The notes under the pieces are model-generated. The model worked only from the letters and a program-made list of their open reading frames with translations. It made no database searches and had not been told where the DNA came from. A stretch of 64,000 nt of DNA from Candidatus Omnitrophota bacterium (GTDB taxonomy: Bacteria; Omnitrophota; Gorgyraeia; Zapsychrales; Zapsychraceae). Below are positions 1-64,000 of this stretch, in pieces (position 1 is the stretch's first letter; each line of letters opens with the position of its first letter). The position numbers were made by a program, and so were the translations under genes. Where the stretch lies: contig DATDQB010000008.1 in NCBI GenBank assembly GCA_035292445.1, positions 40,033-104,032 on the forward strand. Reading direction: 5' to 3'.

Positions 1-231
1 GTTGGCGAAGAGAAGGAAAACGTCGGTGGTATTGATCTGGCGCCCGGATTTCTGGACCTTCAAATCAAGCGCGATGGAAACGGCGTGCCACTTCCGGTCA
101 ATATGCAGGATCTGCCCGCCATTCAGATCGACGGGCTTTATCCCGTCATCATCAACATCACCCCCGTGACCAACCTGCCGCTGTTATTGGGCGAGATCGA
201 GAATGAAGAATCGATCGCCTCATCTATTTAA
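1..231 (+). CDS. C-terminal fragment of an unidentified protein; the ORF runs off the 5' edge of the window
   Basis: Frame 1 is open from base 1 to TAA at 229-231 (…VGEEKENVGGIDLAPGFLDLQIKRDGNGVPLPVNMQDLPAIQIDGLYPVIINITPV…). No family recognised. Confidence 0.3.
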   Translation, partial: VGEEKENVGGIDLAPGFLDLQIKRDGNGVPLPVNMQDLPAIQIDGLYPVIINITPVTNLPLLLGEIENEESIASSI

Positions 232-292
232 ATATTGTTGTGATTTTCTTTTAATGAAAGATTGCCCTTTTTGTGTTTTCCCTTAAAAATGC

Positions 293-305
293 TCTGTGCT
301 ATACT
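293..305 (+). promoter_or_regulatory. extended -10 promoter element (TGcTATACT) upstream of the small ORF at 332
   Basis: The motif gtgctatact occurs at 296-305 and again, identical, at 11744-11753 upstream of another gene. It has the extended -10 form TGnTATACT. Confidence 0.3.
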
Positions 306-331
306 GTAAGCAATATAACTCAGGAGACCTT

Positions 332-574
332 ATGGATTTAAATGGCTCAACAGTTTCGCAAATTCAAAGAAGATGGAATAAATACCAGGCTTATGCGTTG
401 AGAGAGAAAAAAGCATATCTCAAAAAGTTATCTTTCAGCCAGGGCCTTCGCATCTTCAGCGACCTCCATTCTTTTACCCGCATTTCCTCGTGCGAACAAC
501 CCCCGATGTTTCATATCAATAAACGTAACACCCTAATCCGTATTCACCGGATGTTTTCAAGAATAAAATTGTGA
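332..574 (+). CDS. small basic hypothetical protein (80 aa); possible cognate partner of the downstream nucleotidyltransferase
   Basis: ATG at 332 is preceded by AGGAGA (322-327). Its stop overlaps the GTG start of the next gene (GTGA, 571-574). It is K/R-rich. A C-terminal RNTLIRIH fits Rx6H, but only weakly, so a HEPN-like assignment is unproven. Confidence 0.35.
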   Translation: MDLNGSTVSQIQRRWNKYQAYALREKKAYLKKLSFSQGLRIFSDLHSFTRISSCEQPPMFHINKRNTLIRIHRMFSRIKL

Positions 575-1143
575 ACAGCTTAAATCAACAATTACGGCAG
601 TTGGTTGAGTTCCTGTCTAATGAAAGAATTAAATATGTCGTTCTTGGCGGTGTGGCTGTTTCTGTGTATGGAGAGCCGCGGCTGACAGCGGATATCGATG
701 TTAACGTTCTTTTACCTAAAGACAAAATCTTTGATTTTATCAAGAAGGCAAAAAAATACGGGTTTTATTCTTTATTCCCGGGTATGCGAAAAATGGCCCA
801 AAGGGCGGGTGTTATTTCATTCGGCTTTAAAAAAGGAAAGATATCAGGTAAATTTGATATGATTATTGCGGAAAATATCCTTGAATATAATGCCATTGAG
901 CGGGGGAAAATAAAGAAAATCGAAGGGACCTCTTTAAGGTTAATCACGCCGGAAGATCTCATTATTCACAAGATAGCCAGTTCGCGCCCCCGGGATTTGG
1001 AGGATTTGAAAGGGGTCCTTTTACGCCAAAAAGGAAAATTAGACAATAAGTATATCCAGTTTTGGTTAAAAAAACTTGATCGGGCAAACCCTGGAGCCAG
1101 GCTCCACCCTCTTTTTAATCAAATACGGAAGGGATGTGCGTAG
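571..1143 (+). CDS. nucleotidyltransferase-fold protein, AbiEii/MNT-like; candidate toxin-antitoxin or abortive-infection component
   Basis: N-terminal YVVLGGVAVSVYGEPRLTADIDVNV is a GS…D.D polymerase-β-like NTase motif. C-terminal IIHKIASSRPRDLEDLKGVL carries the RxRDxxDL motif typical of AbiEii/DUF1814-type NTases. Confidence 0.55.
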   Translation: MNSLNQQLRQLVEFLSNERIKYVVLGGVAVSVYGEPRLTADIDVNVLLPKDKIFDFIKKAKKYGFYSLFPGMRKMAQRAGVISFGFKKGKISGKFDMIIAENILEYNAIERGKIKKIEGTSLRLITPEDLIIHKIASSRPRDLEDLKGVLLRQKGKLDNKYIQFWLKKLDRANPGARLHPLFNQIRKGCA

Positions 1144-1176
1144 ATTCAGCCGCCGTTTTGATCTTGAACGTCCTCC

Positions 1177-3054
1177 ATGAGCAAAAAGAAAAAAAGGTAC
1201 AAAGCCGCTGCGCCGCAAATGGACGTTACCCCGAAGCCTCCCGCCGTCAAAGGGCATTGGGTCGGCTTGGTAACGATTATCCTGCTGGGCTTTCTGATTT
1301 ATTCCAATTCACTGCGCGGTGAATTCCAATTCGACGACTGGCACTACATTGTCAATAACCCCACCATTAAAGATGTCGGGAACTTCCAGCTTTTCGACCG
1401 CCTGAGCACGAGCCTGCGGGTGCGTTACGTGGCGTTTCTGACGTTCGCGTTGAACCACCACTTTCACCAGCTAGACACCTTCGGGTATCATCTTGTTAAT
1501 TTGTTGATCCACCTCATCAACGGGATGCTGGTGTATTGGCTCGCGTTATTGGCGCTCAATACGCCAAAAATGAATGTACGGGGGCCTGTCCCCAGGCCCC
1601 CTTCGGAGGGCGGCTGGGGACAGCCGCCCCTACATGAGCATCATGGCTCGGCCGCCTTATTTGCGGCATTGATATTTCTGGCGCACCCTCTTCAAACAGA
1701 AGGGGTGACGTACGTGGCGCAACGCTTCACTTCGCTGGCCGCGTTATTTTACTTGCTGTCCGTTTGTTGTTACATGCAGGGGCGGTTATCGCAAATACGC
1801 AACAGCACGTTATTTTTTATCGCCTCCATCTGCGCCGGCGTTCTGGGCATGTTCACGAAACAAATAACCATCACCCTGCCCGTAACCATCCTTTTGTGTG
1901 AATTCACTTTTTTCGAGCGCCATAACAAAAGGGGTAGCGTTTTCTGGGTTGTGTCGATCATTTTTCTTTTGGCGGCCCTTTTTATTCCTTCAATCTATTC
2001 CTTTAAGTTTTCAAATATTTTCTTCACCGAGAGCGCTTCCCATTCCCATTTCGGGGACATATTAACCGGTAAGACGTATTTTTTAACGCAGGGAAGGGTC
2101 GTGGCCACATATATCCGATTGCTCTTTTTTCCGTTGAACCTGAACTTGGATTATGATTTCCCGATGTCCCAAAGCTTGTTGGAACCTAAAACATTGGCGT
2201 GTTTTGTTCTTCTTTTTAGTATCGTGGCGGCGGCCGTGTTTCTTTTTCCGAAACGCCGGCTTATGGCATTCGGAATTTTGTGGTTCTTTATTTGTTTATC
2301 CGTTGAATCAAGCTTCATCACCATCGCCCATGTCATCTTTGAACACCGCGTGTATTTGCCGATGGCCGGGTTCGCTTTGTTTTTATCGGCCGCAATCTTT
2401 GAATTGATCCCTGTAGGGAACGGTTTGCCCGCCAGAGGCGGGTCCGCCTTTGGTGGAAAACCGTTCCCTACAAGGATTTTCGTCATATTCATTATTATCA
2501 CCATTTACGCGACCTTGACTTATCAGCGCAACAAGGTTTGGCAGACGGAAATTGCGCTTTGGAGCGACGTGGTCAAAAAATCGCCCCGCAAATACAGAGG
2601 ATACTACACCCTTGGCATGGCGTACGGGAAAACGGGGGACAGGGAGAAAATGGTGGACCTTTTTAAGAAGGGCCTTGAGCTTGAGCCGGTAAACCCAAAG
2701 GTTTATAACAATTTGGGGATCGCTTATAGCAAGATCAACGTCACTGAGGCTATTGGATATTTTGAAAAGGCCGTTGAGCTCGACCCGCAGTTCACGGAAG
2801 GCTACACGAATTTAGGAGCCATGTATGTCCAGTATAATGATATGGAAGGGGCGATACGCGCGTTCAGGAAAGCGGCGCAGCTGAACCCCAATTACGCGCC
2901 GGCTTACAATAATCTCGGCGTCCTTTTGATGCGCCAGGGGGATCTCAAAGAAGCGAAAAGCCATTTCGAGAAGGCCGTCACCCTCGATAAAACGTACAAA
3001 GACGCCCACATCAACTTGAGCCAAGTCAATAAATTCCTGGCCGGCAAGAAATAA
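1177..3054 (+). CDS. polytopic membrane protein with C-terminal TPR repeats (GT39/PMT-like glycosyltransferase-family architecture)
   Basis: There are about 10 hydrophobic helices in the first ~450 aa. The C-terminus has repeated TPR signatures (YYTLGMAYGKTGD, YNNLGIAYSK, YTNLGAMYVQ, YNNLGVLLMRQGD). Confidence 0.6.
   Translation: MSKKKKRYKAAAPQMDVTPKPPAVKGHWVGLVTIILLGFLIYSNSLRGEFQFDDWHYIVNNPTIKDVGNFQLFDRLSTSLRVRYVAFLTFALNHHFHQLDTFGYHLVNLLIHLINGMLVYWLALLALNTPKMNVRGPVPRPPSEGGWGQPPLHEHHGSAALFAALIFLAHPLQTEGVTYVAQRFTSLAALFYLLSVCCYMQGRLSQIRNSTLFFIASICAGVLGMFTKQITITLPVTILLCEFTFFERHNKRGSVFWVVSIIFLLAALFIPSIYSFKFSNIFFTESASHSHFGDILTGKTYFLTQGRVVATYIRLLFFPLNLNLDYDFPMSQSLLEPKTLACFVLLFSIVAAAVFLFPKRRLMAFGILWFFICLSVESSFITIAHVIFEHRVYLPMAGFALFLSAAIFELIPVGNGLPARGGSAFGGKPFPTRIFVIFIIITIYATLTYQRNKVWQTEIALWSDVVKKSPRKYRGYYTLGMAYGKTGDREKMVDLFKKGLELEPVNPKVYNNLGIAYSKINVTEAIGYFEKAVELDPQFTEGYTNLGAMYVQYNDMEGAIRAFRKAAQLNPNYAPAYNNLGVLLMRQGDLKEAKSHFEKAVTLDKTYKDAHINLSQVNKFLAGKK
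1578..1648 (+). repeat. GC-rich palindromic unit inserted in frame inside the 1177-3054 CDS
   Basis: cgggggcctgtccccaggccccc is a 7-bp inverted repeat. gggcggctg-ggga-cagccgccc is a 9-bp perfect stem. The unit is followed by cgcccctacat, an 11-mer also present at 23178-23188. It encodes the P/G-rich peptide RGPVPRPPSEGGWGQPPL. Confidence 0.45.
2418..2482 (+). repeat. GC-rich palindromic unit inserted in frame inside the 1177-3054 CDS
   Basis: tgtagggaacggttt pairs with aaaccgttccctaca, a 15-bp perfect inverted repeat. It flanks cccgcc-agag-ggcggg. The same CCCGCC/GGCGGG stem recurs at 37181-37195. The unit encodes PVGNGLPARGGSAFGGKPFPT. Confidence 0.45.
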
Positions 3055-3063
3055 GGAAGTTCC

Positions 3064-3435
3064 ATGGAACGAAAATATAAAATGATGCTCAAAGGGATGT
3101 TGCGCAAGGAAAGGCGGGGAAGAAAAGAAACGTGGTTCATCTATGTCCTTAGGTGCAAGGACGATACTTTCTACACGGGCGTGACAAAAGATATTGACCG
3201 GCGCCTGAAAATGCATAATAATGGCAAGGCATCACGCTACACCCGTACCCGACGGCCGGTCGCCTTGATATATCAGGAGAAGGCCAGGGGGAGGGCCAAG
3301 GCGCTGGTGCGCGAATGCGCGATCAAAGCGATGTCGCGTAAAATAAAAGAAAAATTAATTAAAGGCAAGAAACAGTTAGCAGTCGTCAGACGTAAGTCAT
3401 CAGAAGTCGTCAGGCTGATAGCTTCTGAAGACTGA
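3064..3435 (+). CDS. GIY-YIG nuclease family protein (UPF0213-like)
   Basis: WFIYVLRCKDDTFYTGVTKDIDRRLKMHNNGK matches the GIY-YIG core. Confidence 0.75.
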   Translation: MERKYKMMLKGMLRKERRGRKETWFIYVLRCKDDTFYTGVTKDIDRRLKMHNNGKASRYTRTRRPVALIYQEKARGRAKALVRECAIKAMSRKIKEKLIKGKKQLAVVRRKSSEVVRLIASED

Positions 3436-3453
3436 TGACTGATAGCTGACGAC
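3380..3453 (+). repeat. nested inverted/direct repeat structure overlapping the 3' end of the GIY-YIG gene
   Basis: agtcgtcag (3380-3388) pairs with ctgacgact (3445-3453). agtcatcag (3394-3402) pairs with ctgatgact (3431-3439). The two stems are separated by a symmetric 5x5 internal loop. There is a second direct copy of agtcgtcag at 3404-3412, and ctgatag is repeated. Confidence 0.4.
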
Positions 3454-3475
3454 TAAAAACAGAAAGGAGTTTATA

Positions 3476-3862
3476 ATGCCCACGATTTTTACTAGGATCA
3501 TCAACGGTGAAATACCTTGTCATAAGATCATGGAAGACGATAATTATTTCGCTTTTTTGGATATCAAACCGATCAACCCCGGGCATTGTTTGTGCATCCC
3601 CAAAAAAGAGGTCGACTATATTTTTGACGTGGACGATGAAACGCTCAAGGGCCTGATCGTTTTTTCGAAGGCCGTGGCCAAGAAGATCAAAAAAGTGGTT
3701 GAATGTAAAAAGATCGGCGTCATGGTGGCCGGCCTTGAGGTCGCTCATTGCCATATCCATTTGGTGCCGATTCAGAGCTTGGGAGACCTGAACTTCGCCA
3801 AGTCAAAAGCGGCTGACCAGGCTGAGCTCGCGAAAATAGCCGAGAAGATCCGCAGCGCTTAA
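3476..3862 (+). CDS. HIT-family (histidine triad) hydrolase
   Basis: It has the HxHxHxx motif HCHIHLVP. The RBS AAAGGAG precedes the ATG. Confidence 0.8.
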   Translation: MPTIFTRIINGEIPCHKIMEDDNYFAFLDIKPINPGHCLCIPKKEVDYIFDVDDETLKGLIVFSKAVAKKIKKVVECKKIGVMVAGLEVAHCHIHLVPIQSLGDLNFAKSKAADQAELAKIAEKIRSA

Positions 3863-3872
3863 GAATTCACGT

Positions 3873-3901
3873 TTGACAAAAGAATAAGAATCCTGTAAGA
3901 T
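3873..3901 (+). promoter_or_regulatory. sigma70-like promoter TTGACA-N17-TAAGAT
   Basis: ttgaca lies at 3873-3878 and taagat at 3896-3901, with a 17-nt spacer. This places the real start of the downstream gene at ATG 3939, which has a GGAGG RBS. Confidence 0.4.
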
Positions 3902-3938
3902 GGCTGCATTAACTTTTAATATTTTCCAGGAGGAAGAA

Positions 3939-4367
3939 ATGGGAAGTTTGACTTCGAACAAGCCTAAAAATTGGAACGCTGACCAGAATGCTGTTTGGCA
4001 ATCCTTAGAAGATCACTGGGACCATTTGATCAATAAACGCGTTGATAAGTTCATCCAATATATCCATCCCGAAATGATCGGCTACGGCCACGAAAGCCCT
4101 GTTCCGGTGGACCGCCCATGGCTTGAGAAATGGGTAGGCTTCTGGACCAAAACAACTGACATCGCCATTTGCGAACTGCGCCCCATTGACATCCGTATCC
4201 ACGGGGACATCGCCATCCTCCAATACCTGATCTTCACGGTTGAGAAAAATGCCGAAGGCGGTAAACGCGTCATCCGCCGCTACACCATGACCTGGCAGCG
4301 CGGGCGCGACCACTGGGTCGTCATCGGCAGCCACAACAACCTCATGAACGAGACCCTGAGGGACTAA
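3939..4367 (+). CDS. NTF2-like (SnoaL/DUF4440-type) small protein
   Basis: It is ~140 aa with the WQRGRDHWVVIGSHNN-type C-terminus common in NTF2-fold proteins. The start was moved to the ATG at 3939 because of the GGAGG RBS and the promoter at 3873. Confidence 0.4.
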   Translation: MGSLTSNKPKNWNADQNAVWQSLEDHWDHLINKRVDKFIQYIHPEMIGYGHESPVPVDRPWLEKWVGFWTKTTDIAICELRPIDIRIHGDIAILQYLIFTVEKNAEGGKRVIRRYTMTWQRGRDHWVVIGSHNNLMNETLRD

Positions 4368-4572
4368 ACTCCCGTCGGGCGGCTTTTCAGCCAAAAATCT
4401 TCTCAAAAAATCCCAAATTCCCGTTGCGCCTGCCGTTTTCCCTTCCTATAATTTAATTACATTAATATAAATATTCTTACTGCTACTAACTCTGAGAATA
4501 CTTAAAAGACAAATTCTTCTTACTTGTATTCTTGGCGCGCTTAGCCTAACCTGGGCGCACGCCGAAGGGGAG

Positions 4573-7500
4573 TTGTCGCCCCCGCAGCCGCCACCTACCG
4601 AATCCCTTCTGATCGTTCAGGATGACAAGCCCATTTTAAGTCCTCCCGTTTACCCGTCCATTCTTGTATTTCAGGTGCCCTCAACAAAAAAAATCAGCGT
4701 TCTTCAACCCATTGGAACAGTGCCGCTAATGAGCGGACAAAATTTCATGAAGCACTATTCAGGGGCTATTTTTTTAAACACAGCCGATACTATTCAAGCG
4801 CAGGAAATGCTTGAGAATCTACCGGATGTCCAGGTGCCCCAGGAATCTCAGAAACCTACTAGCGTGCTTGTGCGGCGTTCTTCCGGACAGAGTTCTTCAG
4901 CACCGGAAGGGGAAAGCGAGGAGTCCCAGCTTGTTGTTTTATCCGATAAAGCTATTCTTGTTTCCAATGAGCCTTCCGCAGAAGATCAGTTGGCGTTGGC
5001 CAGCGAAGATTTAGACGGCAGCGTTCTTGTTCATGCCTTTGAAAAAGACAATTACTCATTAGAAAAAGATGTCCTGAATTTATCCAAAGTAAAGGCTGTT
5101 TTGGTTACCGATAGTTTGATGATCGATGAAAAAGAGATCGTTCCTGAAGTTTCTTTGACCGATGCCCAGGATGACGCCAAGGATAAGCCAGCGGGATCAG
5201 CGCCAACGGAGGTGACAACGGAAGGGACCGTCTCCATAGAATCTGAAGAAATCGTTTACAAAGCCCCGGAATCAGTTTCCTTGATCCGTAATTTGCGCAT
5301 TATCGATCCGGATGATTATGCCAGTGATCCGCTGACGATGGCCAATATCGATGAGCACATCAGCCTGGTCAGTCAAAATGTCCAGTTGGTTCCAAGTACC
5401 GTGGTAACAGCGGAAGGAACACAACAGGCCGAGGCGCCCGTTGAGGAAAAATACTACAGCTATGTCCCGGGACGGTTTATCGTCCAATTCAAAAGCGACT
5501 GGCCGCACGCACTGGAAAGATGTGCCCAGAAGATATTCACCACCGGAGAGTCTTTCCAGGATTATCTTTCTGACGGCTCTTCTTCCATCGACCAATTAAA
5601 CAAGATTTGCCAGGTAAGAAAAGTCAAAGGGTTGTTCGTCAGGCGGGGGAAGTTGTCCACGCAGGAAGCGCAGACGATGCAGGATGAGAAGGTCAGGGTC
5701 ATCAAGAAGAGATTCGCCAAACGTGCGTTAAGGGCCAAGAGGGATGGACAGAAGGCTCCCGAGCTTTTTAACACGTATATTTTTGAGGTGCCGCCGGGCA
5801 GTGACATTAAGAAGATGTGCCAGTTGTATGAGGCTGACCCGCACGTGGCCTTTGCCCAGCCAGATTATCTGGTGTTCTCAACCGTGTTCCCGGCCACGGC
5901 GCCGGATGACCCTTTGTATGAACCTTTGATGTGGGCGCTGAACAATACGGGCCAGACAGGAGGGGCAACCGATGCCGATATCGACGCCCCGCAGGCCTGG
6001 CTTTTGAATTTGGGAGACAACATCATTGTGGCGGTCAATGATACGGGTGTTGATTATGAACATGCGGACTTGGCAGATAACATCTGGATAAATCCAATAG
6101 AAGACATAAATAGTAATGGGGTGGTGGATGGGACAGATACCTGCCCGACAATTAACGGCGACTTTAATTGCCTCGATGATGACGGCAACGGTTATGTTGA
6201 CGATATTCGAGGCTATGATTTCGCCAATCTGGATACGGATCCTATGGATACGTATGGCCACGGAACAATGGTGGCCGGGATTATCGGGGCTGTTACGGAT
6301 AATGATGAAGGTATTGCGGGTGTTGCACCGAATGTGAAGATCATGGCCCTGAAGGGTTTTCCCGATGGAGAGAATGTATTAGGCTCTACGTCAGACTTGG
6401 CGGAAGCTATTGTTTACGCAGCCATGAACGGTGCTGATGTCATTAATAACAGTTGGGGATGTTTTCCGCCGAGCTGCCCTTCAAATCCGGTTGCTGAGGC
6501 AGCGGTCAACACAGCCTATGGTTTAGGTGCTGTTGTGGTGTTTGGCGCTGGCAACGACGATTTGGATATCAACGATATAAGCCCGCAGAATATGCAGCCT
6601 GAAACGATTGCCGTGGCAGCGACCGACCACGATGATGTAAGGGCCATTTTTTCCAACACGGGGACACTGATCGATCTGGCAGCTCCCGGCGTGGATGTCG
6701 TCTCAACGTGGCCGCTGAACAATTATGCGTTAGCTGACGGGACATCGTTTGCCGCGCCTCATGTGGCGGGTGTGGCAGCATTGATCATCTCCGAGTACCC
6801 GAGCTATACCAATGACCAGGTCCGGATTATCCTGCGCGATTCAACCGATGATATCGATGCCGCAGGGTTCGACAGCAATACGGGGATGGGGCGGTTAAAT
6901 GCGCAGAAAGCGCTGGCGCTGACAAACGTTTCGCCGTTTTTGAACCCTGTTGGGAACAAGACGGCCAATACAGGCATTCTTTTGCAATTTGACGTGACGG
7001 CTTTTGATCCCAGAAGTGACCCCGTGACGCTTTCGGCGCAACTTTCCGGAGGCGCTGCTTTGGGCACCATCGGCGCGACTTTTGTCGATAATGGAAACGG
7101 GTCGGGGACCTTTTCCTGGACGGCGAATGTCGGCCAGGGTGGATTGGACCCGTCGGTTGAATTCACTGTCACGGACTCTCCGGGAGGTTTTACGGATTCA
7201 GAAACCATTACGATTACGGTCAATCTCACCGGGGCTACTTGCGGCAATAACATCCTTGAGCCGCCCGAGGAATGTGATGACAACAATCTGGTCAACGGTG
7301 ACGGATGCTCGGCCTCCTGCACGATCGAATTGTGCGGTGACGGTGATGTTGATTTCGGTGAAGAATGCGATGACGGCAATCTCATTGACGGCGACGGTTG
7401 CGACGGCATTTGTGACATTGAATTCTGCGGGGACGGAGCGATCAATAACGGCGGCGGTGAAGAATGTGACGATGGGAATTTTAACAGCGGAGATGGTTGT

Positions 7501-8103
7501 TCCAGTACTTGTTTGGATGAAATTTGCGGCAATAGTCGCGTCGATTTCGGCGAAGGATGTGATGATGGCAATTTAGTTGCCGGGGATGGCTGCGATGGCA
7601 GTTGCCAGATCGAGCCGGATTGCGGCAACGGGGCCGTTGAAGCGGGCGAGGAATGCGATGACGGCAATCTGGTTGACGGGGACGGCTGTGACGAGCAATG
7701 TGTCGATGAGCTTTGCAGCGATGGGATCGTCAATGACGGCGGTATCGAAGAATGCGATGACGGCGATCTGGATGACGGGGACGGCTGCTCTTCCGTTTGT
7801 TTGTTGGAAGTCTGCGGGAACGGGATTACGGATCTCGCTGTCGGCGAAGAGTGTGACGATGGCAACGTGAGCGATGGGGACGGGTGCTCATCGGATTGTT
7901 TCTTAGAAACTTGCGGGAACAGCCGTACGGATTTCAGCGAAGAATGCGATGACGGCAATGCCGTTGAGTTGGACGGATGCTCTTCAACATGCCAGATCGT
8001 CGGCGTTTGCGGTAACGGAGTCTGCGAAGTGGACGGCGAGGAAACGTGCGTCAACTGCCAAGCCGATTGCGGTTATTGCCGGGGGCTGCGCCCCAGGGAT
8101 TAA
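4573..8103 (+). CDS. secreted subtilisin-like serine protease (peptidase S8) with an I9 propeptide and a C-terminal array of Myxococcus-type cysteine-rich repeats
   Basis: The catalytic triad is present in context: Asp in NDTGVDYEHADL, His in DTYGHGTMVAG, Ser in DGTSFAAPHVAG. The propeptide covers ~res 295-440 (FIVQFKSD…HVAFAQPDYL). After res ~890 there are about 10 repeats of the form CGNGxxExGEECDDGNxxxGDGCSxxC (TIGR02232-like). The true start is uncertain. Confidence 0.85.
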   Translation: MSPPQPPPTESLLIVQDDKPILSPPVYPSILVFQVPSTKKISVLQPIGTVPLMSGQNFMKHYSGAIFLNTADTIQAQEMLENLPDVQVPQESQKPTSVLVRRSSGQSSSAPEGESEESQLVVLSDKAILVSNEPSAEDQLALASEDLDGSVLVHAFEKDNYSLEKDVLNLSKVKAVLVTDSLMIDEKEIVPEVSLTDAQDDAKDKPAGSAPTEVTTEGTVSIESEEIVYKAPESVSLIRNLRIIDPDDYASDPLTMANIDEHISLVSQNVQLVPSTVVTAEGTQQAEAPVEEKYYSYVPGRFIVQFKSDWPHALERCAQKIFTTGESFQDYLSDGSSSIDQLNKICQVRKVKGLFVRRGKLSTQEAQTMQDEKVRVIKKRFAKRALRAKRDGQKAPELFNTYIFEVPPGSDIKKMCQLYEADPHVAFAQPDYLVFSTVFPATAPDDPLYEPLMWALNNTGQTGGATDADIDAPQAWLLNLGDNIIVAVNDTGVDYEHADLADNIWINPIEDINSNGVVDGTDTCPTINGDFNCLDDDGNGYVDDIRGYDFANLDTDPMDTYGHGTMVAGIIGAVTDNDEGIAGVAPNVKIMALKGFPDGENVLGSTSDLAEAIVYAAMNGADVINNSWGCFPPSCPSNPVAEAAVNTAYGLGAVVVFGAGNDDLDINDISPQNMQPETIAVAATDHDDVRAIFSNTGTLIDLAAPGVDVVSTWPLNNYALADGTSFAAPHVAGVAALIISEYPSYTNDQVRIILRDSTDDIDAAGFDSNTGMGRLNAQKALALTNVSPFLNPVGNKTANTGILLQFDVTAFDPRSDPVTLSAQLSGGAALGTIGATFVDNGNGSGTFSWTANVGQGGLDPSVEFTVTDSPGGFTDSETITITVNLTGATCGNNILEPPEECDDNNLVNGDGCSASCTIELCGDGDVDFGEECDDGNLIDGDGCDGICDIEFCGDGAINNGGGEECDDGNFNSGDGCSSTCLDEICGNSRVDFGEGCDDGNLVAGDGCDGSCQIEPDCGNGAVEAGEECDDGNLVDGDGCDEQCVDELCSDGIVNDGGIEECDDGDLDDGDGCSSVCLLEVCGNGITDLAVGEECDDGNVSDGDGCSSDCFLETCGNSRTDFSEECDDGNAVELDGCSSTCQIVGVCGNGVCEVDGEETCVNCQADCGYCRGLRPRD
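7237..8040 (+). repeat. about 10 tandem ~111-bp coding repeats, one per cysteine-rich module
   Basis: gaatgcgatgacggcaat…gacggctgctc recurs with high nucleotide identity. The repeats also generate a spurious 416-aa P/S-rich antisense ORF at 6804-8054. Confidence 0.7.
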
Positions 8104-8105
8104 AA

Positions 8106-8555
8106 ATGTCAAAAAGACGAAACGGTAAATATCTTTTTGTCCTGGTCTTGGCGATGATGGTCAGTGCCGTTTCCTGCCTGGCCCCCAGCGCCGAAAAAGG
8201 ACTACCCGAACAATCATCAAACACCCGGATAACTGTCCAATTTGAGGATAATATTTCAGATGCTGTGCTGGAAGAGGAGATAGAATTCATAAAAAGCACC
8301 TATGCCATCAAAGAGATCTCAAGGCCTTTTGAGGCGGCTCAGACGGTCGATGAGGTAAAAAGAAAATTCCCGGAAAGGACAAGCCGTATTCCGGTGGGCG
8401 TTGAGCCTCCTGACATTTCACGGATGTTCGTCATCGAGTTCACGCAGCAACAAAAAAACATTGACCGGGTTTGTGAGGAATTGACGCAAAGGCCAACGAT
8501 CAAATACGCGCAACCTGAAATTTTAGCAACTTCCGATCAAGTGAGTGATGAATAA
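8106..8555 (+). CDS. secreted or lipoprotein paralog of the protease propeptide (peptidase-inhibitor I9-like)
   Basis: The signal peptide is KYLFVLVLAMMVSAVSC. FVIEFTQQQKNIDRVCEELTQRPTIKYAQPEIL aligns to the protease's own propeptide YIFEVPPGSDIKKMCQLYEADPHVAFAQPDYL. RITVQFEDNISDAV aligns to RFIVQFKSDWPHAL. Confidence 0.5.
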   Translation: MSKRRNGKYLFVLVLAMMVSAVSCLAPSAEKGLPEQSSNTRITVQFEDNISDAVLEEEIEFIKSTYAIKEISRPFEAAQTVDEVKRKFPERTSRIPVGVEPPDISRMFVIEFTQQQKNIDRVCEELTQRPTIKYAQPEILATSDQVSDE

Positions 8556-9879
8556 TAAATTACTCAAATCGTGCGTTCCAGGGTTTGCTTTTGTAGCGAT
8601 CCATTTGGTTTTGGCGCAATCGGCCGGGGCGCTTGACCGGCGTTCGGCCGCCGTTACAAAGGAATTGGATTGCGTGGCAGAAGCGTTTCAGGATGGCGCT
8701 GAGCTGACGTGGGCCGATGTGTGTTCCACAAATCCCAGAAAGGCACAGCAGGATGCCGTCACCCAAGAGTTGGATGCCTATGAAATCGAATATGAGTACG
8801 GCCGACAGAACCAGTATGAATCCTCTGTTGAATACCTACAGCATTTTATGAAAACAGCCCAAGACCGCCCGGTAGCTTATGAGGACAATGGGGGTGCGCC
8901 TTACGCGCAACCCATCCGGCGCAACGAGAGAATTTCCTCACCGGCGCTTGATCGTAAATATACGCAAGAACAGTACCGCGACTCAGGAAAGTTTATTAAA
9001 GCCAACATCGACATCAGGTCAGGCTATCGCTTCGATAATCTGGATTGGAGCATCGCCGGTAATTTGCAGGGGGCAAACCCCAATGTCTTTGCTGAATATT
9101 TTTTTGAAGACATCGAGGCCGCGCAGATCAAAGCCAAAGCGAATATCATTTTGGCCAACCGGCTGGTTTTTGATGGTTACGCGGCGTACGCGGAAATTTT
9201 GGACGGGGACAGCGAGGTTTCCGAATACGATGGCAATAACAGGACCGATCTGGCGATCAGGGACGAAAGCGACACCAACGAAGATAAATTGCTGGATTTC
9301 TCCGGCGCGCTGGGCTGGCGTTTTAAGATCGATGAAAACGATGTTTTAAGCGAGTTTTTTTCGCTGAACCAACTGTATTTGACATTTTTACTCGGGTATT
9401 CGCGCCATGAACAGCAGTTGAGTTTAACGGACGGCGTTACGGTGATCGATAACACCGCCACCCCCGACTTAGGGGCTTACGATGGATTGGACAGTAGTTA
9501 TGACGCCGAATGGAAAGGCCCTTGGGCTGGATTAGAGCTTTTCGGCCGAAAAGATAGAATCATGGGATTGTTTCGGGTAGAATATCATTTGGCGGATTAT
9601 TACGGCTGGGGGCAGCTGAACTTGCAGCCGAGCTTCCAGCAACCCAAAAGTTTTGAGCATACGACGGAAGGCAACGGCTGGATCTTTAATTTGGATCTGG
9701 GTTATCAATTGACCGAGAACTTTAGTCTTGATTTTGCGGGGGACCTTCAGCTGTGGAACGCCAAAGAAGGCGTTGATCGGCTATTTCTGATTGATGGGAG
9801 CGTTGATGAGCGCCAGTTGAATGAAGTCAACTGGGAATCGTATGCCTTAATGTTGGGAGCCACGCTACGGTTTCATTGA
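8545..9879 (+). CDS. putative outer-membrane β-barrel protein (secreted, D/Y/G-rich)
   Basis: It has an N-terminal signal peptide (FAFVAIHLVLAQSAGA). Amphipathic alternating segments occur, e.g. LGYQLTENFSLDFAGDLQLW. The C-terminus is …GATLRFH. No specific family is recognised. Confidence 0.3.
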   Translation: MMNNKLLKSCVPGFAFVAIHLVLAQSAGALDRRSAAVTKELDCVAEAFQDGAELTWADVCSTNPRKAQQDAVTQELDAYEIEYEYGRQNQYESSVEYLQHFMKTAQDRPVAYEDNGGAPYAQPIRRNERISSPALDRKYTQEQYRDSGKFIKANIDIRSGYRFDNLDWSIAGNLQGANPNVFAEYFFEDIEAAQIKAKANIILANRLVFDGYAAYAEILDGDSEVSEYDGNNRTDLAIRDESDTNEDKLLDFSGALGWRFKIDENDVLSEFFSLNQLYLTFLLGYSRHEQQLSLTDGVTVIDNTATPDLGAYDGLDSSYDAEWKGPWAGLELFGRKDRIMGLFRVEYHLADYYGWGQLNLQPSFQQPKSFEHTTEGNGWIFNLDLGYQLTENFSLDFAGDLQLWNAKEGVDRLFLIDGSVDERQLNEVNWESYALMLGATLRFH

Positions 9880-10006
9880 AATAGCCGCAACATGGTGCGG
9901 TAAGAGGGAAGGGTTGACAAATGTCGTTTAGATGTTGTATCCTTAAAACAGAGAAGTTTATTAGTAAAAAGCCTGTAAGCAAAGCCTGTTATACAAAAAT
10001 CATTGG

Positions 10007-10045
10007 CCACGGATCGTTGTTTGATAAAGTCCGTGGTTTTTTATT
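10007..10045 (+). terminator. rho-independent terminator downstream of the 8545-9879 gene
   Basis: ccacgga pairs with tccgtgg across a loop of N16, and is followed by ttttttatt. Confidence 0.5.
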
Positions 10046-10062
10046 GTCCTAAAGGAGACTTT

Positions 10063-11259
10063 ATGGCCGATGAAACCTTCACGGATTTTACGCAGCCTTT
10101 AAAAGTACTGGTCGTTGAAGACAGCAACATCGACCGGCGCATCTTGGAGTCGATGCTCCAGGAAAAGGAAGAATACAGCGCGCTTCTTAAGGTCGCTGAT
10201 TCGTTGGCGAAAACGCTTCAGCTCTTTGACGAATTTGAGTTTGATGTGGTTATCCTTGATCTGAATTTGCCCGATAGCCAGGGTGAAGAAACGCTCTTCA
10301 AACTGACGGCAAAGAATCCTAAAATTGCCGTGGTTGTCAATACGGGAGCCTACGAAGACCGGGTGGGCTTAAAGACGTTAAGCATGGGCGCCCAGGATTT
10401 TCTCGTTAAAGGTAAATACACGGCGTATCTGTTGAACAAGGTCCTTCATTACGCCGTTGAGCGCAAACGTTTCGAGCTCAAGCTCAAGGATGCCTACGAA
10501 AAACTGAAAGAAACGCAATCGCAGCTGATCCATGCCGAGAAAATGAAGGTGATCGGCGCTTTGGCGAGCGGGGTCGCCCACGAGGTCAAGAATCCCTTGG
10601 CGACCATCCTTTACGGGATCACGTACCTGTCGGAGGTACTGGACCCAAAAGATGAGAAGCTTCAAACGGTATTGCGCAATATCAAAGACGCCAGCGGCCG
10701 GGCGGATAGGATCATCACGGATTTGTTGGATTTTGCCCGGTTAAGGCAGTTGAAAAAGGAAAAACAAAATATCAACGATGCCATTGAAAAAACACTGGGA
10801 CTGATCAAGCACGAATTGGACCGAAAGCACATTCAAATGGAAAAACGATTAAGCAAAGATCTTGCGGCCGTGGAAATCGATGCCAATAAAATCGAGCAGG
10901 TATTGGTCAACTTGATGCTCAATGCGATTAATGCGATGGAACGTGATGGGCGCTTAACGGTGACCAGTGCTGCGGTTGAACTTTCAGAGGATTTGCACGA
11001 AATCCCCGACCTTCACCGCCGGCACTTTAAGCCCAACGATAGGGTCGTTCGCGTGACAGTGGAGGACACCGGAGGCGGCATACCGGCCGGTGAATTGGAT
11101 AAAATTTTTGAGCCTTTTTTCACCACCAGGCGCGCCGAAGGCGGCCTGGGTCTGGGGCTGTCGGTTTCCAGGAACATCATGGAAATTCACGAAGGGAGCA
11201 TCTCTATTGAAAATAAGAAAGAAGGGGGTGCGCAAGCAGTGCTGCATTTCAAAATTTGA
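10063..11259 (+). CDS. cytoplasmic hybrid histidine kinase (REC-HisKA-HATPase_c) with no sensor or transmembrane domain
   Basis: The RBS AAGGAGA precedes ATG 10063. The REC domain has VVILDLNLPD. The HisKA domain has GVAHEVKNPLATI. The HATPase domain has GGGIPAGELDKIFEPFFTTR…GLGLGLS. Confidence 0.8.
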   Translation: MADETFTDFTQPLKVLVVEDSNIDRRILESMLQEKEEYSALLKVADSLAKTLQLFDEFEFDVVILDLNLPDSQGEETLFKLTAKNPKIAVVVNTGAYEDRVGLKTLSMGAQDFLVKGKYTAYLLNKVLHYAVERKRFELKLKDAYEKLKETQSQLIHAEKMKVIGALASGVAHEVKNPLATILYGITYLSEVLDPKDEKLQTVLRNIKDASGRADRIITDLLDFARLRQLKKEKQNINDAIEKTLGLIKHELDRKHIQMEKRLSKDLAAVEIDANKIEQVLVNLMLNAINAMERDGRLTVTSAAVELSEDLHEIPDLHRRHFKPNDRVVRVTVEDTGGGIPAGELDKIFEPFFTTRRAEGGLGLGLSVSRNIMEIHEGSISIENKKEGGAQAVLHFKI

Positions 11260-11280
11260 CACCGGGAGGTAAGTTGCTTT

Positions 11281-11667
11281 ATGGAAGAAAAAAAGAAAAT
11301 ACTTATCATCGATGACGAAAAAGGCTTCACTTCCATGTTGCAATTGAATTTAGAGTCCATAGGAGAATATGAAGTGAGGGTTGAAAACCGGGCTGAGAAG
11401 GCCCTAGAGATCGCTTTGCAGTTCCAGCCCGATATTATTCTTCTTGATGTCATCATGCCAAATGTGGAAGGGCCGGACGTGGCCAACATCATTCACACCA
11501 ATGAGGGGTTAAAGGACATCCCTATTATTTTTCTTACGGCCACCGTTACCAAAGATGAGGTGGATGCCCAGAACGGGAAGATCGGCGGGCATACTTTTGT
11601 CGCCAAGCCGAGCAGCCTGTCCGATTTGACCACTTCCATCAAAAGAAACCTGTTACCCGCGTTTTAG
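11281..11667 (+). CDS. single-domain response regulator (CheY-like REC)
   Basis: KILIIDDEKGF…IILLDVIMPNVEGPDV…IIFLTA is a REC domain. Confidence 0.8.
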   Translation: MEEKKKILIIDDEKGFTSMLQLNLESIGEYEVRVENRAEKALEIALQFQPDIILLDVIMPNVEGPDVANIIHTNEGLKDIPIIFLTATVTKDEVDAQNGKIGGHTFVAKPSSLSDLTTSIKRNLLPAF

Positions 11668-11743
11668 AAGTATTTTTAGCTTTTATTTCTGCCCCCAAGC
11701 CAAAGATCACCAACTTGATAAATGTTTTATTATTCCCGCCGTA

Positions 11744-11753
11744 GTGCTATACT
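11744..11753 (+). promoter_or_regulatory. extended -10 element TGcTATACT
   Basis: The 10-mer gtgctatact is identical to the one at 296-305. Confidence 0.3.
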
Positions 11754-11779
11754 CATCCCATAATCATTGACGGCCAATC

Positions 11780-13334
11780 ATGGGAAAAATCAATAATCAG
11801 GTAGTTTTATTATTTTGCGCGTTTTTCTTCTTGCCGGGTTTAAGTTCGGCCGCGGATATCGACCCTGCCATCATCCGGACTTTTCTTGAACAAAGCAAGG
11901 CGCTGTTGCAACAAGGGCAGGCCAACGAAGCGGCGGATCGTTTGGGCCGGGCGTTTCTCCTGGACCCGCAAAACAAGGACGTGCGCGAGCGCCTGCTTGA
12001 GGTGAGCAACCATCCTTCGTTGAGGGCAGAGCAAAAGCTGCAATTGAATTTATTCAACGGATTGTTGGGCTTTCTCAATAATTTGGAAGAAAAGAGAAGC
12101 TATTTTGAGCAAAAGAGAAAAGACTTACTCCAGCAGCTGGTGCGCGAAGGCACCGATGAAGGGTATCTGACGCTGGAGATGCGCTTGATCGAAGATGCCG
12201 CGCAAAAGGAGCTTTCCTTAAAAGAGGCGCAATGGCAAAAGTGGTTCCTGGAGAAAAAAGACCCCTTGGGGATGATCAACGCTTCTTTGCAACGCTCCCG
12301 TCAGGAGCTTTTGGCCCAAACGCAGACGCTTCAGGAGCAATTCACCCGCCTTAAAGAAATCAACAAAGAGCGATCCGCACAGCAGGCGCAAACGGCAAGA
12401 ATAGACGAAAAAGATGCTTACCCTCCCTTAAAGCAGACGCAGTTTGTCAGCGCTCAGGAACCAGCCTTGGACCAGACGATCCAGGCGAAGATGGCCGCGT
12501 TGTCCAAGCAGGTTGTCGACCTTTCGCTGAAACTGGAAGAGGCTAGAAACGTGGCTCTTAAAAGCTCAGAACAGATCGGATTCTTGAAGGAGCAGATAGA
12601 CGGCTTTAAGTCAAGGCATGATCTAAGCGAACGGATCATTGATGAGAAGAATCAGGAAATGGTGTTGATGAACCAGCAAATCGCGGATCTGCAGGCGCAG
12701 TTGAAATTAAGGGAACATTTTGTCCAGGAGAAAGACGACGATTTGACACATATGCAGCAAAAGAGCTCCGATGAAACACAGGGTCTTGTGAAAGAAAACC
12801 AGGAGCTTAAACAGCTGGTCAGGGCACAAAGAACTGAGATCCGCCAATTAGACGCCATGCTGGAAGTTTACCAGGAACGATCGGCGTTTTTTGCGCAACC
12901 AACGGCCAGTGTCACAACGGACCAGATCGAGGAATACAAAGGGATCATTGAGATTTATCAGTGGTTTTTAAAAGAAGCGCGCGACGGAGCCCTGGCGGCA
13001 AACAAGGAGTTCGATCATTTAGAAAAGGACCTCGAGCAGATAAAGGAGCAACTCACGCTTAAAAGCCAATTGCTTTTGGACACGGAGTATAAGTTGATGA
13101 CCATCAAACGGGACCTGACGGATGTTCAGGCGCAATTTGCCGTTGTAAAAAATCTGCCGGAAGCGCAGGAACACGCCCAACTCGAAGCCCATATGGACAG
13201 CTTGGAGGAAAAACTGCAAAGTATCCATAAATTTCTATTGCAACAGCTAAGCGATTTTGAGAAACTAAATAGCCATAAAATGGCGGGGGAGCTTAAAGAC
13301 ATCGACCGGGTTTTAAAGCTTAATATGGAGCGCA

Positions 13335-13348
<14 letters not shown>
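11780..13348 (+). CDS. secreted long coiled-coil protein
   Basis: The signal peptide is VVLLFCAFFFLPGLSSA. Beyond it the protein is Q/E/K/L-rich heptad sequence for more than 400 aa. Confidence 0.45.
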
Positions 13349-14849
<1,501 letters not shown>

Positions 14850-14858
14850 CATTTCCCG

Positions 14859-15275
14859 ATGAAACAGAGAATACTATTTGTTTGCATTCATAATAGTGCC
14901 CGAAGCCAAATGGCGGAGGCGTTTGTCAATACGCTGGCCCCCAAACGGTTTTTCGCTGAGAGCGCCGGAATCGAGCCTGGGAAGCTGAACCCGTTGGTGG
15001 TGGAAGCCATGAAAGAAATCGGCATTGACATTTCAAATAATAAAACAAAAAGCATCCAGGATTTTATCAAGGCAGGGAAAACGTTCGAGTATCTGATTAC
15101 TGTCTGTGATGAAACGGGCGCACAGCGCTGTCCCGTAGTACCGGGAACCGGCCAGCGGCTTCATTTCGGGTTTGCTGACCCATTGGCATTCACGGGTTCT
15201 AAGGAAGAAAAAATGGAAAAAATAAGGAAAGTGAGAGACCAGATACGGACCGCCATCGTGTCATGGCTCAAGTAA
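14859..15275 (+). CDS. arsenate reductase / low-molecular-weight phosphotyrosine phosphatase family protein (thioredoxin-coupled ArsC-like)
   Basis: The C-x5-R P-loop is ILFVCIHNSARSQMAEAF. The downstream pair TVCDE…QRCP corresponds to Cys82 and Cys89 of Bacillus-type ArsC. Confidence 0.65.
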   Translation: MKQRILFVCIHNSARSQMAEAFVNTLAPKRFFAESAGIEPGKLNPLVVEAMKEIGIDISNNKTKSIQDFIKAGKTFEYLITVCDETGAQRCPVVPGTGQRLHFGFADPLAFTGSKEEKMEKIRKVRDQIRTAIVSWLK

Positions 15276-15399
15276 ATGAAAGCGGCGCATGGGTAATCAA
15301 GACGCCTCCCGGTGCACCCAATATTCCTATATCCCTGGGAATCAATAAGTTGCATCTTATCAGACGCGTGTTATACTTAAAGAGAGCTAAAGAGGATAA

Positions 15400-15837
15400 A
15401 TGATGCGCGTCAAGCATAATCAAAAATTCGTAGGGATACTGATATTCTTTTTCCTTTGCTCCGGGGTTGATCTGTCGGTCGCCGGCAATGAGGCGGATGT
15501 GGTGTATGCTATCCGAAAAGCCTTTTGGGACAGCACCGGTAAAGAATGGGATGGGGCAACTGTTGAAGAAAAGGAAGAATTTCTAATAGAATATGAAAAA
15601 GAGCAGCAAGAATTGGCCAAGGAAGAGCGTCTCAGGCAAGAAGAGCGAGAACGGCACGAGCAGGAACTGATCAAAAAAAGAGAGAAAGAGCTCAAAACGC
15701 TTCAGCGGCTGGAAAAAGATCGGCAACGGAAGAAGCGCAATGAACAAAAACAGCTCGAACGAGAGAGGAAGGAACGGACAAGACAGATGCTGGATTTGAA
15801 ACGTAAGATCCAGGAGCAACGCAAGAGGAACCGCTAG
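15400..15837 (+). CDS. small secreted, highly charged (E/R/K-rich) coiled-coil protein
   Basis: A signal peptide (ILIFFFLCSGVDLSVAG) is followed by an ERLRQEERERHEQELIKKREKELK-type sequence. Confidence 0.35.
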   Translation: MMRVKHNQKFVGILIFFFLCSGVDLSVAGNEADVVYAIRKAFWDSTGKEWDGATVEEKEEFLIEYEKEQQELAKEERLRQEERERHEQELIKKREKELKTLQRLEKDRQRKKRNEQKQLERERKERTRQMLDLKRKIQEQRKRNR

Positions 15838-15876
15838 ACCACCCCTCCTTATAAGATCCATCAACGTTTTTTGTCC

Positions 15877-15904
15877 TTGTTATTTCAAGCTTAAGCCGTA
15901 TAAT
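15877..15904 (+). promoter_or_regulatory. sigma70-like promoter TTGTTA-N16-TATAAT
   Basis: ttgtta lies at 15877-15882 and tataat at 15899-15904. Confidence 0.4.
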
Positions 15905-15926
15905 GTTGTTCATGTCCAGGAAACGT

Positions 15927-16580
15927 ATGAAAGTCAAGGCCGTTATTTTCGATATGGACGGGGTTATCACCAACACGATGCCGGATCATTTCCGCGCCTG
16001 GCAAAAAGTGTTGGCTGAAGAGGGGATCAACGCCACGCACGAGGATATTTACAGCCGCGAAGGGCAAAAAGGTTTGCAGAGCGTCAGGGAAATCTTTGCC
16101 GAACACGGCAAGCCTTTTCATTTGAAAGAAGCCAGGGCCATTCTAAAAAAGAAAGAGGAATTATTTAAGAAAATTGTCAAAATAAGGTTTGTCCGGGGGG
16201 CCAGGACATTACTAAGAAAGTTAAAACGAAAGAATATCGAGTTGGCATTAGTGACCGGGACCTCGCGGCACGAGCTTCATAAAATTCTTCCCCATTCCAT
16301 TTACCGGCTGTTTCGCATCAGCGTAACCGGCAGCGACGTCAGATGCGGCAAACCGCACCCCGAACCTTATTTGAAAGCGTTAAAAACGTTGGGGGTAACG
16401 GCCCGCCAAACAATTGTTATTGAAAATGCGCCTTTCGGCATCCGGTCGGCGAAAGGTGCCGGCATCCGGTGCCTGGCCCTGGAAACGTCATTGTCCCGGC
16501 GCTATCTTAAGGGAGCGGATGCGGTTTTTTCATCCGTTAAAGAATTGGAAAACCAAATTCATTTCTCCAGCCATGTTTAA
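15927..16580 (+). CDS. HAD-superfamily hydrolase, subfamily IA (β-phosphoglucomutase-like)
   Basis: AVIFDMDGVITNT is the DxDG motif I. The start at 15927 is preferred because AGGAAA lies 8 nt upstream. Confidence 0.75.
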   Translation: MKVKAVIFDMDGVITNTMPDHFRAWQKVLAEEGINATHEDIYSREGQKGLQSVREIFAEHGKPFHLKEARAILKKKEELFKKIVKIRFVRGARTLLRKLKRKNIELALVTGTSRHELHKILPHSIYRLFRISVTGSDVRCGKPHPEPYLKALKTLGVTARQTIVIENAPFGIRSAKGAGIRCLALETSLSRRYLKGADAVFSSVKELENQIHFSSHV

Positions 16581-17442
16581 AAACATCCTTGTTTTATACA
16601 AAAAAAGCGCTTATAAGATTTATTTCGTTGAACGCAAAGGCTCCATCAGGACCGCCCCTAAAGGGGTTATGGCCGCGCAAATCAAACATTTTCAAAACGC
16701 CCATGAAGTCCATTACCGTGCGCTCAAAATTGTCACGCGGGCCCTCCAAGAGAATGCCGTCCGATTTACAGCTCTTTCCCGCGGGCAAAAAATCAATTAC
16801 GGCCGGTATGATTTGATTATTACGGTAGGAGGGGACGGGACGTTTCTTGAGGCCGCCCACAACAGCGACAAACAGGTCTTGTTGGGCGTCAATTCGGCGC
16901 CAGGTTACAGCACGGGCACTTTTTGCATCGCAACGGCGAATAATTTCAGAAAAGTTCTCAATAAGATATTAAAGAAAAGGTATACGATCGTTCCCCTGCA
17001 CCGATTGAGGATGGAATTCAATAATTCTTCAAAGGCGTTGGACGCCCTTAACGATGTTTTGATATGCCACGAGAATCCGGCCATGGTAAGCCGGTATATC
17101 CTTAAAGTTAACGGGCACCAGGAAGACCAGCGCAGCTCCGGCTTATGGGTGTCAACGGCGGCGGGCAGTTCCGGCGCCATCCATTCGGCCGGCGGGAAAA
17201 TTTTGCAAAAGACGAAAAAAGCCATCCAGTACAAGCCCCGTGAATTGTACCCCCGGAGTTTTAAAAAATACCGCTTAAACGGAGGCATTTTATCCACCGG
17301 TCGGTCCATCAAGGTTATTTCCCTGATGAGAAAAGGGGTGGTTTACGCCGATGGGGCCCATATCCGTTTTCCTTTTGAATACGGAGTAACGGCACATATC
17401 CGCGTCTCACCGTCACCCGTTAAAACGGTACGCTTAAAATGA
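16573..17442 (+). CDS. nadK: NAD(+) kinase
   Basis: DLIITVGGDGTFLEAA is the GGDGT motif, followed by NSAPGYSTGTF. The ORF-track start at 16414 is an upstream read-through. ATG 16573 overlaps the stop of the previous gene by 8 nt. Confidence 0.7.
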   Translation: MFKNILVLYKKSAYKIYFVERKGSIRTAPKGVMAAQIKHFQNAHEVHYRALKIVTRALQENAVRFTALSRGQKINYGRYDLIITVGGDGTFLEAAHNSDKQVLLGVNSAPGYSTGTFCIATANNFRKVLNKILKKRYTIVPLHRLRMEFNNSSKALDALNDVLICHENPAMVSRYILKVNGHQEDQRSSGLWVSTAAGSSGAIHSAGGKILQKTKKAIQYKPRELYPRSFKKYRLNGGILSTGRSIKVISLMRKGVVYADGAHIRFPFEYGVTAHIRVSPSPVKTVRLK

Positions 17443-17798
17443 AAGCCGCCCTTGTTATTTCCCATGGAAGCCGCTCATCAAAAACCAAAGAAGAAGTTGC
17501 GGCGCTTATTCGAAAAATAAAAAAAAGAAGCTCAATTACCATCATCGAATACGCTTTTCTGGAACTGGAATCGCCGGATATTTCCACAGGCATCGGACGT
17601 TGCATCGACAAAGGGGCGACGGACATTTTAATCATGCTTAATTTTCTGAATGCCGGAAGGCACGTTGATCAGAATGTCCCTGCCATTATCCGCAAAACCC
17701 GGGAAAAATTCCCTTCCGTAAAAATAAAAATCTCCAAGCCTATAGGTCAGCATAAAGGCATTGTTGATTTGTTTGTTGATAGCATCCAATCCGCATGA
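17439..17798 (+). CDS. cbiX: small CbiX-type sirohydrochlorin chelatase (CbiXS/SirB-like)
   Basis: It is ~119 aa with KAALVISHGSRS…ILIMLNFLNAGRHV. It is co-localised with sulfite-reduction genes, which need siroheme. Confidence 0.6.
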   Translation: MKAALVISHGSRSSKTKEEVAALIRKIKKRSSITIIEYAFLELESPDISTGIGRCIDKGATDILIMLNFLNAGRHVDQNVPAIIRKTREKFPSVKIKISKPIGQHKGIVDLFVDSIQSA

Positions 17799-18853
17799 CG
17801 AGCGATGCCAAACAGTTAGCACCGGCGTTAAACGCTTGGTACGTTAAAGGTGCCAGAGACCTTCCTTGGCGGCGCACGCGGGATCCCTACAAAATTTGGA
17901 TTTCGGAGGTGATGCTGCAGCAAACGACCGTACCAACCGTCATCCCTTATTATAAAAAATGGACCCAAGATTACCTCACCGTTAAACACGTTGCCGGCGC
18001 TTCTTTAGAGAGAATACTTAAATCCTGGCAGGGTCTGGGCTATTATCAGCGCGCCAGGAACATCCACAAAGCCGCCAAGTTGATTGTTGAAAAATACAGT
18101 GCAAGAATCCCGGATGATTACGAAACATTAAGGACAATTCCCGGGTTCGGCCCGTACACGGCGGGGGCGGTTTTAAGCATTGCCTTTGATAAAAGATATC
18201 CGATCGTTGATGCTAACATAAGGCGCGTGGTGATGAGACTGTTGGCGATTAAAAAGCAAGCAACGGCTCAGGTAGACAAGGACGTTTATGCCTATTTGGA
18301 CAAAATAATGCCCAAGAGAAATTTGAGGACCTTTAATCAGGCCTTGATGGAACTTGGCGCGCTTGTTTGCAAGAATAAAGAGCCGCTATGTTCGATGTGC
18401 CCAATCAAAGATCGTTGCAAAGCTTTTAAACGGGGCATCCAGGAATTGATCCCGCAAAGAAAAGAAAAATTGACACACGAAATCGATGTGGCCGTGGGCA
18501 TCATGGAACGAAGCGACAAATTTTTTATCCAAAAAAGGCCGCCCAAAGGCCTTCTGGCCGGTTTATGGGAATTTCCAGGCGGTAAAGTTAAAAAGGGAGA
18601 AACCCATCGGCAAGCCCTTAAGCGCGAATTAAAAGAAGAATTGGGCATCACTGTTAAAGATGCAGCATTTTTAACCCGCATCAAGCATTTTTACACCAAG
18701 TACAAGGTCAATTTATACGCTTATCTCTGCAATACAGAAGCTGTCCTTTTTGAAGACCGAAATAAAAAATGGGTAGGAAAGGGAGAGTTCTTTCGCTACC
18801 CCATGCCGTCCGGAACAGCTAAATTAGTTAAACATCTCGAAGATACCTTATAA
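17795..18853 (+). CDS. mutY: A/G-specific adenine DNA glycosylase MutY with a C-terminal NUDIX-like domain
   Basis: LPWRRTRDPYKIWISEVMLQQT is the HhH-GPD signature. The Fe-S cysteines are CKNKEPLCSMCPIKDRC. Confidence 0.85.
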   Translation: MTSDAKQLAPALNAWYVKGARDLPWRRTRDPYKIWISEVMLQQTTVPTVIPYYKKWTQDYLTVKHVAGASLERILKSWQGLGYYQRARNIHKAAKLIVEKYSARIPDDYETLRTIPGFGPYTAGAVLSIAFDKRYPIVDANIRRVVMRLLAIKKQATAQVDKDVYAYLDKIMPKRNLRTFNQALMELGALVCKNKEPLCSMCPIKDRCKAFKRGIQELIPQRKEKLTHEIDVAVGIMERSDKFFIQKRPPKGLLAGLWEFPGGKVKKGETHRQALKRELKEELGITVKDAAFLTRIKHFYTKYKVNLYAYLCNTEAVLFEDRNKKWVGKGEFFRYPMPSGTAKLVKHLEDTL

Positions 18854-18860
18854 TTAATCC

Positions 18861-18889
18861 TTGACAAAAGAGAAGAAATGTTGTAAATT
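18861..18889 (+). promoter_or_regulatory. sigma70-like promoter TTGACA-N17-TAAATT driving the rrf2/cys operon leader
   Basis: ttgaca lies at 18861-18866 and taaatt at 18884-18889, 17 nt apart. tg is immediately upstream of the -10. Confidence 0.45.
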
Positions 18890-18964
18890 TTAAATAGCTT
18901 AAAACATAAGTAACTTAATTAAGTTAGTAAAGATTACTGGATTCGCGTGGATTTTTAAGTTTTT

Positions 18965-19105
18965 TGTGGTAACCCCTCGACTTCGTCGCCTTCGGCGACT
19001 TCGCTCGGGGTGGTTCAACGCGCTGATCCAGTGGTGAGTCCCTCGAACTTACTCGGGATCCTTCGAGGGATCCTGAGCTTGTCGAAGGACAAGCGGAGCG
19101 CGTCG
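18965..19105 (+). promoter_or_regulatory. GC-rich structured 5' leader with mutually exclusive hairpins upstream of the sulfur-assimilation operon; candidate cis-regulatory RNA
   Basis: It is ~60% GC in a ~30% GC spacer. Hairpin 1 is GTCGCC-uuc-GGCGAC (18985-18999). Hairpin A pairs 19039-19047 with 19062-19070 (9 bp). Hairpin B pairs 19052-19061 with 19068-19077 (10 bp including one G·U) and excludes A. Hairpin C is GCUUGUC-GAAG-GACAAGC (19077-19094) with a GNRA loop. Confidence 0.4.
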
Positions 19106-19109
19106 AACC

Positions 19110-19526
19110 ATGAAAATATCAGCTAAAACAGATTACGCGTGCCGGGCATTAATGGAGTTGGCGCTGCATTGGCCCAATCAGGTGCCGTTGCAGATAGGCG
19201 TTATAGCCGTTCATCAGAAAATCCCGGTTAAGTATTTGACCCAGATCTTGATCAGTTTGAAGCAACTGGGATTGGTAGAAAGCATTAGGGGGCAAAAGGG
19301 GGGATATATTTTAGCAAGGCCGCCTCAGGAAATTACGTTAAGAGAAGTTATCCAAAGTTTTGATGGGGTGGGTCAGGGAAGCCAAAAGAAGAAAACATCC
19401 GATATCTTCTCTTATATATGGCAAGAGATTGCCGAAGAAACGTGGCGGATCATGGACAAGATCACTTTTGATGAGATCATCAGGCGGGAGCGCAACCTCA
19501 ACAAGGTTGCGATGTTCACTATTTAA
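19110..19526 (+). CDS. Rrf2-family transcriptional regulator (CymR/IscR-like)
   Basis: MKISAKTDYACRALMELA is the Rrf2 HTH. It is the first gene of the cysP-cysK-cysH-cysD-cysN cluster, as CymR is in Bacillus. Confidence 0.8.
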   Translation: MKISAKTDYACRALMELALHWPNQVPLQIGVIAVHQKIPVKYLTQILISLKQLGLVESIRGQKGGYILARPPQEITLREVIQSFDGVGQGSQKKKTSDIFSYIWQEIAEETWRIMDKITFDEIIRRERNLNKVAMFTI

Positions 19527-20485
19527 TGGAAATCATTATTTTATTGGTAGCGGCGTTTTTTGCGTTGAACATGGGGGCGCCGAGCTTTGCCGGGTCTTTT
19601 TCGACCGCTTGCGGTAGCCAGGCGCTCGGCCAGAAAAAATCCGGCGCACTTTTTCTTGTTTTTGCTATTGTCGGCGGCGTGATCTTTGGGGAGGCGGTCG
19701 CTAACACATTGAGTAAAGGGATTATTTCCGCAGAGTTGATTACGACAAAAGCAGCGTTGATCATATTGACCGCAGCGACTTTAAGTTTATTTATCGCCAA
19801 TATGATGCATATTCCGCAATCAACATCACTTTCAACCATTGCGGCTATTTGCGGAGTGGGTTTATTTCATGGGAATGTCAATGTTGATAAGATCAATTAT
19901 CTGGTCGTTTGCTGGGTGCTATCGGTCATTGTTAGCTTTATCCTGATTTATGCGGCGACTAGAATCGTTTATCCACCGCGCGCCAGTAATTTTTGGATCT
20001 ATGAACGGCTGGTCAATAACCAGGAATGTTTGAAAGTATTCGTTATCTTGACAAGCTGCTATAAAGCTTTTGCCCAAGGGACGAACAATGTGGCCAATGC
20101 CGTTGGGCCTTTGGCCGCAGCGGGCCTTCTTGATGTTAATCCTGGTTTGTGGATCATGGGGTTATTGTTCGGGCTTGGGGCGTTTGCATTTACCGGCCCT
20201 TTAAAAATGGCCAGCGAGAAAATAGTTCCTCTGGGGCTGTTGACGGCCACTGTTATCAATGTGGTCAGCGGCACGATCACGATTATTGCATCGAAACTCG
20301 GGATTCCGCTGCCAACGGTCATTGTCTATACGGTCGCCATTTTTGCGATCGGCACGATCAAAGACGGAGCACAGGTAACGATGGAGAAGCCCGTTACCAG
20401 AAAAACATTCTTTAATTGGGTCGTTAATCCGGTGATCACGCTGGGCGTCAGTTATGTTCTATCGTTGATTTTTTTAACTAAATAG
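19526..20485 (+). CDS. PiT-family anion permease, probable sulfate permease (CysP-like)
   Basis: Two PiT signature repeats are present: NMGAPSFAGSFSTACGS and AQGTNNVANAVGPLAA, matching the GANDVANA-type motif. It has ~9 TM helices. Its position in the cys operon mirrors B. subtilis CysP. Confidence 0.65.
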   Translation: MEIIILLVAAFFALNMGAPSFAGSFSTACGSQALGQKKSGALFLVFAIVGGVIFGEAVANTLSKGIISAELITTKAALIILTAATLSLFIANMMHIPQSTSLSTIAAICGVGLFHGNVNVDKINYLVVCWVLSVIVSFILIYAATRIVYPPRASNFWIYERLVNNQECLKVFVILTSCYKAFAQGTNNVANAVGPLAAAGLLDVNPGLWIMGLLFGLGAFAFTGPLKMASEKIVPLGLLTATVINVVSGTITIIASKLGIPLPTVIVYTVAIFAIGTIKDGAQVTMEKPVTRKTFFNWVVNPVITLGVSYVLSLIFLTK

Positions 20486-20495
20486 CGAGGATAAA

Positions 20496-21434
20496 ATGGC
20501 ATATCAATCAAGAATAGTTAACGATGTGACGGAGCTTATCGGTAATACGCCGCTAGTCCGTCTTCATAAGATCACGGGGGCCAATAAAAACGTTGAGATC
20601 CTGGCAAAATTGGAATCATTTAACCCGGGAGGCAGCGTTAAAGACCGGCCATGCTTATCGATGATCGAGAATGCCGAGAAGGCCGGGACGCTCAAAAAAG
20701 GCGCGACGATCATTGAGCCGACCAGCGGCAACACGGGGATCGGCCTGGCCATGATCTGCGCGGTCAAAGGTTACCGCTGCGTCCTGACCATGCCGGAGGC
20801 CATGAGTTTGGAGCGTATTTATTTGTTGCGCCTTTACGGGGCAGAGGTGGTCTTGACACCGGCTAAAGATGGCATTCAGGGGGCTATAAAAAAATGCGAG
20901 GAGTTGCATAAGAAGACCCCAAACAGTTTTGTGCCGCGTCAATTTGAGAATGAAGCTAATCCGCAGGCGCATGAAGATACGACGGCTATTGAAATCCTGG
21001 AAGCCTGCGAAGGAAAACTTGACGTATTTGTAGCGGGAGTAGGTACGGGTGGTACAATAACGGGAGTTGGCAGAGTTTTGAAAAAAGAAATCCCCCACAT
21101 TAAAATTATAGCCGTGGAACCGACTGCAAGTGCCGTCCTTTCCGGGAAAACAGCGGGACGACACAATATTCAGGGGATCGGCGCGGGGTTTGTGCCGCAA
21201 ATTCTCGACCGTAAAATTATAGATGAAGTGATTTCTGTCAATGATAAAGAAGCTTTTGAAATGACACGGCGTTTAGGAAAAGAGGAGGGTTTAAGCGTGG
21301 GCATTTCAGGCGGTGCGGCCTTGATCGCGGCATTAAAGGTTGCCGGGAGTTTGAAAACAGGACAGCGGGTTGTTGTGATCCTGCCGGATACGGGCGAGCG
21401 ATATTTTTCAATGGAACAATACTTTCAGGCATAA
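20496..21434 (+). CDS. cysK: cysteine synthase A (O-acetylserine sulfhydrylase)
   Basis: PGGSVKDRPCLSMI carries the PLP lysine. TSGNTGIGLAM and the GVGTGGTITG loop are also present. Confidence 0.9.
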   Translation: MAYQSRIVNDVTELIGNTPLVRLHKITGANKNVEILAKLESFNPGGSVKDRPCLSMIENAEKAGTLKKGATIIEPTSGNTGIGLAMICAVKGYRCVLTMPEAMSLERIYLLRLYGAEVVLTPAKDGIQGAIKKCEELHKKTPNSFVPRQFENEANPQAHEDTTAIEILEACEGKLDVFVAGVGTGGTITGVGRVLKKEIPHIKIIAVEPTASAVLSGKTAGRHNIQGIGAGFVPQILDRKIIDEVISVNDKEAFEMTRRLGKEEGLSVGISGGAALIAALKVAGSLKTGQRVVVILPDTGERYFSMEQYFQA

Positions 21435-21435
21435 A

Positions 21436-22164
21436 ATGAAACCGGAAAAACAAATAAAAAATTTATTGGAAAAATCCAAAGGTAAATCGGCTGGAGAGAT
21501 TATTCAGCTTGCTTATGAAGCCTTTGGCCAACGGATCACTTTTGCCACAAGCCTTGGCGAAGAGGACCAGGTGATCACGGATATGATCGCCAAAATCGCG
21601 CCGCAGATCGAGATCTTTACCCTTGATACGGGGCGCTTGCACCAGGAAACGTATGATCTTTTAGCCAAAACGCAGAAAAAATATAACAAGGTTACGTTCA
21701 AAGTATATTTTCCCGATGCCAAAAGAGTTGAAGATATGGTGCGTATCAAAGGCATCAATTTGTTTTATGAAAGCATTGAGAACCGCAAACTCTGCTGCGG
21801 CATCCGTAAGGTTGAGCCGCTACAGCGTGCATTAAAAGATGTCGATGCCTGGATAACGGGCTTGCGCCGCGCGCAGTCCGTTACTCGCGCCGATGCGAAA
21901 GCTTTCGAATGGGACGAAGCGAATAAAAAGATTAAAGTCAACCCGTTGGTCGATTGGAATCTGGAGCAGGTCAAAGAGTATATAAAAAAGAACAAAGTTG
22001 ACAGTAATCCTTTGCACGCCAAAGGATTTATCAGTATCGGTTGCGCCCCGTGTACACGCGCCGTTAAACCCGGTGAAGACATCCGCGCCGGGCGGTGGTG
22101 GTGGGAGGAACCCGAACAGAAAGAGTGCGGGTTGCATAATAATCCAAAGAGAAAAAAGGAATGA
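21436..22164 (+). CDS. cysH: assimilatory adenylyl-sulfate (APS) reductase, Fe-S type CysH
   Basis: ITFATSLGEEDQVITDM is the PP-loop. KLCCGIRKVEPL together with SIGCAPCTRAV gives the CC…CxxC cluster cysteines. The C-terminus has KECGLH. Confidence 0.85.
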   Translation: MKPEKQIKNLLEKSKGKSAGEIIQLAYEAFGQRITFATSLGEEDQVITDMIAKIAPQIEIFTLDTGRLHQETYDLLAKTQKKYNKVTFKVYFPDAKRVEDMVRIKGINLFYESIENRKLCCGIRKVEPLQRALKDVDAWITGLRRAQSVTRADAKAFEWDEANKKIKVNPLVDWNLEQVKEYIKKNKVDSNPLHAKGFISIGCAPCTRAVKPGEDIRAGRWWWEEPEQKECGLHNNPKRKKE

Positions 22165-22249
22165 ATTGTTAATAGTCAATAGTAAATAGGCGGTGTATTC
22201 AAAAAAGACACAATTAACTATTTACTATTAACCATTAACCATTAACAAT
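22165..22249 (+). promoter_or_regulatory. AT-rich imperfect palindrome between cysH and cysD; candidate operator or RNA hairpin
   Basis: attgttaat (22165-22173) pairs with attaacaat (22241-22249). aatagtaaatag (22178-22189) pairs with ctatttactatt (22218-22229). The right arm also carries 3x tandem ttaacca. Confidence 0.3.
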
Positions 22250-22264
22250 CATGTCAATTTAGAT

Positions 22265-23158
22265 ATGAACAAACAAATGACAAAACTCGACAGCCTGGAA
22301 TCCCAGAGCGTCTTTATATTAAGGGAAGCTTACCGGCAATTCAAAAGCCTGGTCATGCTTTGGTCCATCGGCAAAGACAGCACAGTCCTTTTGTGGTTGG
22401 CCCGTAAAGCCTTCTTTGGTCACGTACCGTTTCCGCTGGTCCACATCGATACAAGCTATAAAATTCCGGAAATGATCGCGTATCGGGATAAGTTAGCCAA
22501 AGAAATGAAGCTAAATATGATCGTCGGTCAAAACAAAGCTGCCTTACAATCTAAGCGGACGTTCCCAGACGGCGCCATTACCCGCATGGATTGCTGCAAG
22601 GCTTTAAAGACGGAAGCATTAAAGCATACCCTTGCCGGTGATTGGCCAAGATATAGGCTCAATCATGAGACTGGAAAGTATGAAGAAGATAAAAATAAGG
22701 AACCTTACACCGGTGTCATCGTTGGCGCGCGCGCGGACGAAGAGGGAAGCCGTTCCAAGGAGCGGTATTTTTCCCCGCGGGACCGCAACAGCGATTGGGA
22801 TGTGGGCGACCAGCCGCCGGAATTATGGAACCAGTTCAAGACGGATTTTGCGCCCGGGACCCATTTAAGGATCCATCCGTTATTGGATTGGACCGAACTT
22901 AACATTTGGGAATATATCGAGCGTGAGAATATCCCCATCACCAAATTATACTTCGACCAAGGGGATAGTAAACGGTATCGTTCGTTGGGTTGCTATCCGT
23001 GTACAACACCGGTTGAATCAACAGCGAAAACCGTGCATGACATTGTGGAAGAATTAAGGGCCGGAAAATTTGCCAACATCGCGGAGCGTTCCGGCCGTGC
23101 CCAGGATAAGGAAGACGGCGGCGGGTTGGAGACGCTGCGCCTGGAAGGGTATATGTAA
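22265..23158 (+). CDS. cysD: sulfate adenylyltransferase subunit 2
   Basis: [17 protein letters not shown] is the PAPS-reductase-like PP-loop. The C-terminus is typical of CysD. Confidence 0.9.
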
Positions 23159-23159
23159 C

Positions 23160-23188
23160 GTAGGGGCGACCCGCCGGGTCGCCCCTAC
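23160..23188 (+). promoter_or_regulatory. intercistronic GC-rich hairpin between cysD and cysN
   Basis: gtaggggcgaccc-gcc-gggtcgcccctac is a 13-bp perfect stem. It starts 2 nt after the cysD stop and is followed by attttcatt and then the cysN ATG at 23198. Confidence 0.4.
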
Positions 23189-23197
23189 ATTTTCATT

Positions 23198-25006
23198 ATG
23201 AAAACAATCGAAAAAGAACAAATGAACGTTGTCATCGTTGGTCATGTGGATCACGGCAAAAGCACACTCATTGGGCGATTACTTGCCGATACAGGCTCTT
23301 TACCCAAGGGCAAGCTTGAAGCTGTTCAAGAAAATTGCCGCCGGAGTGCCAAACCTTTTGAGTATGCTTTTTTACTGGATGCTTTAAAAGATGAGCAATC
23401 CCAAGGGATCACTATTGATACGGCACGGGCGTTTTTCAAATCCAAAAAACGCGACTATATCATCATCGATGCGCCCGGGCATATCGAATTCTTAAAGAAC
23501 ATGGTCACCGGTGCCGCGCGGGCCGAGGCGGCCATATTGGTTATCGATGCTAACGAAGGTATTAAGGAAAATTCCAAAAGGCACGGCTACATGATGTCGT
23601 TTTTGGGCATCAAAAATTTGACGGTGTGCGTCAATAAAATGGACCTTGTTAAATACGATCAGAAAATATTCGATAAAATAAAAGAAGAATACAACGAATT
23701 CCTTAATGAGATAAATTTGCAGCCGCGTTTTTTTATCCCGATGAGCGCCCGGGAAGGGGATAACGTAGCCCAAAGATCAAAACATATGCTTTGGTACAAA
23801 GAAGAAACCGTTCTGGAAGCGCTTGACCAATTCGAGAAAGAAGCGCCCAAATACGAGCAGCCTTTCAGGTTTCCCATCCAGGATATCTATAAATTCACCG
23901 AGCAGGGAGATGATCGAAGGATTTTTGCCGGGAGGGTCGAGTCCGGAACGATCCATACGGGAGATGAAGTGATCTTTTTGCCTTCGGGCAAGACTTCCCG
24001 TATTAAAACCGTTGAGGGTTTTAATCGACCGAAAACAGAGGAGGCCTTTGCCGGCCAAAACACCGGTTTTACGCTCGACACCCAGATTTTTATTAAGCCC
24101 GGTGAGGTTATGGTCCATCGTAAACAGACGCTTCCGTATGTCAGCACCAAGATCAAGGCCAATATTTTTTGGATGGGCAAACAACCCTTTGTCAAAGGCA
24201 AGAACTACAAATTAAAATTGGCCACCCAGCAAGTGCCGGTCGTATTAAAAGAGATTTTGGGAGTTTTAGACGCCTCCGAACTATCCTCCATCGCCAATAA
24301 GCCGCAGGTGGACCGCCATGATGTGGCCGAGTGCGTTTTAGAAACGCTCAAGCCGATCGCTTTTGATGAAGTCAGCCAGATCTCGGAAACGGGACGGTTT
24401 GTGCTGGTGGATAATTATGAGATCGTTGGGGGCGGGATCATTTTAGCCCCGATATTTGAGGAAGGGTCTTCTTTAGGCCAGTATATCAAAGATAGGGAAC
24501 AAAGCTGGGTCAGAAGCGATATCACGGCTTCCAAGCGCTCGCAGCGGCTTAACCAAAAGCCGCTGTTATTGATCATCACGGGAGAGATGGATACCGGTAA
24601 AAAAGAGATCGCCAAGAGAGTGGAAGAGGAGTTATATAGCCAAGGAAAGTTCGCTTATTTTTTGGGGATTTCAAACGATGTGTTATCCTCAGCTGAAAAA
24701 ACCAATGACCGGACATTGGGCAAGGTCCAACATATCCGTCAAATAGGTGAACTGGCCCACGTCATGACCGATGCCGGGCTAATCTTGATCACGAGCGTGT
24801 CTGACATGGATGAATACGACTTAAATATGATCAAAACCCTTAATCGCCCCAACCAGACGCTGGTCGTTAATTTTGGAGAAAGCGCGATTCCCCCGAACCA
24901 GATCAATCTTCAAATCGATCAATCCCCAGACAAGCAAGAAGCCGTCCGCAACATCTTACAGCTCATCAATCAAAATGCTTTCCTAGATCCAGAATTCAAT
25001 ATCTAA
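23198..25006 (+). CDS. cysN: sulfate adenylyltransferase subunit 1 (GTPase) fused to a degenerate APS-kinase-like C-terminal domain
   Basis: [19 protein letters not shown] is the G1 motif. The C-terminal ~170 aa align to CysC but the P-loop reads [12 protein letters not shown] instead of TGLSGSGKST, and DGDN is replaced by GISN. Confidence 0.85.
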
Positions 25007-25039
25007 CCGTTTAAAATACGTCATCAGAAAACGTAGTTT

Positions 25040-25068
25040 TAAAAATTATTTGACAATAAACCCCACCG
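25040..25068 (+). promoter_or_regulatory. sigma70-like promoter TTGACA-N17-TATTAT for the ABC-transporter genes
   Basis: ttgaca lies at 25040-25045 and tattat at 25063-25068. Confidence 0.45.
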
Positions 25069-25133
25069 GTGTTATTATCCAGAAAGCTTAAATAAGTTAT
25101 TAAATGACTTAATTACTAAGAAATGGATGGGTA

Positions 25134-26192
25134 ATGAAACTCAACAATTTTTCGACTTTTTTAAGAGGCGGCTTGGTCTGTTTAGGGATTATTTTCAGTT
25201 TCAATGATTTGGCCGTTGCCCAGGAGGTGGTTGTTTTTTCAGGCCGCAAAGAAGCCCTTATAAAACCGGTGCTTGACCTTTTTAAAGAAAAGACCGGTAT
25301 TGATGTCGTTCTTAAAGCAGGTGACTCGGCGGCTTTGGGCCAACAGATCATTCAAGAAGCCTCCAACCCAAGCGCCGACATTTTTATCGCTAAGGAATCC
25401 GGATCGTTGGAGTATTTAAGGTTAAAAGGCGTTTTTGAGCCCTACGTATCGGACGCCACAGCCAAGATCCCCGAAAGATTTAAAGCCGGTGACGGGACCT
25501 GGATCGGCGTGTGCGGCCGTTCCCGCGCGGTTATTTACAATAAGGGTCTTATCGCGCTTGAGGATGTGCCGAAAACTTTGGAAGATCTGACCCGCGAACA
25601 ATATAAGGGAAAGATCGCGGCCGTTAATGCCAGTAACGAATCATTTATCGCCTGGGTCAGCGCCTTACGTATTTATTTCGATGATACGTATGTAAGAAAT
25701 TTTCTGAAGAAATTAAAAGCCAATGAGATCCATTTGCTATCCGACAGCCACACGGATGTCCGCAAAGCCGTCGGCCGCGGGGAATACCCATTGGGGCTCA
25801 TCAATCACTACTATTATCATTTGCAGCGTGAAGAAACCGACCCGGCCGTGACCAATGTCGGTATTGTTTATCTTGATCAGGGGCCCAATGACAGGGGAGA
25901 GATCGTCAATGTCTCCGGTGCCGCCATTATCAAAGGCGCCAAACATTTAAAACAAGCGCAGCAGTTTATCGACTTTTTAGCCTCGCCGCAAGCGCAACAA
26001 CTTTTTGCCGAATCTAATTTTGAATATCCTCTTGTTAGCGGTGTCAATACGCACCCGCAGGTCCTTGAATCGCTCAATTGTTCCCAAGCTTCTGCTTTGG
26101 ATTGTCTTCATGTCATGGAGGTCAATCTGGACAGATTCGGTGAATTACTGGAATCGACAACCGATATGCTCGATGAGGTGGACTGGCATTGA
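25134..26192 (+). CDS. ABC transporter periplasmic substrate-binding protein, FbpA/AfuA-like (putative Fe3+)
   Basis: It has a signal peptide. VVVFSGRKEALIKPVLDLFKEKTGIDVVLK is family-1 SBP-like. A YYY tyrosine cluster (INHYYYHLQ) is present. Confidence 0.6.
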   Translation: MKLNNFSTFLRGGLVCLGIIFSFNDLAVAQEVVVFSGRKEALIKPVLDLFKEKTGIDVVLKAGDSAALGQQIIQEASNPSADIFIAKESGSLEYLRLKGVFEPYVSDATAKIPERFKAGDGTWIGVCGRSRAVIYNKGLIALEDVPKTLEDLTREQYKGKIAAVNASNESFIAWVSALRIYFDDTYVRNFLKKLKANEIHLLSDSHTDVRKAVGRGEYPLGLINHYYYHLQREETDPAVTNVGIVYLDQGPNDRGEIVNVSGAAIIKGAKHLKQAQQFIDFLASPQAQQLFAESNFEYPLVSGVNTHPQVLESLNCSQASALDCLHVMEVNLDRFGELLESTTDMLDEVDWH

Positions 26193-27802
26193 TCAAAAAA
26201 GGGCTGGATATTATAAGGGCGCTACCAAGCTTTTTAACGGTCGTCGTGATGACGGTGCCGATATTGTGCGTCTTTAGTTTTGCCATGGGCGTTGATGGGC
26301 AGTTATGGCAAAGATTATGGGCAACACGCATCCCGGCGTTATTTACCAGTTCGTTCCTGCTTGTTGCGATCGTCACCTGTACCACGTTGGTCCTGGGTGG
26401 TATCCTGGCGTATCTTGTTGAGCGTACGGATCTGCCGCTGCGCCGATGGCTCAAGCCGCTTTTGGTCACGCCTTTGATCACGCCTTGCTATATTATCGCC
26501 ATTTGTTATGTCAATTTTTTTGGCATTAACGGGCTTGGAGAAAAATTTTTTTACGCTTTGGGATGGGAAATCACTTTACCGGCGATTTATGGGTTTTGGG
26601 GGACGGTATTCGTTTTAACCTTCGGTACCTATCCATACGTTTACACGATCGTTAGTTCATCATTACATCAGCTTGATCCGCATTTGACAGAGGCTGCCCG
26701 CTGTTTGGGCGTCAGCCGTTGGGCAAGGTTTTGTGGCCTAATCCTGCCGATGTTATTGCCTGCCTTTAGCGCCGGAGCCATTTTAGTGACCATGTATGTG
26801 CTTTCCGATTACGGTGTTGTCAGCATGTTAAGGTACCCCACTTTTGTCAACGCAATCTATGAACAGATAAGCGGACGCTACAATTATTCGACGGCCGCGG
26901 CACTGAGCATGGTGTTGATTGCTGTCACGGTTCTGTTGGTCCTCGCGCAGGGAATGCTGACAAAGAAGAAATATTACGCCTCCGTCCACATGCGAACCAA
27001 AGGCATTGTTTTACACCGGCTAGGCTGGCTAAAGATCCCTTCGTTGTTTTTTGTCGCAGGCGTGTTGGTTTTTGGTCTGTTGCTGCCCATCGGCATCCTT
27101 ATTTTTTGGTTTATGCAATCATTACATTTAAGCGCATTACACCGTATTTGGGCCATGTCATGGACAGAGCTGGCGCATTCCGGCTTCAACAGCATTTTCA
27201 TTTCATCGTTGGCCGCAACGGCAGCGGTTGTTCTGGCGTTACCATTAGCCTACGCAAGTGTGCGCCGGCCTGAGAGTCTGGTTGGAAGAGTGTATTTCTT
27301 TTTATCGCAGTCAGGAATAGCGTTGCCCGGAGTCCTTATCGCTTTAGGCTTGTCGCTTATTTTCAGTCGGACCGTACCGGCGCTTAATTTCAGTGTCTTT
27401 GCTCTTTTTTTGGCGTTTCTCGTACATTTTTTCGCGCAGGCCCTGCAAACTTCCCAGGCCGGTTTACGGCAAGTGTCCCCGAAATTTGAGGAAAGCGCAC
27501 GGCTTTTGGGGTTTTCACCGATCAGGTCATTTTGGCTTGTCACGCGCCCGCTTTTTACGCCGGCCTTGATGACGGCGTGGATCCTGGTGTTTTTAAGCTC
27601 AATGAGAGAATTGCCCGCATCGTTATTATTGCGCCCGGCCGGGTTTGACCCGTTAACGGTCAAGATATGGAACGCCGCCAGCGAAGGATTTTATGAACAA
27701 GCCGCTGCCCCGGCTTTATTGGTGGTCATTTTAAGCTTGCCGCTTATCTTTGTTATCATAAAAAGTCAGGGTAAATACACGCCGTCGCCGGAGTCGAACT
27801 GA
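26189..27802 (+). CDS. ABC transporter permease with duplicated (fused) transmembrane domains, FbpB-like
   Basis: It is 537 aa with ~12 TM helices. Two EAA-like loops are present (…LTEAARCLGVSRWARF… and …EESARLLGFSPIRSFW…). Confidence 0.7.
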   Translation: MIKKGLDIIRALPSFLTVVVMTVPILCVFSFAMGVDGQLWQRLWATRIPALFTSSFLLVAIVTCTTLVLGGILAYLVERTDLPLRRWLKPLLVTPLITPCYIIAICYVNFFGINGLGEKFFYALGWEITLPAIYGFWGTVFVLTFGTYPYVYTIVSSSLHQLDPHLTEAARCLGVSRWARFCGLILPMLLPAFSAGAILVTMYVLSDYGVVSMLRYPTFVNAIYEQISGRYNYSTAAALSMVLIAVTVLLVLAQGMLTKKKYYASVHMRTKGIVLHRLGWLKIPSLFFVAGVLVFGLLLPIGILIFWFMQSLHLSALHRIWAMSWTELAHSGFNSIFISSLAATAAVVLALPLAYASVRRPESLVGRVYFFLSQSGIALPGVLIALGLSLIFSRTVPALNFSVFALFLAFLVHFFAQALQTSQAGLRQVSPKFEESARLLGFSPIRSFWLVTRPLFTPALMTAWILVFLSSMRELPASLLLRPAGFDPLTVKIWNAASEGFYEQAAAPALLVVILSLPLIFVIIKSQGKYTPSPESN

Positions 27803-27803
27803 T

Positions 27804-28913
27804 ATGGAAACGACGAATATTAATTATCAAATTAATTTAAGAAAAACGGTGAAAGAAAAGGTCCTTGTGCGCTGCAAGGATGTCAGGTATTGCTATAAAT
27901 CAGGCAACGAGGAGGGGCGGCATTGGCATTTGGGCCCATTTTCGTTGGAAATTTATGAAAGGGAATTGTTGGGCATTCTTGGGCCCAGCGGTTGCGGCAA
28001 GACAACCCTTCTTCGCGTTTTGACCGGGCTAGCCACGCCTAAAACAGGGGCTATCACCATCGCCGACAGGATTGTTTTTGATGAAACGCTCAATGTTGTT
28101 CCGGAAAAAAGAAAAGTGGGGATGATGTTCCAGGAGCATGCCCTTTTTCCGCACTTAACGGTTCGCCAGAACATTGTATTTGGGATAAGGAATTGGCAAA
28201 GAGACGACCGGGAGCGGCGCCTTTATGAACTGGAAAGCCTTTTGGGGCTTAATGAATATTTGAATCGTTATCCGCATGAATTATCCGGCGGGCAGCAGCA
28301 GCGTGTAGCGCTGGCCAGAACACTCGCCCCGAAACCGCAAATTATTTTATTGGATGAGCCCTTAAGCAATATTGACGCCGATTTACGGATGAGCCTGGCG
28401 CAGGAATTAAAAAGCGTTCTTAAGCAGACGAAGACAACGGCTGTTTGGGTCACGCATGACCAGACCGAGGCTTTGGATCTGGCGGACCGGATCATGGTTT
28501 TAAATGACGGTAAAGTTGAACAAGTTGACACGCCGTGGAACCTTTACAACAACCCCCGGACGCGATTTGTCGCCGATTTTGTTGGGCACGCGGTATTCAT
28601 CAATGGAGAAATGAAGGGGAAAACGATCCTGACGGAGGTAGGCACCATCGATTATTTGCCGTGCCTTGAAAGTTTCAAGAAACTTGAGGTCATGATCCGC
28701 CCCGATGACGTGCAGGCCTATCCGTACGATGCGGGGATCGGCACCGTGATGAAAAGGCAGTTTTTAGGTTCCAACCAGCTTTATTCGATTCGTTTACCTT
28801 CCGGGCAAACGCTTCTTTCCAACCAACCTTCCCATATCAATTGGCCCATCGGTACTAAGATGCGCATTGAGCTCAAGTTAAAAAGCATCGTGGCCTTTCC
28901 GAAACTTAAGTAA
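27804..28913 (+). CDS. ABC transporter ATP-binding protein with a C-terminal TOBE-like domain (FbpC/PotA-like)
   Basis: Walker A is GPSGCGKTT. The ABC signature is LSGGQQQRVALAR. Walker B is ILLDEP. A ~120-aa C-terminal extension follows. Confidence 0.85.
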   Translation: METTNINYQINLRKTVKEKVLVRCKDVRYCYKSGNEEGRHWHLGPFSLEIYERELLGILGPSGCGKTTLLRVLTGLATPKTGAITIADRIVFDETLNVVPEKRKVGMMFQEHALFPHLTVRQNIVFGIRNWQRDDRERRLYELESLLGLNEYLNRYPHELSGGQQQRVALARTLAPKPQIILLDEPLSNIDADLRMSLAQELKSVLKQTKTTAVWVTHDQTEALDLADRIMVLNDGKVEQVDTPWNLYNNPRTRFVADFVGHAVFINGEMKGKTILTEVGTIDYLPCLESFKKLEVMIRPDDVQAYPYDAGIGTVMKRQFLGSNQLYSIRLPSGQTLLSNQPSHINWPIGTKMRIELKLKSIVAFPKLK

Positions 28914-29012
28914 TATTATTTTTAGTATGTATAGTAATGTAGTTGCCCAATTTTAACTTTTGTGATAAGGTATTTTATCTTATTTTTCACTCGACTAACC
29001 CTGCCTTAAAGT

Positions 29013-29765
29013 ATGAAAATACTGCTGACAAACGATGACGGTATTTACGCGGATGGCCTCAGCGTTTTATACCGCGAACTCTCCAAATTTGCCGACTGCT
29101 TGGTGGTGGCCCCGGACACGCAAAAAAGTTCGGTCGGCCACGGGATCACGCTAAGTTACCCGGTTTGGGCCAAAAAAATTCATCGCGACGGTAAATTGTT
29201 CGGTTATGCCATTAGCGGAACGCCCGCTGACTGCGTTAAATTCGCCGTGAGCGTTTTGTTAAAGCAAAAACCGGATATCGTTGTTTCCGGGATCAATTTA
29301 GGCGATAATGACGGTTGCAGTGTGTTTTATTCCGGGACGGTCGCTGGTGCCAGGGAAGGGGCGCTTCTGGGTATTCCTTCCATGGCCGTGTCTTTAGCCG
29401 CCTTCGTTGATCCTAACTACACTTTTGCCGCCAAATGTGCCGCCAAAATAGCCCGCCAAATGAAAAAAAATAAGATCCCCAAGGGTACGTTTTTGAACGT
29501 CAATGTTCCTAACAAACCCTCCCGCACCATTAAAGGCGTTAAAATGACCAAGCAAGGGCTTGAGCCCATCCATGCCCGATTTCATAAAAGGAACGATCCT
29601 CAGGAGAATGTTTATTATTGGCTTAGTGGCAAGCCGGCCTTTGGCAGAAATTATGATGGCAGCGACACGATCGCCTTAAGGCACAATTATGTCACGGTGA
29701 CACCTATACACGTGGATTCAACCGATTATGTATTTTTGAACGAATTGAAAAAGTGGAAGCTTTAG
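29013..29765 (+). CDS. surE: 5'/3'-nucleotidase SurE
   Basis: MKILLTNDDGIYADGL is the SurE N-terminal DD motif. Confidence 0.85.
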   Translation: MKILLTNDDGIYADGLSVLYRELSKFADCLVVAPDTQKSSVGHGITLSYPVWAKKIHRDGKLFGYAISGTPADCVKFAVSVLLKQKPDIVVSGINLGDNDGCSVFYSGTVAGAREGALLGIPSMAVSLAAFVDPNYTFAAKCAAKIARQMKKNKIPKGTFLNVNVPNKPSRTIKGVKMTKQGLEPIHARFHKRNDPQENVYYWLSGKPAFGRNYDGSDTIALRHNYVTVTPIHVDSTDYVFLNELKKWKL

Positions 29766-29768
29766 GAT

Positions 29769-30860
29769 ATGGTGACCGAAGAACAGATCCTTAATGCCAA
29801 AATACTCATTATCGATGAAAAACAAGGGGCTGTCAGCCTGCTGATGGAGATCCTTCAGCGGGCCGGGTATCGTAACATCACCTTTACGCATAACCCCGTA
29901 CGGGCCATTGACCTTTACAGCCAGATCAAGCCGGATTTGGTTTTTCTCGACATTGATATGCCGCATTTGAACGGATTCGAGATCATGGGCCAGCTTAAAG
30001 CCATTGAAGGGAGCAGTTATTTGCCCGTGGCTATTATTTCGGACACCCCTGATCAGGCCATTCGTCATAAAGCGCTGGAATCCGGGGCCAAGGATTTTTT
30101 AAATAAACCGTATAACCGTGTTGAGGTATTGGTGCGGATTCATAATCTCATTGAGGTGCGCATGCTCCATACCGAAGTGCGCCACCAAAACAAAATATTG
30201 GAAGACAAGGTCAAGGTACGCACCCAGGAGCTGTATGAAACGCAGTTGGATGTTATTCAACGCCTCGCCCGCGCGGTGGAATACCGCGATTCCGAAACAG
30301 GGTTGCACGTCATCCGCATGAGCAATTACGCGGCTTGTTTGTCAGCGGAATACGGACTGAACATGGAACAGTGCGAGCTTATTTTAACGGCGGCGCCTCT
30401 TCACGATATCGGAAAGATAGGCATTCCCGATGCGATTCTACGCAAACCGGGAAAGTTAACACCGCAAGAATGGGAGATCATGAAAACGCATACGACTATT
30501 GGTGCGGAGCTTTTGTCCGGAAGCAATTCGAGGTTCCTTATCATGGCCAAAACGATCGCCCTGACGCACCATGAACGCTGGGACGGCAGCGGTTATCCTT
30601 ACGGGCTCAAGGGCGATGAGATCCCCATCGTTGGCCAGATCTGCGGGTTAAGCGATGTCTTTGATGCGCTCACGACAAAGAGGCCGTATAAAGAGGCCTG
30701 GACTATGGATGAAACGCTCAAGGCGATACAAAAGTTTAGCGACATACAGTTCAATCCAAAATTGGTCGAGTGTTTCTTCAGAGTCCTTCCCAAAATCAAG
30801 CACATCAATCAAAAATATATTGATCCGGTTGAAGCACGGGATGAAGGGTTTGAAAGATGA
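29769..30860 (+). CDS. response regulator with an HD-GYP c-di-GMP phosphodiesterase output domain
   Basis: The REC domain reads KILIIDEKQG…FLDIDMPHLNGFEIM. The output domain has the HD motif LHDIGKIGIP and the GYP motif HHERWDGSGYPYGLKG. Confidence 0.8.
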   Translation: MVTEEQILNAKILIIDEKQGAVSLLMEILQRAGYRNITFTHNPVRAIDLYSQIKPDLVFLDIDMPHLNGFEIMGQLKAIEGSSYLPVAIISDTPDQAIRHKALESGAKDFLNKPYNRVEVLVRIHNLIEVRMLHTEVRHQNKILEDKVKVRTQELYETQLDVIQRLARAVEYRDSETGLHVIRMSNYAACLSAEYGLNMEQCELILTAAPLHDIGKIGIPDAILRKPGKLTPQEWEIMKTHTTIGAELLSGSNSRFLIMAKTIALTHHERWDGSGYPYGLKGDEIPIVGQICGLSDVFDALTTKRPYKEAWTMDETLKAIQKFSDIQFNPKLVECFFRVLPKIKHINQKYIDPVEARDEGFER

Positions 30861-32008
30861 CATCGGGAGCCGTCAAAAAGTTTTATTTTTTTATTCTCAT
30901 GGTATCTGTTTTTGCCGATCCATCGCCGTGCTTGGCCGCTAAGCCGCCAAAGACGACCGAGTATCAGGTAAAAATTGACCTTTTGGAAAAGCTTGTCAAA
31001 GAATTGCAACATAATTTGGAAATGAAAAGCTCGATCCTCGAGACTTTAAAGGAAGAAAAATACCGGCTGACCGAACAGCTGGGCATACTAAATACATCCA
31101 ATGACGAGTTGACCAGGAACATCATTCGCTTAACCAGCACCATTCAAGATTTGCAGAAACAAATGATGCAAAATGTTTCTGAGACCGGTTCAAACGAAGC
31201 GGTCGAACTTAAAGGACAGCTACGGGAAATTAAAAAAGCCTTGAAAGAAAAAGAGCATGAAATTCAGGAAGTTAATACCAAGCGTGCGGGCCTAAGCCAG
31301 GAATTTTTGCGAATCAAGAAAGAGCTGGCCGGGTTGCAGGAGAAAAAGGCGCAAACAGCAATTTCCGCAGAGCCGATACAGCCCAAGGCGCAAAAAGAAA
31401 TACCGTTGAAAGATAACCGCCTGATCAAATTGGAAGAGGAAAACATTTTTCTCAACAAACGCATCCGTCAACTGGCGGATAAAAATAAAGAAATTCAGGA
31501 TGAGCTTATCTTCGTCAAGAACGCCTATCTTGAGCGCGAAGGGGCTATCCCGCAACAGATAGCCGCTTTAAGCAGGGAATATAAAGATAACATCGAAAAA
31601 CTTTCGCAAGCGCTCAAAAAGAGTGAAGCGGATATCACAAAGATTTTGCCGGAACAAAAAAAGCTGCAGGAAGACAATGAGCAACTGGCAGCTGCTAATA
31701 AGGAGTTGCGTAACCAAGTTGACGAATTTCGTCAAAAGGCCGATGCAAGCCTCCGGCAACGGACGGATCTGCAGGAACAGGTACAAGCGCTGCAAACGCA
31801 AAGGGATGATTTGGAAAATCAACTTAGCCAAATAAAAGTAAAATATGAGGAAGAAATCGCCGCCTTTAGCGCACAAATCGACCAGGTCACAAAAAAGGAA
31901 CAAGACGACGCGGCTGGCTTGAAAGCGATGGAAGGTGTTCTGGGTATTGAACTTAATAAACTGGAACAATCGGTCGCTGATCAGGTCAAGCGGGAGAACA
32001 GCAGATGA
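30857..32008 (+). CDS. secreted long coiled-coil protein
   Basis: The signal peptide is FYFFILMVSVFADPSPCLAA. About 330 aa of E/K/Q/L-rich heptads follow. Confidence 0.4.
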   Translation: MTSGAVKKFYFFILMVSVFADPSPCLAAKPPKTTEYQVKIDLLEKLVKELQHNLEMKSSILETLKEEKYRLTEQLGILNTSNDELTRNIIRLTSTIQDLQKQMMQNVSETGSNEAVELKGQLREIKKALKEKEHEIQEVNTKRAGLSQEFLRIKKELAGLQEKKAQTAISAEPIQPKAQKEIPLKDNRLIKLEEENIFLNKRIRQLADKNKEIQDELIFVKNAYLEREGAIPQQIAALSREYKDNIEKLSQALKKSEADITKILPEQKKLQEDNEQLAAANKELRNQVDEFRQKADASLRQRTDLQEQVQALQTQRDDLENQLSQIKVKYEEEIAAFSAQIDQVTKKEQDDAAGLKAMEGVLGIELNKLEQSVADQVKRENSR

Positions 32009-32880
32009 AAATGAATCATCCCGTTGCGCAAATCGTGGTAAGGTGCCTGTGTCTGACAGCTTTCATATCTTCAGTATCTCTTCTGACAACCCATATTATC
32101 CTCAAAAGAAATATCGACAAGAAAATACAGGAGCTGGACCGCACGGCACGGTTGGTTGCCAACCAGATCAAAACCGCCAATATAAATTCAATTTTGGCTT
32201 TTACAGGAGAGCACTTCATATTTATTGTTCATCAGCGCGATGGGCGGCTGCTGTTCGAAAGCGCCCAGCGGCCCGAAGGAGAAAAAGCTGTTTGGGAACA
32301 GTTGAAGATCCCTTTGATCAGCGAAATGATTCAAAACAAAGAAGGCTGGCTTTATTTTCCGAATAAAAGGGTCTGGCAGTTTTTATCTCTTCAGAAGGCG
32401 ATCCGTTATGTCTATTTGACTGATTTGAACTGGATCGTGGCGGTTGAAGTTCCCGCCAGCGTTTCATGGCATAGGTTAGCGTCCATTTATTCACCCGTTG
32501 TCTGGGGCGCACTCATTTCATTTTGCTTCATAGTTACGGTTTTATTGTTTCCATTAAAGAAAGAAAGGCCGGTTATTGCTCCAAAGCAAGAAATTAAGTC
32601 CTTTCAAGCAACGGGAACGGAAAATAAATTGACGGTAAGGCTGGTGGAAGAGGCCAAGAAAATGCTGGAAGAAAATAAAATGCCGACAGCGCAGCAGGAA
32701 GCCCAGCCCGCCATAGAACACGCCAATGAAGAGGAGAAGCCGCAAATAAAGGAGGTAAAAAAGCCAGCCGTTGTTTATTTTGAAAAAATAATGGAAAAAA
32801 AATCTAAGAAACTGCAGCCGGATACGATTATCGGCAGGGCACTTTCCAAAAAGTCCAACCGGGAGAAAATGGGTTCCTAG
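32005..32880 (+). CDS. membrane protein with a TM–periplasmic domain–TM sensor-like topology and a charged C-terminal tail, with no output domain
   Basis: TM1 is VVRCLCLTAFISSVSLLTTHIIL. A ~140-aa extracytoplasmic segment follows. TM2 is VVWGALISFCFIVTVLLF. The C-terminus is a K/E-rich tail. Confidence 0.35.
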   Translation: MKMNHPVAQIVVRCLCLTAFISSVSLLTTHIILKRNIDKKIQELDRTARLVANQIKTANINSILAFTGEHFIFIVHQRDGRLLFESAQRPEGEKAVWEQLKIPLISEMIQNKEGWLYFPNKRVWQFLSLQKAIRYVYLTDLNWIVAVEVPASVSWHRLASIYSPVVWGALISFCFIVTVLLFPLKKERPVIAPKQEIKSFQATGTENKLTVRLVEEAKKMLEENKMPTAQQEAQPAIEHANEEEKPQIKEVKKPAVVYFEKIMEKKSKKLQPDTIIGRALSKKSNREKMGS

Positions 32881-32926
32881 TTGGTATAACCTATTGAAAT
32901 TGAATAAGATTTGTGATTTATGAACC

Positions 32927-32955
32927 TTGAATTATCATTTTTTTCTGTATATAAT
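32927..32955 (+). promoter_or_regulatory. strong sigma70-like promoter TTGAAT-N17-TATAAT for citrate synthase
   Basis: ttgaat lies at 32927-32932 and tataat at 32950-32955, with tgta upstream. This implies the CDS starts at ATG 33000, which has a GGGAG RBS. Confidence 0.5.
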
Positions 32956-32999
32956 ACAAACGTTTTTAAATGCCAATCTTTAATAAGGGAGAAAGTTTA

Positions 33000-34295
33000 A
33001 TGGAAGAAAAAGTCAAGATCACAATCGAGGGGAAAACGTATGAGTTCCCTGTCATTACGGGAACGGAAAATGAGAAGGCTTTTGACATATCGGCACTGCG
33101 TTCGCAGACCGGGTACATAACTCTTGATAACGGTTATGGCAATACCGGTTCATGCACCAGCGCCATCACTTATCTTGACGGGGAAAAGGGTATTTTACGT
33201 TACCGGGGCATTCCTATCGAAGAACTGGCCGAGAAATCAACCTTCGTTCAAACGTCCTATCTGTTGATTTACGGCGAGCTGCCCAACGAGAAGCAATTGG
33301 AAGATTTTGTCGCGGCTTTTACGCAACAAGCCTCGCTTCATCCCGACATGTTAAGGTTCTTTGCCGGTTATCCCAAGCGGGGGCACCCGATGGGCCTTCT
33401 TTCGGCCATGGTCTGTTCGTTGTCAGGCTATTACCCCGAGCTTTTAAAGTCGGAATTAAATGAAGAGGACATGAAGGATACGGCAGCGCAATTGTTATCA
33501 AAGGTCAGGACGATCGCCGCCTATACGTATAAAAATTTGACCGGTGAAGAGTTCGTTGAGCCAAGGGAAGACTTAAGGTATGTCCACAACTTTCTGCACA
33601 TGATGTTCTCCACCCGCAAAAAAGAATATAAGATCGAAAAAGAGGCTGTCGAGGCGCTGCAGACGCTTTTGATCCTTCACGCCGACCATGAACAGAACTG
33701 CAGCACCTCAACGGTGCGCATGATCGGAAGCTCATGGGCCAACTTGTTCGCTTCCGTTTCCGGCGGCATTTGCGCGCTGTGGGGGCCTTTGCACGGCGGG
33801 GCGAACCAGGAAGTCGTTGAGATGCTGGAGGAGATCCAAAAAGCCGGGGGCAATGTCAAAAAATTCGTCGAGCGGGCCAAAGACCCGAAAGAAAGTTTCC
33901 GTTTGATGGGCTTCGGCCACCGCGTTTATAAAAATTACGACCCGCGCGCCAAGATCATCAAAAAACGCTGCGATGATCTGTTCAAAAAAATGGGGATTCA
34001 CGATCCTTTGCTGGACATCGCCTTAAAATTGGAAGAGGTCGCGCTTAAAGACGAATATTTCATCCAGCGCAAATTATACCCGAACGTGGATTTTTACAGC
34101 GGCTTGATTTACAAGGCCATCGGCATCCCGACCGTCATGTTTCCTGTCATGTTCGCTATCGGGCGCATGCCGGGATGGATCGCCCACTGGAAAGAAATGC
34201 GGGAGAACGAAAAAACGAAGATTGGCCGCCCCCGGCAAATTTACACAGGGGCCAGAGAACGAAGTTATATCCCTGTGAGCCAACGTCAAACTTAA
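33000..34295 (+). CDS. gltA: citrate synthase
   Basis: GFGHRVYKNYDPRA carries the catalytic His. LHADHEQNCSTSTVRMIGSS and the rest of the protein are colinear with type II citrate synthases. Confidence 0.9.
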   Translation: MEEKVKITIEGKTYEFPVITGTENEKAFDISALRSQTGYITLDNGYGNTGSCTSAITYLDGEKGILRYRGIPIEELAEKSTFVQTSYLLIYGELPNEKQLEDFVAAFTQQASLHPDMLRFFAGYPKRGHPMGLLSAMVCSLSGYYPELLKSELNEEDMKDTAAQLLSKVRTIAAYTYKNLTGEEFVEPREDLRYVHNFLHMMFSTRKKEYKIEKEAVEALQTLLILHADHEQNCSTSTVRMIGSSWANLFASVSGGICALWGPLHGGANQEVVEMLEEIQKAGGNVKKFVERAKDPKESFRLMGFGHRVYKNYDPRAKIIKKRCDDLFKKMGIHDPLLDIALKLEEVALKDEYFIQRKLYPNVDFYSGLIYKAIGIPTVMFPVMFAIGRMPGWIAHWKEMRENEKTKIGRPRQIYTGARERSYIPVSQRQT

Positions 34296-34319
34296 AATTT
34301 CCATCGAAAGGGGTTTAAG

Positions 34320-35741
34320 GTGATCAGTTACCGTGCCAAAGCGCAATTCGACCAACCAGCCACTATATTGCTGGCGACCGAGGAGCAGATTAAGGGGAAG
34401 GGGCTATTGCTTAAGCAAGAGTTGGCGCCTTTGATTCAATCCAAGCAATTTTCAGCCGAGTTCGAGCAGCTGTTTCCCCTTTTTATCAAAAAGAAGTTGA
34501 TATTGCTTGTCGGTATCGGGAAAAAAAACCAAACACTGACCAACGTCCGCATCGCCGTCAAAAACGCCCTCGGGTCTTCCTATCTTAAAAAGATCGACGC
34601 TTGCGAGCTTATTGCGTATAACCAGGATGAAGCGACATTAAGGGCGGTCGTGGAAGGGGTGCTGTTGGGCGGTTATGTCTGGAACAAATATAAATCGGAG
34701 GCAAAAGCGAATAAAAAGAAGGTCATTCTTGTTACCGATCAGAAAAAGATCTGCGATGAAACAGCGGTCATTTGTGAAGCCACCAATTTTGCCAGGAATC
34801 TGATCAATGAAAACGCCGGCATTGCTAATTCCGCCTTTTTAGAAGCTACCATCAAAGGCCTTGTCAGGGGCAAGAAAAATATCTCCCTTGAAATTTTAAA
34901 AGAGAAGGAAATGAAGGCCAAAGGGCTTGGGCTTCATCTGGCTGTCAATCGGGGCAGCGAAAACGAACCGCGGCTGGTGATTGTCAAATATGCCGGTGCG
35001 GGGACAAAGGCCCCTTATACGGCGTTGATCGGCAAGGGAATGACGTATGATACCGGAGGGCTTAATTTAAAGCCAACGGGTAGCATCGAAACAATGAGGA
35101 TCGATATGAGCGGCACCGCCGCCGTCATCGGCACGCTCAAAGCTGCGCTTGATCTGAAGATAAAAAAGAATATTCTTTTCGTTTGCGCCATCGCGGAAAA
35201 CGCCATTGATGCCAAATCTTACCGGCCAGGCGATGTTTTTAAGGGGTATTCCGGCAAAACCGTTGAAATCGGGAATACCGACGCTGAAGGCCGGTTGGTG
35301 CTGGCTGATGCGATTTCCTATACCGCGCGAAATTATAAACCAAAACGTTTGATCGATATCGCCACGTTAACTGGCGCCTGCGTTGTTGCCTTGGGCCACG
35401 AATATACGGGGTTATGCACGAACGACGATTCGTTTTCGAGAGACATTGTCCATTCATCCAACGCAACGGATGACCGCGTGTGGAGGCTGCCGATCTTTCC
35501 GGAGCTCAAAGACCACGTCAAATCCAAAATCGCCGACATCCGCAATATCGGTTTGAAAGGCGCGGCCGGAACGATTTCCGCCGCGGAGTTCTTGCGTCAA
35601 TTCACCGAAAACACGCCTTGGGTCCATTTGGACATCGCCGGGACAGCGTTTGTCGATGGCGACAACCGTTGGTATTTTAACCACGGGGGCACCGGGGCAG
35701 GGGTACGGCTTTTAACCCATTATCTTCAAAACTACGCGTAA
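34320..35741 (+). CDS. pepA: leucyl aminopeptidase (M17)
   Basis: NTDAEGRLVLADA is the M17 signature. KGMTYDTGGLNLKP is also present. Confidence 0.85.
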   Translation: MISYRAKAQFDQPATILLATEEQIKGKGLLLKQELAPLIQSKQFSAEFEQLFPLFIKKKLILLVGIGKKNQTLTNVRIAVKNALGSSYLKKIDACELIAYNQDEATLRAVVEGVLLGGYVWNKYKSEAKANKKKVILVTDQKKICDETAVICEATNFARNLINENAGIANSAFLEATIKGLVRGKKNISLEILKEKEMKAKGLGLHLAVNRGSENEPRLVIVKYAGAGTKAPYTALIGKGMTYDTGGLNLKPTGSIETMRIDMSGTAAVIGTLKAALDLKIKKNILFVCAIAENAIDAKSYRPGDVFKGYSGKTVEIGNTDAEGRLVLADAISYTARNYKPKRLIDIATLTGACVVALGHEYTGLCTNDDSFSRDIVHSSNATDDRVWRLPIFPELKDHVKSKIADIRNIGLKGAAGTISAAEFLRQFTENTPWVHLDIAGTAFVDGDNRWYFNHGGTGAGVRLLTHYLQNYA

Positions 35742-35746
35742 GGCTT

Positions 35747-37189
35747 ATGTGCAAAAGACTTCTTAAATTTTTTATTATTGGCAGTGTTTTCTTATGTGGC
35801 TTCGGTCCGATTATTCCGGGCTTTGCCGATAGCGCCAACAAAGTTTTATTTATTCAACTTGAAGAAGACACGATTAACCCTGTCACAGCGGAATATATTT
35901 CCCAAGCCATTGAAAAAGCCATTCAAGACAAAGCGCAGTGCCTTGTCATCAAACTAGACACGCCCGGCGGTTTGTTAACATCGACAAGGCTCATTGTTAA
36001 AAAGATGCTAACTGCTAAAGTCCCGATTGTTGTTTACGTTGCCCCCAGCGGCGCTCACGCCGGGTCCGCGGGCGTTTTCATTACCTACGCAAGTCACATC
36101 GCCGCCATGGCGCCATCGACTAATATTGGCGCGGCGCATCCGGTTCAGCTGGATCAAGAGAAGCCTTCGCGTTCAAGCGAGTGGGAAGACCTAAGAAAAC
36201 TGATCGAGGAATTGAAGGAAGACAAGGGTGTCAAAAGAGAAAGCAAAAAAAATTCTGAAAGCGAAGAACCTCTTGTTGCGGATGAAAACCCCATGGAAAG
36301 CAAAATTCTTCAAGATACGGTTGCCTTTATCCGGGGGATTGCCGAGATGCGCGGGCGCAACGAGGAATGGGCCATTGAAAGCGTAACGAAAAGTTTATCC
36401 ATTACGGGCCAGGAAGCACTGGAAAAAGGCGTTATCGAGATCATCGCCCAGGATGACAAGGATTTATTAGAGCAATTGGATGGGAGGATCGTCAAGATTG
36501 AGGGGCAAGAGGTGACACTGCAAACAAAAGAGGCGAACAGCGAATACCTTAAAATGGATGCCCGTCAGATTTTTTTTAACATTTTAGCCAACCCGAACAT
36601 CGCGTATTTTCTGATGATCCTCGGATTTTACGGCCTTTTATACGAAATGACTCACCCGGGCTTTGGCCTACCGGGTGTTTTGGGAGCCATTTTTCTCATT
36701 TTGGCCTTTTACAGCATGCAAACCTTGCCGACCAATTACGCCGGCTTGGCTTTGATGGGCTTGGGGATCATTTTGCTGGTTGCCGAAGCCTACACGCCAA
36801 CTTTTGGTTTGTTGGTATTCGGAGGACTGGTCTGTCTTATTTTAGGTTCGTTGCTTCTGTTTGAATCGGTCGACCCTATTATGCGCGTTTCTATCTCGGC
36901 GATTCTAACATTTTCAGCCTCAACGGCTGTTATTACACTTTTTCTGGTGCGCGCCGTTTTAAGATCACAGCGCTCCAAAGTCAAAAGCGGCCAGGAAGGA
37001 TTGATCGGCGAAATCGGCGTGACTAAAACCGATATTGAGAAATCGCATCCCGGCAAAATTTTTGTTCATGGGGAAATATGGAATGCCACATCCGATGCCC
37101 CTATTAAAAAAGGTAAACCTGTTGAAGTATTAGAAGTCAAAGGCCTGACGCTTAAAGTCGGCCTTTTGGTAAAGGCCGACCCGCCGTAG
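35747..37189 (+). CDS. NfeD-family membrane-bound ClpP-class serine protease (stomatin-operon partner) with a C-terminal OB-fold
   Basis: VIKLDTPGGLLTSTRLIVKKMLTAKVPIVVYVAPSGAHAGSAG matches the NfeD/1510-N-type protease domain. TM helices follow, then a C-terminal β-domain. Confidence 0.75.
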   Translation: MCKRLLKFFIIGSVFLCGFGPIIPGFADSANKVLFIQLEEDTINPVTAEYISQAIEKAIQDKAQCLVIKLDTPGGLLTSTRLIVKKMLTAKVPIVVYVAPSGAHAGSAGVFITYASHIAAMAPSTNIGAAHPVQLDQEKPSRSSEWEDLRKLIEELKEDKGVKRESKKNSESEEPLVADENPMESKILQDTVAFIRGIAEMRGRNEEWAIESVTKSLSITGQEALEKGVIEIIAQDDKDLLEQLDGRIVKIEGQEVTLQTKEANSEYLKMDARQIFFNILANPNIAYFLMILGFYGLLYEMTHPGFGLPGVLGAIFLILAFYSMQTLPTNYAGLALMGLGIILLVAEAYTPTFGLLVFGGLVCLILGSLLLFESVDPIMRVSISAILTFSASTAVITLFLVRAVLRSQRSKVKSGQEGLIGEIGVTKTDIEKSHPGKIFVHGEIWNATSDAPIKKGKPVEVLEVKGLTLKVGLLVKADPP

Positions 37190-37235
37190 GCGGGCGAGCC
37201 TCGTTCATTTCCTTTTTAAAAGGAAATGAGGAAAA

Positions 37236-38003
37236 ATGAACGGGAGGAATAACATGTCGAGTTTATTTTTCTTGGTGGCCATAGCTGTTATGCTGGCTTA
37301 CAACTGGCTTAAATTTCCCAGGGAATATGAGCGGTTGGTTGTTTTTCGTTTAGGCCGAGTGATCGATAAGCCACGTGGACCTGGATTTACGTTTGTTTTA
37401 TGGCCTATCGAACAGGCGGTGATGGTTAGTTTACGTCTTGTCACGTTGGACGTTCCGCCGCAGGACGTCATTACCAAAGATAACGTCTCAGCCAAGGTCA
37501 ACGCCGTGGCGTATTTTAGGGTGCTCGATCCGATCAAAGCCATTATTGAAGTCCAGAATTTTGAATATGCCACCTCCCAAATGGCCCAAACAACATTAAG
37601 AAGGGTGTTGGGGGAAGTCGAGCTGGACGAACTGCTGGCCCAACGGGAACAGATCAATGAGAAACTTCAAACGATTCTTGACGCCCAAACAGACCCCTGG
37701 GGCATTAAAGTCACCAACGTCGAATTAAAACACGTGGATATCAGCGAAGATCTCCGCCGGGCCATGGCCAGGCAGGCCGAGGCTGAAAGGGAACGGCGCG
37801 CCAAGGTCATCGCGGCAGAAGGTGAGTTCCAGGCCGCTGAAAAGATCTGTGCCGCGGCAGAGATGATGCAACGTTTTCCCATGTCGCTTCAATTAAGGTA
37901 CTTACAGACCCTTGTTGAGATCGGTGGAGACAACAACACGACAACAATATTTCCTATTCCGATGGACATCCTTGAAGTTTTTAAAGGCTATAAGAAAAGT
38001 TGA
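37236..38003 (+). CDS. SPFH/band-7 (stomatin-like) protein
   Basis: An N-terminal TM is followed by an SPFH domain ([26 protein letters not shown]…) and a coiled coil with [16 protein letters not shown]. Confidence 0.8.
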
Positions 38004-38022
38004 AAAATAGAAGGAGATTTCT

Positions 38023-39417
38023 ATGAAATTCAGAATCGAATCGGACAGTATGGGGCCTGTCAAAGTCCCGGCCGATAAATATTACGGCGCCCAAACAGAA
38101 CGGTCCCGGCATAATTTTAAGATAGGCGGCGAGACATTCCAGCCGGAGCTGATCCGCGCGATCGCCATCGTCAAAAAAGCAGCGGCCCAAACGAATGCGA
38201 GTTTAGGCGTGCTCCCTTCCAAGAAAGTTAAGCTGATCGTCCGGGCTGCCGATGAAGTTATCCGCGGCAAGTTCGAAGGCCATTTCCCGCTGGTTGTTTG
38301 GCAGACGGGAAGCGGTACTCAAACCAATATGAACGTGAACGAAGTCATTGCCAACCGCGCCAACCAATTGGCCGGGGGGAAACTGGGCAGTAAAAGTCCG
38401 GTGCACCCTAATGACGATGTCAATAAGGGCCAATCGACCAATGATGTTTTTCCGACGGCCATGCATATCGCAACTGTTGAACAGATCCACGAGCGGCTTA
38501 TTCCTGCGCTTGTCAAACTCAACAGGGCCATTGATAAAAAAGTGAGGGAATTCCGGCCCATTATCAAGATCGGCCGGACGCATTTGATGGACGCAACACC
38601 TTTAACGTTGGGGGATGAGTTCTCCGGTTACAGCCAACAGCTTGCAAACGCCGTTGATCGCGTTAAGGCGGCGTTGCCGCGGCTTTATCAATTGGCATTA
38701 GGCGGGACCGCCGTGGGGACCGGGCTTAATGCCCATCCACGGTTCTCAAAAAAAGCTGTCACAAGGATCGCCCGGTTAACGGGATATCCATTCGTTAATG
38801 CGAAAAATAAATTTGAGGCGTTAGCCACGAATGACGCCATTGTGGAGGCCAGCGGCGCTTTAAAAACAGTTGCGGCGTCTTTAATGAAGATCGCCAACGA
38901 CATCCGCTGGTTAGGCTCGGGGCCGCGCAGCGGTATCGGGGAAATTATTCTACCGGCCAATGAGCCGGGCAGCTCGATCATGCCAGGCAAGGTCAATCCC
39001 ACTCAATGCGAGGCCATGACCATGGTCTGTATCCAGATCGTTGGCAACGATGCCACGGTCACATTTGCCGGCGCCAGCGGAAATTTTGAATTGAACGTTT
39101 TTAAGCCTCTTATGATCTATAACCTGCTTCAGTCGATCCGTCTTTTGTCTGACGCCTGCGACAGTTTTTGCGATAAATGCGTTGTCGGTATCAAAGCTAA
39201 CAAAGCGACCATTGAGAGAAATTTAAAGAATTCGCTGATGCTCGTTACGGCGTTAAGCCCATATATCGGTTACGACAAAGCGGCCAAAGTTGCCAAGAAA
39301 GCCTACGCGGAAGGCATTGGCCTTAAAGAGGCCGCCGTCGCTTTAGGCTACGTTACGGAGGGCGAATTCGACCGCATCGTCGTACCCAAGAAAATGATCC
39401 GGCCGCATAAAAATTAA
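38023..39417 (+). CDS. fumC: fumarate hydratase, class II
   Basis: [20 protein letters not shown] is the fumarase/aspartase signature, and the CEA context favours FumC. The N-terminus reads [21 protein letters not shown]. Confidence 0.85.
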
Positions 39418-39470
39418 GACTTGAGACTTGACGAAAAAATATCAACGGGTTATTCTATAGGTAGTTAAAA

Positions 39471-39890
39471 ATGGGTAAAAAGAAAATGGTCAAACAAATG
39501 ACACAAGAACGACGCTTCTGGGTTCGCGCCAAACGCGTGCTCAGCATTCAATATCGGCTCGTCAAGAGCCGTAGGAAAAACTTGGACACTTCTTGGCATT
39601 TATCCATGACTGAGGACATGAGCTACGGCGGTTTATCCTTTTATACGGACCAGGAATATAAAAAAGGGGAAGTGCTGGAACTTCATGTCGTGATGTCCGG
39701 CATCCTTGATATTTTTAATGGCTTCGGTAAAGTGGTGCGCGCGCAACGCAAGGCCACGGGAAGTTATTTTTTGACCGCCGTTGAGTTTGTCGAGAGGACA
39801 AGAAGGCGCGGGGCAAAATCCTACCAATCATCTCATCAAAGAAAATCCGCCAGGACGAAACTCTCATCCCGCAAGAGAAAACGCGTTTAA
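39471..39890 (+). CDS. single-domain PilZ c-di-GMP receptor protein
   Basis: The RxxxR motif is ERRFWVRAKR. The D/NxSxGG motif is EDMSYGGLSF. Confidence 0.6.
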   Translation: MGKKKMVKQMTQERRFWVRAKRVLSIQYRLVKSRRKNLDTSWHLSMTEDMSYGGLSFYTDQEYKKGEVLELHVVMSGILDIFNGFGKVVRAQRKATGSYFLTAVEFVERTRRRGAKSYQSSHQRKSARTKLSSRKRKRV

Positions 39891-41263
<1,373 letters not shown>

Positions 41264-41267
<4 letters not shown>

Positions 41268-41578
41268 TTTTTCCCTCCGGGAGCTGTTGGCGTTTCTTTC
41301 TTCTTGAACATGGCCAGCATGCGGTCCGTCACCAGATAGCCGCCAACGACGTTGATCATGGCAAAGATCACCCCCACGAACCCTAAACTGTAGGTGAAAG
41401 AATTGCCTACCCCGCCGGCAGCAATGAGCGCTCCAACGATCGTGATGCCTGAAATCGCGTTCGCTGCTGACATTAAAGGCGTGTGAAGGGTGGCCGGCAC
41501 TTTTGAGATCAGCTCAACACCCAAAAAGATGGATATGGTGAAAATAAAAACCAGAATAATAAATGCGTCTATGTTCAT
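41264..41578 (-). CDS. pntAB: NAD(P) transhydrogenase alpha subunit part 2 (membrane)
   Basis: It is 104 aa with 3 TM helices, lies between pntAA and pntB, and overlaps both. Confidence 0.75.
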
Positions 41579-41581
41579 GGG

Positions 41582-42718
41582 TTATACCTTTGTCATTAAT
41601 TTTTTAATGGCCTCGTTGACGATCTCGCCTTTATGGGTGATCAGGCACCCTTTGAGAAGTTCGTTTTGCGGGTCAAGATTGAACGTCTTTTTGTCTTTAT
41701 CCCAGAATGTTTCGAAGAAATTGGTGATATTGGCCGAATACATTTGGCTGGCGTGAACGGCCACGTGGCCGGGCAAATTACCAAGCCCGATGAGGCGCAC
41801 GCCGTTGACGATCACTTCTTCATCGAGCTTTGAGCCTTCCACATTGCCGCCGGTTTCGACAGCCATGTCAACGATGATGCTGCCCGGTTTCATGCCGGCG
41901 ACCATATCTTTGGTAACAATCACGGGCGCTTTGCGTCCAAAAATCTGGGCGGTCGTAATAACAATGTCAGAATTGGCGCATACTTTAGCCATGCCGTCGC
42001 GTTGTTTTTTTAATTGTTCCGGTGTCAATTCTTTGGCGTAACCGTCTTTGGTCTCGCCCGTTTCGCCCAGATCGATCTTTATGAATTTAGCGCCCAAGGA
42101 TTGGACCTGTTCTTCAACGATAGGGCGGGTGTCAAAAGCTTCCACGCGCGCGCCCAAACGTTTGGCGGTCGCGATTGCCTGCAGGCCAGCCACACCGGCA
42201 CCAATAACAAATACGCGGGCGGGGGTGATCGTTCCTGCCGGGGTCATCATCATGGGAAGAATTTTATTGGAACGCTCGGCCGCCAAAACGACCGCCACGT
42301 AACCGGCCAAATTGGCTTGAGAGCTCAGCGCATCCATTTTCTGGGCCAACGTGGTGCGCGGGATCATTTCCATACTGATAGCGCTGATGTGGTTTTTGGC
42401 AAAGCTGTCGATCAGATCTCTTTCGTTAAACGGGTCCAGGAAGCTGACATGAATGGATTCTTTTTTAAGCTTGGCGATCTCTTCTTTAGCGGGTTTGCGA
42501 ATGCGAAAGATGATATCGGAAGAAGAAAGGACTTGCTCGCGGGAAGCCACATGGGCGCCGACTTTCGTATATTCGCCGTCGCTTATGTTGATAGAGCTTC
42601 CCAATCCAGTTTCAACGGTAATGGTAGTGCCTTTTTTGATCAATTTTTCCGCGGAAGCCGGGACAAGGGGAACACGAATTTCTTTAGAGAATATTTCTTT
42701 GGGAACGCCAATTTTCAT
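41582..42718 (-). CDS. pntAA: NAD(P) transhydrogenase alpha subunit part 1 (alanine-dehydrogenase-like dI domain)
   Basis: MKIGVPKEIFSKEIRVPLVPASAEKL starts the dI domain. The Rossmann motif is VFVIGAGVAGLQAIATAKRLGARV. Confidence 0.85.
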   Translation of the reverse strand: MKIGVPKEIFSKEIRVPLVPASAEKLIKKGTTITVETGLGSSINISDGEYTKVGAHVASREQVLSSSDIIFRIRKPAKEEIAKLKKESIHVSFLDPFNERDLIDSFAKNHISAISMEMIPRTTLAQKMDALSSQANLAGYVAVVLAAERSNKILPMMMTPAGTITPARVFVIGAGVAGLQAIATAKRLGARVEAFDTRPIVEEQVQSLGAKFIKIDLGETGETKDGYAKELTPEQLKKQRDGMAKVCANSDIVITTAQIFGRKAPVIVTKDMVAGMKPGSIIVDMAVETGGNVEGSKLDEEVIVNGVRLIGLGNLPGHVAVHASQMYSANITNFFETFWDKDKKTFNLDPQNELLKGCLITHKGEIVNEAIKKLMTKV

Positions 42719-42849
42719 ACGTTTAGAATAACAAATGAAAAAGTAAAGTCAAGGAGGAAAATGAAGAATTTGGAATTGACTTTGGACCATGTCGCATATA
42801 TATTGGGAAGAGCATTTTGCCCTAAAAATTCTCATGAAAGGATTGTACG

Positions 42850-44211
42850 ATGACCACCCTCGGGAGTGAACAACGCCCTTTACGCGTGGCTATTGTTGGT
42901 TCTGGACCTAGTGGATTATACGCCGCAGAGGCGCTTCTGCGGGGTCCGCAGAAAGTAACGGTAGATATTTTCGAACGCCTGCCAGCGCCATTTGGTTTAG
43001 TGCGCTACGGCGTTGCCCCCGACCACGCCAAGATCAAGAACGTCATCAAAGTCTATGAAAAGACCATGGAGAAAAGCAATGTTTCCTTCATCGGCAACGT
43101 TACTGTTGGCCGTGATGTCAGCGTGAATGAGCTTAAGAAATATTATGACGCGATCCTTTTTACTTGCGGCGCGGAAACGGACCGTAAATTGGATATTCCG
43201 GGGATTGATTTAGCTGGAAGCTACACGGCAACGGAATTCGTCGCCTGGTACAATGGCCGGCCGGAATACCGCGACAGAAAATTTGATTTATCCGGTGAAA
43301 TCGCCATTATCGTTGGGCAAGGGAATGTGGCGGTCGATGTTTGCCGGATCCTCTGCAAGACAGCGGAAGAATTGAAGGCCACCGACATCGCCAAACACGC
43401 GTTGGACGCGCTCGCCAAGAGCCATATTAAAGAGGTCCATATGATCGGCCGCCGCGGCCCGGCGCAGGCCGCCTTCACGCCGGTTGAGATCCGCGAATTC
43501 GGAGAGCTTGGCCATTGCGATGCGGTTATCGATCCCAAAGACCTGGAATTAAATGAAGCGAGCCAAAAAGAATTGGCAGATCCTAAAAACGCGCCCAAAA
43601 AGAAGAATTATGAAATCCTTAAAGAATTTGCGCAGCACGGCGAAAGAGGGCGCGGCAAAAAATTCGTTATCCATTTTCTTGAAAGTCCTGTTGAATTGAA
43701 GGGCGCCGGAAAAATTGAAAAACTGGTCTTAGAAAAAAACGTGCTTTCGGGGGAAGCCAATGACCAGAAGGCAACCGGAACAGGTGAGAAGGTTGAAATG
43801 AAATGTAACATTTTCTTTCGCAGCGTGGGCTATAGCGGGGTGCCTATTGTAGACGTGCCCTTTGATGAAAAAAAAGCTGTTTTCCCAAATCAACTCGGAC
43901 GCATTACAGGGGCCTCGGGCCTTTATTGCGCCGGCTGGATCAAGCGCGGGCCATCGGGCGTTATCGGCACCAACAAACCTGACAGTGAAGAGACGGTCGC
44001 TAACATTTTAGCTGATATAGGAAAGCTCACGCCATGCGCCAGCCCTGACACCAACGCGCTTCTTAATGAACTCAAGAAAAAGGGCTTACGTACCGTCAGT
44101 TTCACCGATTGGAAAAAAATCGATGCCGCCGAGATCGCCAACGGGAAAAGAAACGGAAAAACAAGGGAAAAATTTGTCAAAGTGGAAGACATGCTCGCTG
44201 TATTAAGATAA
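42850..44211 (+). CDS. NADPH:ferredoxin/adrenodoxin reductase-like flavoprotein (FprA-type)
   Basis: RVAIVGSGPSGLYAAEALL is the FAD-binding motif. A second Rossmann motif is IAIIVGQGNVAVDV. At ~453 aa it is the size of FprA. Confidence 0.7.
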   Translation: MTTLGSEQRPLRVAIVGSGPSGLYAAEALLRGPQKVTVDIFERLPAPFGLVRYGVAPDHAKIKNVIKVYEKTMEKSNVSFIGNVTVGRDVSVNELKKYYDAILFTCGAETDRKLDIPGIDLAGSYTATEFVAWYNGRPEYRDRKFDLSGEIAIIVGQGNVAVDVCRILCKTAEELKATDIAKHALDALAKSHIKEVHMIGRRGPAQAAFTPVEIREFGELGHCDAVIDPKDLELNEASQKELADPKNAPKKKNYEILKEFAQHGERGRGKKFVIHFLESPVELKGAGKIEKLVLEKNVLSGEANDQKATGTGEKVEMKCNIFFRSVGYSGVPIVDVPFDEKKAVFPNQLGRITGASGLYCAGWIKRGPSGVIGTNKPDSEETVANILADIGKLTPCASPDTNALLNELKKKGLRTVSFTDWKKIDAAEIANGKRNGKTREKFVKVEDMLAVLR

Positions 44212-44376
44212 GTTCATTTTTTTCATTGACAAAAAGGCCTTCGTCCGGCATAATTGTATCAGAGTAAATAGGGAAGATAGCTTTAGCCGCAAGGAAGAAG
44301 TGATTGTCCTCGCGGCTTTTTTATTTTGCGTCTGTCATTATTTACTTAAGTTTTTCAGAAAAGGAGGTAGTAAATA

Positions 44377-44577
44377 ATGGCAACAGGAACTGTAAAATGG
44401 TTTAGTAACGAAAAAGGTTACGGCTTTATTACACGTGAGTCAGGCCCGGATGTGTTCGTTCATCACAGCGTGATTCAAGGCGACGGCTATAAAACTTTGA
44501 CTGAAGGTCAACAAGTTGAGTTTGAAATCACCAAAGGCCCAAAAGGCGATCAAGCCGCTAACGTTGTAAAGTTATAA
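44377..44577 (+). CDS. cspA: cold-shock protein (CspA family)
   Basis: [31 protein letters not shown] carries the RNP1 (KGYGFI) and RNP2 (VFVHH) motifs. A long structured 5' UTR precedes it. Confidence 0.9.
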
Positions 44578-44615
44578 CTGAAAAAGTCTGGTTAAGTGAC
44601 CGGGCTTTTTATTTG

Positions 44616-44648
44616 AAAGGCCGGGATTGAGAAATCCCGGCCTTTTTT
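44616..44648. terminator. bidirectional rho-independent terminator shared by cspA (+) and the sulfite reductase gene (-)
   Basis: ggccgggat-tgagaa-atcccggcc is a 9-bp stem. It has tttttt on the + side and an A/T-rich run on the - side. Confidence 0.6.
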
Positions 44649-46476
44649 ATTCCAACATAAAATCAGCCGGAAACGGCTTGAGCATGAGATCTGCGGTTGC
44701 GGAGTTTTCTTTAAGATGGTTAATGATCGCTTCAGCGCCGATGCGCCGGTGGAAGGGGCCCATTTCCTCATTGGGTTCTTTATTTTTTTCGTAAAACTTA
44801 AATAACGTATCAATGACAACGGCACATTTGTCCCGTGGGACGGTGCGTAAGTATATTTTCTCACCATCGTCAGAGGTCAAGGGCCGTCCTTGAGTGCGGG
44901 CCGATTCTTCTCCAAATAACTTAAACATATAACGGTCCGCGCCGGTGCCGACCAAGCCGATCGTTTTGGTGGCCGGGCGGAAGCATTGGCGTTCGCAGCC
45001 CGTTATGCCGATCGATTCCTTCATATGGCCCCAGCCCATTTTTTCCAATTGGTCCAATAATTCCGGCTCGAATTGTTCTGATTCCGTGTAGGAAAGCCGG
45101 CAGGTATTAAGACCTACGCAGGCGCCGGAATGAAGGCGCAGCTGGGTGTAGGATTTTCCGTTGATCTGCCCAAACCCAAAATTTTTTAATTCGTTCTCAA
45201 AATCTTTTTTAGCGGCTTCGGGAATGTTGGTGAAAAGCGCGTCTTGATTCGGGGTCACCATGATCTCAATTGGATATTTTTCCATGGTATGGCGGATCAT
45301 GCTTTTAAGTTTTCCGTTACGGCCGGCATCGCTGATACGCCCGTTCTCTAAATAAGCGCCGTAGGCCCAAAGGCCGTTACTGGGTTGTTTGTGCCAGCCG
45401 AAGTGAAGGTGCCGTCGGCCATAATCAAGGCTTGGATCAGGTTTTCCCAGCGGGAAGCCGAGCCGGGCGCTGACTTGATCGCGGTACCAGTCAGCGCCTT
45501 TTGCTTTAATGACATATTTTAACCGCGCCCAATGGCGGTTTTCTCGGTCACCCCATTCTTCATGGACCTTAACCACCGCGTCCAATACCGGCATCAGTTG
45601 TTCTTGAGTAACAATGGCCAATGGCTTGGCGAGTGCGGCCATCGTCGGGTAGCCATTGCGTTCTCCTTGGCCACCGCCGACATACACTTGTAGATGCTCG
45701 ACCTTGCCGTTTTGCACAATGGGGGCAACGGCCAGATCATGCGTCAATAGTTCCACGCAATTATCTGGTATGAAATTGCCTGTCGTCCCATCACGATGGA
45801 CAGTAGAGAAGGCGATCTTGAACTTACGGTTGAGCATGCGTTTGCCGTATTGATACGATTCGCCGGGCTTGCGTATTTTATTAGGGTCGATCTCGAAGAC
45901 CTTAATGAACGGCTCAAGCGGAAGCTGAAAGTAAGCGCCCGCCTTTCTCGCCCATTCCCAGGCGTTAAAAACATCGGAGAAGCGCGAGAGAGGGCAGCCC
46001 ATGACATTACGCGTATTGTCGCCGCAGCCGTTCATGCTGCGCAGGTCAACCTCCGCCAATGTTCTGATGATCTCTTTTAAGGCGGATTTTTTGATCCAAT
46101 GGAATTGGATATTTTCGCGGGTCGTGAAACGGATGGAAGAATGCCCTTGCGGGTCTTTGGTATATTTTTCAGAAAGGTCATCCAAAAGCCGCCATTGCTC
46201 ACGGTTGATCGGGCCACCTCCGGGATTGCTGAAACGGATCATGTACATCCAGTCCTGGTCAAATCCCCGCCCGGGCTTATCCCGGTCAAATTCCAGGTAA
46301 ACGCCCATGGATTTAAGCATGGTCTCGACATCGGAGGTCACGTAGCCGTAATCAAGCTGCTTGAGCTGAAGCTTCATTTCCCGGTACACAAAAAGGGCGT
46401 TTTGCTTGATAACCTCAGTGCGGGTCAAGGCTTCCGTAGGTGTTTTAAAGTTCGGCGTAAATGGTTTTTTAGGCAT
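44647..46476 (-). CDS. siroheme/[4Fe-4S] ferredoxin-dependent sulfite (or nitrite) reductase hemoprotein
   Basis: The cluster cysteines are C-x5-C (GACVGLNTC) and C-x3-C (TGCERQC) with NirA/Sir-like spacing. At ~609 aa it is Sir-sized. The context (cys operon, cbiX) favours sulfite. Confidence 0.6.
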   Translation of the reverse strand: MPKKPFTPNFKTPTEALTRTEVIKQNALFVYREMKLQLKQLDYGYVTSDVETMLKSMGVYLEFDRDKPGRGFDQDWMYMIRFSNPGGGPINREQWRLLDDLSEKYTKDPQGHSSIRFTTRENIQFHWIKKSALKEIIRTLAEVDLRSMNGCGDNTRNVMGCPLSRFSDVFNAWEWARKAGAYFQLPLEPFIKVFEIDPNKIRKPGESYQYGKRMLNRKFKIAFSTVHRDGTTGNFIPDNCVELLTHDLAVAPIVQNGKVEHLQVYVGGGQGERNGYPTMAALAKPLAIVTQEQLMPVLDAVVKVHEEWGDRENRHWARLKYVIKAKGADWYRDQVSARLGFPLGKPDPSLDYGRRHLHFGWHKQPSNGLWAYGAYLENGRISDAGRNGKLKSMIRHTMEKYPIEIMVTPNQDALFTNIPEAAKKDFENELKNFGFGQINGKSYTQLRLHSGACVGLNTCRLSYTESEQFEPELLDQLEKMGWGHMKESIGITGCERQCFRPATKTIGLVGTGADRYMFKLFGEESARTQGRPLTSDDGEKIYLRTVPRDKCAVVIDTLFKFYEKNKEPNEEMGPFHRRIGAEAIINHLKENSATADLMLKPFPADFMLE

Positions 46477-46594
46477 CGACGGTTCTTTCCTTGAAGAGGA
46501 TTTAGAATATCTTATCTAATGGGAAAGTAAAGTCAATACCTTTTTGCCCGTATAAGCATTAGGAAATTCCACTTCTTTGTATTAAAATGTAAGT

Positions 46595-47686
46595 ATGATC
46601 AAACAGGATACACAGCATTTCCCGGGCCGTTGGTGGCAGAAGCTGGAAGGGGAGCAGATCCTCTGCAACCTTTGCCCGCGGCATTGCAAAATACATGAAG
46701 GCCAGCGCGGATTTTGTTTCGTCCGCCAAAATATCGGTGGTGAAATGGTCTTAACCACGTACGGGCGCAGCAGCGGTTTTTGCATCGACCCGGTCGAGAA
46801 AAAACCGCTTAATCATTTTTATCCCGGCACGAGCATTTTATCTTTTGGCACCGCTGGGTGCAATTTAGGGTGTAAATTTTGCCAGAACTGGGACATCAGC
46901 AAATCCCGCGAATTTGACAAGCTTGCTGATAGCGCCAGCCCCCAAACGATCGCGCGCGCCGCCAAGCAATTGGGTTGTAAAAGCGTCGCCTTCACTTATA
47001 ATGATCCGGTTATTTTTGCCGAATATGCCATCGATATCGCCAAGGAATGCCATAAGCTGGATGTCAAAACAGTGGCTGTCACCGCCGGCTATATCACGCA
47101 GGAAGCCATCGGGGAATTTTATGAGCACATGGATGCAGCCAATGTAGACCTTAAAGGGTTCACGGAAGATTTTTACAAAAATATCACGCTCGGGGCTTTG
47201 CAGGATGTGTTGAATACGCTCGTTTTCTTGAAACACAAAACAAATGTTTGGTTCGAGATCACGACGCTTCTAATTCCCGGTGAGAACGATTCTGCCGAAG
47301 AGATCGATAAAGAAACACGCTGGATCAAAGAAAATTTAGGGCCTGATGTGCCGCTTCATTTCACCGCGTTCCACCCCGATTACCGGATGCTGGATAAGCC
47401 CAACACACCGACGCAAACGCTTACCCGGTCACGGGACATCGCCCTCGCTAACGGCCTGCATTACGTCTACACAGGCAACGTCCACGACCCTCGAGGCTCC
47501 AGCACGTATTGCCCCCAGTGCGGGCAAATCCTTATTGAACGTGATTGGTATGTTTTGGGGGTCTGCAATCTTAAAAATAAAAATCAATGCTCCCAATGCG
47601 GCAATGTTGTTCCCGGGCATTTCGAAGGCAAGCTGGGAACATGGGGAGCGAAAAGGTTGCCCGTGCGCTTATCGGAATTTACATAA
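46595..47686 (+). CDS. AmmeMemoRadiSam-system radical SAM enzyme (AmrS-like)
   Basis: The N-terminal motif is CNLCPRHCKI. The radical-SAM motif GCNLGCKFCQNW has the CxxxCxxC spacing. The C-terminal CPQCG…CSQCG pairs are present. Confidence 0.7.
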   Translation: MIKQDTQHFPGRWWQKLEGEQILCNLCPRHCKIHEGQRGFCFVRQNIGGEMVLTTYGRSSGFCIDPVEKKPLNHFYPGTSILSFGTAGCNLGCKFCQNWDISKSREFDKLADSASPQTIARAAKQLGCKSVAFTYNDPVIFAEYAIDIAKECHKLDVKTVAVTAGYITQEAIGEFYEHMDAANVDLKGFTEDFYKNITLGALQDVLNTLVFLKHKTNVWFEITTLLIPGENDSAEEIDKETRWIKENLGPDVPLHFTAFHPDYRMLDKPNTPTQTLTRSRDIALANGLHYVYTGNVHDPRGSSTYCPQCGQILIERDWYVLGVCNLKNKNQCSQCGNVVPGHFEGKLGTWGAKRLPVRLSEFT

Positions 47687-47750
47687 TTTGTGAATTCCCC
47701 CTTACCAAATTATAAAAACGGGCGTATACTACAATTAAACAGGAGCGAGC

Positions 47751-48158
47751 ATGATCGCCGTTAAGACCGTCATGACAACGGACGTTAAATATGTAACCCC
47801 GGACACGCCTATTTACGAAGCTCTCGATATTTTACAAAAATTCCACATCAGCGGATTACCGGTCGTTAACGGCAACATGGAGGTGGTCGGGCTGCTGTCC
47901 CAAAAGGATGTGCTGGAGATCCTGATCGACAAGAACCTTGATGTCAAAAATAAAGTGGGCGATTACATGACGCGGGAGGTTATTTGTTTTGAGGAAAACG
48001 ACAATGTCGTTGATATCTGTAAATTCTTTATCAAAAGCAACATTCGCCGCGTTCCCATTGTCCGCAACGGGAAATTGATCGGCATTGTCAGCCGCCGGGA
48101 TATCGTTACCGTTATTTTGGAGGCCAGAAGCAGGCTCAGCAATTTCCGCTACGACTAA
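47751..48158 (+). CDS. tandem CBS-domain protein
   Basis: Two CBS motifs are present (…ISGLPVVNGNMEVVGLLSQKDVL… and …IRRVPIVRNGKLIGIVSRRDIV…). Confidence 0.7.
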   Translation: MIAVKTVMTTDVKYVTPDTPIYEALDILQKFHISGLPVVNGNMEVVGLLSQKDVLEILIDKNLDVKNKVGDYMTREVICFEENDNVVDICKFFIKSNIRRVPIVRNGKLIGIVSRRDIVTVILEARSRLSNFRYD

Positions 48159-48231
48159 ATTCCCCGTCTAATGTGTTGACAAAATCAATTCCCGCCATAA
48201 AATCAAAAATAGAGCATCAACCGGTAAAACA

Positions 48232-48801
48232 ATGTCACCCCAAACCATTAATAAAGAAGAATTAGCCGAGACATTCCGCCGTTGCGTTCAAAGGTCTTTG
48301 GAACAATACTGCCAGGTCGTTTTTACGAAGGACCCCAAGGTCGAGCAGTTGGACCTCATTGAATACGAGAGCCGCATGCGTATTTTCGGCCTGGAGAAAT
48401 TTAACGGCACGTGCTACATCTCCCTGGTCAATCTTTACGAATCGCCGCTGGAGGCCGAACACAAAGACCCTTGCGGCGTTCTTTTAGTTTATGTCGAAGA
48501 GGAGAATGCCGAACGCCTTTTCAAGGCCTTGTTAAAAGGCGTCCAGGGAGAAGACGAAGAATTGATCGCGGAGAATACCCAAAAATTATGTATTGCCGTC
48601 TTTGAGCAGCTTAAAAAGGAATTGAGCCAATTCGGCTATCCCGGTATTTTGATGTCTGCGCCGGAAAATTATTTAAGCAATGCCGAACAGGGCGTTGATT
48701 TCCCGTACGATGAAGACACGCTGTACCAAGTCAGCTGCATTCTTTGGCGGGAGAAAATTGTGGTGGCGGAACTCGTCCTCGCATCGGCCAAACACGGATA
48801 A
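48232..48801 (+). CDS. hypothetical protein
   Basis: It is a 189-aa ORF with good coding character. No motif is recognised, and the AMMECR1 LRGCIG motif is absent. Confidence 0.3.
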   Translation: MSPQTINKEELAETFRRCVQRSLEQYCQVVFTKDPKVEQLDLIEYESRMRIFGLEKFNGTCYISLVNLYESPLEAEHKDPCGVLLVYVEEENAERLFKALLKGVQGEDEELIAENTQKLCIAVFEQLKKELSQFGYPGILMSAPENYLSNAEQGVDFPYDEDTLYQVSCILWREKIVVAELVLASAKHG

Positions 48802-48806
48802 AGCGC

Positions 48807-48983
48807 ATGACACTTTTCTACAACCCTAAAACAAGAAAGACCCACCCGTGGGTTTTTACCGTTTTTGTCATTATGCCTCTTTTATTGACAGCAGTGGCCG
48901 TTTATTACGGCCAGCAGCATATGAAGAAAAAGATGGAAGAAGAAAAACGAAAAGCCCAAACGGACGTTTTTGAGAAGTTCTAA
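48807..48983 (+). CDS. small membrane protein (one TM)
   Basis: VFTVFVIMPLLLTAVAVYYG is a TM helix followed by a KKKMEEEKRK tail. The start was set at ATG 48807. Confidence 0.25.
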   Translation: MTLFYNPKTRKTHPWVFTVFVIMPLLLTAVAVYYGQQHMKKKMEEEKRKAQTDVFEKF

Positions 48984-49077
48984 AAAGCCCACCCCAAGGC
49001 CATTCCGTTTTTTCTGTTGAAGTCGACCCCGCTTAAGTGTAGAATCTTGAGAAATATTAATATATCTCTATATACTT

Positions 49078-49617
49078 ATGAGATTTACTACAGATAAGTC
49101 GGTTTTATTGGTCATCGATGTACAGGGAAAGCTGGCCCACCTGATGCATCAAAAAGACGAACTTTTTCGCAATCTCCAAACGCTTATTAAGGCGGCCCAC
49201 CTTTTTGCCATTCCCGTACTTTTAACGGAGCAGGCCCCGCAGAAAATCGGAGAGACGATCGAGGAAATTAAACAGGTTTTGAAAGAGAAACCTATCGGTA
49301 AAACAGCGTTTAGCTGTTGCGGGGAAGATGAATTTGTCCGTCGCCTTCGAGCGCTTAAAAGAAAACAAATCATCGTTTGTGGCATTGAAACGCACGTGTG
49401 CGTTTATCAAACCGTATGCGACTTGCGTGAAATGCAATACGAGGTCCAGGTTGTGGCTAATGCCGTTTCTTCAAGGGTTGAAGAAAACAAAAATTTAGCG
49501 CTGGGGCGCATACAATTAACGGGAGCCACTTTAACTAGCACAGAAATGCTGATCTGCGAGCTGATGAAGGGGGCGGATCATCCGAAATTCAAAGAAGTCA
49601 TGGGTCTAATCAAATAA
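49078..49617 (+). CDS. isochorismatase-family hydrolase
   Basis: LLVIDVQGKLA matches the isochorismatase/YcaC N-terminal motif. The catalytic Cys lies in GIETHVCVYQT. Confidence 0.7.
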   Translation: MRFTTDKSVLLVIDVQGKLAHLMHQKDELFRNLQTLIKAAHLFAIPVLLTEQAPQKIGETIEEIKQVLKEKPIGKTAFSCCGEDEFVRRLRALKRKQIIVCGIETHVCVYQTVCDLREMQYEVQVVANAVSSRVEENKNLALGRIQLTGATLTSTEMLICELMKGADHPKFKEVMGLIK

Positions 49618-49632
49618 TACAAGGAGCGCCTT

Positions 49633-51591
49633 ATGCCACCGACAAGCCAGAAACTGGGGGACGCAACATTAGAGGCCTTGCTGGAAGAAAACCGCTCGTT
49701 CGCGCCATCAAAGGAATTTCAAAAAAAAGCGTTTGTTAAAGACGCCTCCATTTACGAAGAGGCACAAAAAGACCGTGACGCTTTTTGGGGCAAACGCGCC
49801 GAACGCCTTGACTGGTATAAAAAATGGAAAAAAGTGCTGGAATGGAAATTGCCGTTTGCCAAATGGTTTGTCGGGGGCAAGCTCAATGCGTGCTATAACT
49901 GTTTGGACCGGCACGTCAAAAATGGCTTAGGACAAAAAACGGCGATCATTTGGGAAGGCGAAGTGAAAGGCGAGAAAAAGTTGACCTACAAAGAAGTCTA
50001 TGTAGCGGTCAATAAATTCGCCAATGCGATAAAAGCATTAGGCGTTAAGAAAGGTGACCGGGTCGCCATCTACATGCCTATGATCCCCGAAGCTGCTTAT
50101 GCGATGCTTGCCTGCGCGCGTATTGGTGCTGTCCATACGGTCGTTTTCGGAGGCTTCAGCGCTGATTCATTAAGGGAGCGCATCCAAGACGCCAAGGCCA
50201 AATTATTGATCACGGCCGATGGCGGATACCGCAGGGGGAAGGTCGTCCCGCTTAAACAAACCGCTGATGAAGCGGTTGCCCAATGCCCGTCCATCAAGCG
50301 TGTGGTCGTTATAAAACACAGCGGTGAAAATATTACCATGGCCAAGGGGCGCGATCTCTGGTATCACGAAATTGTTGCGAAGGCCAAAGATTTTTGCGGA
50401 CCGGAAGAAATGGACTCGGAAGATTTGCTGTTTATCTTATATACTTCTGGCACAACGGGAAAACCTAAAGGCATTGTCCATTCAACCGGCGGTTATATGG
50501 TCGGCGTCAATGCCACCACTCAATGGGTGTTTGATCTAAGGGCGGATGATATTTTCTGGTGCACGGCGGATGTGGGCTGGGTCACCGGACACAGCTATAT
50601 TGTTTACGGGCCACTATCCAATGCGGCAACCGTTGTCATGTACGAAGGCTCGCCCGATTTTCCCGAGCGCAACCGCTTCTGGAAGATCATCGAGAAATAC
50701 AAAGTGTCAATCTTTTACACGGCGCCTACCGCCATCCGCACATTCATGAAATGGGGGACCCAATGGCCGCAAGGATGCGATCTGTCGAGCTTAAGATTAT
50801 TGGGTTCGGTCGGCGAGCCTATTAACCCAGAAGCCTGGGTGTGGTACCATAAATATATCGGACGTGAAAAATGCCCGATCGTTGATACGTGGTGGCAAAC
50901 AGAGACGGGATGCATCCTGATTTCTCCTTTACCCGGGATCACGGCCACCAAACCAGGCTCAGCGACAAAACCGCTGCCTGGCATCGAAGCCGTTCTTTTG
51001 AACGATGAAGGCAAAGAACTAAAAAAAGGCGGAGGGTACCTCGGCATCAAAAGCCCATGGCCTTCTATGTTGCGCGGGATTTGGGGCGATGATAAGCGCT
51101 ACAAAGAAACGTATTGGAGCCGATTCAAGAATATCTATTTTGCAGGGGACGGCTTAAAGATCGATGATGGCGGTTATTATTGGCTTCTTGGGCGCGTTGA
51201 TGACATCATGCTCGTTGCCGGGCATAACATTTCGACCATGGAAGTGGAAAGTGCGCTGGTCGATCATCCTAGCGTGGCCGAATCAGCCGTGGTCGGCGTT
51301 ACCGATGAGATCAAGGGTCAGGCTATCGCGGCATTCGTTATCCTTAAGGAAGGCCATGAAGCAACGGATGAGGCCATGGAGACGCTGAAAGAACATGTGT
51401 CTAAAAAGATCGGGGCGATCGCTCGGCCGAAATCGATCATTTTCACGGCCGATGTCCCGAAAACGCGCAGCGGGAAAATCATGCGCCGGCTCCTGCGTGA
51501 TATCGCCGAAGGCCGCGCCTTGGGGGACGTCACAACGCTGGCAGACCCAACGGTTATCCAAAAATTGAAAGACAAATATGATGAGCCATAA
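49633..51591 (+). CDS. acs: acetyl-CoA synthetase
   Basis: YTSGTTGKPKG is the AMP-binding motif. The whole sequence is colinear with Acs, including the C-terminal PKTRSGKIMRRLLRDIA with the acetylatable Lys. Confidence 0.9.
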   Translation: MPPTSQKLGDATLEALLEENRSFAPSKEFQKKAFVKDASIYEEAQKDRDAFWGKRAERLDWYKKWKKVLEWKLPFAKWFVGGKLNACYNCLDRHVKNGLGQKTAIIWEGEVKGEKKLTYKEVYVAVNKFANAIKALGVKKGDRVAIYMPMIPEAAYAMLACARIGAVHTVVFGGFSADSLRERIQDAKAKLLITADGGYRRGKVVPLKQTADEAVAQCPSIKRVVVIKHSGENITMAKGRDLWYHEIVAKAKDFCGPEEMDSEDLLFILYTSGTTGKPKGIVHSTGGYMVGVNATTQWVFDLRADDIFWCTADVGWVTGHSYIVYGPLSNAATVVMYEGSPDFPERNRFWKIIEKYKVSIFYTAPTAIRTFMKWGTQWPQGCDLSSLRLLGSVGEPINPEAWVWYHKYIGREKCPIVDTWWQTETGCILISPLPGITATKPGSATKPLPGIEAVLLNDEGKELKKGGGYLGIKSPWPSMLRGIWGDDKRYKETYWSRFKNIYFAGDGLKIDDGGYYWLLGRVDDIMLVAGHNISTMEVESALVDHPSVAESAVVGVTDEIKGQAIAAFVILKEGHEATDEAMETLKEHVSKKIGAIARPKSIIFTADVPKTRSGKIMRRLLRDIAEGRALGDVTTLADPTVIQKLKDKYDEP

Positions 51592-52330
51592 CCGCTTAGA
51601 AACGGACATGGCTTTCAAATGCGCCGAGCTGATTAATCAAGCCGAGTCCATCGCCGCCTTAACAGGGGCCGGCATCTCAACCAACGCCGGTATTCCCGAC
51701 TTTCGCGGCCCTAAGGGGCTGTACGTCACAAGAAAGTACGATCCGGACAAGGTCTTTGACATTTTTTCTTTTCATCAAGACCCCAAACCATTCTTTGATT
51801 TCGCCAGGGATTTCATTAACCTTTATGAGACGATCCAACCAACCTTTACGCACCGGCTTCTGACAGAATTGGAACGGAGAGGGAAATTAAAGGGGATCAT
51901 CACGCAAAACATCGATGCGCTGCATCAGATGGGGGGATCCAAACAGGTTTATGAGATCCACGGCAGTTTCTTAAAAAGCACCTGCCTTGATTGCGGATGC
52001 GCCTTTACTCTGGAAGAGGCCAAAAGAAAACTTTTTGAAGAAATTGTTCCACGCTGCGATTGCGGTGGTATTATAAAGCCAGACATCGTGTTCTTTGGGG
52101 AAAACGTCAAGCATCTTAACGAAGCGGCTGATTTGGCCGCTCGTGTGGATCTATTTTTTGTTATCGGGACCTCATGCGTCGTTTATCCTGCGGCCATGCT
52201 GCCCTCGTATGTTTCGGGAAAAATTGTCGTTGTCAATCAAACGCAGACGCCGTTACGTTTGCCGAATGTCGTTTTAACCGTCAAAGACGAAGTGGACCAG
52301 TTTTTTAGAAAGGTTGCCGAATATGTTTAA
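51578..52330 (+). CDS. cobB: NAD-dependent protein deacylase (Sir2/CobB)
   Basis: GAGISTNAGIPDFRG is the sirtuin NAD motif. The Zn-binding pairs are CLDCG…CDCGG. It overlaps the acs stop. Confidence 0.85.
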   Translation: MMSHNRLETDMAFKCAELINQAESIAALTGAGISTNAGIPDFRGPKGLYVTRKYDPDKVFDIFSFHQDPKPFFDFARDFINLYETIQPTFTHRLLTELERRGKLKGIITQNIDALHQMGGSKQVYEIHGSFLKSTCLDCGCAFTLEEAKRKLFEEIVPRCDCGGIIKPDIVFFGENVKHLNEAADLAARVDLFFVIGTSCVVYPAAMLPSYVSGKIVVVNQTQTPLRLPNVVLTVKDEVDQFFRKVAEYV

Positions 52331-53453
52331 CAAAAAAAACTTCGCTTTTGTCGTGTGTTTTGTTTTTTTCTTAACGCCCACCCAGACCTTGGCGCAAAAA
52401 CCAGCCTATACCAACAAAGGATTGCCGATTAATAAGCTTACCGTAGCCCCTGGATTTCGGCTTCATGTGTACGCGGACAATGTTCCTTTTGCCCGCCAAA
52501 TGGCTTTGGGGGATAAAGGCACGGTATTTGTCGGCAGCCGTGAATATGACAAGGTCCACGCCCTTGTCGATACCAACAAGGATAATGTGGCCGATGAAAT
52601 TTATGTGGTTGCCGAAGGACTTAATTCCCCCAACGGTGTCGCTTTTAAGGACGGCGCATTATACATTGCCGAGATCCATCGTGTTATTCGTTTGGATAAT
52701 ATTGAAAATAATTTGGCGGACCCGCCACAGCCGGTTGTCGTCAATGATACGTTCCCGCCTGATACTTGGCATGGATGGAAGTATATCCGTTTTGGTCCCG
52801 ATGGCAAATTATACATTCCTGTCGGGGCACCATGCAATGTTTGCGAAAAAGAAGACGAACGTTATGGCACCATTATGCGGATGAACGCTGATGGCAGCGG
52901 GTTGGAAATTGTCGCCAAAGGAGTACGCAATTCGGTTGGTTTTGATTGGCATCCTTTGACCAACGAATTATGGTTTACGGACAACGGGCGCGATCTTTTG
53001 GGAGATGATTTACCTCCGGATGAGTTAAACCTAGCGCCTCAGACGGGGATGCATTTCGGGTTCCCTTATTGCCATGGAAAAGATATTCCTGACCCGGAAT
53101 TCGGAGACAAACGAAATTGCAGTGAATTTACTCCGCCGGCGACTGGATTGGGAGCGCATGTAGCGGCCTTAGGCATGAAATTTTACCGCGGAAACATGTT
53201 CCCTGAGGAATTTAAGCACAAATACATTTTTGTTGCCGAACACGGTTCATGGGATAGGACAGAAAAGGTCGGTTATCGTGTGGCAGCAGCGCGGCTTATG
53301 GATAATGTACCTAACTTTTACGGAACGCTTGTTTTTGGTTGGTTGGATGGTGATAAAGTTTGGGGGAGGCCCGTAGATCTGTTGGAGCTTCCTGACGGCT
53401 CTATGTTAATCTCCGATGATCATGCGAGCGCCATTTATCGACTTTTCTTCTAG
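52323..53453 (+). CDS. PQQ-dependent soluble sugar/sorbosone dehydrogenase-family β-propeller protein
   Basis: It has a signal peptide. An SGDH-like N-terminal region reads LTVAPGFRLHVYADNVPFARQMAL. Six-bladed propeller signatures follow. Confidence 0.55.
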   Translation: MFNKKNFAFVVCFVFFLTPTQTLAQKPAYTNKGLPINKLTVAPGFRLHVYADNVPFARQMALGDKGTVFVGSREYDKVHALVDTNKDNVADEIYVVAEGLNSPNGVAFKDGALYIAEIHRVIRLDNIENNLADPPQPVVVNDTFPPDTWHGWKYIRFGPDGKLYIPVGAPCNVCEKEDERYGTIMRMNADGSGLEIVAKGVRNSVGFDWHPLTNELWFTDNGRDLLGDDLPPDELNLAPQTGMHFGFPYCHGKDIPDPEFGDKRNCSEFTPPATGLGAHVAALGMKFYRGNMFPEEFKHKYIFVAEHGSWDRTEKVGYRVAAARLMDNVPNFYGTLVFGWLDGDKVWGRPVDLLELPDGSMLISDDHASAIYRLFF

Positions 53454-53481
53454 TTTCGATAAATTTGATAAAAGGCTTTTT

Positions 53482-54156
53482 ATGTTGGATGCATACCTAA
53501 AATCTTCTATTGGGCGAAAACAAATTGTCGCGGTCACCGGCTTGTTATTGATCGGATATTTAATCGCTCATTTGGCCGGGAATCTCCTTATTTATTTGGG
53601 ACCGGAAGCCTTCAATCACTACGCGGAAAAATTGGCCGGTTTACGCCCCGGGCTTTATGCTGTTGAATTTGGCCTTTTGGGCGTTTTTCTCATCCATATG
53701 CTTTTTACCGCCACGTTGGTTCTTGACAACATCCGCTCCAGGCCCGTTGATTATAAAATGAAAACGGCTCAAGGAGAGCGTTCTTGGGCCACGCGCCTCA
53801 TGCCTTACACGGGAACAGCCATCTTGTTGTTTGTTATTTGGCATTTGCTGGATTTTACTTTTACCGACAAATTCGGGCCCAGAAGCATTCTTTCTGATGG
53901 CCAAAGCTACGGGCTCTACGGTGTTGTTTACAACGCTTTTACCGACCCCTTCCACAGCACGCTTTACATTATCGCTATGCTTGCCATCGGCCTTCACTTA
54001 AGCCATGGGGTCGAGAGCTTCCTACAAACATTTGGGCTTAACAATGCGCAGCACGCTATCACGGTCAAAGAAATAAGTTATTGGTTTGCGATTATTATAA
54101 CAACCGGATACAGCTCCATTCCCATTTATGTGATGATTCATTACTATTCACACTGA
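53482..54156 (+). CDS. sdhC: succinate dehydrogenase cytochrome b558 subunit
   Basis: It has 5 TM helices with His-containing motifs, as in the Bacillus-type b558 subunit. The start was set at ATG 53482. Confidence 0.6.
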
Positions 54157-54158
54157 TC

Positions 54159-56069
54159 ATGCTTGAATCAAAAATCCCAGCAGGCCCCTTGAAGGACAAA
54201 TGGGCCAACCATAAAAATAAGATCAAGTTGGTCAACCCCGCCAACAAACGTAAATACCATATTATCGTGGTGGGGACGGGTTTGGCCGGAGCTTCAGCGG
54301 CCGCATCCCTTAGTGAATTAGGTTACAACGTTAAGGTTTTTTGCATTCAAGACAGCCCCCGGCGCGCCCACTCTATCGCCGCGCAGGGAGGTATCAATGC
54401 CGCTAAAAATTATCCCAACGACGGCGACAGTATTTACCGGCTTTTTTGTGACACCATTAAAGGCGGGGATTTCCGTTCACGTGAGGCCAACGTTTACCGT
54501 TTGGCCGAAATCAGCAACAATATCATTGATCAGTGCACGGCCCAGGGCGTGCCGTTTGCCCGGGAATATTCAGGCTATTTGGACAATCGTTCTTTTGGCG
54601 GGGCTCAGGTTTCGCGTACGTTTTATGCCCGAGGGCAAACCGGGCAGCAACTTCTTTTGGGTGCCTACAGCGCTTTAATGAAGGAGGCCAATAAAACGAG
54701 CCTTAAAATTTATCCTTGTACGGAAATGCTGGATCTGGTGGTTATCAACGGCATTGCCCGGGGCATCGTCACCCGCAACCTGATCAATGGTGGAATAGAA
54801 ACCCATGCTGCCGATGCCGTTGTTTTGGCTACCGGGGGCTACGCCAACGTTTATTATTTATCAACGAACGCCAAAGCCTGCAACGTCACTGCAATATGGC
54901 GGGCCCACAAAAAAGGCGCTTTTTTCGCCAACCCTTGCTTCACTCAAATTCATCCAACATGCATCCCGGTCCACGGCGATTACCAGTCCAAGTTGACTCT
55001 GATGAGCGAGAGTTTACGAAACGACGGGCGGGTGTGGGTACCCAAAAATAAAGAAGATGAGCGCCGTCCCAACGATATTCCCGAGAACGACCGCGATTAT
55101 TTCCTGGAAAGAAAATACCCGAGTTTCGGCAACCTTGTCCCTCGGGACCTGGCCAGCCGCAACGCCAAGTACATTTGCGATGAAGGTCAAGGGGTCGGCC
55201 CCAGCGGCCAAGCTGTTTATCTGGATTTTACCGAAGCGATCCAGCGCCTCGGTGCCAGCACCATCAAAGAACGCTACGGCAATTTGTTTGACATGTATCA
55301 ACGGATCACCAGTAGCGATCCGTACAGGAACCCGATGATGATTTATCCGGCGCCGCATTACACGATGGGCGGGTTGTGGGTGGATTACAATTTGATGAGC
55401 AATTTGTCGGGCCTTTTTGTCATTGGTGAGGCTAACTTCTCCGATCATGGGGCGAACCGCTTGGGGGCCAGCGCCCTCATGCAAGGGTTGGCCGACGGGT
55501 ATTTCATTTTACCCTATACAATCGGTGATTATTTGGCCGGGTGCACGCCGGGTAACATTGACAATGAACAGCGGGCCTTTATTGACGCCAAGCAGGAGGC
55601 GGCAGAGAAAACAGATAAATTGTTGAAGATTAACGGGCAAAGGACGGTCGATGAATTTCACCGTGAGCTCGGGCGGCTGCTGTGGGATAAATGCGGCATG
55701 TCCCGAAATGCCGGAGGGCTTAACGAGGTTTTAAAAAAGATCCCGCAGATCCGAGAGGAGTTCTGGAAAAACGTCAATGTCCCAGGCTCAGGAGATGATC
55801 TTAATCAATCGCTGGAGCGGGCGGGCCGCGTTGCCGATTTCCTGGAATTTGCTGAACTGCTGTGTCTTGATGCGTTGGAGCGCAAAGAATCCTGCGGCGG
55901 GCATTTCAGGGAAGAATATCAAAGCGAAGATAGTGAGGCCTTGCGCGACGATGACAATTATACGTACGTCGCCGCTTGGGAATTCCGCGGCGTTGGCAAG
56001 CCGGCCGTTCTGCATAAAGAGGGGCTTACTTTCGAAGAGGTCAAATTGACCCAACGAAGCTATAAATAA
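54159..56069 (+). CDS. sdhA: succinate dehydrogenase/fumarate reductase flavoprotein subunit
   Basis: [13 protein letters not shown] is the FAD-binding motif. HYTMGG and the His in [10 protein letters not shown] (covalent FAD site) are present. The start was taken at ATG 54159, right after the sdhC stop. Confidence 0.85.
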
Positions 56070-56070
56070 A

Positions 56071-56826
56071 ATGAGCGTATCCATTAATCTCACATTAAGA
56101 ATTTGGCGTCAGAAAAATTCAAAAAATAAAGGACGTTTCGAAACGTATAAGCTTGAAAATATCGATACGGCCAGCTCCTTTTTGGAAATGCTGGATGTCC
56201 TTAATGAGCGCTTGACGAAAGAAGGGAAAGAACCAGTTGCTTTTGATCATGACTGCCGCGAAGGCATTTGTGGCACGTGTGGGGCCATGGTCAACGGCAA
56301 GGCGCACGGGCCTTGGTGGGCAACGACACTTTGCCAGCTCCACATGAGGGAATTCAGAAATAATGACACGATTGTCGTTGAGCCGTGGCGTTCCAAGGGG
56401 TTCCCCGTTGTCAAAGACCTGGTCGTTGATAGAAGCTCCTTCGACAGGATTATTAAAGCCGGCGGGTACATATCCGTCAAGACCGGTTCGGCGCCGGAAG
56501 CCAATGCAATGCCTGTTGCCAAAGAAAAAGCAGAATTAGCCATGGATGCGGCGGCGTGTATTGGTTGCGGGGCTTGCGTGGCCGCTTGTCCCAATGCCTC
56601 GGCCATGTTATTTGCGGCGGCCAAAATAAGCCATCTAGGCCTTTTGCCACAAGGTCAGATCGAAGCCCAAAAGCGGGTTGTGGGCATGGTCGAACAAATG
56701 GACAAAGAAGGTTTCGGCAATTGCTCTAACGAATATGAATGTGAAGCCGCGTGTCCCAAAAGGATTAGCGTTTCCAACATCGCGCGGATGAACCGCGAAT
56801 ACCTCAAAGCCAAGTTGATTCCATAA
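56071..56826 (+). CDS. sdhB: succinate dehydrogenase iron-sulfur subunit
   Basis: The 2Fe-2S cysteines are [10 protein letters not shown]. The cluster motifs are [12 protein letters not shown] and CEAACP. Confidence 0.85.
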
Positions 56827-56834
56827 ATTTTTCT

Positions 56835-58211
56835 ATGACGATTACGATCGACAAACAGACCATCCAAAAATTTGATGTGCCTGGCCCGCGCTACACTAGT
56901 TATCCAACTGCGCCCGTTTGGACACCTCAAATAACACAAAACCATTATATCGAAAGATTGAAACAATTCGGCGCCTCAGACAAAACATTGTCTTTGTATA
57001 TCCATATACCGTTTTGCCGGTCCATGTGCACGTATTGCGCCTGCAGCGTTGTCATAAGAAAAAATGATGAAAAATATGGCGAAGAATATATACGGTATTT
57101 GACCAAGGAAATAGGGCTTGTGAGCCGGCATATTGGCAAAAGAAAACTTGTTAAGCAGTTCCATTGGGGTGGGGGGACGCCGACTTTTCTTTCCGAAGGG
57201 CAGATCCAACGGCTCTTTCACGTTGCTGAAGAAAAATTTGATATTGACCGCGATGGCGAGATCGCCATCGAGATCGACCCGCGCACCATTGATAAAGGAA
57301 AAATCAAAACAATACGGGAGTTGGGTTTCAACCGCATTTCTTTGGGCGTTCAAGATTTTTCTTATGATGTGCAAAAAAACATCAATCGCATCCAGCCGTA
57401 CGCATTGGTTAAAGAAGTTTACGATTATTGCCGGGCCCTTAAGTTTCTTTCCATCAACTTTGACCTCATTTACGGCTTGCCGAACCAAACCAATGAAAGC
57501 TTTAAAGATACCATCAACAAAGTCATTGCCCTAAAACCTGACCGCATCGCCCTGTACAGTTTTGCGTATGTCCCGTGGCTTAAAAAGCATCAAAATAAAA
57601 TAGATCCCGGTGCGCTGCCCAACAACAACGAAAAGATGGAGATTTTTCTTCAATCAAGGGAACAGTTCACATCCGGCGGCTATGAGGCCATCGCCATGGA
57701 CCACTTCGCTCTCAAGAACGACGAACTGGCCAAAGCTTTTCACAAAGGGAAATTATATCGTAATTTTATGGGATACACCGTTAAACCGGCCGACGAATAT
57801 GTCGGCTTGGGCATGACCGCCATCGGTTTTCTTGAAAACACGTATTTCCAGAACGAAAAGACATTGCCGGAGTATTACGCCCGCTTGGACCAAAACCAGC
57901 TTCCTATCGAGCGGGGGAAGGCCCTGTCCCAGGACGATCGGATCCGCCAATGGACCATCAATTCGCTGATGTGCCAATTTTATGTTGATAAACCTTTGTT
58001 CCACAAATTTTTTAACATCCCTTTTGATGAATATTTTCGCCGTGAGCAAGGACAGATCCAGCGCTGTGCGGATGACGGGCTGCTGGAAATTTCTGTTGAG
58101 CGTATACGGGTGACGGAATTGGGTAAGGTGTTCATCAGAAATGTGTGCATGCACTTTGACCAATACCTTCAACAAAAAGATTCACCTAAACGTTTTTCAC
58201 GAACAGTTTAG
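56835..58211 (+). CDS. hemN: oxygen-independent coproporphyrinogen III oxidase (radical SAM)
   Basis: YIHIPFCRSMCTYCAC is the CxxxCxxC motif, and the C-terminal HemN domain is present. Confidence 0.85.
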   Translation: MTITIDKQTIQKFDVPGPRYTSYPTAPVWTPQITQNHYIERLKQFGASDKTLSLYIHIPFCRSMCTYCACSVVIRKNDEKYGEEYIRYLTKEIGLVSRHIGKRKLVKQFHWGGGTPTFLSEGQIQRLFHVAEEKFDIDRDGEIAIEIDPRTIDKGKIKTIRELGFNRISLGVQDFSYDVQKNINRIQPYALVKEVYDYCRALKFLSINFDLIYGLPNQTNESFKDTINKVIALKPDRIALYSFAYVPWLKKHQNKIDPGALPNNNEKMEIFLQSREQFTSGGYEAIAMDHFALKNDELAKAFHKGKLYRNFMGYTVKPADEYVGLGMTAIGFLENTYFQNEKTLPEYYARLDQNQLPIERGKALSQDDRIRQWTINSLMCQFYVDKPLFHKFFNIPFDEYFRREQGQIQRCADDGLLEISVERIRVTELGKVFIRNVCMHFDQYLQQKDSPKRFSRTV

Positions 58212-58222
58212 CGAGGTGCCCT

Positions 58223-58606
58223 ATGAAAGAACGCCGCTATTATCAAAGAAGCCCGGTTGAGTTAGCTGCCTATTACAGCGTTGTCGGCTCGGGAAGTTTA
58301 ACGCACGAGGCAACCGTCATCAACATTTCTGCGGGCGGTTTTTGTTTTTATGCCCAGCAAATGCTGCCGACAGGAACGCCGGTCGAGTTGGTTATCGATT
58401 TAAAACCTAAGGAAGAAATTAAAATCAAGGTGAAAACGGCATGGTCTAAAAAAATCGGGGATACCGGGGATTTCATGATTGGTGTCAAAATCGACGATGC
58501 CACAGGGACGGATTTGGAGAAGTTCTTATCCTACTATTGCCACGAAATCTCCCAGTTTCTCGTTGAATTAAAAAATATCAAGAAAGATAAAAATAAAGCA
58601 GCTTAA
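58223..58606 (+). CDS. single-domain PilZ c-di-GMP receptor protein
   Basis: The RxxxR motif is ERRYYQR. The N/DxSxGG motif is INISAGGFCF. It lies between hemN and hemE. Confidence 0.6.
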   Translation: MKERRYYQRSPVELAAYYSVVGSGSLTHEATVINISAGGFCFYAQQMLPTGTPVELVIDLKPKEEIKIKVKTAWSKKIGDTGDFMIGVKIDDATGTDLEKFLSYYCHEISQFLVELKNIKKDKNKAA

Positions 58607-58640
58607 CCCGCCTGTATTTTTATCAAGAAACGAAACCCTC

Positions 58641-59642
58641 ATGGATAAACCACTGTTACTTCAGGCGTTTGAAGGGGTTAATAAAACCGTCCCCGTCTGG
58701 TTTATGCGCCAAGCCGGACGGTATTTGCCCGAATATCAAAAAATCAAACAGAAATATTCTTTGGAAGAGATGTTTCGTACGCCTGATTTGGCCTGCGAAA
58801 TCACCTGCCAGCCCGTTAAAGCCCTTCATGTTGATGCGGCCATTCTTTTTGCGGACATCCTGACATTACCCGCCTTAATGGGTGTTAACGTCAGGTTTGA
58901 CAACAACAATGGGCCCGTTATTGAGCAAAACGTCGGGGTGGATTCGCTTAGAGATTTGGAACACGCTGAGCATGTCCAGGAAACCATCAGGCAAATAAAG
59001 GGAAAACTTTCACGCGACATTCCCTTGATAGGTTTTGCTGGTTCGCCTTTTACCGTTTTGGCCTATTTGCTTGAGAAAAAATCATTCCTCACCCTGCACC
59101 AAACTGTCAAATTGATCGAAGAAAACGAAGAGATGTATAAAAAGTGGATGGAGAAATTGACGCGTAATACGATTAAATATATCCATTATCAAATAGAAGC
59201 CGGGGCGGATGTGATTCAAATTTTTGATACGTGGGCCGGGACATTGCGGGCGACTGATTACGCCCATTGGGTGCTGCCCTATGTGCAGAGAATTTTTGAA
59301 GACATTTCTGTCCCGTCCATTTATTATGTTAAAAATTGCCGGCATTTATTGGCTTTGATGGATAAAACAAAGGCAGATTTTCTATCGGTGTGCCACACCG
59401 TTGTTCTGGGCCATCATAGCGTTCTGGAAAAAACGAAAAAAGGCATCCAGGGCAATCTTTATAACGGCCTTTTGTACGCCGACCCCAAACGGGTGGAGAG
59501 GGAAGTCAAAGACGTTTTAATGGGTGGGAAAAAACACGACCGGTATATTTTTAATTTGAATCACGGCATCTTGCCGGATGTTCAACCCGATCAGCTTAAA
59601 AGGATTGTCGAGCAGGTGCATCGGTTCCCATGGACCAGTTAA
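58641..59642 (+). CDS. hemE: uroporphyrinogen decarboxylase
   Basis: PVWFMRQAGRYLPEY is the URO-D signature. Confidence 0.9.
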   Translation: MDKPLLLQAFEGVNKTVPVWFMRQAGRYLPEYQKIKQKYSLEEMFRTPDLACEITCQPVKALHVDAAILFADILTLPALMGVNVRFDNNNGPVIEQNVGVDSLRDLEHAEHVQETIRQIKGKLSRDIPLIGFAGSPFTVLAYLLEKKSFLTLHQTVKLIEENEEMYKKWMEKLTRNTIKYIHYQIEAGADVIQIFDTWAGTLRATDYAHWVLPYVQRIFEDISVPSIYYVKNCRHLLALMDKTKADFLSVCHTVVLGHHSVLEKTKKGIQGNLYNGLLYADPKRVEREVKDVLMGGKKHDRYIFNLNHGILPDVQPDQLKRIVEQVHRFPWTS

Positions 59643-61015
59643 AGAAAAAAAATATCGTCATCATCGGCGCGGGTATAACAGGTTTGACCTTATTGCATTT
59701 TTTGATGCAAAAGTACAAAGACCGGCCGGATGTTGATGTTTGGTTGTTTGAAAAAAATGACCAACCCGGAGGCACTATCCGCTCGATTTCAAAGGCAGGA
59801 GGATTGTTTGAGGCAGGCCCTAGCGGATTTCTGGGAATAAAGGAACGGACGTTTCAGCTGATCGATGCGCTCAATGCGCGCGATGAGCTTCTTGAGGCCG
59901 AAGCGCAGGCAAAGGCGAGGCACATTTGCGTCAACAATATTCTTTATCAGCTTCCGGCTGACTTTAAAACTTTTTTTGGCTTTAAACTTCTCAATATTTT
60001 TGAAAAGATGCGTTTTCTCAGCGAAGCATTCGTTAAAAAAACGGATTGTCCCTCCGAAAGCGTTTATGATTTCGCCAAAAGGCGGTTTGGCCAAAAGGCC
60101 GCTGATTATTTGGCCGACCCTTTTGTAGCAGGCATTTACGCGGGAGAGGCGCGGACCATATGTCTGAAGGCGGCATTTCCCCAAATATATGCCTGGGAAC
60201 AGCAGTACGGATCTATTTTAAAAGCGGCTCGACGCACGGCCAAGAACAGAACCAAGCCCGTATTGTATTCCTTCAAAAATGGCATGGGGCAAATCATCGA
60301 TATACTGTATGAAAAATATAAAGACCGCATTAAACTCAAAGAAGAGATCATAAAAGTTTTTCTTCGGGAATCGCGTTATGTCATCAGCACGGATAAAGAA
60401 AACTATAAAGCGGATGAACTGTACGTCTGCACGCCGGCTTACGCGGCGGCGCAATTAATGAAACATTTGGACCAAGAAATCGCCGATGAGCTGATGTACA
60501 TTACGTATGCGCCTGTTGCGGTTGTCGGCCTGCTGTGTCCCGATGATGTTTTTAAACGAAAACCATACGGATTCGGCTATCTTGTTCCCTCGTTGGAAAA
60601 CAAGGAAATTTTGGGTGTTTTGTTTGAAAGCAATGTTTTTGCCAACCGTGCGCCCAAAAACCATATTTTGTTTCGTGTGATGGTGGGGGGAAGCCGCTAT
60701 CCGGATATTTTCCAAAAATCTAAAAAAGAAATATTGGAACTGGCCATGGAAGAGATCGGGACCGTTTTCCCGACAAAAGGAACTTCGGCTTTGACAAAAA
60801 TTGACCTTCGCAAAGTTATGCGGGAAACCTTTTTAAGTGTTTGGGACAAGGCCATCCCCCAGTATGACCAGGTCAACACGCAAATGCAGGAGCAGATTGA
60901 CAAAAAATTAAAACGTTTTCGTGATTTATATCTTTTGGGTAATTATCGTGACGGTGTTTCTTTTAACGATTGTATCGAGAGCGCCTATCAAGCCGCTTTA
61001 AGTTCTTCTCTCTAG
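59630..61015 (+). CDS. hemY: protoporphyrinogen/coproporphyrinogen oxidase (HemY/CgoX family, FAD)
   Basis: NIVIIGAGITGLTLLHFL is the FAD-binding GxGxxG. The length and the C-terminus are typical of HemY. Confidence 0.7.
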   Translation: MDQLKKKNIVIIGAGITGLTLLHFLMQKYKDRPDVDVWLFEKNDQPGGTIRSISKAGGLFEAGPSGFLGIKERTFQLIDALNARDELLEAEAQAKARHICVNNILYQLPADFKTFFGFKLLNIFEKMRFLSEAFVKKTDCPSESVYDFAKRRFGQKAADYLADPFVAGIYAGEARTICLKAAFPQIYAWEQQYGSILKAARRTAKNRTKPVLYSFKNGMGQIIDILYEKYKDRIKLKEEIIKVFLRESRYVISTDKENYKADELYVCTPAYAAAQLMKHLDQEIADELMYITYAPVAVVGLLCPDDVFKRKPYGFGYLVPSLENKEILGVLFESNVFANRAPKNHILFRVMVGGSRYPDIFQKSKKEILELAMEEIGTVFPTKGTSALTKIDLRKVMRETFLSVWDKAIPQYDQVNTQMQEQIDKKLKRFRDLYLLGNYRDGVSFNDCIESAYQAALSSSL

Positions 61016-61024
61016 AACGCTCCT

Positions 61025-61052
61025 AATAATCTTATGGACAGAGATTATTTTT
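61025..61052 (+). terminator. weak AT-rich hairpin plus T-run after hemY
   Basis: aataatct-N9-agattatt is followed by tttt. Confidence 0.25.
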
Positions 61053-61117
61053 CACGTTAAAGTAGGTAAATTGATCACAGCTTTGGTGGCGCATAAAAGA
61101 ATTAAAGAGGTTGGAGC

Positions 61118-62317
61118 ATGATCAGCGTTTCGGAAGTAGATAAAATCATCGCGGAAAACATAAGAAAATTTCCCATCATAGAAATCCCCCTGGAAGAAGC
61201 CGGAGGGGCTATCTTGCGCGAAGATATCAAAGCCGACCGGGATTTGCCTCCCTTCCACAAAGCTCTTATGGACGGGATCGCGGTTAAATATTCCGCCTGG
61301 AAAGCGGGCCAAAGGAATTTTAAAATCGAGGGAACGCAGGCAGCCGGCGTTGATGCATTGGCATTAAGGAAAGAAAGCGGTTGCACCGAAATCATGACGG
61401 GTGCCGTTCTAAGCAAGGGCGCCGATTGCGTTATTCCGGTTGAATATGTTCGTATTGAAGAAAATATAGCCAACATCCACGATGACATCAAACTCAAGCG
61501 CATGCTCAATATCCGTCCTAAAGGGGCCGATCATAAGGAAGGGGATCTTTTAATAAAAGCGGGGTGTATCATGCGCCCAGTGCAAATAGCAACCGCGGCC
61601 GCTATTGGTAAAGCCAAAATAAAAGTAAGCTATCGCCCTAAAATCGCTGTCATTTCCACCGGTGATGAGCTGGTTGAAATCAATGAAGACATCATGCCGT
61701 TTCAAATCCGTAAGTCAAATTCTTACTTCATTAAAGCGGCGTTGGATAATACGCGTTTGTTTGAGACTTCAGTTTTCCATTTTAGAGATAACAAGAAAGT
61801 GTTGTTGCGGCAAATCAGCGCCATTATGGAAAAATTTGACGTCCTTATCATTACCGGCGGCATTTCTATGGGCAAATTCGACTTCATTCCCGAAGTCATG
61901 AAGGTGTTAAAAGTGGATGTTCTGTTTGAAAAAGTCAAACAGAAGCCCGGCAGGCCGTTTTGGTACGGCCGCACGAAAAGAAATCAGCCGATTTTTGCGT
62001 TGCCAGGCAATCCCGTCTCGACGCAAATCGGGACCGTGCGCCATTGCATCCCCAACCTCAAAAAAGCGCTTGGTTTAGAGAAAGAAGAGGAAGAATACGC
62101 CCAATTGAAAGAAAGTTTTCAGCTCGATACGCCTTTTACGTTTTTTCTTCCTATCCGGATCACTTGCGCTAAAGACGGGCGGCTTACGGCCACATCGGTT
62201 CCGGGGAGCGGTTCCGGGGATTTCGGAAGCCTTGCCGGAGCGGACGGATTCATGGAAATACCTGCTGAAACAAAGGTCGCCGAGAAAGGATTTACCGGTA
62301 AAATCTACCGTTTCTAA
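61118..62317 (+). CDS. moeA: molybdopterin molybdenumtransferase
   Basis: The N-terminus reads PLEEAGGAILREDIKADRDLPPFHKALMDGIAV. The C-terminal half has the MoCF_biosynth fold (ISTGDELV…GGISMGKFDF). Confidence 0.8.
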   Translation: MISVSEVDKIIAENIRKFPIIEIPLEEAGGAILREDIKADRDLPPFHKALMDGIAVKYSAWKAGQRNFKIEGTQAAGVDALALRKESGCTEIMTGAVLSKGADCVIPVEYVRIEENIANIHDDIKLKRMLNIRPKGADHKEGDLLIKAGCIMRPVQIATAAAIGKAKIKVSYRPKIAVISTGDELVEINEDIMPFQIRKSNSYFIKAALDNTRLFETSVFHFRDNKKVLLRQISAIMEKFDVLIITGGISMGKFDFIPEVMKVLKVDVLFEKVKQKPGRPFWYGRTKRNQPIFALPGNPVSTQIGTVRHCIPNLKKALGLEKEEEEYAQLKESFQLDTPFTFFLPIRITCAKDGRLTATSVPGSGSGDFGSLAGADGFMEIPAETKVAEKGFTGKIYRF

Positions 62318-62318
62318 C

Positions 62319-62564
62319 ATGGTTAAGACTGTTTCTTTATATTATTATTCTATTTTCCGAGAGCAAAGCGGGGCGCGTGAAGAGTCTTTTGAAACGAATG
62401 TTTCAACTGTTTCTGAGCTTTTCGAGGAACTTAAAGCTAAATATAAATTTTCTTTGTCCAATCATCAGGTCAAAGTTGCCGTTAATGATGAATTTTGTGA
62501 TTGGCAAACCCCTGTTTGCACAAAGGATAAAATCGTTTTCATTCCACCGGTAGCCGGAGGTTAA
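62319..62564 (+). CDS. moaD: MoaD/ThiS-family sulfur-carrier protein
   Basis: It is 81 aa and ends in …FIPPVAGG, a C-terminal Gly-Gly. It sits immediately after moeA. The start is at ATG 62319. Confidence 0.55.
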   Translation: MVKTVSLYYYSIFREQSGAREESFETNVSTVSELFEELKAKYKFSLSNHQVKVAVNDEFCDWQTPVCTKDKIVFIPPVAGG

Positions 62565-62566
62565 AG

Positions 62567-63010
62567 ATGATTCTTAAAAATTTTTTTACATTCGGCCTTA
62601 TTGCGTTAACGATATCGATACCTGTTTATTCTTGGTCCGATGAAGCCCGCAATGGCGATGAAATTACCGGCGTTGCCTTGAAATGGCTGGGCTGGGTCGA
62701 TGAGGGGCGGGATGAAACTTCATGGAAAGACGCCGCCAAAGCTTTTCAACAAGAGATGGCTAAAGAAAAATGGAAGGCAAATCTTAAGGCGTTACGAACT
62801 CGTCTGGGGAAGCTTCGAGAACGGTCTTTGGCGACGTTGACATATTATGAGCCCACGAACACGGTTCCCTTAAGCTGCGTGCTTTATTTTACGTCAGTAT
62901 TTGAGCATTTGACAGTTCGTCAGGAAATACTTTTTCTTATATATGACAATAACCAATGGAAAGTCGCCGGTTATTTTGTCCATTTCAACGGAGGAGAACA
63001 TGGCTCTTAA
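62567..63010 (+). CDS. secreted hypothetical protein
   Basis: The signal peptide is FFTFGLIALTISIPVYSWS. No family is recognised. Confidence 0.3.
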   Translation: MILKNFFTFGLIALTISIPVYSWSDEARNGDEITGVALKWLGWVDEGRDETSWKDAAKAFQQEMAKEKWKANLKALRTRLGKLRERSLATLTYYEPTNTVPLSCVLYFTSVFEHLTVRQEILFLIYDNNQWKVAGYFVHFNGGEHGS

Positions 63011-63302
63011 AAAATATTCTATTATCTTCCTAGGAAGCATGGTTGTTTTACTGATGTTTGTGGTCCAATTCAAGAATTCCTCGGCCCAAAACAGTTCCTT
63101 TGCTCAAGTCATTCCAATGGATGGCGGGCAAGGGGCTATCCGATTCTTCGATACGGCCACGGGCAAGCTTTACACATATGACCGCACCCTTCAGGACTTA
63201 ATATCTGTCGTCCAAATCGAAGAACTGGGCAAACCTGCCAAGGTTATTTTTACAGCAACTCCTGACGCAGAACTGAAGTATACCGATCCTCAAGAGAAAT
63301 AA
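63000..63302 (+). CDS. small secreted hypothetical protein
   Basis: GGAGGAG precedes ATG 63000. The signal peptide is IIFLGSMVVLLMFVVQF…SAQ. Confidence 0.3.
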   Translation: MALKKYSIIFLGSMVVLLMFVVQFKNSSAQNSSFAQVIPMDGGQGAIRFFDTATGKLYTYDRTLQDLISVVQIEELGKPAKVIFTATPDAELKYTDPQEK

Positions 63303-63323
63303 CCGCAAGCCGTCATTAAAACA

Positions 63324-64000
63324 ATGAAAAAAGGCGTTCTATTAATCAATTTAGGCACTCCCGATAGCCCGAGCGTAGCGGATGTGCGAAAGTATTTGCG
63401 CGAGTTTCTTATGGACGGGCGGGTGATCGATATCCCGTGGCTGAACCGTTTCTTCCTGGTGAATGGCGTGATCGCTCCGCTGCGCGCCGTTTCTTCCTCG
63501 AAAGCCTATCATCATTTATGGACATCCGATGGCTCACCGCTAAAATATTATGGGATACGGGTCAAAGAGATGCTTCAAGAAAGCTTGGGGACGGAGTATA
63601 CCGTCTCCTTAGGCATGCGTTATCAGAATCCGAGCCTACGGGCGGCGTTGGATAAGTTGAAAAAGGAAAACGTTGGGGAAATAACCGTAATTCCGCTTTA
63701 TCCGCAATACGCCTCCGCTTCGACCGGCTCAACGATCGAAAAAGTTTTCGATGAATTAAAAAACTGGGAAATCATCCCATCTATGCGCTGCATCAGCCAG
63801 TTTTTTGACCATCCTCGTTTTATCAAAGCCTTTGCCCGCAAGGGGGAGGAGCATCTAAAAAACCGTCAGTACGATCACGTTCTTTTTTCTTACCACGGCT
63901 TACCGGAAAGGCAGATTTTAAAAGCTTCTCGCGAGCGTTATTGCCAGCTCAATGAAAAATGCTGCCGCAGCTACCATGTCAAAAACCAATTTTGTTACCG
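63324..64000 (+). CDS. hemH: ferrochelatase, partial (runs off the 3' edge of the window)
   Basis: It begins MKKGVLLINLGTPDSPSVADVRKYLREFLMDGRVIDIP… and the frame is open to the window end, matching ferrochelatase. It is absent from the ORF track because it has no stop. Confidence 0.8.
   Translation, partial: MKKGVLLINLGTPDSPSVADVRKYLREFLMDGRVIDIPWLNRFFLVNGVIAPLRAVSSSKAYHHLWTSDGSPLKYYGIRVKEMLQESLGTEYTVSLGMRYQNPSLRAALDKLKKENVGEITVIPLYPQYASASTGSTIEKVFDELKNWEIIPSMRCISQFFDHPRFIKAFARKGEEHLKNRQYDHVLFSYHGLPERQILKASRERYCQLNEKCCRSYHVKNQFCY

Follow-up and report, generated by a model that had tools for sequence, protein, structure and literature searches.

The gene at positions 1177-3054 (forward strand) of the 64-kb stretch of DNA from an uncultured Omnitrophota bacterium analyzed here (referred to as the window) is a continuous open reading frame encoding a protein of 625 residues. 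Judged from homology and a structural model, its product is a membrane glycosyltransferase of the GT-C fold with C-terminal TPRs. The predicted N-terminal domain is a multi-helix, PMT/TMTC-like glycosyltransferase domain with an FDD motif at residues 52-54, and Pfam matches place the TPR repeats at residues ~540-617. We retrieved 3147 homologues, part of which are annotated as protein O-mannosyl-transferase, and the best match in the scanned genome collection shares 45% identity. The AF2 model (pLDDT 84, pTM 0.88) has structural matches to ArnT, AftB, PglB and STT3 (TM 0.43-0.46). The protein is present in NCBI, ENA and Logan assemblies, and a variant with one substitution occurs on another contig.

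Two palindromic segments in a membrane glycosyltransferase gene

A sequence-only reading of this gene had pointed to two GC-rich palindromic segments that remain in frame between predicted transmembrane helices, and had likened them to Rickettsia palindromic elements (RPE). All motifs and peptides it quoted were found and both segments are in frame; their limits, however, lie at about 1576-1633 and 2413-2471 and not at 1578-1648 and 2418-2482. These segments, referred to as E1 and E2, rank first and fourth in length among the inverted repeats of the window, and both are unaltered in the one-substitution variant.

E1 (1576-1633, forward strand) is a 58-nt REPIN-like dimer translated as residues 134-153 (VRGPVPRPPSEGGWGQPPL). 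It consists of two inverted 26-nt units, each a GTAG tag with a hairpin (9-bp stem, 4-nt loop), with the tags outermost. The left unit (1576-1601) reads GTAC+GGGGGCCTG-TCCC-CAGGCCCCC and begins with the tag variant GTAC, the spacer (1602-1607) is the 6-nt TTCGGA, and the right unit (1608-1633) reads GGGCGGCTG-GGGA-CAGCCGCCC+CTAC and ends on CTAC. The two unit hairpins, at 1580-1601 and 1608-1629, are each single-copy in the window, where shuffles predict 0.01-0.02 matches for either. The full palindrome spans 1574-1635 with 29-nt arms (1574-1602 and 1607-1635) that are 83% complementary; its minimum free energy structure is a single long hairpin of -49.1 kcal/mol (z = -4.7, 0 of 200 shuffles as good). 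Where the stems of the units differ, at two base pairs, each change is fully compensated (G-C to C-G), which indicates that each unit hairpin has been maintained, whereas the hairpin between the units is only 83% complementary. The GC content is strikingly high (0.82 in 40 nt), as had been proposed for both segments, but that of E2 is just moderate (about 0.55-0.59). Two viral-contig matches to GGGGGCCTG-N4-CAGGCCCCC carry no GTAG tag and resemble ordinary hairpins; they were left unused.

E2 (2413-2471, forward strand) is a 59-nt nested palindrome translated as residues 413-432 (VGNGLPARGGSAFGGKPFP) and tagged at both ends (GTAG...CTAC). The outer arms are GTAGGGAACGGTTT and AAACCGTTCCCTAC; a perfect 15-bp stem is formed by TGTAGGGAACGGTTT and AAACCGTTCCCTACA at 2412-2426 and 2458-2472, compared with 9 bp at the 99th percentile of random 75-nt windows of coding sequence from this family, and imperfect palindromy reaches 2407-2477. 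The inner 31 nt (2427-2457) hold two small hairpins, CCCGCC-AGA-GGCGGG and TCCGCC-TTT-GGTGGA, the first of which had been noticed before, although its loop is the 3-nt AGA and not agag. By its arrangement, E2 is a 29-nt REP whose apex carries a nested double hairpin. It folds with -56.1 kcal/mol (z = -9.6, 0 of 200 shuffles as good), slightly more stably on the sense than on the antisense strand (-52.5 kcal/mol), and two G-U pairs of the inner stem form on the sense strand only. REP-type elements can, as seen in E2, nest in one another's apex.

None of 59 aligned homologues (36-43% identity) has either segment. The two appear as extra loop residues of the Omnitrophota protein, in favour of the sequence-only reading; the loops that hold them are short in nearly all of the other proteins and are flanked by conserved motifs. 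The AF2 model supports the proposed location between transmembrane helices. Both regions are modelled as coil, with pLDDT values of 63 and 55 for residues 131-150 (E1) and of 59 and 45 for residues 411-430 (E2), and the only internal stretches below 50, residues 136-139 and 417-428, coincide with the two elements. The model places both inserts in predicted unstructured coil between helices. An Rfam search of the window gave no match at gathering thresholds, and permissive filters yielded only sub-threshold matches to generic miRNA hairpins.

Relatives within the genome and on other contigs

A third element, E3 (23160-23188, no strand assigned), is an intergenic, perfect GTAG-headed palindrome of 29 nt, GTAGGGGCGACCCG-C-CGGGTCGCCCCTAC, with the head GTAGGGGCG and CTAC at the other end. 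It lies in the 39-nt gap between a cysD-like gene (22265-23158) and a cysN/C-like gene (23198-25006). The submotifs had been said to recur in intergenic palindromes elsewhere in the window; this holds for E3, the sole intergenic member seen, and for no other site. All three window elements start with GTA[G/C]GG and end with CC[C/G]TAC. The E3 unit type also occurs on metagenome contigs carrying the 28-mer described below and on 12 IMG/VR stretches; for three E3-type units spaced ~310 nt apart in locus L126, a reading as tandem repeats was rejected.

Two paralogues, P0004 and P0089, contain between them three in-frame copies of an identical 28-nt REP, GTAGGGGCGGTTCGCGAACCGCCCCTAC, with GTAG...CTAC at its ends. 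These copies occupy the same two loops as E1 and E2 (loops 1 and 2); P0089 has no insert at loop 1. The paralogues apparently belong to the same MAG as the host gene, since their accessions are contiguous (HLF17786/18369/18371), the sample is the same and they are the best tetranucleotide match among 68 loci. While the P0004 and P0089 proteins are 49% identical, their DNA around the loop-2 REP is ~90% identical. In total, 92 kb of this genome contain six GTAG-hairpin elements, three of them identical, and the five that lie inside coding sequence all belong to one paralogue family. Neither these 92 kb nor ~3 Mb of fetched loci, viral ones included, yielded another copy of E1 or E2 proper. Around E1, E2, E3 and the three 28-mers we saw no direct repeats or target-site duplications.

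The expectation that related copies exist elsewhere was borne out beyond E3 and the paralogue 28-mers as well. An E1-type dimer of 57 nt is present in three copies between genes of the unrelated phage-like contig IMGVR_UViG_3300029305_011967; it has the same architecture, and one of its units matches an E1 unit at 25 of 26 positions. The compact 29-nt REP formed by the E2 arms, GTAGGGAACGGTTT-N-AAACCGTTCCCTAC, is found on five IMG/VR contigs, in four of them exactly and in the fifth with one mismatch (compared parts 28/28 identical). We relied on these five paired palindromic sites alone, as matches to the bare 14-mer GTAGGGAACGGTTT in viral contigs are mostly due to chance. We found the pattern GTAGGGGCGG-N8-CCGCCCCTAC in 120 or more metagenome stretches, whose GC content ranges from 34 to 72% and 68 of which contain the exact 28-mer; its 10-nt head GTAGGGGCGG and GTAG/CTAC tags are common to the window elements and this widespread family. 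The family links of E1 and E2 rest on the shared head, the shared architecture and the relatives on contigs of other organisms.

Most of the 120 sampled copies of the pattern lack a long spanning open reading frame, while at least five are clearly intragenic, with in-frame hosts that include AlaRS, an MFS transporter, two regulators and a membrane protein. No spanning reading frame of at least 100 residues came from the glycosyltransferase family, and the idea that the 28-mer is specific to that family was rejected. The flanks of the 120 copies revealed no target-site motif, and their only consensus is a weak T at -1; in nine of them palindromy runs at least 4 nt into the flanks, against ~0.5 expected. 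Strings of the GTAGGGGC type turned up in full-text literature solely as unrelated primer or promoter sequences. One and the same 28-nt GTAG palindrome recurs unchanged on metagenome contigs whose GC content ranges from 37 to 72%, and on phage-like contigs as well.

Different hairpins occupy the same sites in homologues. In another Omnitrophota genome, OFTM38 (JAJDCA01), loop 1 of all 12 paralogues holds a REPIN-like palindrome of another type, headed GTAAAC, whose stems are perfect over 15-35 bp. The same arm is only 63% identical (median) between copies, and loop 2 of these paralogues has no insert. In open reading frames of the family, perfect hairpins (stem of 12 bp or longer) occur at about six times the density found in neighbouring ones (8.7 vs 1.5 per 100 kb), an enrichment that stems almost wholly from two genomes whose paralogues form clades. 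At the same insertion hot spots, homologues from Nitrospirota and Thermodesulfovibrionales have hairpins built of heptamer repeats. Entire paralogue families in two Omnitrophota genomes have hairpins at the same loop with perfectly co-evolving arms.

Origin and retention of the in-frame copies

We consider it likely that E1 and E2 are copies of GTAG-tagged REPs that became fixed in frame in the GT-C glycosyltransferase gene and are tolerated as loop extensions. Their mobility is inferred from the distribution of copies. They would have arrived by the copying route proposed for GTAG REPs, in which a RAYT (an HUH tyrosine transposase) would act on single-stranded hairpins, and could have spread among the paralogues by local gene conversion, as the ~90% DNA identity of P0004 and P0089 around the loop-2 REP suggests; hairpin symmetry might later have been kept by compensatory change or by hairpin-templated correction. 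They would persist because the sites are inter-helix loops, the frame is kept and the GTA-GGG frame contains no stop codon, so that the outcome is a P/G-rich, unstructured extension of ~20 residues that the fold tolerates. A candidate transposase was sought as well: a Pfam scan of the 34 open reading frames of the window gave no Y1_Tnp/RAYT match (a single-copy gene is unlikely to fall within 64 kb), a strict HUH...Y..NP regular expression for RAYT had no match, and a crude phmmer pass with approximate IS200 TnpA/RAYT-like queries recovered from all fetched loci only an unrelated IS200-like reading frame (L042) and a weak match (L175); as negatives, these screens are weak. The lack of a RAYT in these screens, of a second copy of E1 or E2, and of a target-site duplication or clear target motif counts against the explanation, as does the absence of this family among the hosts of the sampled cosmopolitan 28-mers. 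The concentration of five of six elements in one gene family likewise departs from what random insertion and loop tolerance alone would produce. It would be best explained by a small number of ancient insertions, after which the genes were duplicated and converted and the element turned over in place, rather than by a dedicated function.

A less probable alternative, to which we give a minor share of belief, is that the hairpins are retained for a function in this gene family, possibly as exapted elements whose origin would still be a REP. Possible roles include a strong hairpin in the mRNA at which translation would pause once a transmembrane segment has emerged, a site for RNase processing or stability, and a DNA site for recombination between paralogues. 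The filling of the same two loops in three paralogues of this genome speaks for retention, as do the OFTM38 palindromes with their perfect stems on diverged arms, the sixfold hairpin density, the heptamer-repeat hairpins of Nitrospirota and Thermodesulfovibrionales, and the sense-only G-U pairs and slightly stabler sense fold of E2. On the other hand, both loops are free of inserts in most homologues, loop 2 in OFTM38 and loop 1 in P0089 are empty, and elsewhere the same elements lie in unrelated genes and mostly between genes. Because nearly all of the enrichment comes from two genomes with paralogue clades, few independent events are needed. Moreover, a mutational bias that corrects quasi-palindromes can keep arms perfect without selection.

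A related and equally tentative idea is that the inter-helix loops of GT-C/TPR proteins may serve as long-term harbours for hairpins, with retention, arm upkeep, cassette exchange and perhaps co-option. Elements would then be kept while paralogues diverge to ~50% identity, with arms actively held complementary, and a resident element might be swapped for the currently active REP type at its GTAG/CTAC sites. Such a cassette exchange would account for consensus-identical 28-mers at the same codon boundaries in old paralogues, and co-option might serve translational pausing or paralogue recombination.

That the palindromes were instead made locally, by template-switching or inverted duplication during replication, appears improbable. 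E1 and E2 are each single in the 92 kb of this genome, the E2 palindrome runs 6 nt past the REP arms into the flanking codons, nine of the 120 copies of the 28-mer show the flank-extended palindromy noted above, and the arms in OFTM38 co-evolve perfectly, all of which would suit a local origin. It is disfavoured because generation de novo would not yield shared sequences, such as the tags and 10-nt head common to a widespread family, the near-identical E1-type dimer unit and E2-arm REP on unrelated contigs, and three identical 28-mers at distinct paralogue sites. It is very improbable that the segments are ordinary fast-evolving low-complexity loops with incidental palindromy, or chimeric assembly joins: the loop region does vary in length among homologues, several of which have unrelated insertions, but the segments surpass shuffles in folding energy by 4.7 and 9.6 SD, the 15-bp stem exceeds the 99th percentile, the segments recur in all three assembly sources and in the variant from another contig, and the reading frame and flanking conserved motifs are intact.

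Comparison with known repeat systems

GTAG REPs, their dimers and the RAYT hypothesis were described by Di Nocera, De Gregorio and Rocco (2013; PMC3733652). As in that class, a terminal GTAG or degenerate form adjoins a GC-rich stem-loop with a stem of 6-13 bp, units often form inverted dimers with short spacers, and occasional copies lie in frame inside open reading frames (PMC3733652). The elements also share the short GC-rich unit of about 20-40 bp (26 nt for the E1 units, 29 nt for compact E2 and for E3). The assignment to the GTAG class is by tag and architecture, as distinct from sequence comparison with the consensus families GTAG-1 to GTAG-24 (PMC3733652). GTAG REPs are mainly extragenic and lie near gene ends, and the cosmopolitan 28-mer is likewise mostly intergenic, whereas the copies seen in this genome are mostly intragenic and in one paralogue family. 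Two further differences from the published class are the tagging of several copies here on either end of one perfect palindrome and, in E2, the nesting of one element in another's apex (PMC3733652).

Like a REPIN, E1 consists of two inverted REPs with a 6-nt spacer that can fold as one long hairpin (Bertels and Rainey, 2011; PMC3116915), and an element of its architecture occurs in several identical copies on another contig. In contrast to REPINs, its units are heterologous (83% complementary) and each has its own hairpin (PMC3116915). The cognate RAYT of REPIN-RAYT systems is single-copy and typically flanked by REPs (PMC3116915); none was found in the loci screened here. Small non-autonomous repeats that extend or interrupt open reading frames are also known among MITEs (Coxiella QMITE1/2, PMC5896051; Nezha, Correia), and QMITE2 includes a GTAG REP (PMC5896051). 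MITEs are, however, 70-400 bp long with terminal inverted repeats and target-site duplications, while E1 and E2 measure 58-59 nt and are essentially all hairpin.

The proposal of palindromic mobile repeats inserted into reading frames is upheld, with mobility inferred, but the kinship with RPEs is not. In-frame palindromes in functional genes, translated as surface or loop segments, are indeed a feature of RPEs (Ogata et al., 2000, as summarized in PMC3733652). On the RPE descriptions given there, RPE-1 is longer than the 58-59 nt of E1 and E2, the lineage is another one, and RPE-4 and RPE-6 are CGTC-type and not GTAG-type repeats (PMC3733652). By their tags and architecture, E1 and E2 are GTAG-tagged REP/REPIN-type repeats and not Rickettsia RPEs. 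For annotation, peptides such as VGAVREPPL, RGGSRTAPT and VGNG(F/L)KPFPT are to be read as footprints of repeats and not as protein motifs.

Such insertion had been thought unusual outside a few lineages, yet it is less exceptional than assumed, as in-frame REPs are catalogued in several phyla and are most abundant in Opitutus terrae (PMC3733652); Omnitrophota resemble that case in lying in or near the PVC group. Intragenic GTAG REPs in frame encode 20-30 residues as dimers, sometimes two per open reading frame (PMC3733652). The present gene adds, from a candidate phylum that has received little study, a clean, well-delimited case of REP/REPIN repeats translated into protein loops, and extends the in-frame REP catalogue past the cultured genomes surveyed in 2013. 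The behaviour itself is already known from these systems, though it is seldom seen this clearly.

Two palindromes in the loops of a membrane glycosyltransferase

The gene carrying the two palindromes (1177-3054, + strand) is a 625-aa ORF whose product, HLF17786.1 (ENA ERZ27254861), is encoded on a 152-154 kb contig of an Omnitrophota MAG, in a window of ~47% GC with densely packed genes that lie nearly all on the + strand. In the AlphaFold model the N-terminal 475 residues form a multi-helix bundle (mean pLDDT 84, pTM 0.88), while TPR repeats make up the C-terminal quarter. The closest structural matches are the GT-C glycosyltransferases ArnT, AftB, PglB and STT3 (TM 0.43-0.46), and many homologues are annotated as "protein O-mannosyl-transferase". 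A small, stand-alone ORF with a GIY-YIG nuclease domain (3064-3435, 123 aa) follows directly downstream, and no evidence was found connecting it with the palindromes. A large secreted subtilase (Peptidase_S8, 4573-8103), whose C-terminal part is a long run of Cys-rich 'CGDG..ECDDGN' repeats (DUF4215-like), is unrelated to the palindromes.

The first palindrome, E1 (1576-1633), reads GTAC-GGGGGCCTG-TCCC-CAGGCCCCC / TTCGGA / GGGCGGCTG-GGGA-CAGCCGCCC-CTAC and comprises two inverted units of 26 nt, in each of which a tag adjoins a hairpin (9-bp stem, 4-nt loop), with the tags on the outside. The units differ at two stem pairs, both compensated (G-C to C-G), so that each unit hairpin is perfect; the long hairpin formed between the units reaches only 83% complementarity. 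In the second, E2 (2413-2471; GTAGGGAACGGTTT / G-CCCGCC-AGA-GGCGGG-TCCGCC-TTT-GGTGGA / AAACCGTTCCCTAC), a perfect 15-bp outer stem encloses a pair of small hairpins, each an imperfect copy of the other in inverted orientation, with two inner pairs being G-U on the sense strand only. A third, intergenic palindrome, E3 (23160-23188; GTAGGGGCGACCCG-C-CGGGTCGCCCCTAC), fills the 39-nt gap between cysD-like and cysN/C-like genes, and all three begin with GTA[G/C]GG and end with CC[C/G]TAC. Between them, E1 and E2 take first and fourth place by length among the inverted repeats of the 64-kb window, and their folds are more stable than those of dinucleotide shuffles by 4.7 and 9.6 standard deviations, respectively; their motifs occur once in the window, against a shuffle expectation of about 0.01-0.02 matches. 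Rfam returned nothing for the palindromes. An inverted repeat with 23-nt arms (83% complementary) at 19339-19414, inside an Rrf2-family regulator gene (19110-19523), may be due to chance.

All motifs quoted in the earlier, sequence-only reading are present in the window, and the frame is open through both segments, which encode the peptides it gave. Its description of both as GC-rich holds for E1 (GC 0.82, among the most GC-rich 40-mers of the window), while E2 is only moderately so. That reading had also proposed checking for lineage-specific loop insertions, and the check is favourable: when aligned with its 59 best homologues (36-43% identity), the protein has the E1 and E2 peptides (residues 134-153 and 413-432) as extra residues in loops that measure 5-7 residues in nearly all other aligned homologues. 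In the model both are coil between long helices (H101-127 and the short H130-133 before E1, H152-169 after it; H395-410 and H432-454 around E2), and the sole internal stretches with pLDDT below 50, 136-139 and 417-428, coincide with them. A protein variant from another assembly, with one substitution elsewhere, retains both segments, which argues against an assembly artefact.

Relatives in the same genome, in metagenomes and on viral contigs

The best homologue, the paralogue P0004, carries the peptide NVGAVREPPL in both equivalent loops. A GTAGGGGCG-type palindrome was predicted from this peptide, and in the P0004 DNA (locus L001) both loops contain the perfect 28-mer GTAGGGGCGGTTCGCGAACCGCCCCTAC; the adjacent paralogue P0089 has a third, identical copy in loop 2, the E2-equivalent loop. 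L001 and the window apparently belong to one genome, judging by the shared sample, the NCBI accession series (HLF17786, HLF18369, HLF18371) and the tetranucleotide signature, for which L001 is the closest of 68 loci (r = 0.91, compared with 0.95 between the window halves). The 92 kb available from this genome contain six GTAG elements, of which five, representing four independent events, lie in loops of the GT-C/TPR family; this family accounts for about 7 kb of the 92 kb. All five intragenic copies are read in the GTA-GGG frame. The tandem paralogues P0004 and P0089 share only 49% protein identity but ~90% DNA identity for ~100 nt around the loop-2 element (L001 8710-8850 versus 11170-11310), and this pair of 28-mers therefore reflects local gene conversion.

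A pattern search of JGI metagenomes (GTAGGGGCGG-N8-CCGCCCCTAC) returned at least 120 stretches, those listed including at least 68 copies of the exact 28-mer, whose contigs range from 37 to 72% GC. Other loop variants among the matches listed (CTCGCGAG, ATCGCGAT, GTCGCGAC and others) are mostly palindromic too, indicating compensatory variation. Most copies among these matches have no long ORF across the element, and at least five sit in frame within genes of recognisable type: in an alanyl-tRNA synthetase, in the central loop of an MFS transporter (two elements), in the linker of a BTAD-ATPase regulator, directly after the membrane helix of a CadC-like regulator and in a loop of another membrane protein. 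None of the genes holding the listed copies belongs to the GT-C/TPR family. The 28-mer, with translated footprints VGAVREPPL and RGGSRTAPT, occurs in many environments (L081-L200) and also on viral contigs (L201-L212, IMG/VR); horizontal spread and a strongly constrained recognition site are both possibilities for its conservation across very different genomes. Footprints side by side in one loop of the MFS transporter (L172, VGADRELPL...VGAAREPPL) and of the CadC-like regulator (L128, AIQESPL...VGAVREPPL) suggest repeated insertion at or beside an existing element. E3-type units share several contigs with 28-mer-type copies and were found on 12 IMG/VR stretches. One 28-mer-bearing contig (L126) has three, ~310 nt apart (5578, 5884, 6197), which do not form a tandem repeat. 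One of them falls inside a 200-aa ORF and the other two at its ends.

The right unit of E1 occurs three times on one IMG/VR contig (IMGVR_UViG_3300029305_011967), each time within an identical 57-nt element, GTAG-GGGCGGCTG-TCCT-CAGCCGCCC-GAAAC-GGACAGCCG-GGGA-CGGCTGTCC-CTAC, that shares with E1 the two-hairpin, tags-outermost architecture and has one unit 25/26 identical. All copies (L213 646-702; L214 3956-4012 and 6766-6822) are intergenic and embedded in longer conserved repeats (TGATTCAGA...element...ACGTGGGAGGA). The contig is phage-like, with terminase- and portal-like ORFs, and phage-borne REP-type elements could be a route of spread. Five IMG/VR contigs carry the outer arms of E2 in the form of a compact palindrome (29 nt; GTAGGGAACGGTTT-N-AAACCGTTCCCTAC), with both arms exact on four and a single mismatch on one; E2 is thus this REP, carrying at its apex a nested double hairpin of 31 nt.

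Concentration in one gene family and probable upkeep of the hairpins

The density of perfect hairpins whose stems span 12 bp or more is 8.7 per 100 kb in family ORFs, 1.5 in neighbouring ORFs (a ~6-fold difference) and 16.9 in intergenic sequence. Measured against the family HMM there are 104 insertions of 6 aa or longer, and in 16 of these the stem is longer than the 99th percentile of the background. As this enrichment stems almost wholly from two genomes whose paralogues form clades, a few old insertions followed by duplication and gene conversion suffice. What these leave over is that, in a 50%-identical paralogue, the consensus-identical 28-mers share their codon boundaries (MN|V...L|H) exactly with the diverged E1. 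A candidate process that would explain this is the exchange, in place, of a resident REP for one of the active type. That the hairpins serve a function, be it translational pausing, RNA processing or paralogue recombination, appears unlikely.

Another type of hairpin, richer in AT and composed of short (~7-nt) repeats in inverted arrays, is found at 3381-3454, overlapping the final codons of the GIY-YIG ORF, and at 22164-22249, between a PAPS-reductase-like gene (21436-22164) and the cysD-like gene. Such heptamer-repeat hairpins also occur in frame in Nitrospirota and Thermodesulfovibrionales homologues of the host gene (L053, L062, L066, L038, L033), at insertion hot spots of the GT-C/TPR family (HMM positions 174, 322 and 376).

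Judging from the literature, REP/REPIN-type elements would be copied into single-stranded DNA. Copies in coding sequence would survive only where the frame is kept, the frame reading GTAG as a stop is avoided and a permissive loop is hit, and would then be translated as flexible P/G/R-rich coil. Hairpin symmetry would be maintained after insertion, since the stem differences of E1 are compensated. The clearest example of such upkeep is the Omnitrophota genome OFTM38 (JAJDCA010000018.1; L006, L008), with a tandem array of 12 GT-C/TPR paralogues, 47-81% identical and forming one clade. All 12 carry a GTAAAC-headed, REPIN-like palindrome of 40-73 nt (AACCGTAAAC...GTTTACGGTT type) at loop 1, the loop that holds E1, and in some another loop is occupied as well. 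The stems pair perfectly over 15-35 bp although the same arm is only 63% identical (median) between copies, so the arms co-evolve. One OFTM38 palindrome is perfect over 70 nt and has no loop.

Relation to known repeat classes

The observation made from sequence alone is confirmed. Its interpretation as mobile palindromes is supported by the related units found elsewhere, even though no second copy of E1 or E2 was seen in the 92 kb of this genome; the RPE-like assignment is corrected. A relationship with RPEs was rejected, as their short forms are CGTC-type and RPE-1 is much longer than the elements here (PMC3733652), and MITEs were rejected because the elements are too short and lack target-site duplications. 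RAYT, the mobilising enzyme proposed for GTAG REPs, is normally a single-copy gene, and finding none in the window or near sampled copies is a weak negative. The elements are in-frame GTAG REPs/REPINs, a known type, whose host here is a GT-C glycosyltransferase gene of Omnitrophota; the main interest lies in the widespread 28-mer, in elements nested within one another and in the long-term maintenance of hairpins within paralogue families. GTAG-tagged REPs are defined by a terminal GTAG beside a short GC-rich stem-loop, frequently form inverted dimers with short spacers, and occasionally have in-frame intragenic copies of 20-30 aa, sometimes two per ORF, with Opitutus terrae showing the highest numbers in the survey (Di Nocera et al., PMC3733652). 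The elements described here match all the defining features of this class, and E1 in addition matches the layout of a REPIN (Bertels & Rainey, PMC3116915).

What the first reader, a model, noticed from the sequence alone, without database searches (positions are those of the whole stretch)
4573..9879. Giant Cys-repeat subtilase followed by a free-standing paralog of its own propeptide and an outer-membrane-like protein
The 149-aa secreted protein at 8106-8555 is not a random neighbour. Its segments RITVQFEDNISDAV… and …FVIEFTQQQKNIDRVCEELTQRPTIKYAQPEIL align residue by residue to the I9 propeptide inside the protease (RFIVQFKSDWPHAL… and …YIFEVPPGSDIKKMCQLYEADPHVAFAQPDYL). The locus therefore encodes an S8 protease with ~10 TIGR02232-type cysteine-rich modules and, separately, a stand-alone copy of its inhibitory and chaperoning propeptide. 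This is the PBI2/POIA1-type arrangement known in fungi and rarely annotated in bacteria. A predicted outer-membrane β-barrel-like protein follows (8545-9879, overlapping by 11 nt). The trio looks like a self-contained module of secreted protease, trans-acting propeptide-like inhibitor and outer-membrane component. Its organisation is not, to my knowledge, a described system.
Basis: partly seen in the sequence, partly recalled or inferred. Interest (0 to 1): 0.55.

Follow-up and report, generated by a model that had tools for sequence, protein, structure and literature searches.

The report
Subtilase operon with free-standing prodomain lipoprotein
An uncultivated Omnitrophota bacterium encodes, in one tight operon, a large secreted subtilisin-type protease, a small lipoprotein that is a free-standing copy of the protease's inhibitory prodomain, and an outer-membrane barrel protein; this is probably a built-in safety catch, a bacterial version of inhibitors so far studied in eukaryotes.

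Summary
ORF 4573-8103 is an S8 subtilase with its own complete prodomain, an intact Asp/His/Ser triad and 8 (+1 degenerate) DUF4215/TIGR02232 cysteine repeats. ORF 8106-8555 is a 149-aa lipobox-bearing protein. ORF 8548-9879 is a Pom-family (PF17251) outer-membrane barrel.

The small protein has no Pfam hit of its own. However, a profile built only from 70 protease-attached prodomains finds exactly two of 795 window ORFs: the protease prodomain (2e-40) and the small protein (1.2e-14).

The small protein belongs to an undescribed family of about 25 free-standing, secreted or lipid-anchored prodomain proteins; 18 of 25 hit PF22148. It is not a recent copy of its neighbour's prodomain (21% identity).

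The trio recurs in one other lineage with DNA in hand. A second lineage shows the same gene geometry, but no DNA was available. A third has protease plus Pom without the small gene. All Pom-linked proteases share a C-terminal CxCRG..RPR tail.

Eighty other Pom loci have no protease neighbour.

Most likely the small protein is a trans-acting prodomain-mimic inhibitor that protects the envelope. This is inferred, not shown.

Closest precedents are POIA1/PBI2/SPI-1/SUB1-ProM, Tannerella potempins and Aeromonas ORF2. I rate it a new variant of a known kind, of moderate interest.

The parts
4471..4572 (+). In-frame extension upstream of the first canonical start codon. It encodes a signal-peptide-like segment (…KRQILLTCILGALSLTWAHA|EGE). 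The probable true N-terminus uses a non-canonical start (CTG 4480/4492 or ATA 4498).
   Evidence: Read from the sequence. The stop-to-stop ORF begins at 4471. The sequence is identical in five independent assemblies. The start codon itself is inferred.
4573..8103 (+). S8 subtilase pre-pro-enzyme (1176 aa from TTG 4573; gene callers start at 4729 or 4747).
5461..5880 (+). The protease's own (cis) prodomain, residues 297-436, complete.
   Evidence: Profile of S8-attached prodomains, E 2e-40 over profile positions 2-136. PF22148 at 399-431.
6013..6891 (+). S8 catalytic domain. Asp490 (6040-6042), His563 (6259-6261), oxyanion Asn in the NNSWG motif (6445-6459), Ser725 (6745-6747).
   Evidence: Pfam PF00082, E 4.7e-53. 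Motifs NDTGVD, HGTMVAG, NNSWG and GTSFAAPH located.
6928..7227 (+). Linker domain of about 100 aa, probably Ig-like.
   Evidence: No Pfham hit in the window protein. The orthologue P0002 carries Big_9 at the same place. Inferred.
7237..8007 (+). Eight DUF4215/TIGR02232 cysteine-rich acidic repeats.
8008..8100 (+). C-terminal Cys cap and basic tail (…CQADCGYCRGLRPRD), shared only by the Pom-linked proteases.
8106..8555 (+). Free-standing prodomain-like protein, 149 aa. An AGGGA Shine-Dalgarno-like element lies 6-10 nt upstream. A 2-nt gap separates it from the protease stop codon.
   Evidence: Family membership.
8106..8177 (+). Lipoprotein-type signal peptide MSKRRNGKYLFVLVLAMMVSAVS|C24 (lipobox AVSC).
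   Evidence: Matches a PROSITE-style lipobox pattern, as do 9 of 25 family members. Gene callers' start at M17 (8154) would remove it.
8220..8534 (+). Prodomain fold (beta-alpha-beta, helical insert, beta-alpha-beta) plus the C-terminal tail ILATSD. The tail aligns with the active-site-binding P-side tail of subtilisin prodomains.
   Evidence: AF2 model with pLDDT 84.4. Profile hit E 1.2e-14. hhalign to the BPN' prodomain, residues 53-75.
8548..9879 (+). Pom-family outer-membrane beta-barrel protein (443 aa from ATG 8548; alternative GTG 8545). Overlaps the small gene by 8-11 nt. It has a signal peptide, an N-terminal region of about 125 aa with a conserved Cys pair, and a barrel at 9013-9876.
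   Evidence: PF17251, E 5.8e-47. Alignments. NCBI record HLF17792.1, Candidatus Omnitrophota.

Best explanation
This is a three-gene operon of a Candidatus Omnitrophota bacterium.

Gene 1 encodes a Sec-exported subtilase zymogen. Its own N-terminal prodomain folds the catalytic domain, is cut off and then degraded, as in other subtilases.

Gene 2 encodes a lipid-anchored, free-standing homologue of that prodomain. It probably binds mature protease molecules as the cleaved prodomain does: the beta-sheet packs on the two surface helices of the catalytic domain and the C-terminal tail (…ILATSD…) lies in the substrate cleft. It would then act as a tight, possibly temporary, trans-inhibitor. Made in step with the protease (2-nt gap), it would keep the enzyme silent in the periplasm or at the outer membrane and protect the producer's envelope until the enzyme is released.

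Gene 3 is translationally coupled through an 8-nt overlap and encodes a Pom-type outer-membrane barrel. It is the conserved envelope partner of this protease clade. It may be a docking site for the conserved C-terminal CxCRG..RPR tail, or the channel that takes up the peptides the protease releases.

Shown here: the homologies, the export and lipobox signals, the operon packing, and conservation of the module.

Inferred: inhibition, cellular location, and any role of Pom.
For: Homology of the small protein to S8 prodomains:
- Library-wide phmmer hits include prodomains of S8 peptidases.
- 18 of 25 family members hit PF22148.
- The independent prodomain profile gives E 1.2e-14 and hits only the two expected ORFs among 795.
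- The tail and helix-capping positions align with the BPN' prodomain.

The protease does not need a foldase: it keeps a complete cis prodomain (2e-40) and an intact triad.

Export and anchoring: signal peptide plus lipobox Cys24. Nine of 25 family members have a lipobox and most of the others have signal peptides.

Operon packing.

Conservation of the module:
- L061/L062 trio.
- P0037 contig with a 4-nt gap, a 131-aa gene, an 11-nt overlap and a gene of at least 407 aa.
- L006 protease plus Pom.
- L064 free-standing prodomain gene abutting an S8 gene whose prodomain is the nearest relative of the window's.
- The C-terminal tail is shared by all Pom-linked proteases and by none of the other listed homologues.

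Precedents: stand-alone prodomain mimics are potent inhibitors (PMC6993865). Co-transcribed outer-membrane lipoprotein inhibitors protect the producer's outer membrane (PMC9890683).
Against:
- The small protein is very divergent from the adjacent prodomain (21% identity), so specificity for the neighbour is assumed from adjacency only.
- One close relative (L006) has protease plus Pom without the small gene, so the inhibitor is dispensable in that lineage.
- Three of about seven family contexts show no adjacent protease.
- Fold searches cannot separate the prodomain fold from other ferredoxin-like folds; FtsX ECD and ribosomal protein S6 score higher.
- The role of Pom is pure inference. PomS is a general diffusion porin (PMC3561449), and 80 other Pom loci are unlinked to proteases.
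Confidence: 0.5

Rival explanations
1. Trans-acting foldase or escort. The small protein is an external chaperone, like Aeromonas ORF2. It would stabilise or refold the protease in the periplasm and accompany it to the secretion step, rather than serving mainly as an inhibitor.
For: - It is encoded immediately downstream of the S8 gene, as ORF2 is (reference list of PMC5638518; details from my own knowledge of Kobayashi et al. 2015).
- Prodomains are chaperones as well as inhibitors.
- Relatives are associated with type II secretion genes, whose substrates fold in the periplasm: L059 has a free-standing prodomain gene at the head of a T2SS operon, and L147 has a related protease just after T2SS pseudopilin genes.
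Against: - The protease has a complete prodomain of its own, unlike propeptide-deficient ASP.
- A profile search of the PDB, which I believe holds the ORF2-ASP complex, returned no ORF2 chain at E up to 1.
- A lipid anchor fits a stationary guard better than an escort.
Confidence: 0.2
2. Shield against foreign subtilases. The lipoprotein inhibits proteases of prey, hosts or competitors rather than the neighbour. Its adjacency to the protease gene would then be a by-product of its origin from a protease gene.
For: - It is highly divergent from the adjacent prodomain.
- Some family members have no adjacent protease.
- PotA of Tannerella also inhibits a host protease (PMC9890683).
Against: - The tight translational arrangement and the same position between protease and Pom recur in independent lineages.
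- Stand-alone prodomain mimics studied so far are selective for cognate enzymes (PMC6993865).
Confidence: 0.1
3. No joint function. The small ORF is a decaying remnant of a duplicated protease gene, and Pom is an ordinary porin that happens to lie downstream.
For: - Most Pom genes are not next to proteases.
- One relative lacks the small gene.
- A few apparent free-standing hits are truncated proteases (L056, P0155).
Against: - The family has its own signal peptides or lipoboxes and consistent C-termini 5-15 residues after the domain, in about 25 diverged clusters.
- Protease-Pom adjacency is conserved with a shared C-terminal tail in four lineages.
- The genes overlap or abut.
Confidence: 0.08

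Closest known systems
Stand-alone subtilisin propeptide-like inhibitors of MEROPS family I9: POIA1, yeast PBI2, Arabidopsis SPI-1, Toxoplasma MIC5, Plasmodium SUB1-ProM (PMC6993865)
   Same: A small independent gene product with the prodomain fold. SUB1-ProM is also encoded next to subtilase genes. The C-terminal tail and helix-capping positions are laid out as in prodomains.
   Different: - All characterised examples are eukaryotic.
- Those were described as lacking significant sequence similarity to prodomains, whereas this one is demonstrably homologous to a bacterial prodomain family (PF22148 type).
- It has no Inhibitor_I9 Pfam hit.
- It is lipobox-anchored.
- It sits in an operon between the protease and an outer-membrane barrel.
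KLIKK-peptidase/potempin system of Tannerella forsythia (PMC9890683)
   Same: Small lipoprotein inhibitors (98-132 aa) co-transcribed with secreted peptidases, including a subtilase. They are anchored at the outer membrane and protect the producer's envelope. This is the same operon logic as proposed here.
   Different: - Potempins are OB-fold or eight-stranded beta-barrels, not prodomain mimics.
- Their genes lie upstream of the peptidase.
- There is no dedicated outer-membrane barrel partner.
- They occur in Bacteroidota and use type IX secretion.
Aeromonas sobria serine protease (ASP) and its external chaperone ORF2 (references 16 and 17 in PMC5638518; details from my own knowledge)
   Same: A bacterial S8 gene followed directly by a small gene whose product has a prodomain-like structure and binds the protease in the periplasm.
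   Different: - ASP lacks its own propeptide and needs ORF2 to fold. The protease here has a full cis prodomain.
- No PDB chain, ORF2 included, matched the family profile at E up to 1.
Fervidolysin-type subtilases (PF22148 prodomain + PF00082 catalytic domain)
   Same: The protease and many of its homologues have this prodomain-catalytic layout.
   Different: This protease has an N-terminal extension of about 300 aa, eight DUF4215 repeats and a conserved C-terminal tail. Its prodomain type also exists as a separate gene.
PomS/PomT porins of Protochlamydia (PF17251; PMC3561449)
   Same: The third gene is a full-length Pom-family member (E 5.8e-47).
   Different: - PomS is an abundant general porin of a chlamydial symbiont.
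- This clade is from Omnitrophota-like bacteria and has an extra N-terminal Cys-pair region.
- It has many invariant polar residues.
- It is operon-linked to a protease.

Membership tests
Peptidase S8 (subtilase) | Significant match to the PF00082 model above its gathering score | tested here: met
   E 4.7e-53, 180.8 bits against a cut-off of 21.8.
Peptidase S8 (subtilase) | Asp-His-Ser catalytic triad in that order, plus the oxyanion Asn | tested here: met
   Asp490 (NDTGVD), His563 (HGTMVAG), Asn in the NNSWG motif (residues 625-629), Ser725 (GTSFAAPH).
TIGR02232 / DUF4215 cysteine-rich acidic repeat | Repeated matches to the model above its cut-off | tested here: met
   TIGR02232 E 2.6e-65 in 8 stretches; PF13948 E 6.9e-31 in 8 stretches.
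Inhibitor_I9 (PF05922 / MEROPS I9) | Significant sequence match of the small protein to the I9 model or to a canonical I9 member | tested here: inconclusive
   No Pfam hit at E up to 1. hhalign of the family profile to the subtilisin BPN' prodomain, typed in from memory, gives only a 23-column local match with probability 44%.
Inhibitor_I9 (PF05922 / MEROPS I9) | [quoted passage not shown] | tested here: met
Inhibitor_I9 (PF05922 / MEROPS I9) | Inhibits a subtilase | not testable with these tools
   Needs enzyme kinetics.
Fervidolysin_NPro-like prodomain (PF22148) | Match to the family model | tested here: inconclusive
   The small protein itself has no hit. Eighteen of the 25 members of its family do (best 1.3e-14). 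A home-made profile of 70 S8-attached prodomains of this type hits it at 1.2e-14. Membership therefore rests on transitive and profile evidence, not on the curated model.
Bacterial lipoprotein | N-terminal basic region, hydrophobic core, and lipobox ending in Cys at position 15-35 | tested here: met
   K3 R4 R5, then the hydrophobic core, then A-V-S-C24. It matches the PROSITE-style pattern, which I wrote from memory. Actual lipidation was not tested.
Pom porin family (PF17251) | Match above the gathering score over the whole model | tested here: met
   E 5.8e-47, 160.8 bits against a cut-off of 22.4, profile positions 2-280 of 285.
Pom porin family (PF17251) | Forms a general diffusion pore | not testable with these tools
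   Shown only for PomS (PMC3561449). The single-sequence AF2 model failed (pLDDT 30.5).
External chaperone of propeptide-deficient subtilase (ASP/ORF2 type) | The cognate protease lacks its own prodomain | tested here: not met
   The cis prodomain is complete (E 2e-40).
External chaperone of propeptide-deficient subtilase (ASP/ORF2 type) | Sequence similarity to ORF2 | tested here: not met
   A profile search of all PDB chains found no ORF2 chain at E up to 1. That the PDB holds the ORF2-ASP complex is from my own memory, not checked here.
Conserved protease / prodomain-mimic / Pom module (proposed here) | The same three genes in the same order in other organisms | tested here: met
   L061/L062. 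P0037 contig by gene geometry only, with no DNA. L006 lacks the middle gene. None of the 80 other Pom loci has it.

The most novel reading that the evidence does not exclude
The conserved unit is a new envelope-docked protease system of predatory or epibiotic Omnitrophota. In this reading the Pom-type barrel, with its invariant His/Ser/Asp/Arg residues, is not a plain porin. It would be the dedicated outer-membrane receptor or export partner, recognising the conserved C-terminal CxCRG..RPR tail of the Cys-repeat subtilase. The lipoprotein prodomain mimic would be the latch that holds the surface-parked enzyme inactive until it is released, for instance on contact with prey.
Probability: 0.12. 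Interest if true: 0.7.

Novelty: new variant of a known kind. Interest (0 to 1): 0.45.

Why it matters
Stand-alone prodomain mimics are an established way of controlling subtilases, but every characterised case listed in PMC6993865 is eukaryotic. Some have been read as convergent evolution.

Here a bacterial family is demonstrably homologous to real prodomains. It carries its own export or lipid-anchor signals and, in one clade, sits in an operon between the protease and an outer-membrane barrel. That provides a clear evolutionary route, from prodomain to separate gene. It also provides a testable self-protection mechanism for the heavily protease-armed, uncultivated Omnitrophota, and a candidate source of specific subtilase inhibitors.

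The link between the Pom barrel and a conserved protease C-terminal tail hints at an undescribed envelope partnership.

The finding is nonetheless incremental. The fold, the inhibitory principle and the protease-plus-inhibitor operon logic are all known.

Tried and rejected
- **Word-seeded homologue search with the small protein:** found only itself. The exhaustive HMMER search was needed.
- **The narrower alignment against GTDB species genomes:** returned 49 loci, essentially all prodomains fused to S8. No usable free-standing case and no Pom neighbour.
- **Profile search of the PDB by sequence:** nothing significant for either the small family or Pom.
- **Pom structure:** The single-sequence model failed at pLDDT 30.5. 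The afdb50 fold library was unavailable.
- **Idea that the 135-aa ORF upstream of the L006 protease is a relocated small gene:** rejected. It has no similarity. It is probably the protease's own N-terminus split off by frameshifts in a 2x-coverage contig.
- **Idea that the 601-aa gene after the P0004 protease is a Pom analogue:** rejected.
- **Idea that the free-standing proteins form one clade, or that the window's copy is a recent duplicate of its neighbour:** not supported by the NJ tree and distances. The tree is weak at this divergence.
- **Hits P0123 and P0128:** these are repeat or low-complexity artefacts.
- **Rfam:** found nothing in the window.


Full report
**1. What is in the sequence**

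Three same-strand ORFs fill 4573-9879.

ORF 1 (4573-8103, 1176 aa from the first TTG) is an S8 subtilase:
- Peptidase_S8 at residues 481-773, E 4.7e-53.
- A fervidolysin-type prodomain signature at 399-431.
- Eight DUF4215 stretches, which are eight TIGR02232 repeats, E 2.6e-65.
- An intact catalytic triad and oxyanion Asn: Asp490, His563, Asn in NNSWG, Ser725.
- By eye, eight canonical repeats followed by a degenerate Cys cap and a basic tail, …CQADCGYCRGLRPRD.

ORF 2 starts 2 nt after the protease stop codon, at ATG 8106, with an AGGGA element 6-10 nt upstream. It encodes 149 aa beginning MSKRRNGKYLFVLVLAMMVSAVS|C24. That is a signal peptide ending in a lipobox. Public gene calls start at M17 and so miss the signal.

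ORF 3 overlaps ORF 2 by 8 nt (ATG 8548) or 11 nt (GTG 8545). It is a full-length Pom-family outer-membrane barrel, PF17251, E 5.8e-47.

A sigma-70-like promoter match precedes the next gene, at 9914-9943. The three genes therefore look like one operon.

The flanks are ordinary chromosome:
- TPR, GIY-YIG, HIT and DUF4440 genes upstream.
- A hybrid histidine kinase, a response regulator and an HtrA-like protease downstream.
- Sulfate assimilation, an ABC transporter and citrate synthase further on.

The Pom protein is NCBI HLF17792.1 from a Candidatus Omnitrophota MAG. Five independent assemblies carry the same sequence with zero or one difference across the three genes, so this is not an assembly artefact.

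**2. Is the small protein really a prodomain homologue?**

Taken alone, the evidence is thin:
- It has no Pfam or NCBIfam hit.
- BLASTP against the protease gives 21% identity over 112 columns, pairwise E 9e-5, although at exactly the right place (small 46-143 against protease 328-436, just before the catalytic domain).

Three further tests settle the question.

(a) An exhaustive phmmer search of 1.84 billion representative proteins gave 37 hits below 1e-3. About two thirds are small proteins of 127-214 aa. Most of the long hits are S8 peptidases matched precisely in their prodomain, immediately N-terminal to PF22148 and PF00082.

(b) In an alignment of the 25 small proteins (A1), 18 hit PF22148 (best 1.3e-14) and 9 hit Peptidase_S8_N.

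(c) I built a profile from 70 prodomains that are attached to S8 catalytic domains, with no window sequence and no free-standing protein in it. I searched all 795 window ORFs of at least 40 aa. Only two hits came back: the protease's own prodomain (2e-40) and the small protein (1.2e-14). The reciprocal profile, built from the free-standing proteins, hits the protease prodomain at 1e-21.

An hhalign of A1 against the subtilisin BPN' prodomain, typed in from memory, gives a local match with probability 44%. It lines up …EELTQRPTIKYAQPEILAT with …KELKKDPSVAYVEEDHVAH. This places Q136 and E138 at the helix-capping positions and ILATSD where the P-side tail enters the active site (capping residues as described in PMC6993865).

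**3.

- The prodomain type is PF22148, not Pfam Inhibitor_I9.
- There are 8 (+1) repeats, not about 10.
- The small protein is not a recent copy of its own protease's prodomain. Its distance to that prodomain (0.86) is larger than to its nearest neighbours of either kind (0.71-0.74). The window protease did not appear among the phmmer hits below 1e-3.
- The free-standing proteins do not form a single clade in a (weak) NJ tree.

**4. The free-standing family**

- Members share the prodomain core and the motif KFPERxKRIPxGAxxP…VEYAQPNYxATIQ.
- They end 5-15 residues after the point where, in fused enzymes, the PNDP…W.L.NTGQ start of the mature protease follows. The consistent ends argue against random truncation.
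- Two apparent members (L056, P0155) do run on into protease sequence and are fragments.
- Nine of 25 have a strict lipobox. Most others have ordinary signal peptides.
- The family is extracytoplasmic and keeps the tail that, in prodomains, occupies the substrate cleft.

**5. Is the trio conserved?**

Contexts of free-standing members:

| Locus | Arrangement |
|---|---|
| L061/L062 (two samples) | C-terminal 438 aa of a protein with 9-11 DUF4215 repeats ending …CSADCGPCRGLRPR; 4-nt overlap; 170-aa prodomain protein (27% identical to the window's, E 2e-18); 2-nt gap; 429-aa Pom (E 7.5e-55) |
| L064 | C-terminal Ig-type domains of an upstream protein; 4-nt overlap; free-standing prodomain; an S8 protease with its own prodomain, which is the nearest relative of the window protease's prodomain |
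| L059 | Between a sensor kinase and a type II secretion operon |
| L063, L065 | Short contigs next to unrelated genes |

Contexts of the closest proteases:

| Protease | Identity | Arrangement |
|---|---|---|
| P0037 | 62% in the catalytic part; same Ig, repeat, cap and tail architecture | 4-nt gap, 131-aa no-Pfam gene, 11-nt overlap, gene of at least 407 aa. This is the window's geometry, but the DNA could not be fetched |
| P0061 | 59% | Followed by a truncated gene |
| P0002 / L006 | 51% | Followed after 24 nt by a Pom orthologue (31% identity, E 8e-74) with no room for a small gene |
| P0003, P0004, P0005 | 44-48% | No Pom. P0005 sits just after T2SS pseudopilin genes |

Of 80 further Pom loci from metagenomes (33-44% identity), none has an S8, prodomain or Cys-repeat neighbour. 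In 49 loci from GTDB species genomes, nearly every match is a prodomain fused to an S8 domain (three are cut off or degenerate), and none is near a Pom gene.

The conserved core is therefore a Cys-repeat subtilase plus a Pom barrel in one small clade, with the prodomain-mimic gene inserted between them in the window and L061, probably also in the P0037 lineage, but not in L006.

All Pom-linked proteases end with the cap and tail DCGxCRG(L/GS)RPR. None of the other listed homologues ends this way.

**6. Mechanism**

Established subtilase biology says the cleaved prodomain stays bound as a tight inhibitor until it is degraded. Stand-alone mimics (POIA1, PBI2, AtSPI-1, TgMIC5, SUB1-ProM) are potent and often selective inhibitors (PMC6993865).

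Several features fit a trans-acting inhibitor that guards the producer's periplasm or outer membrane:
- The protease has a complete cis prodomain, so it does not need an external foldase.
- The small protein keeps the tail and capping positions.
- It is exported and probably lipid-anchored.
- It is translated next to the protease.

This is the logic demonstrated for the potempin lipoproteins of Tannerella (PMC9890683).

The association of relatives with type II secretion genes fits the same picture. It also matches published notes on Omnitrophota secretion loci (bioRxiv 10.1101/2023.11.21.568195). T2SS substrates fold in the periplasm, which creates exactly that risk.

I give this explanation about 0.5. 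The rivals are:
- An ORF2-like escort or chaperone (0.2).
- A shield against foreign subtilases (0.1).
- No joint function (below 0.1).

The role of Pom is open. PomS is a general diffusion porin (PMC3561449). This clade, however, has an added N-terminal Cys-pair region and many invariant polar residues (R161, D250, S285, H287, H347, S368, H371). It also co-varies with the protease's C-terminal tail. Docking or peptide uptake are both possible. Neither was tested.

**7. Novelty and verdict**

My literature searches found no description of a bacterial free-standing PF22148-type prodomain family, nor of a protease / prodomain-mimic / Pom operon. The library searched is limited.

The principle is known: prodomain mimic as inhibitor, and inhibitor co-transcribed with a secreted protease. 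I therefore rate this a new variant of a known kind.

- Function is inferred.
- Interest is 0.45.

Noticed in passing
window 4471-4572: A textbook signal peptide (KRQILLTCILGALSLTWAHA|EGE) lies in frame upstream of the protease's first ATG/GTG/TTG, directly after a TAA at 4468-4470. The sequence is identical in five assemblies. The gene probably starts at a non-canonical codon (CTG 4480/4492 or ATA 4498). Public gene calls, which start at 4729 or 4747, give a protease without a signal peptide.
   Followed up: partly
window 8008-8100; L061 about 1220-1316; C-termini of P0002, P0037 and P0061: Every protease that sits next to a Pom gene ends with the same Cys cap and basic tail (DCGxCRGLRPR, or CRGGSRPRPR). 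None of the other listed homologues does. This may be a sorting or docking tag.
   Followed up: partly
window 9013-9876 (Pom barrel); alignment A4: Fifty-two Pom relatives share invariant polar residues and the motifs GYSYHEQ, EYHWADY and PKSFEH (R161, D250, S285, H287, Q289, H347, S368, H371, N425). That is unusual for a general porin and reminiscent of outer-membrane enzymes. There is no PDB relative by sequence, and structure prediction failed.
   Followed up: partly
L059 10001-10540 and L147 1417-5025: A free-standing prodomain gene lies at the head of a type II secretion operon (GspE/F/G/H…secretin). A related S8 protease lies directly after T2SS pseudopilin genes. This suggests these proteases are T2SS substrates.
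   Followed up: no
L064 532-2158: A free-standing prodomain gene is wedged, with a 4-nt overlap, between the Ig-domain C-terminus of one protein and an S8 protease. That protease's prodomain is the nearest relative of the window protease's prodomain.
   Followed up: partly
window 4573-5460: The protease has an N-terminal extension of about 296 residues before the prodomain. It is acidic and Pro/Ser/Val-rich with no family hit. The closest relatives have a shorter one or none.
   Followed up: no
window 296-1143: A 92-aa ORF overlaps by 4 nt a DUF6036/AbiEii-like nucleotidyltransferase gene (571-1143). The pair looks like a toxin-antitoxin module. A DUF6036 gene also flanks the related protease locus L007.
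   Followed up: no
window 10003-14849: Directly downstream of the trio lie a hybrid histidine kinase (receiver + HisKA + HATPase), a single-domain response regulator, a 522-aa protein with no family, and an HtrA/DegP-type periplasmic protease with PDZ domains. These could be an envelope-stress or regulatory neighbourhood.
   Followed up: no
L006 (whole contig): This is a 2x-coverage contig with Cpn60 split into three ORFs and ThiC into two. Its 135-aa signal-peptide ORF upstream of the protease is probably the frameshifted N-terminus of the protease.
   Followed up: partly
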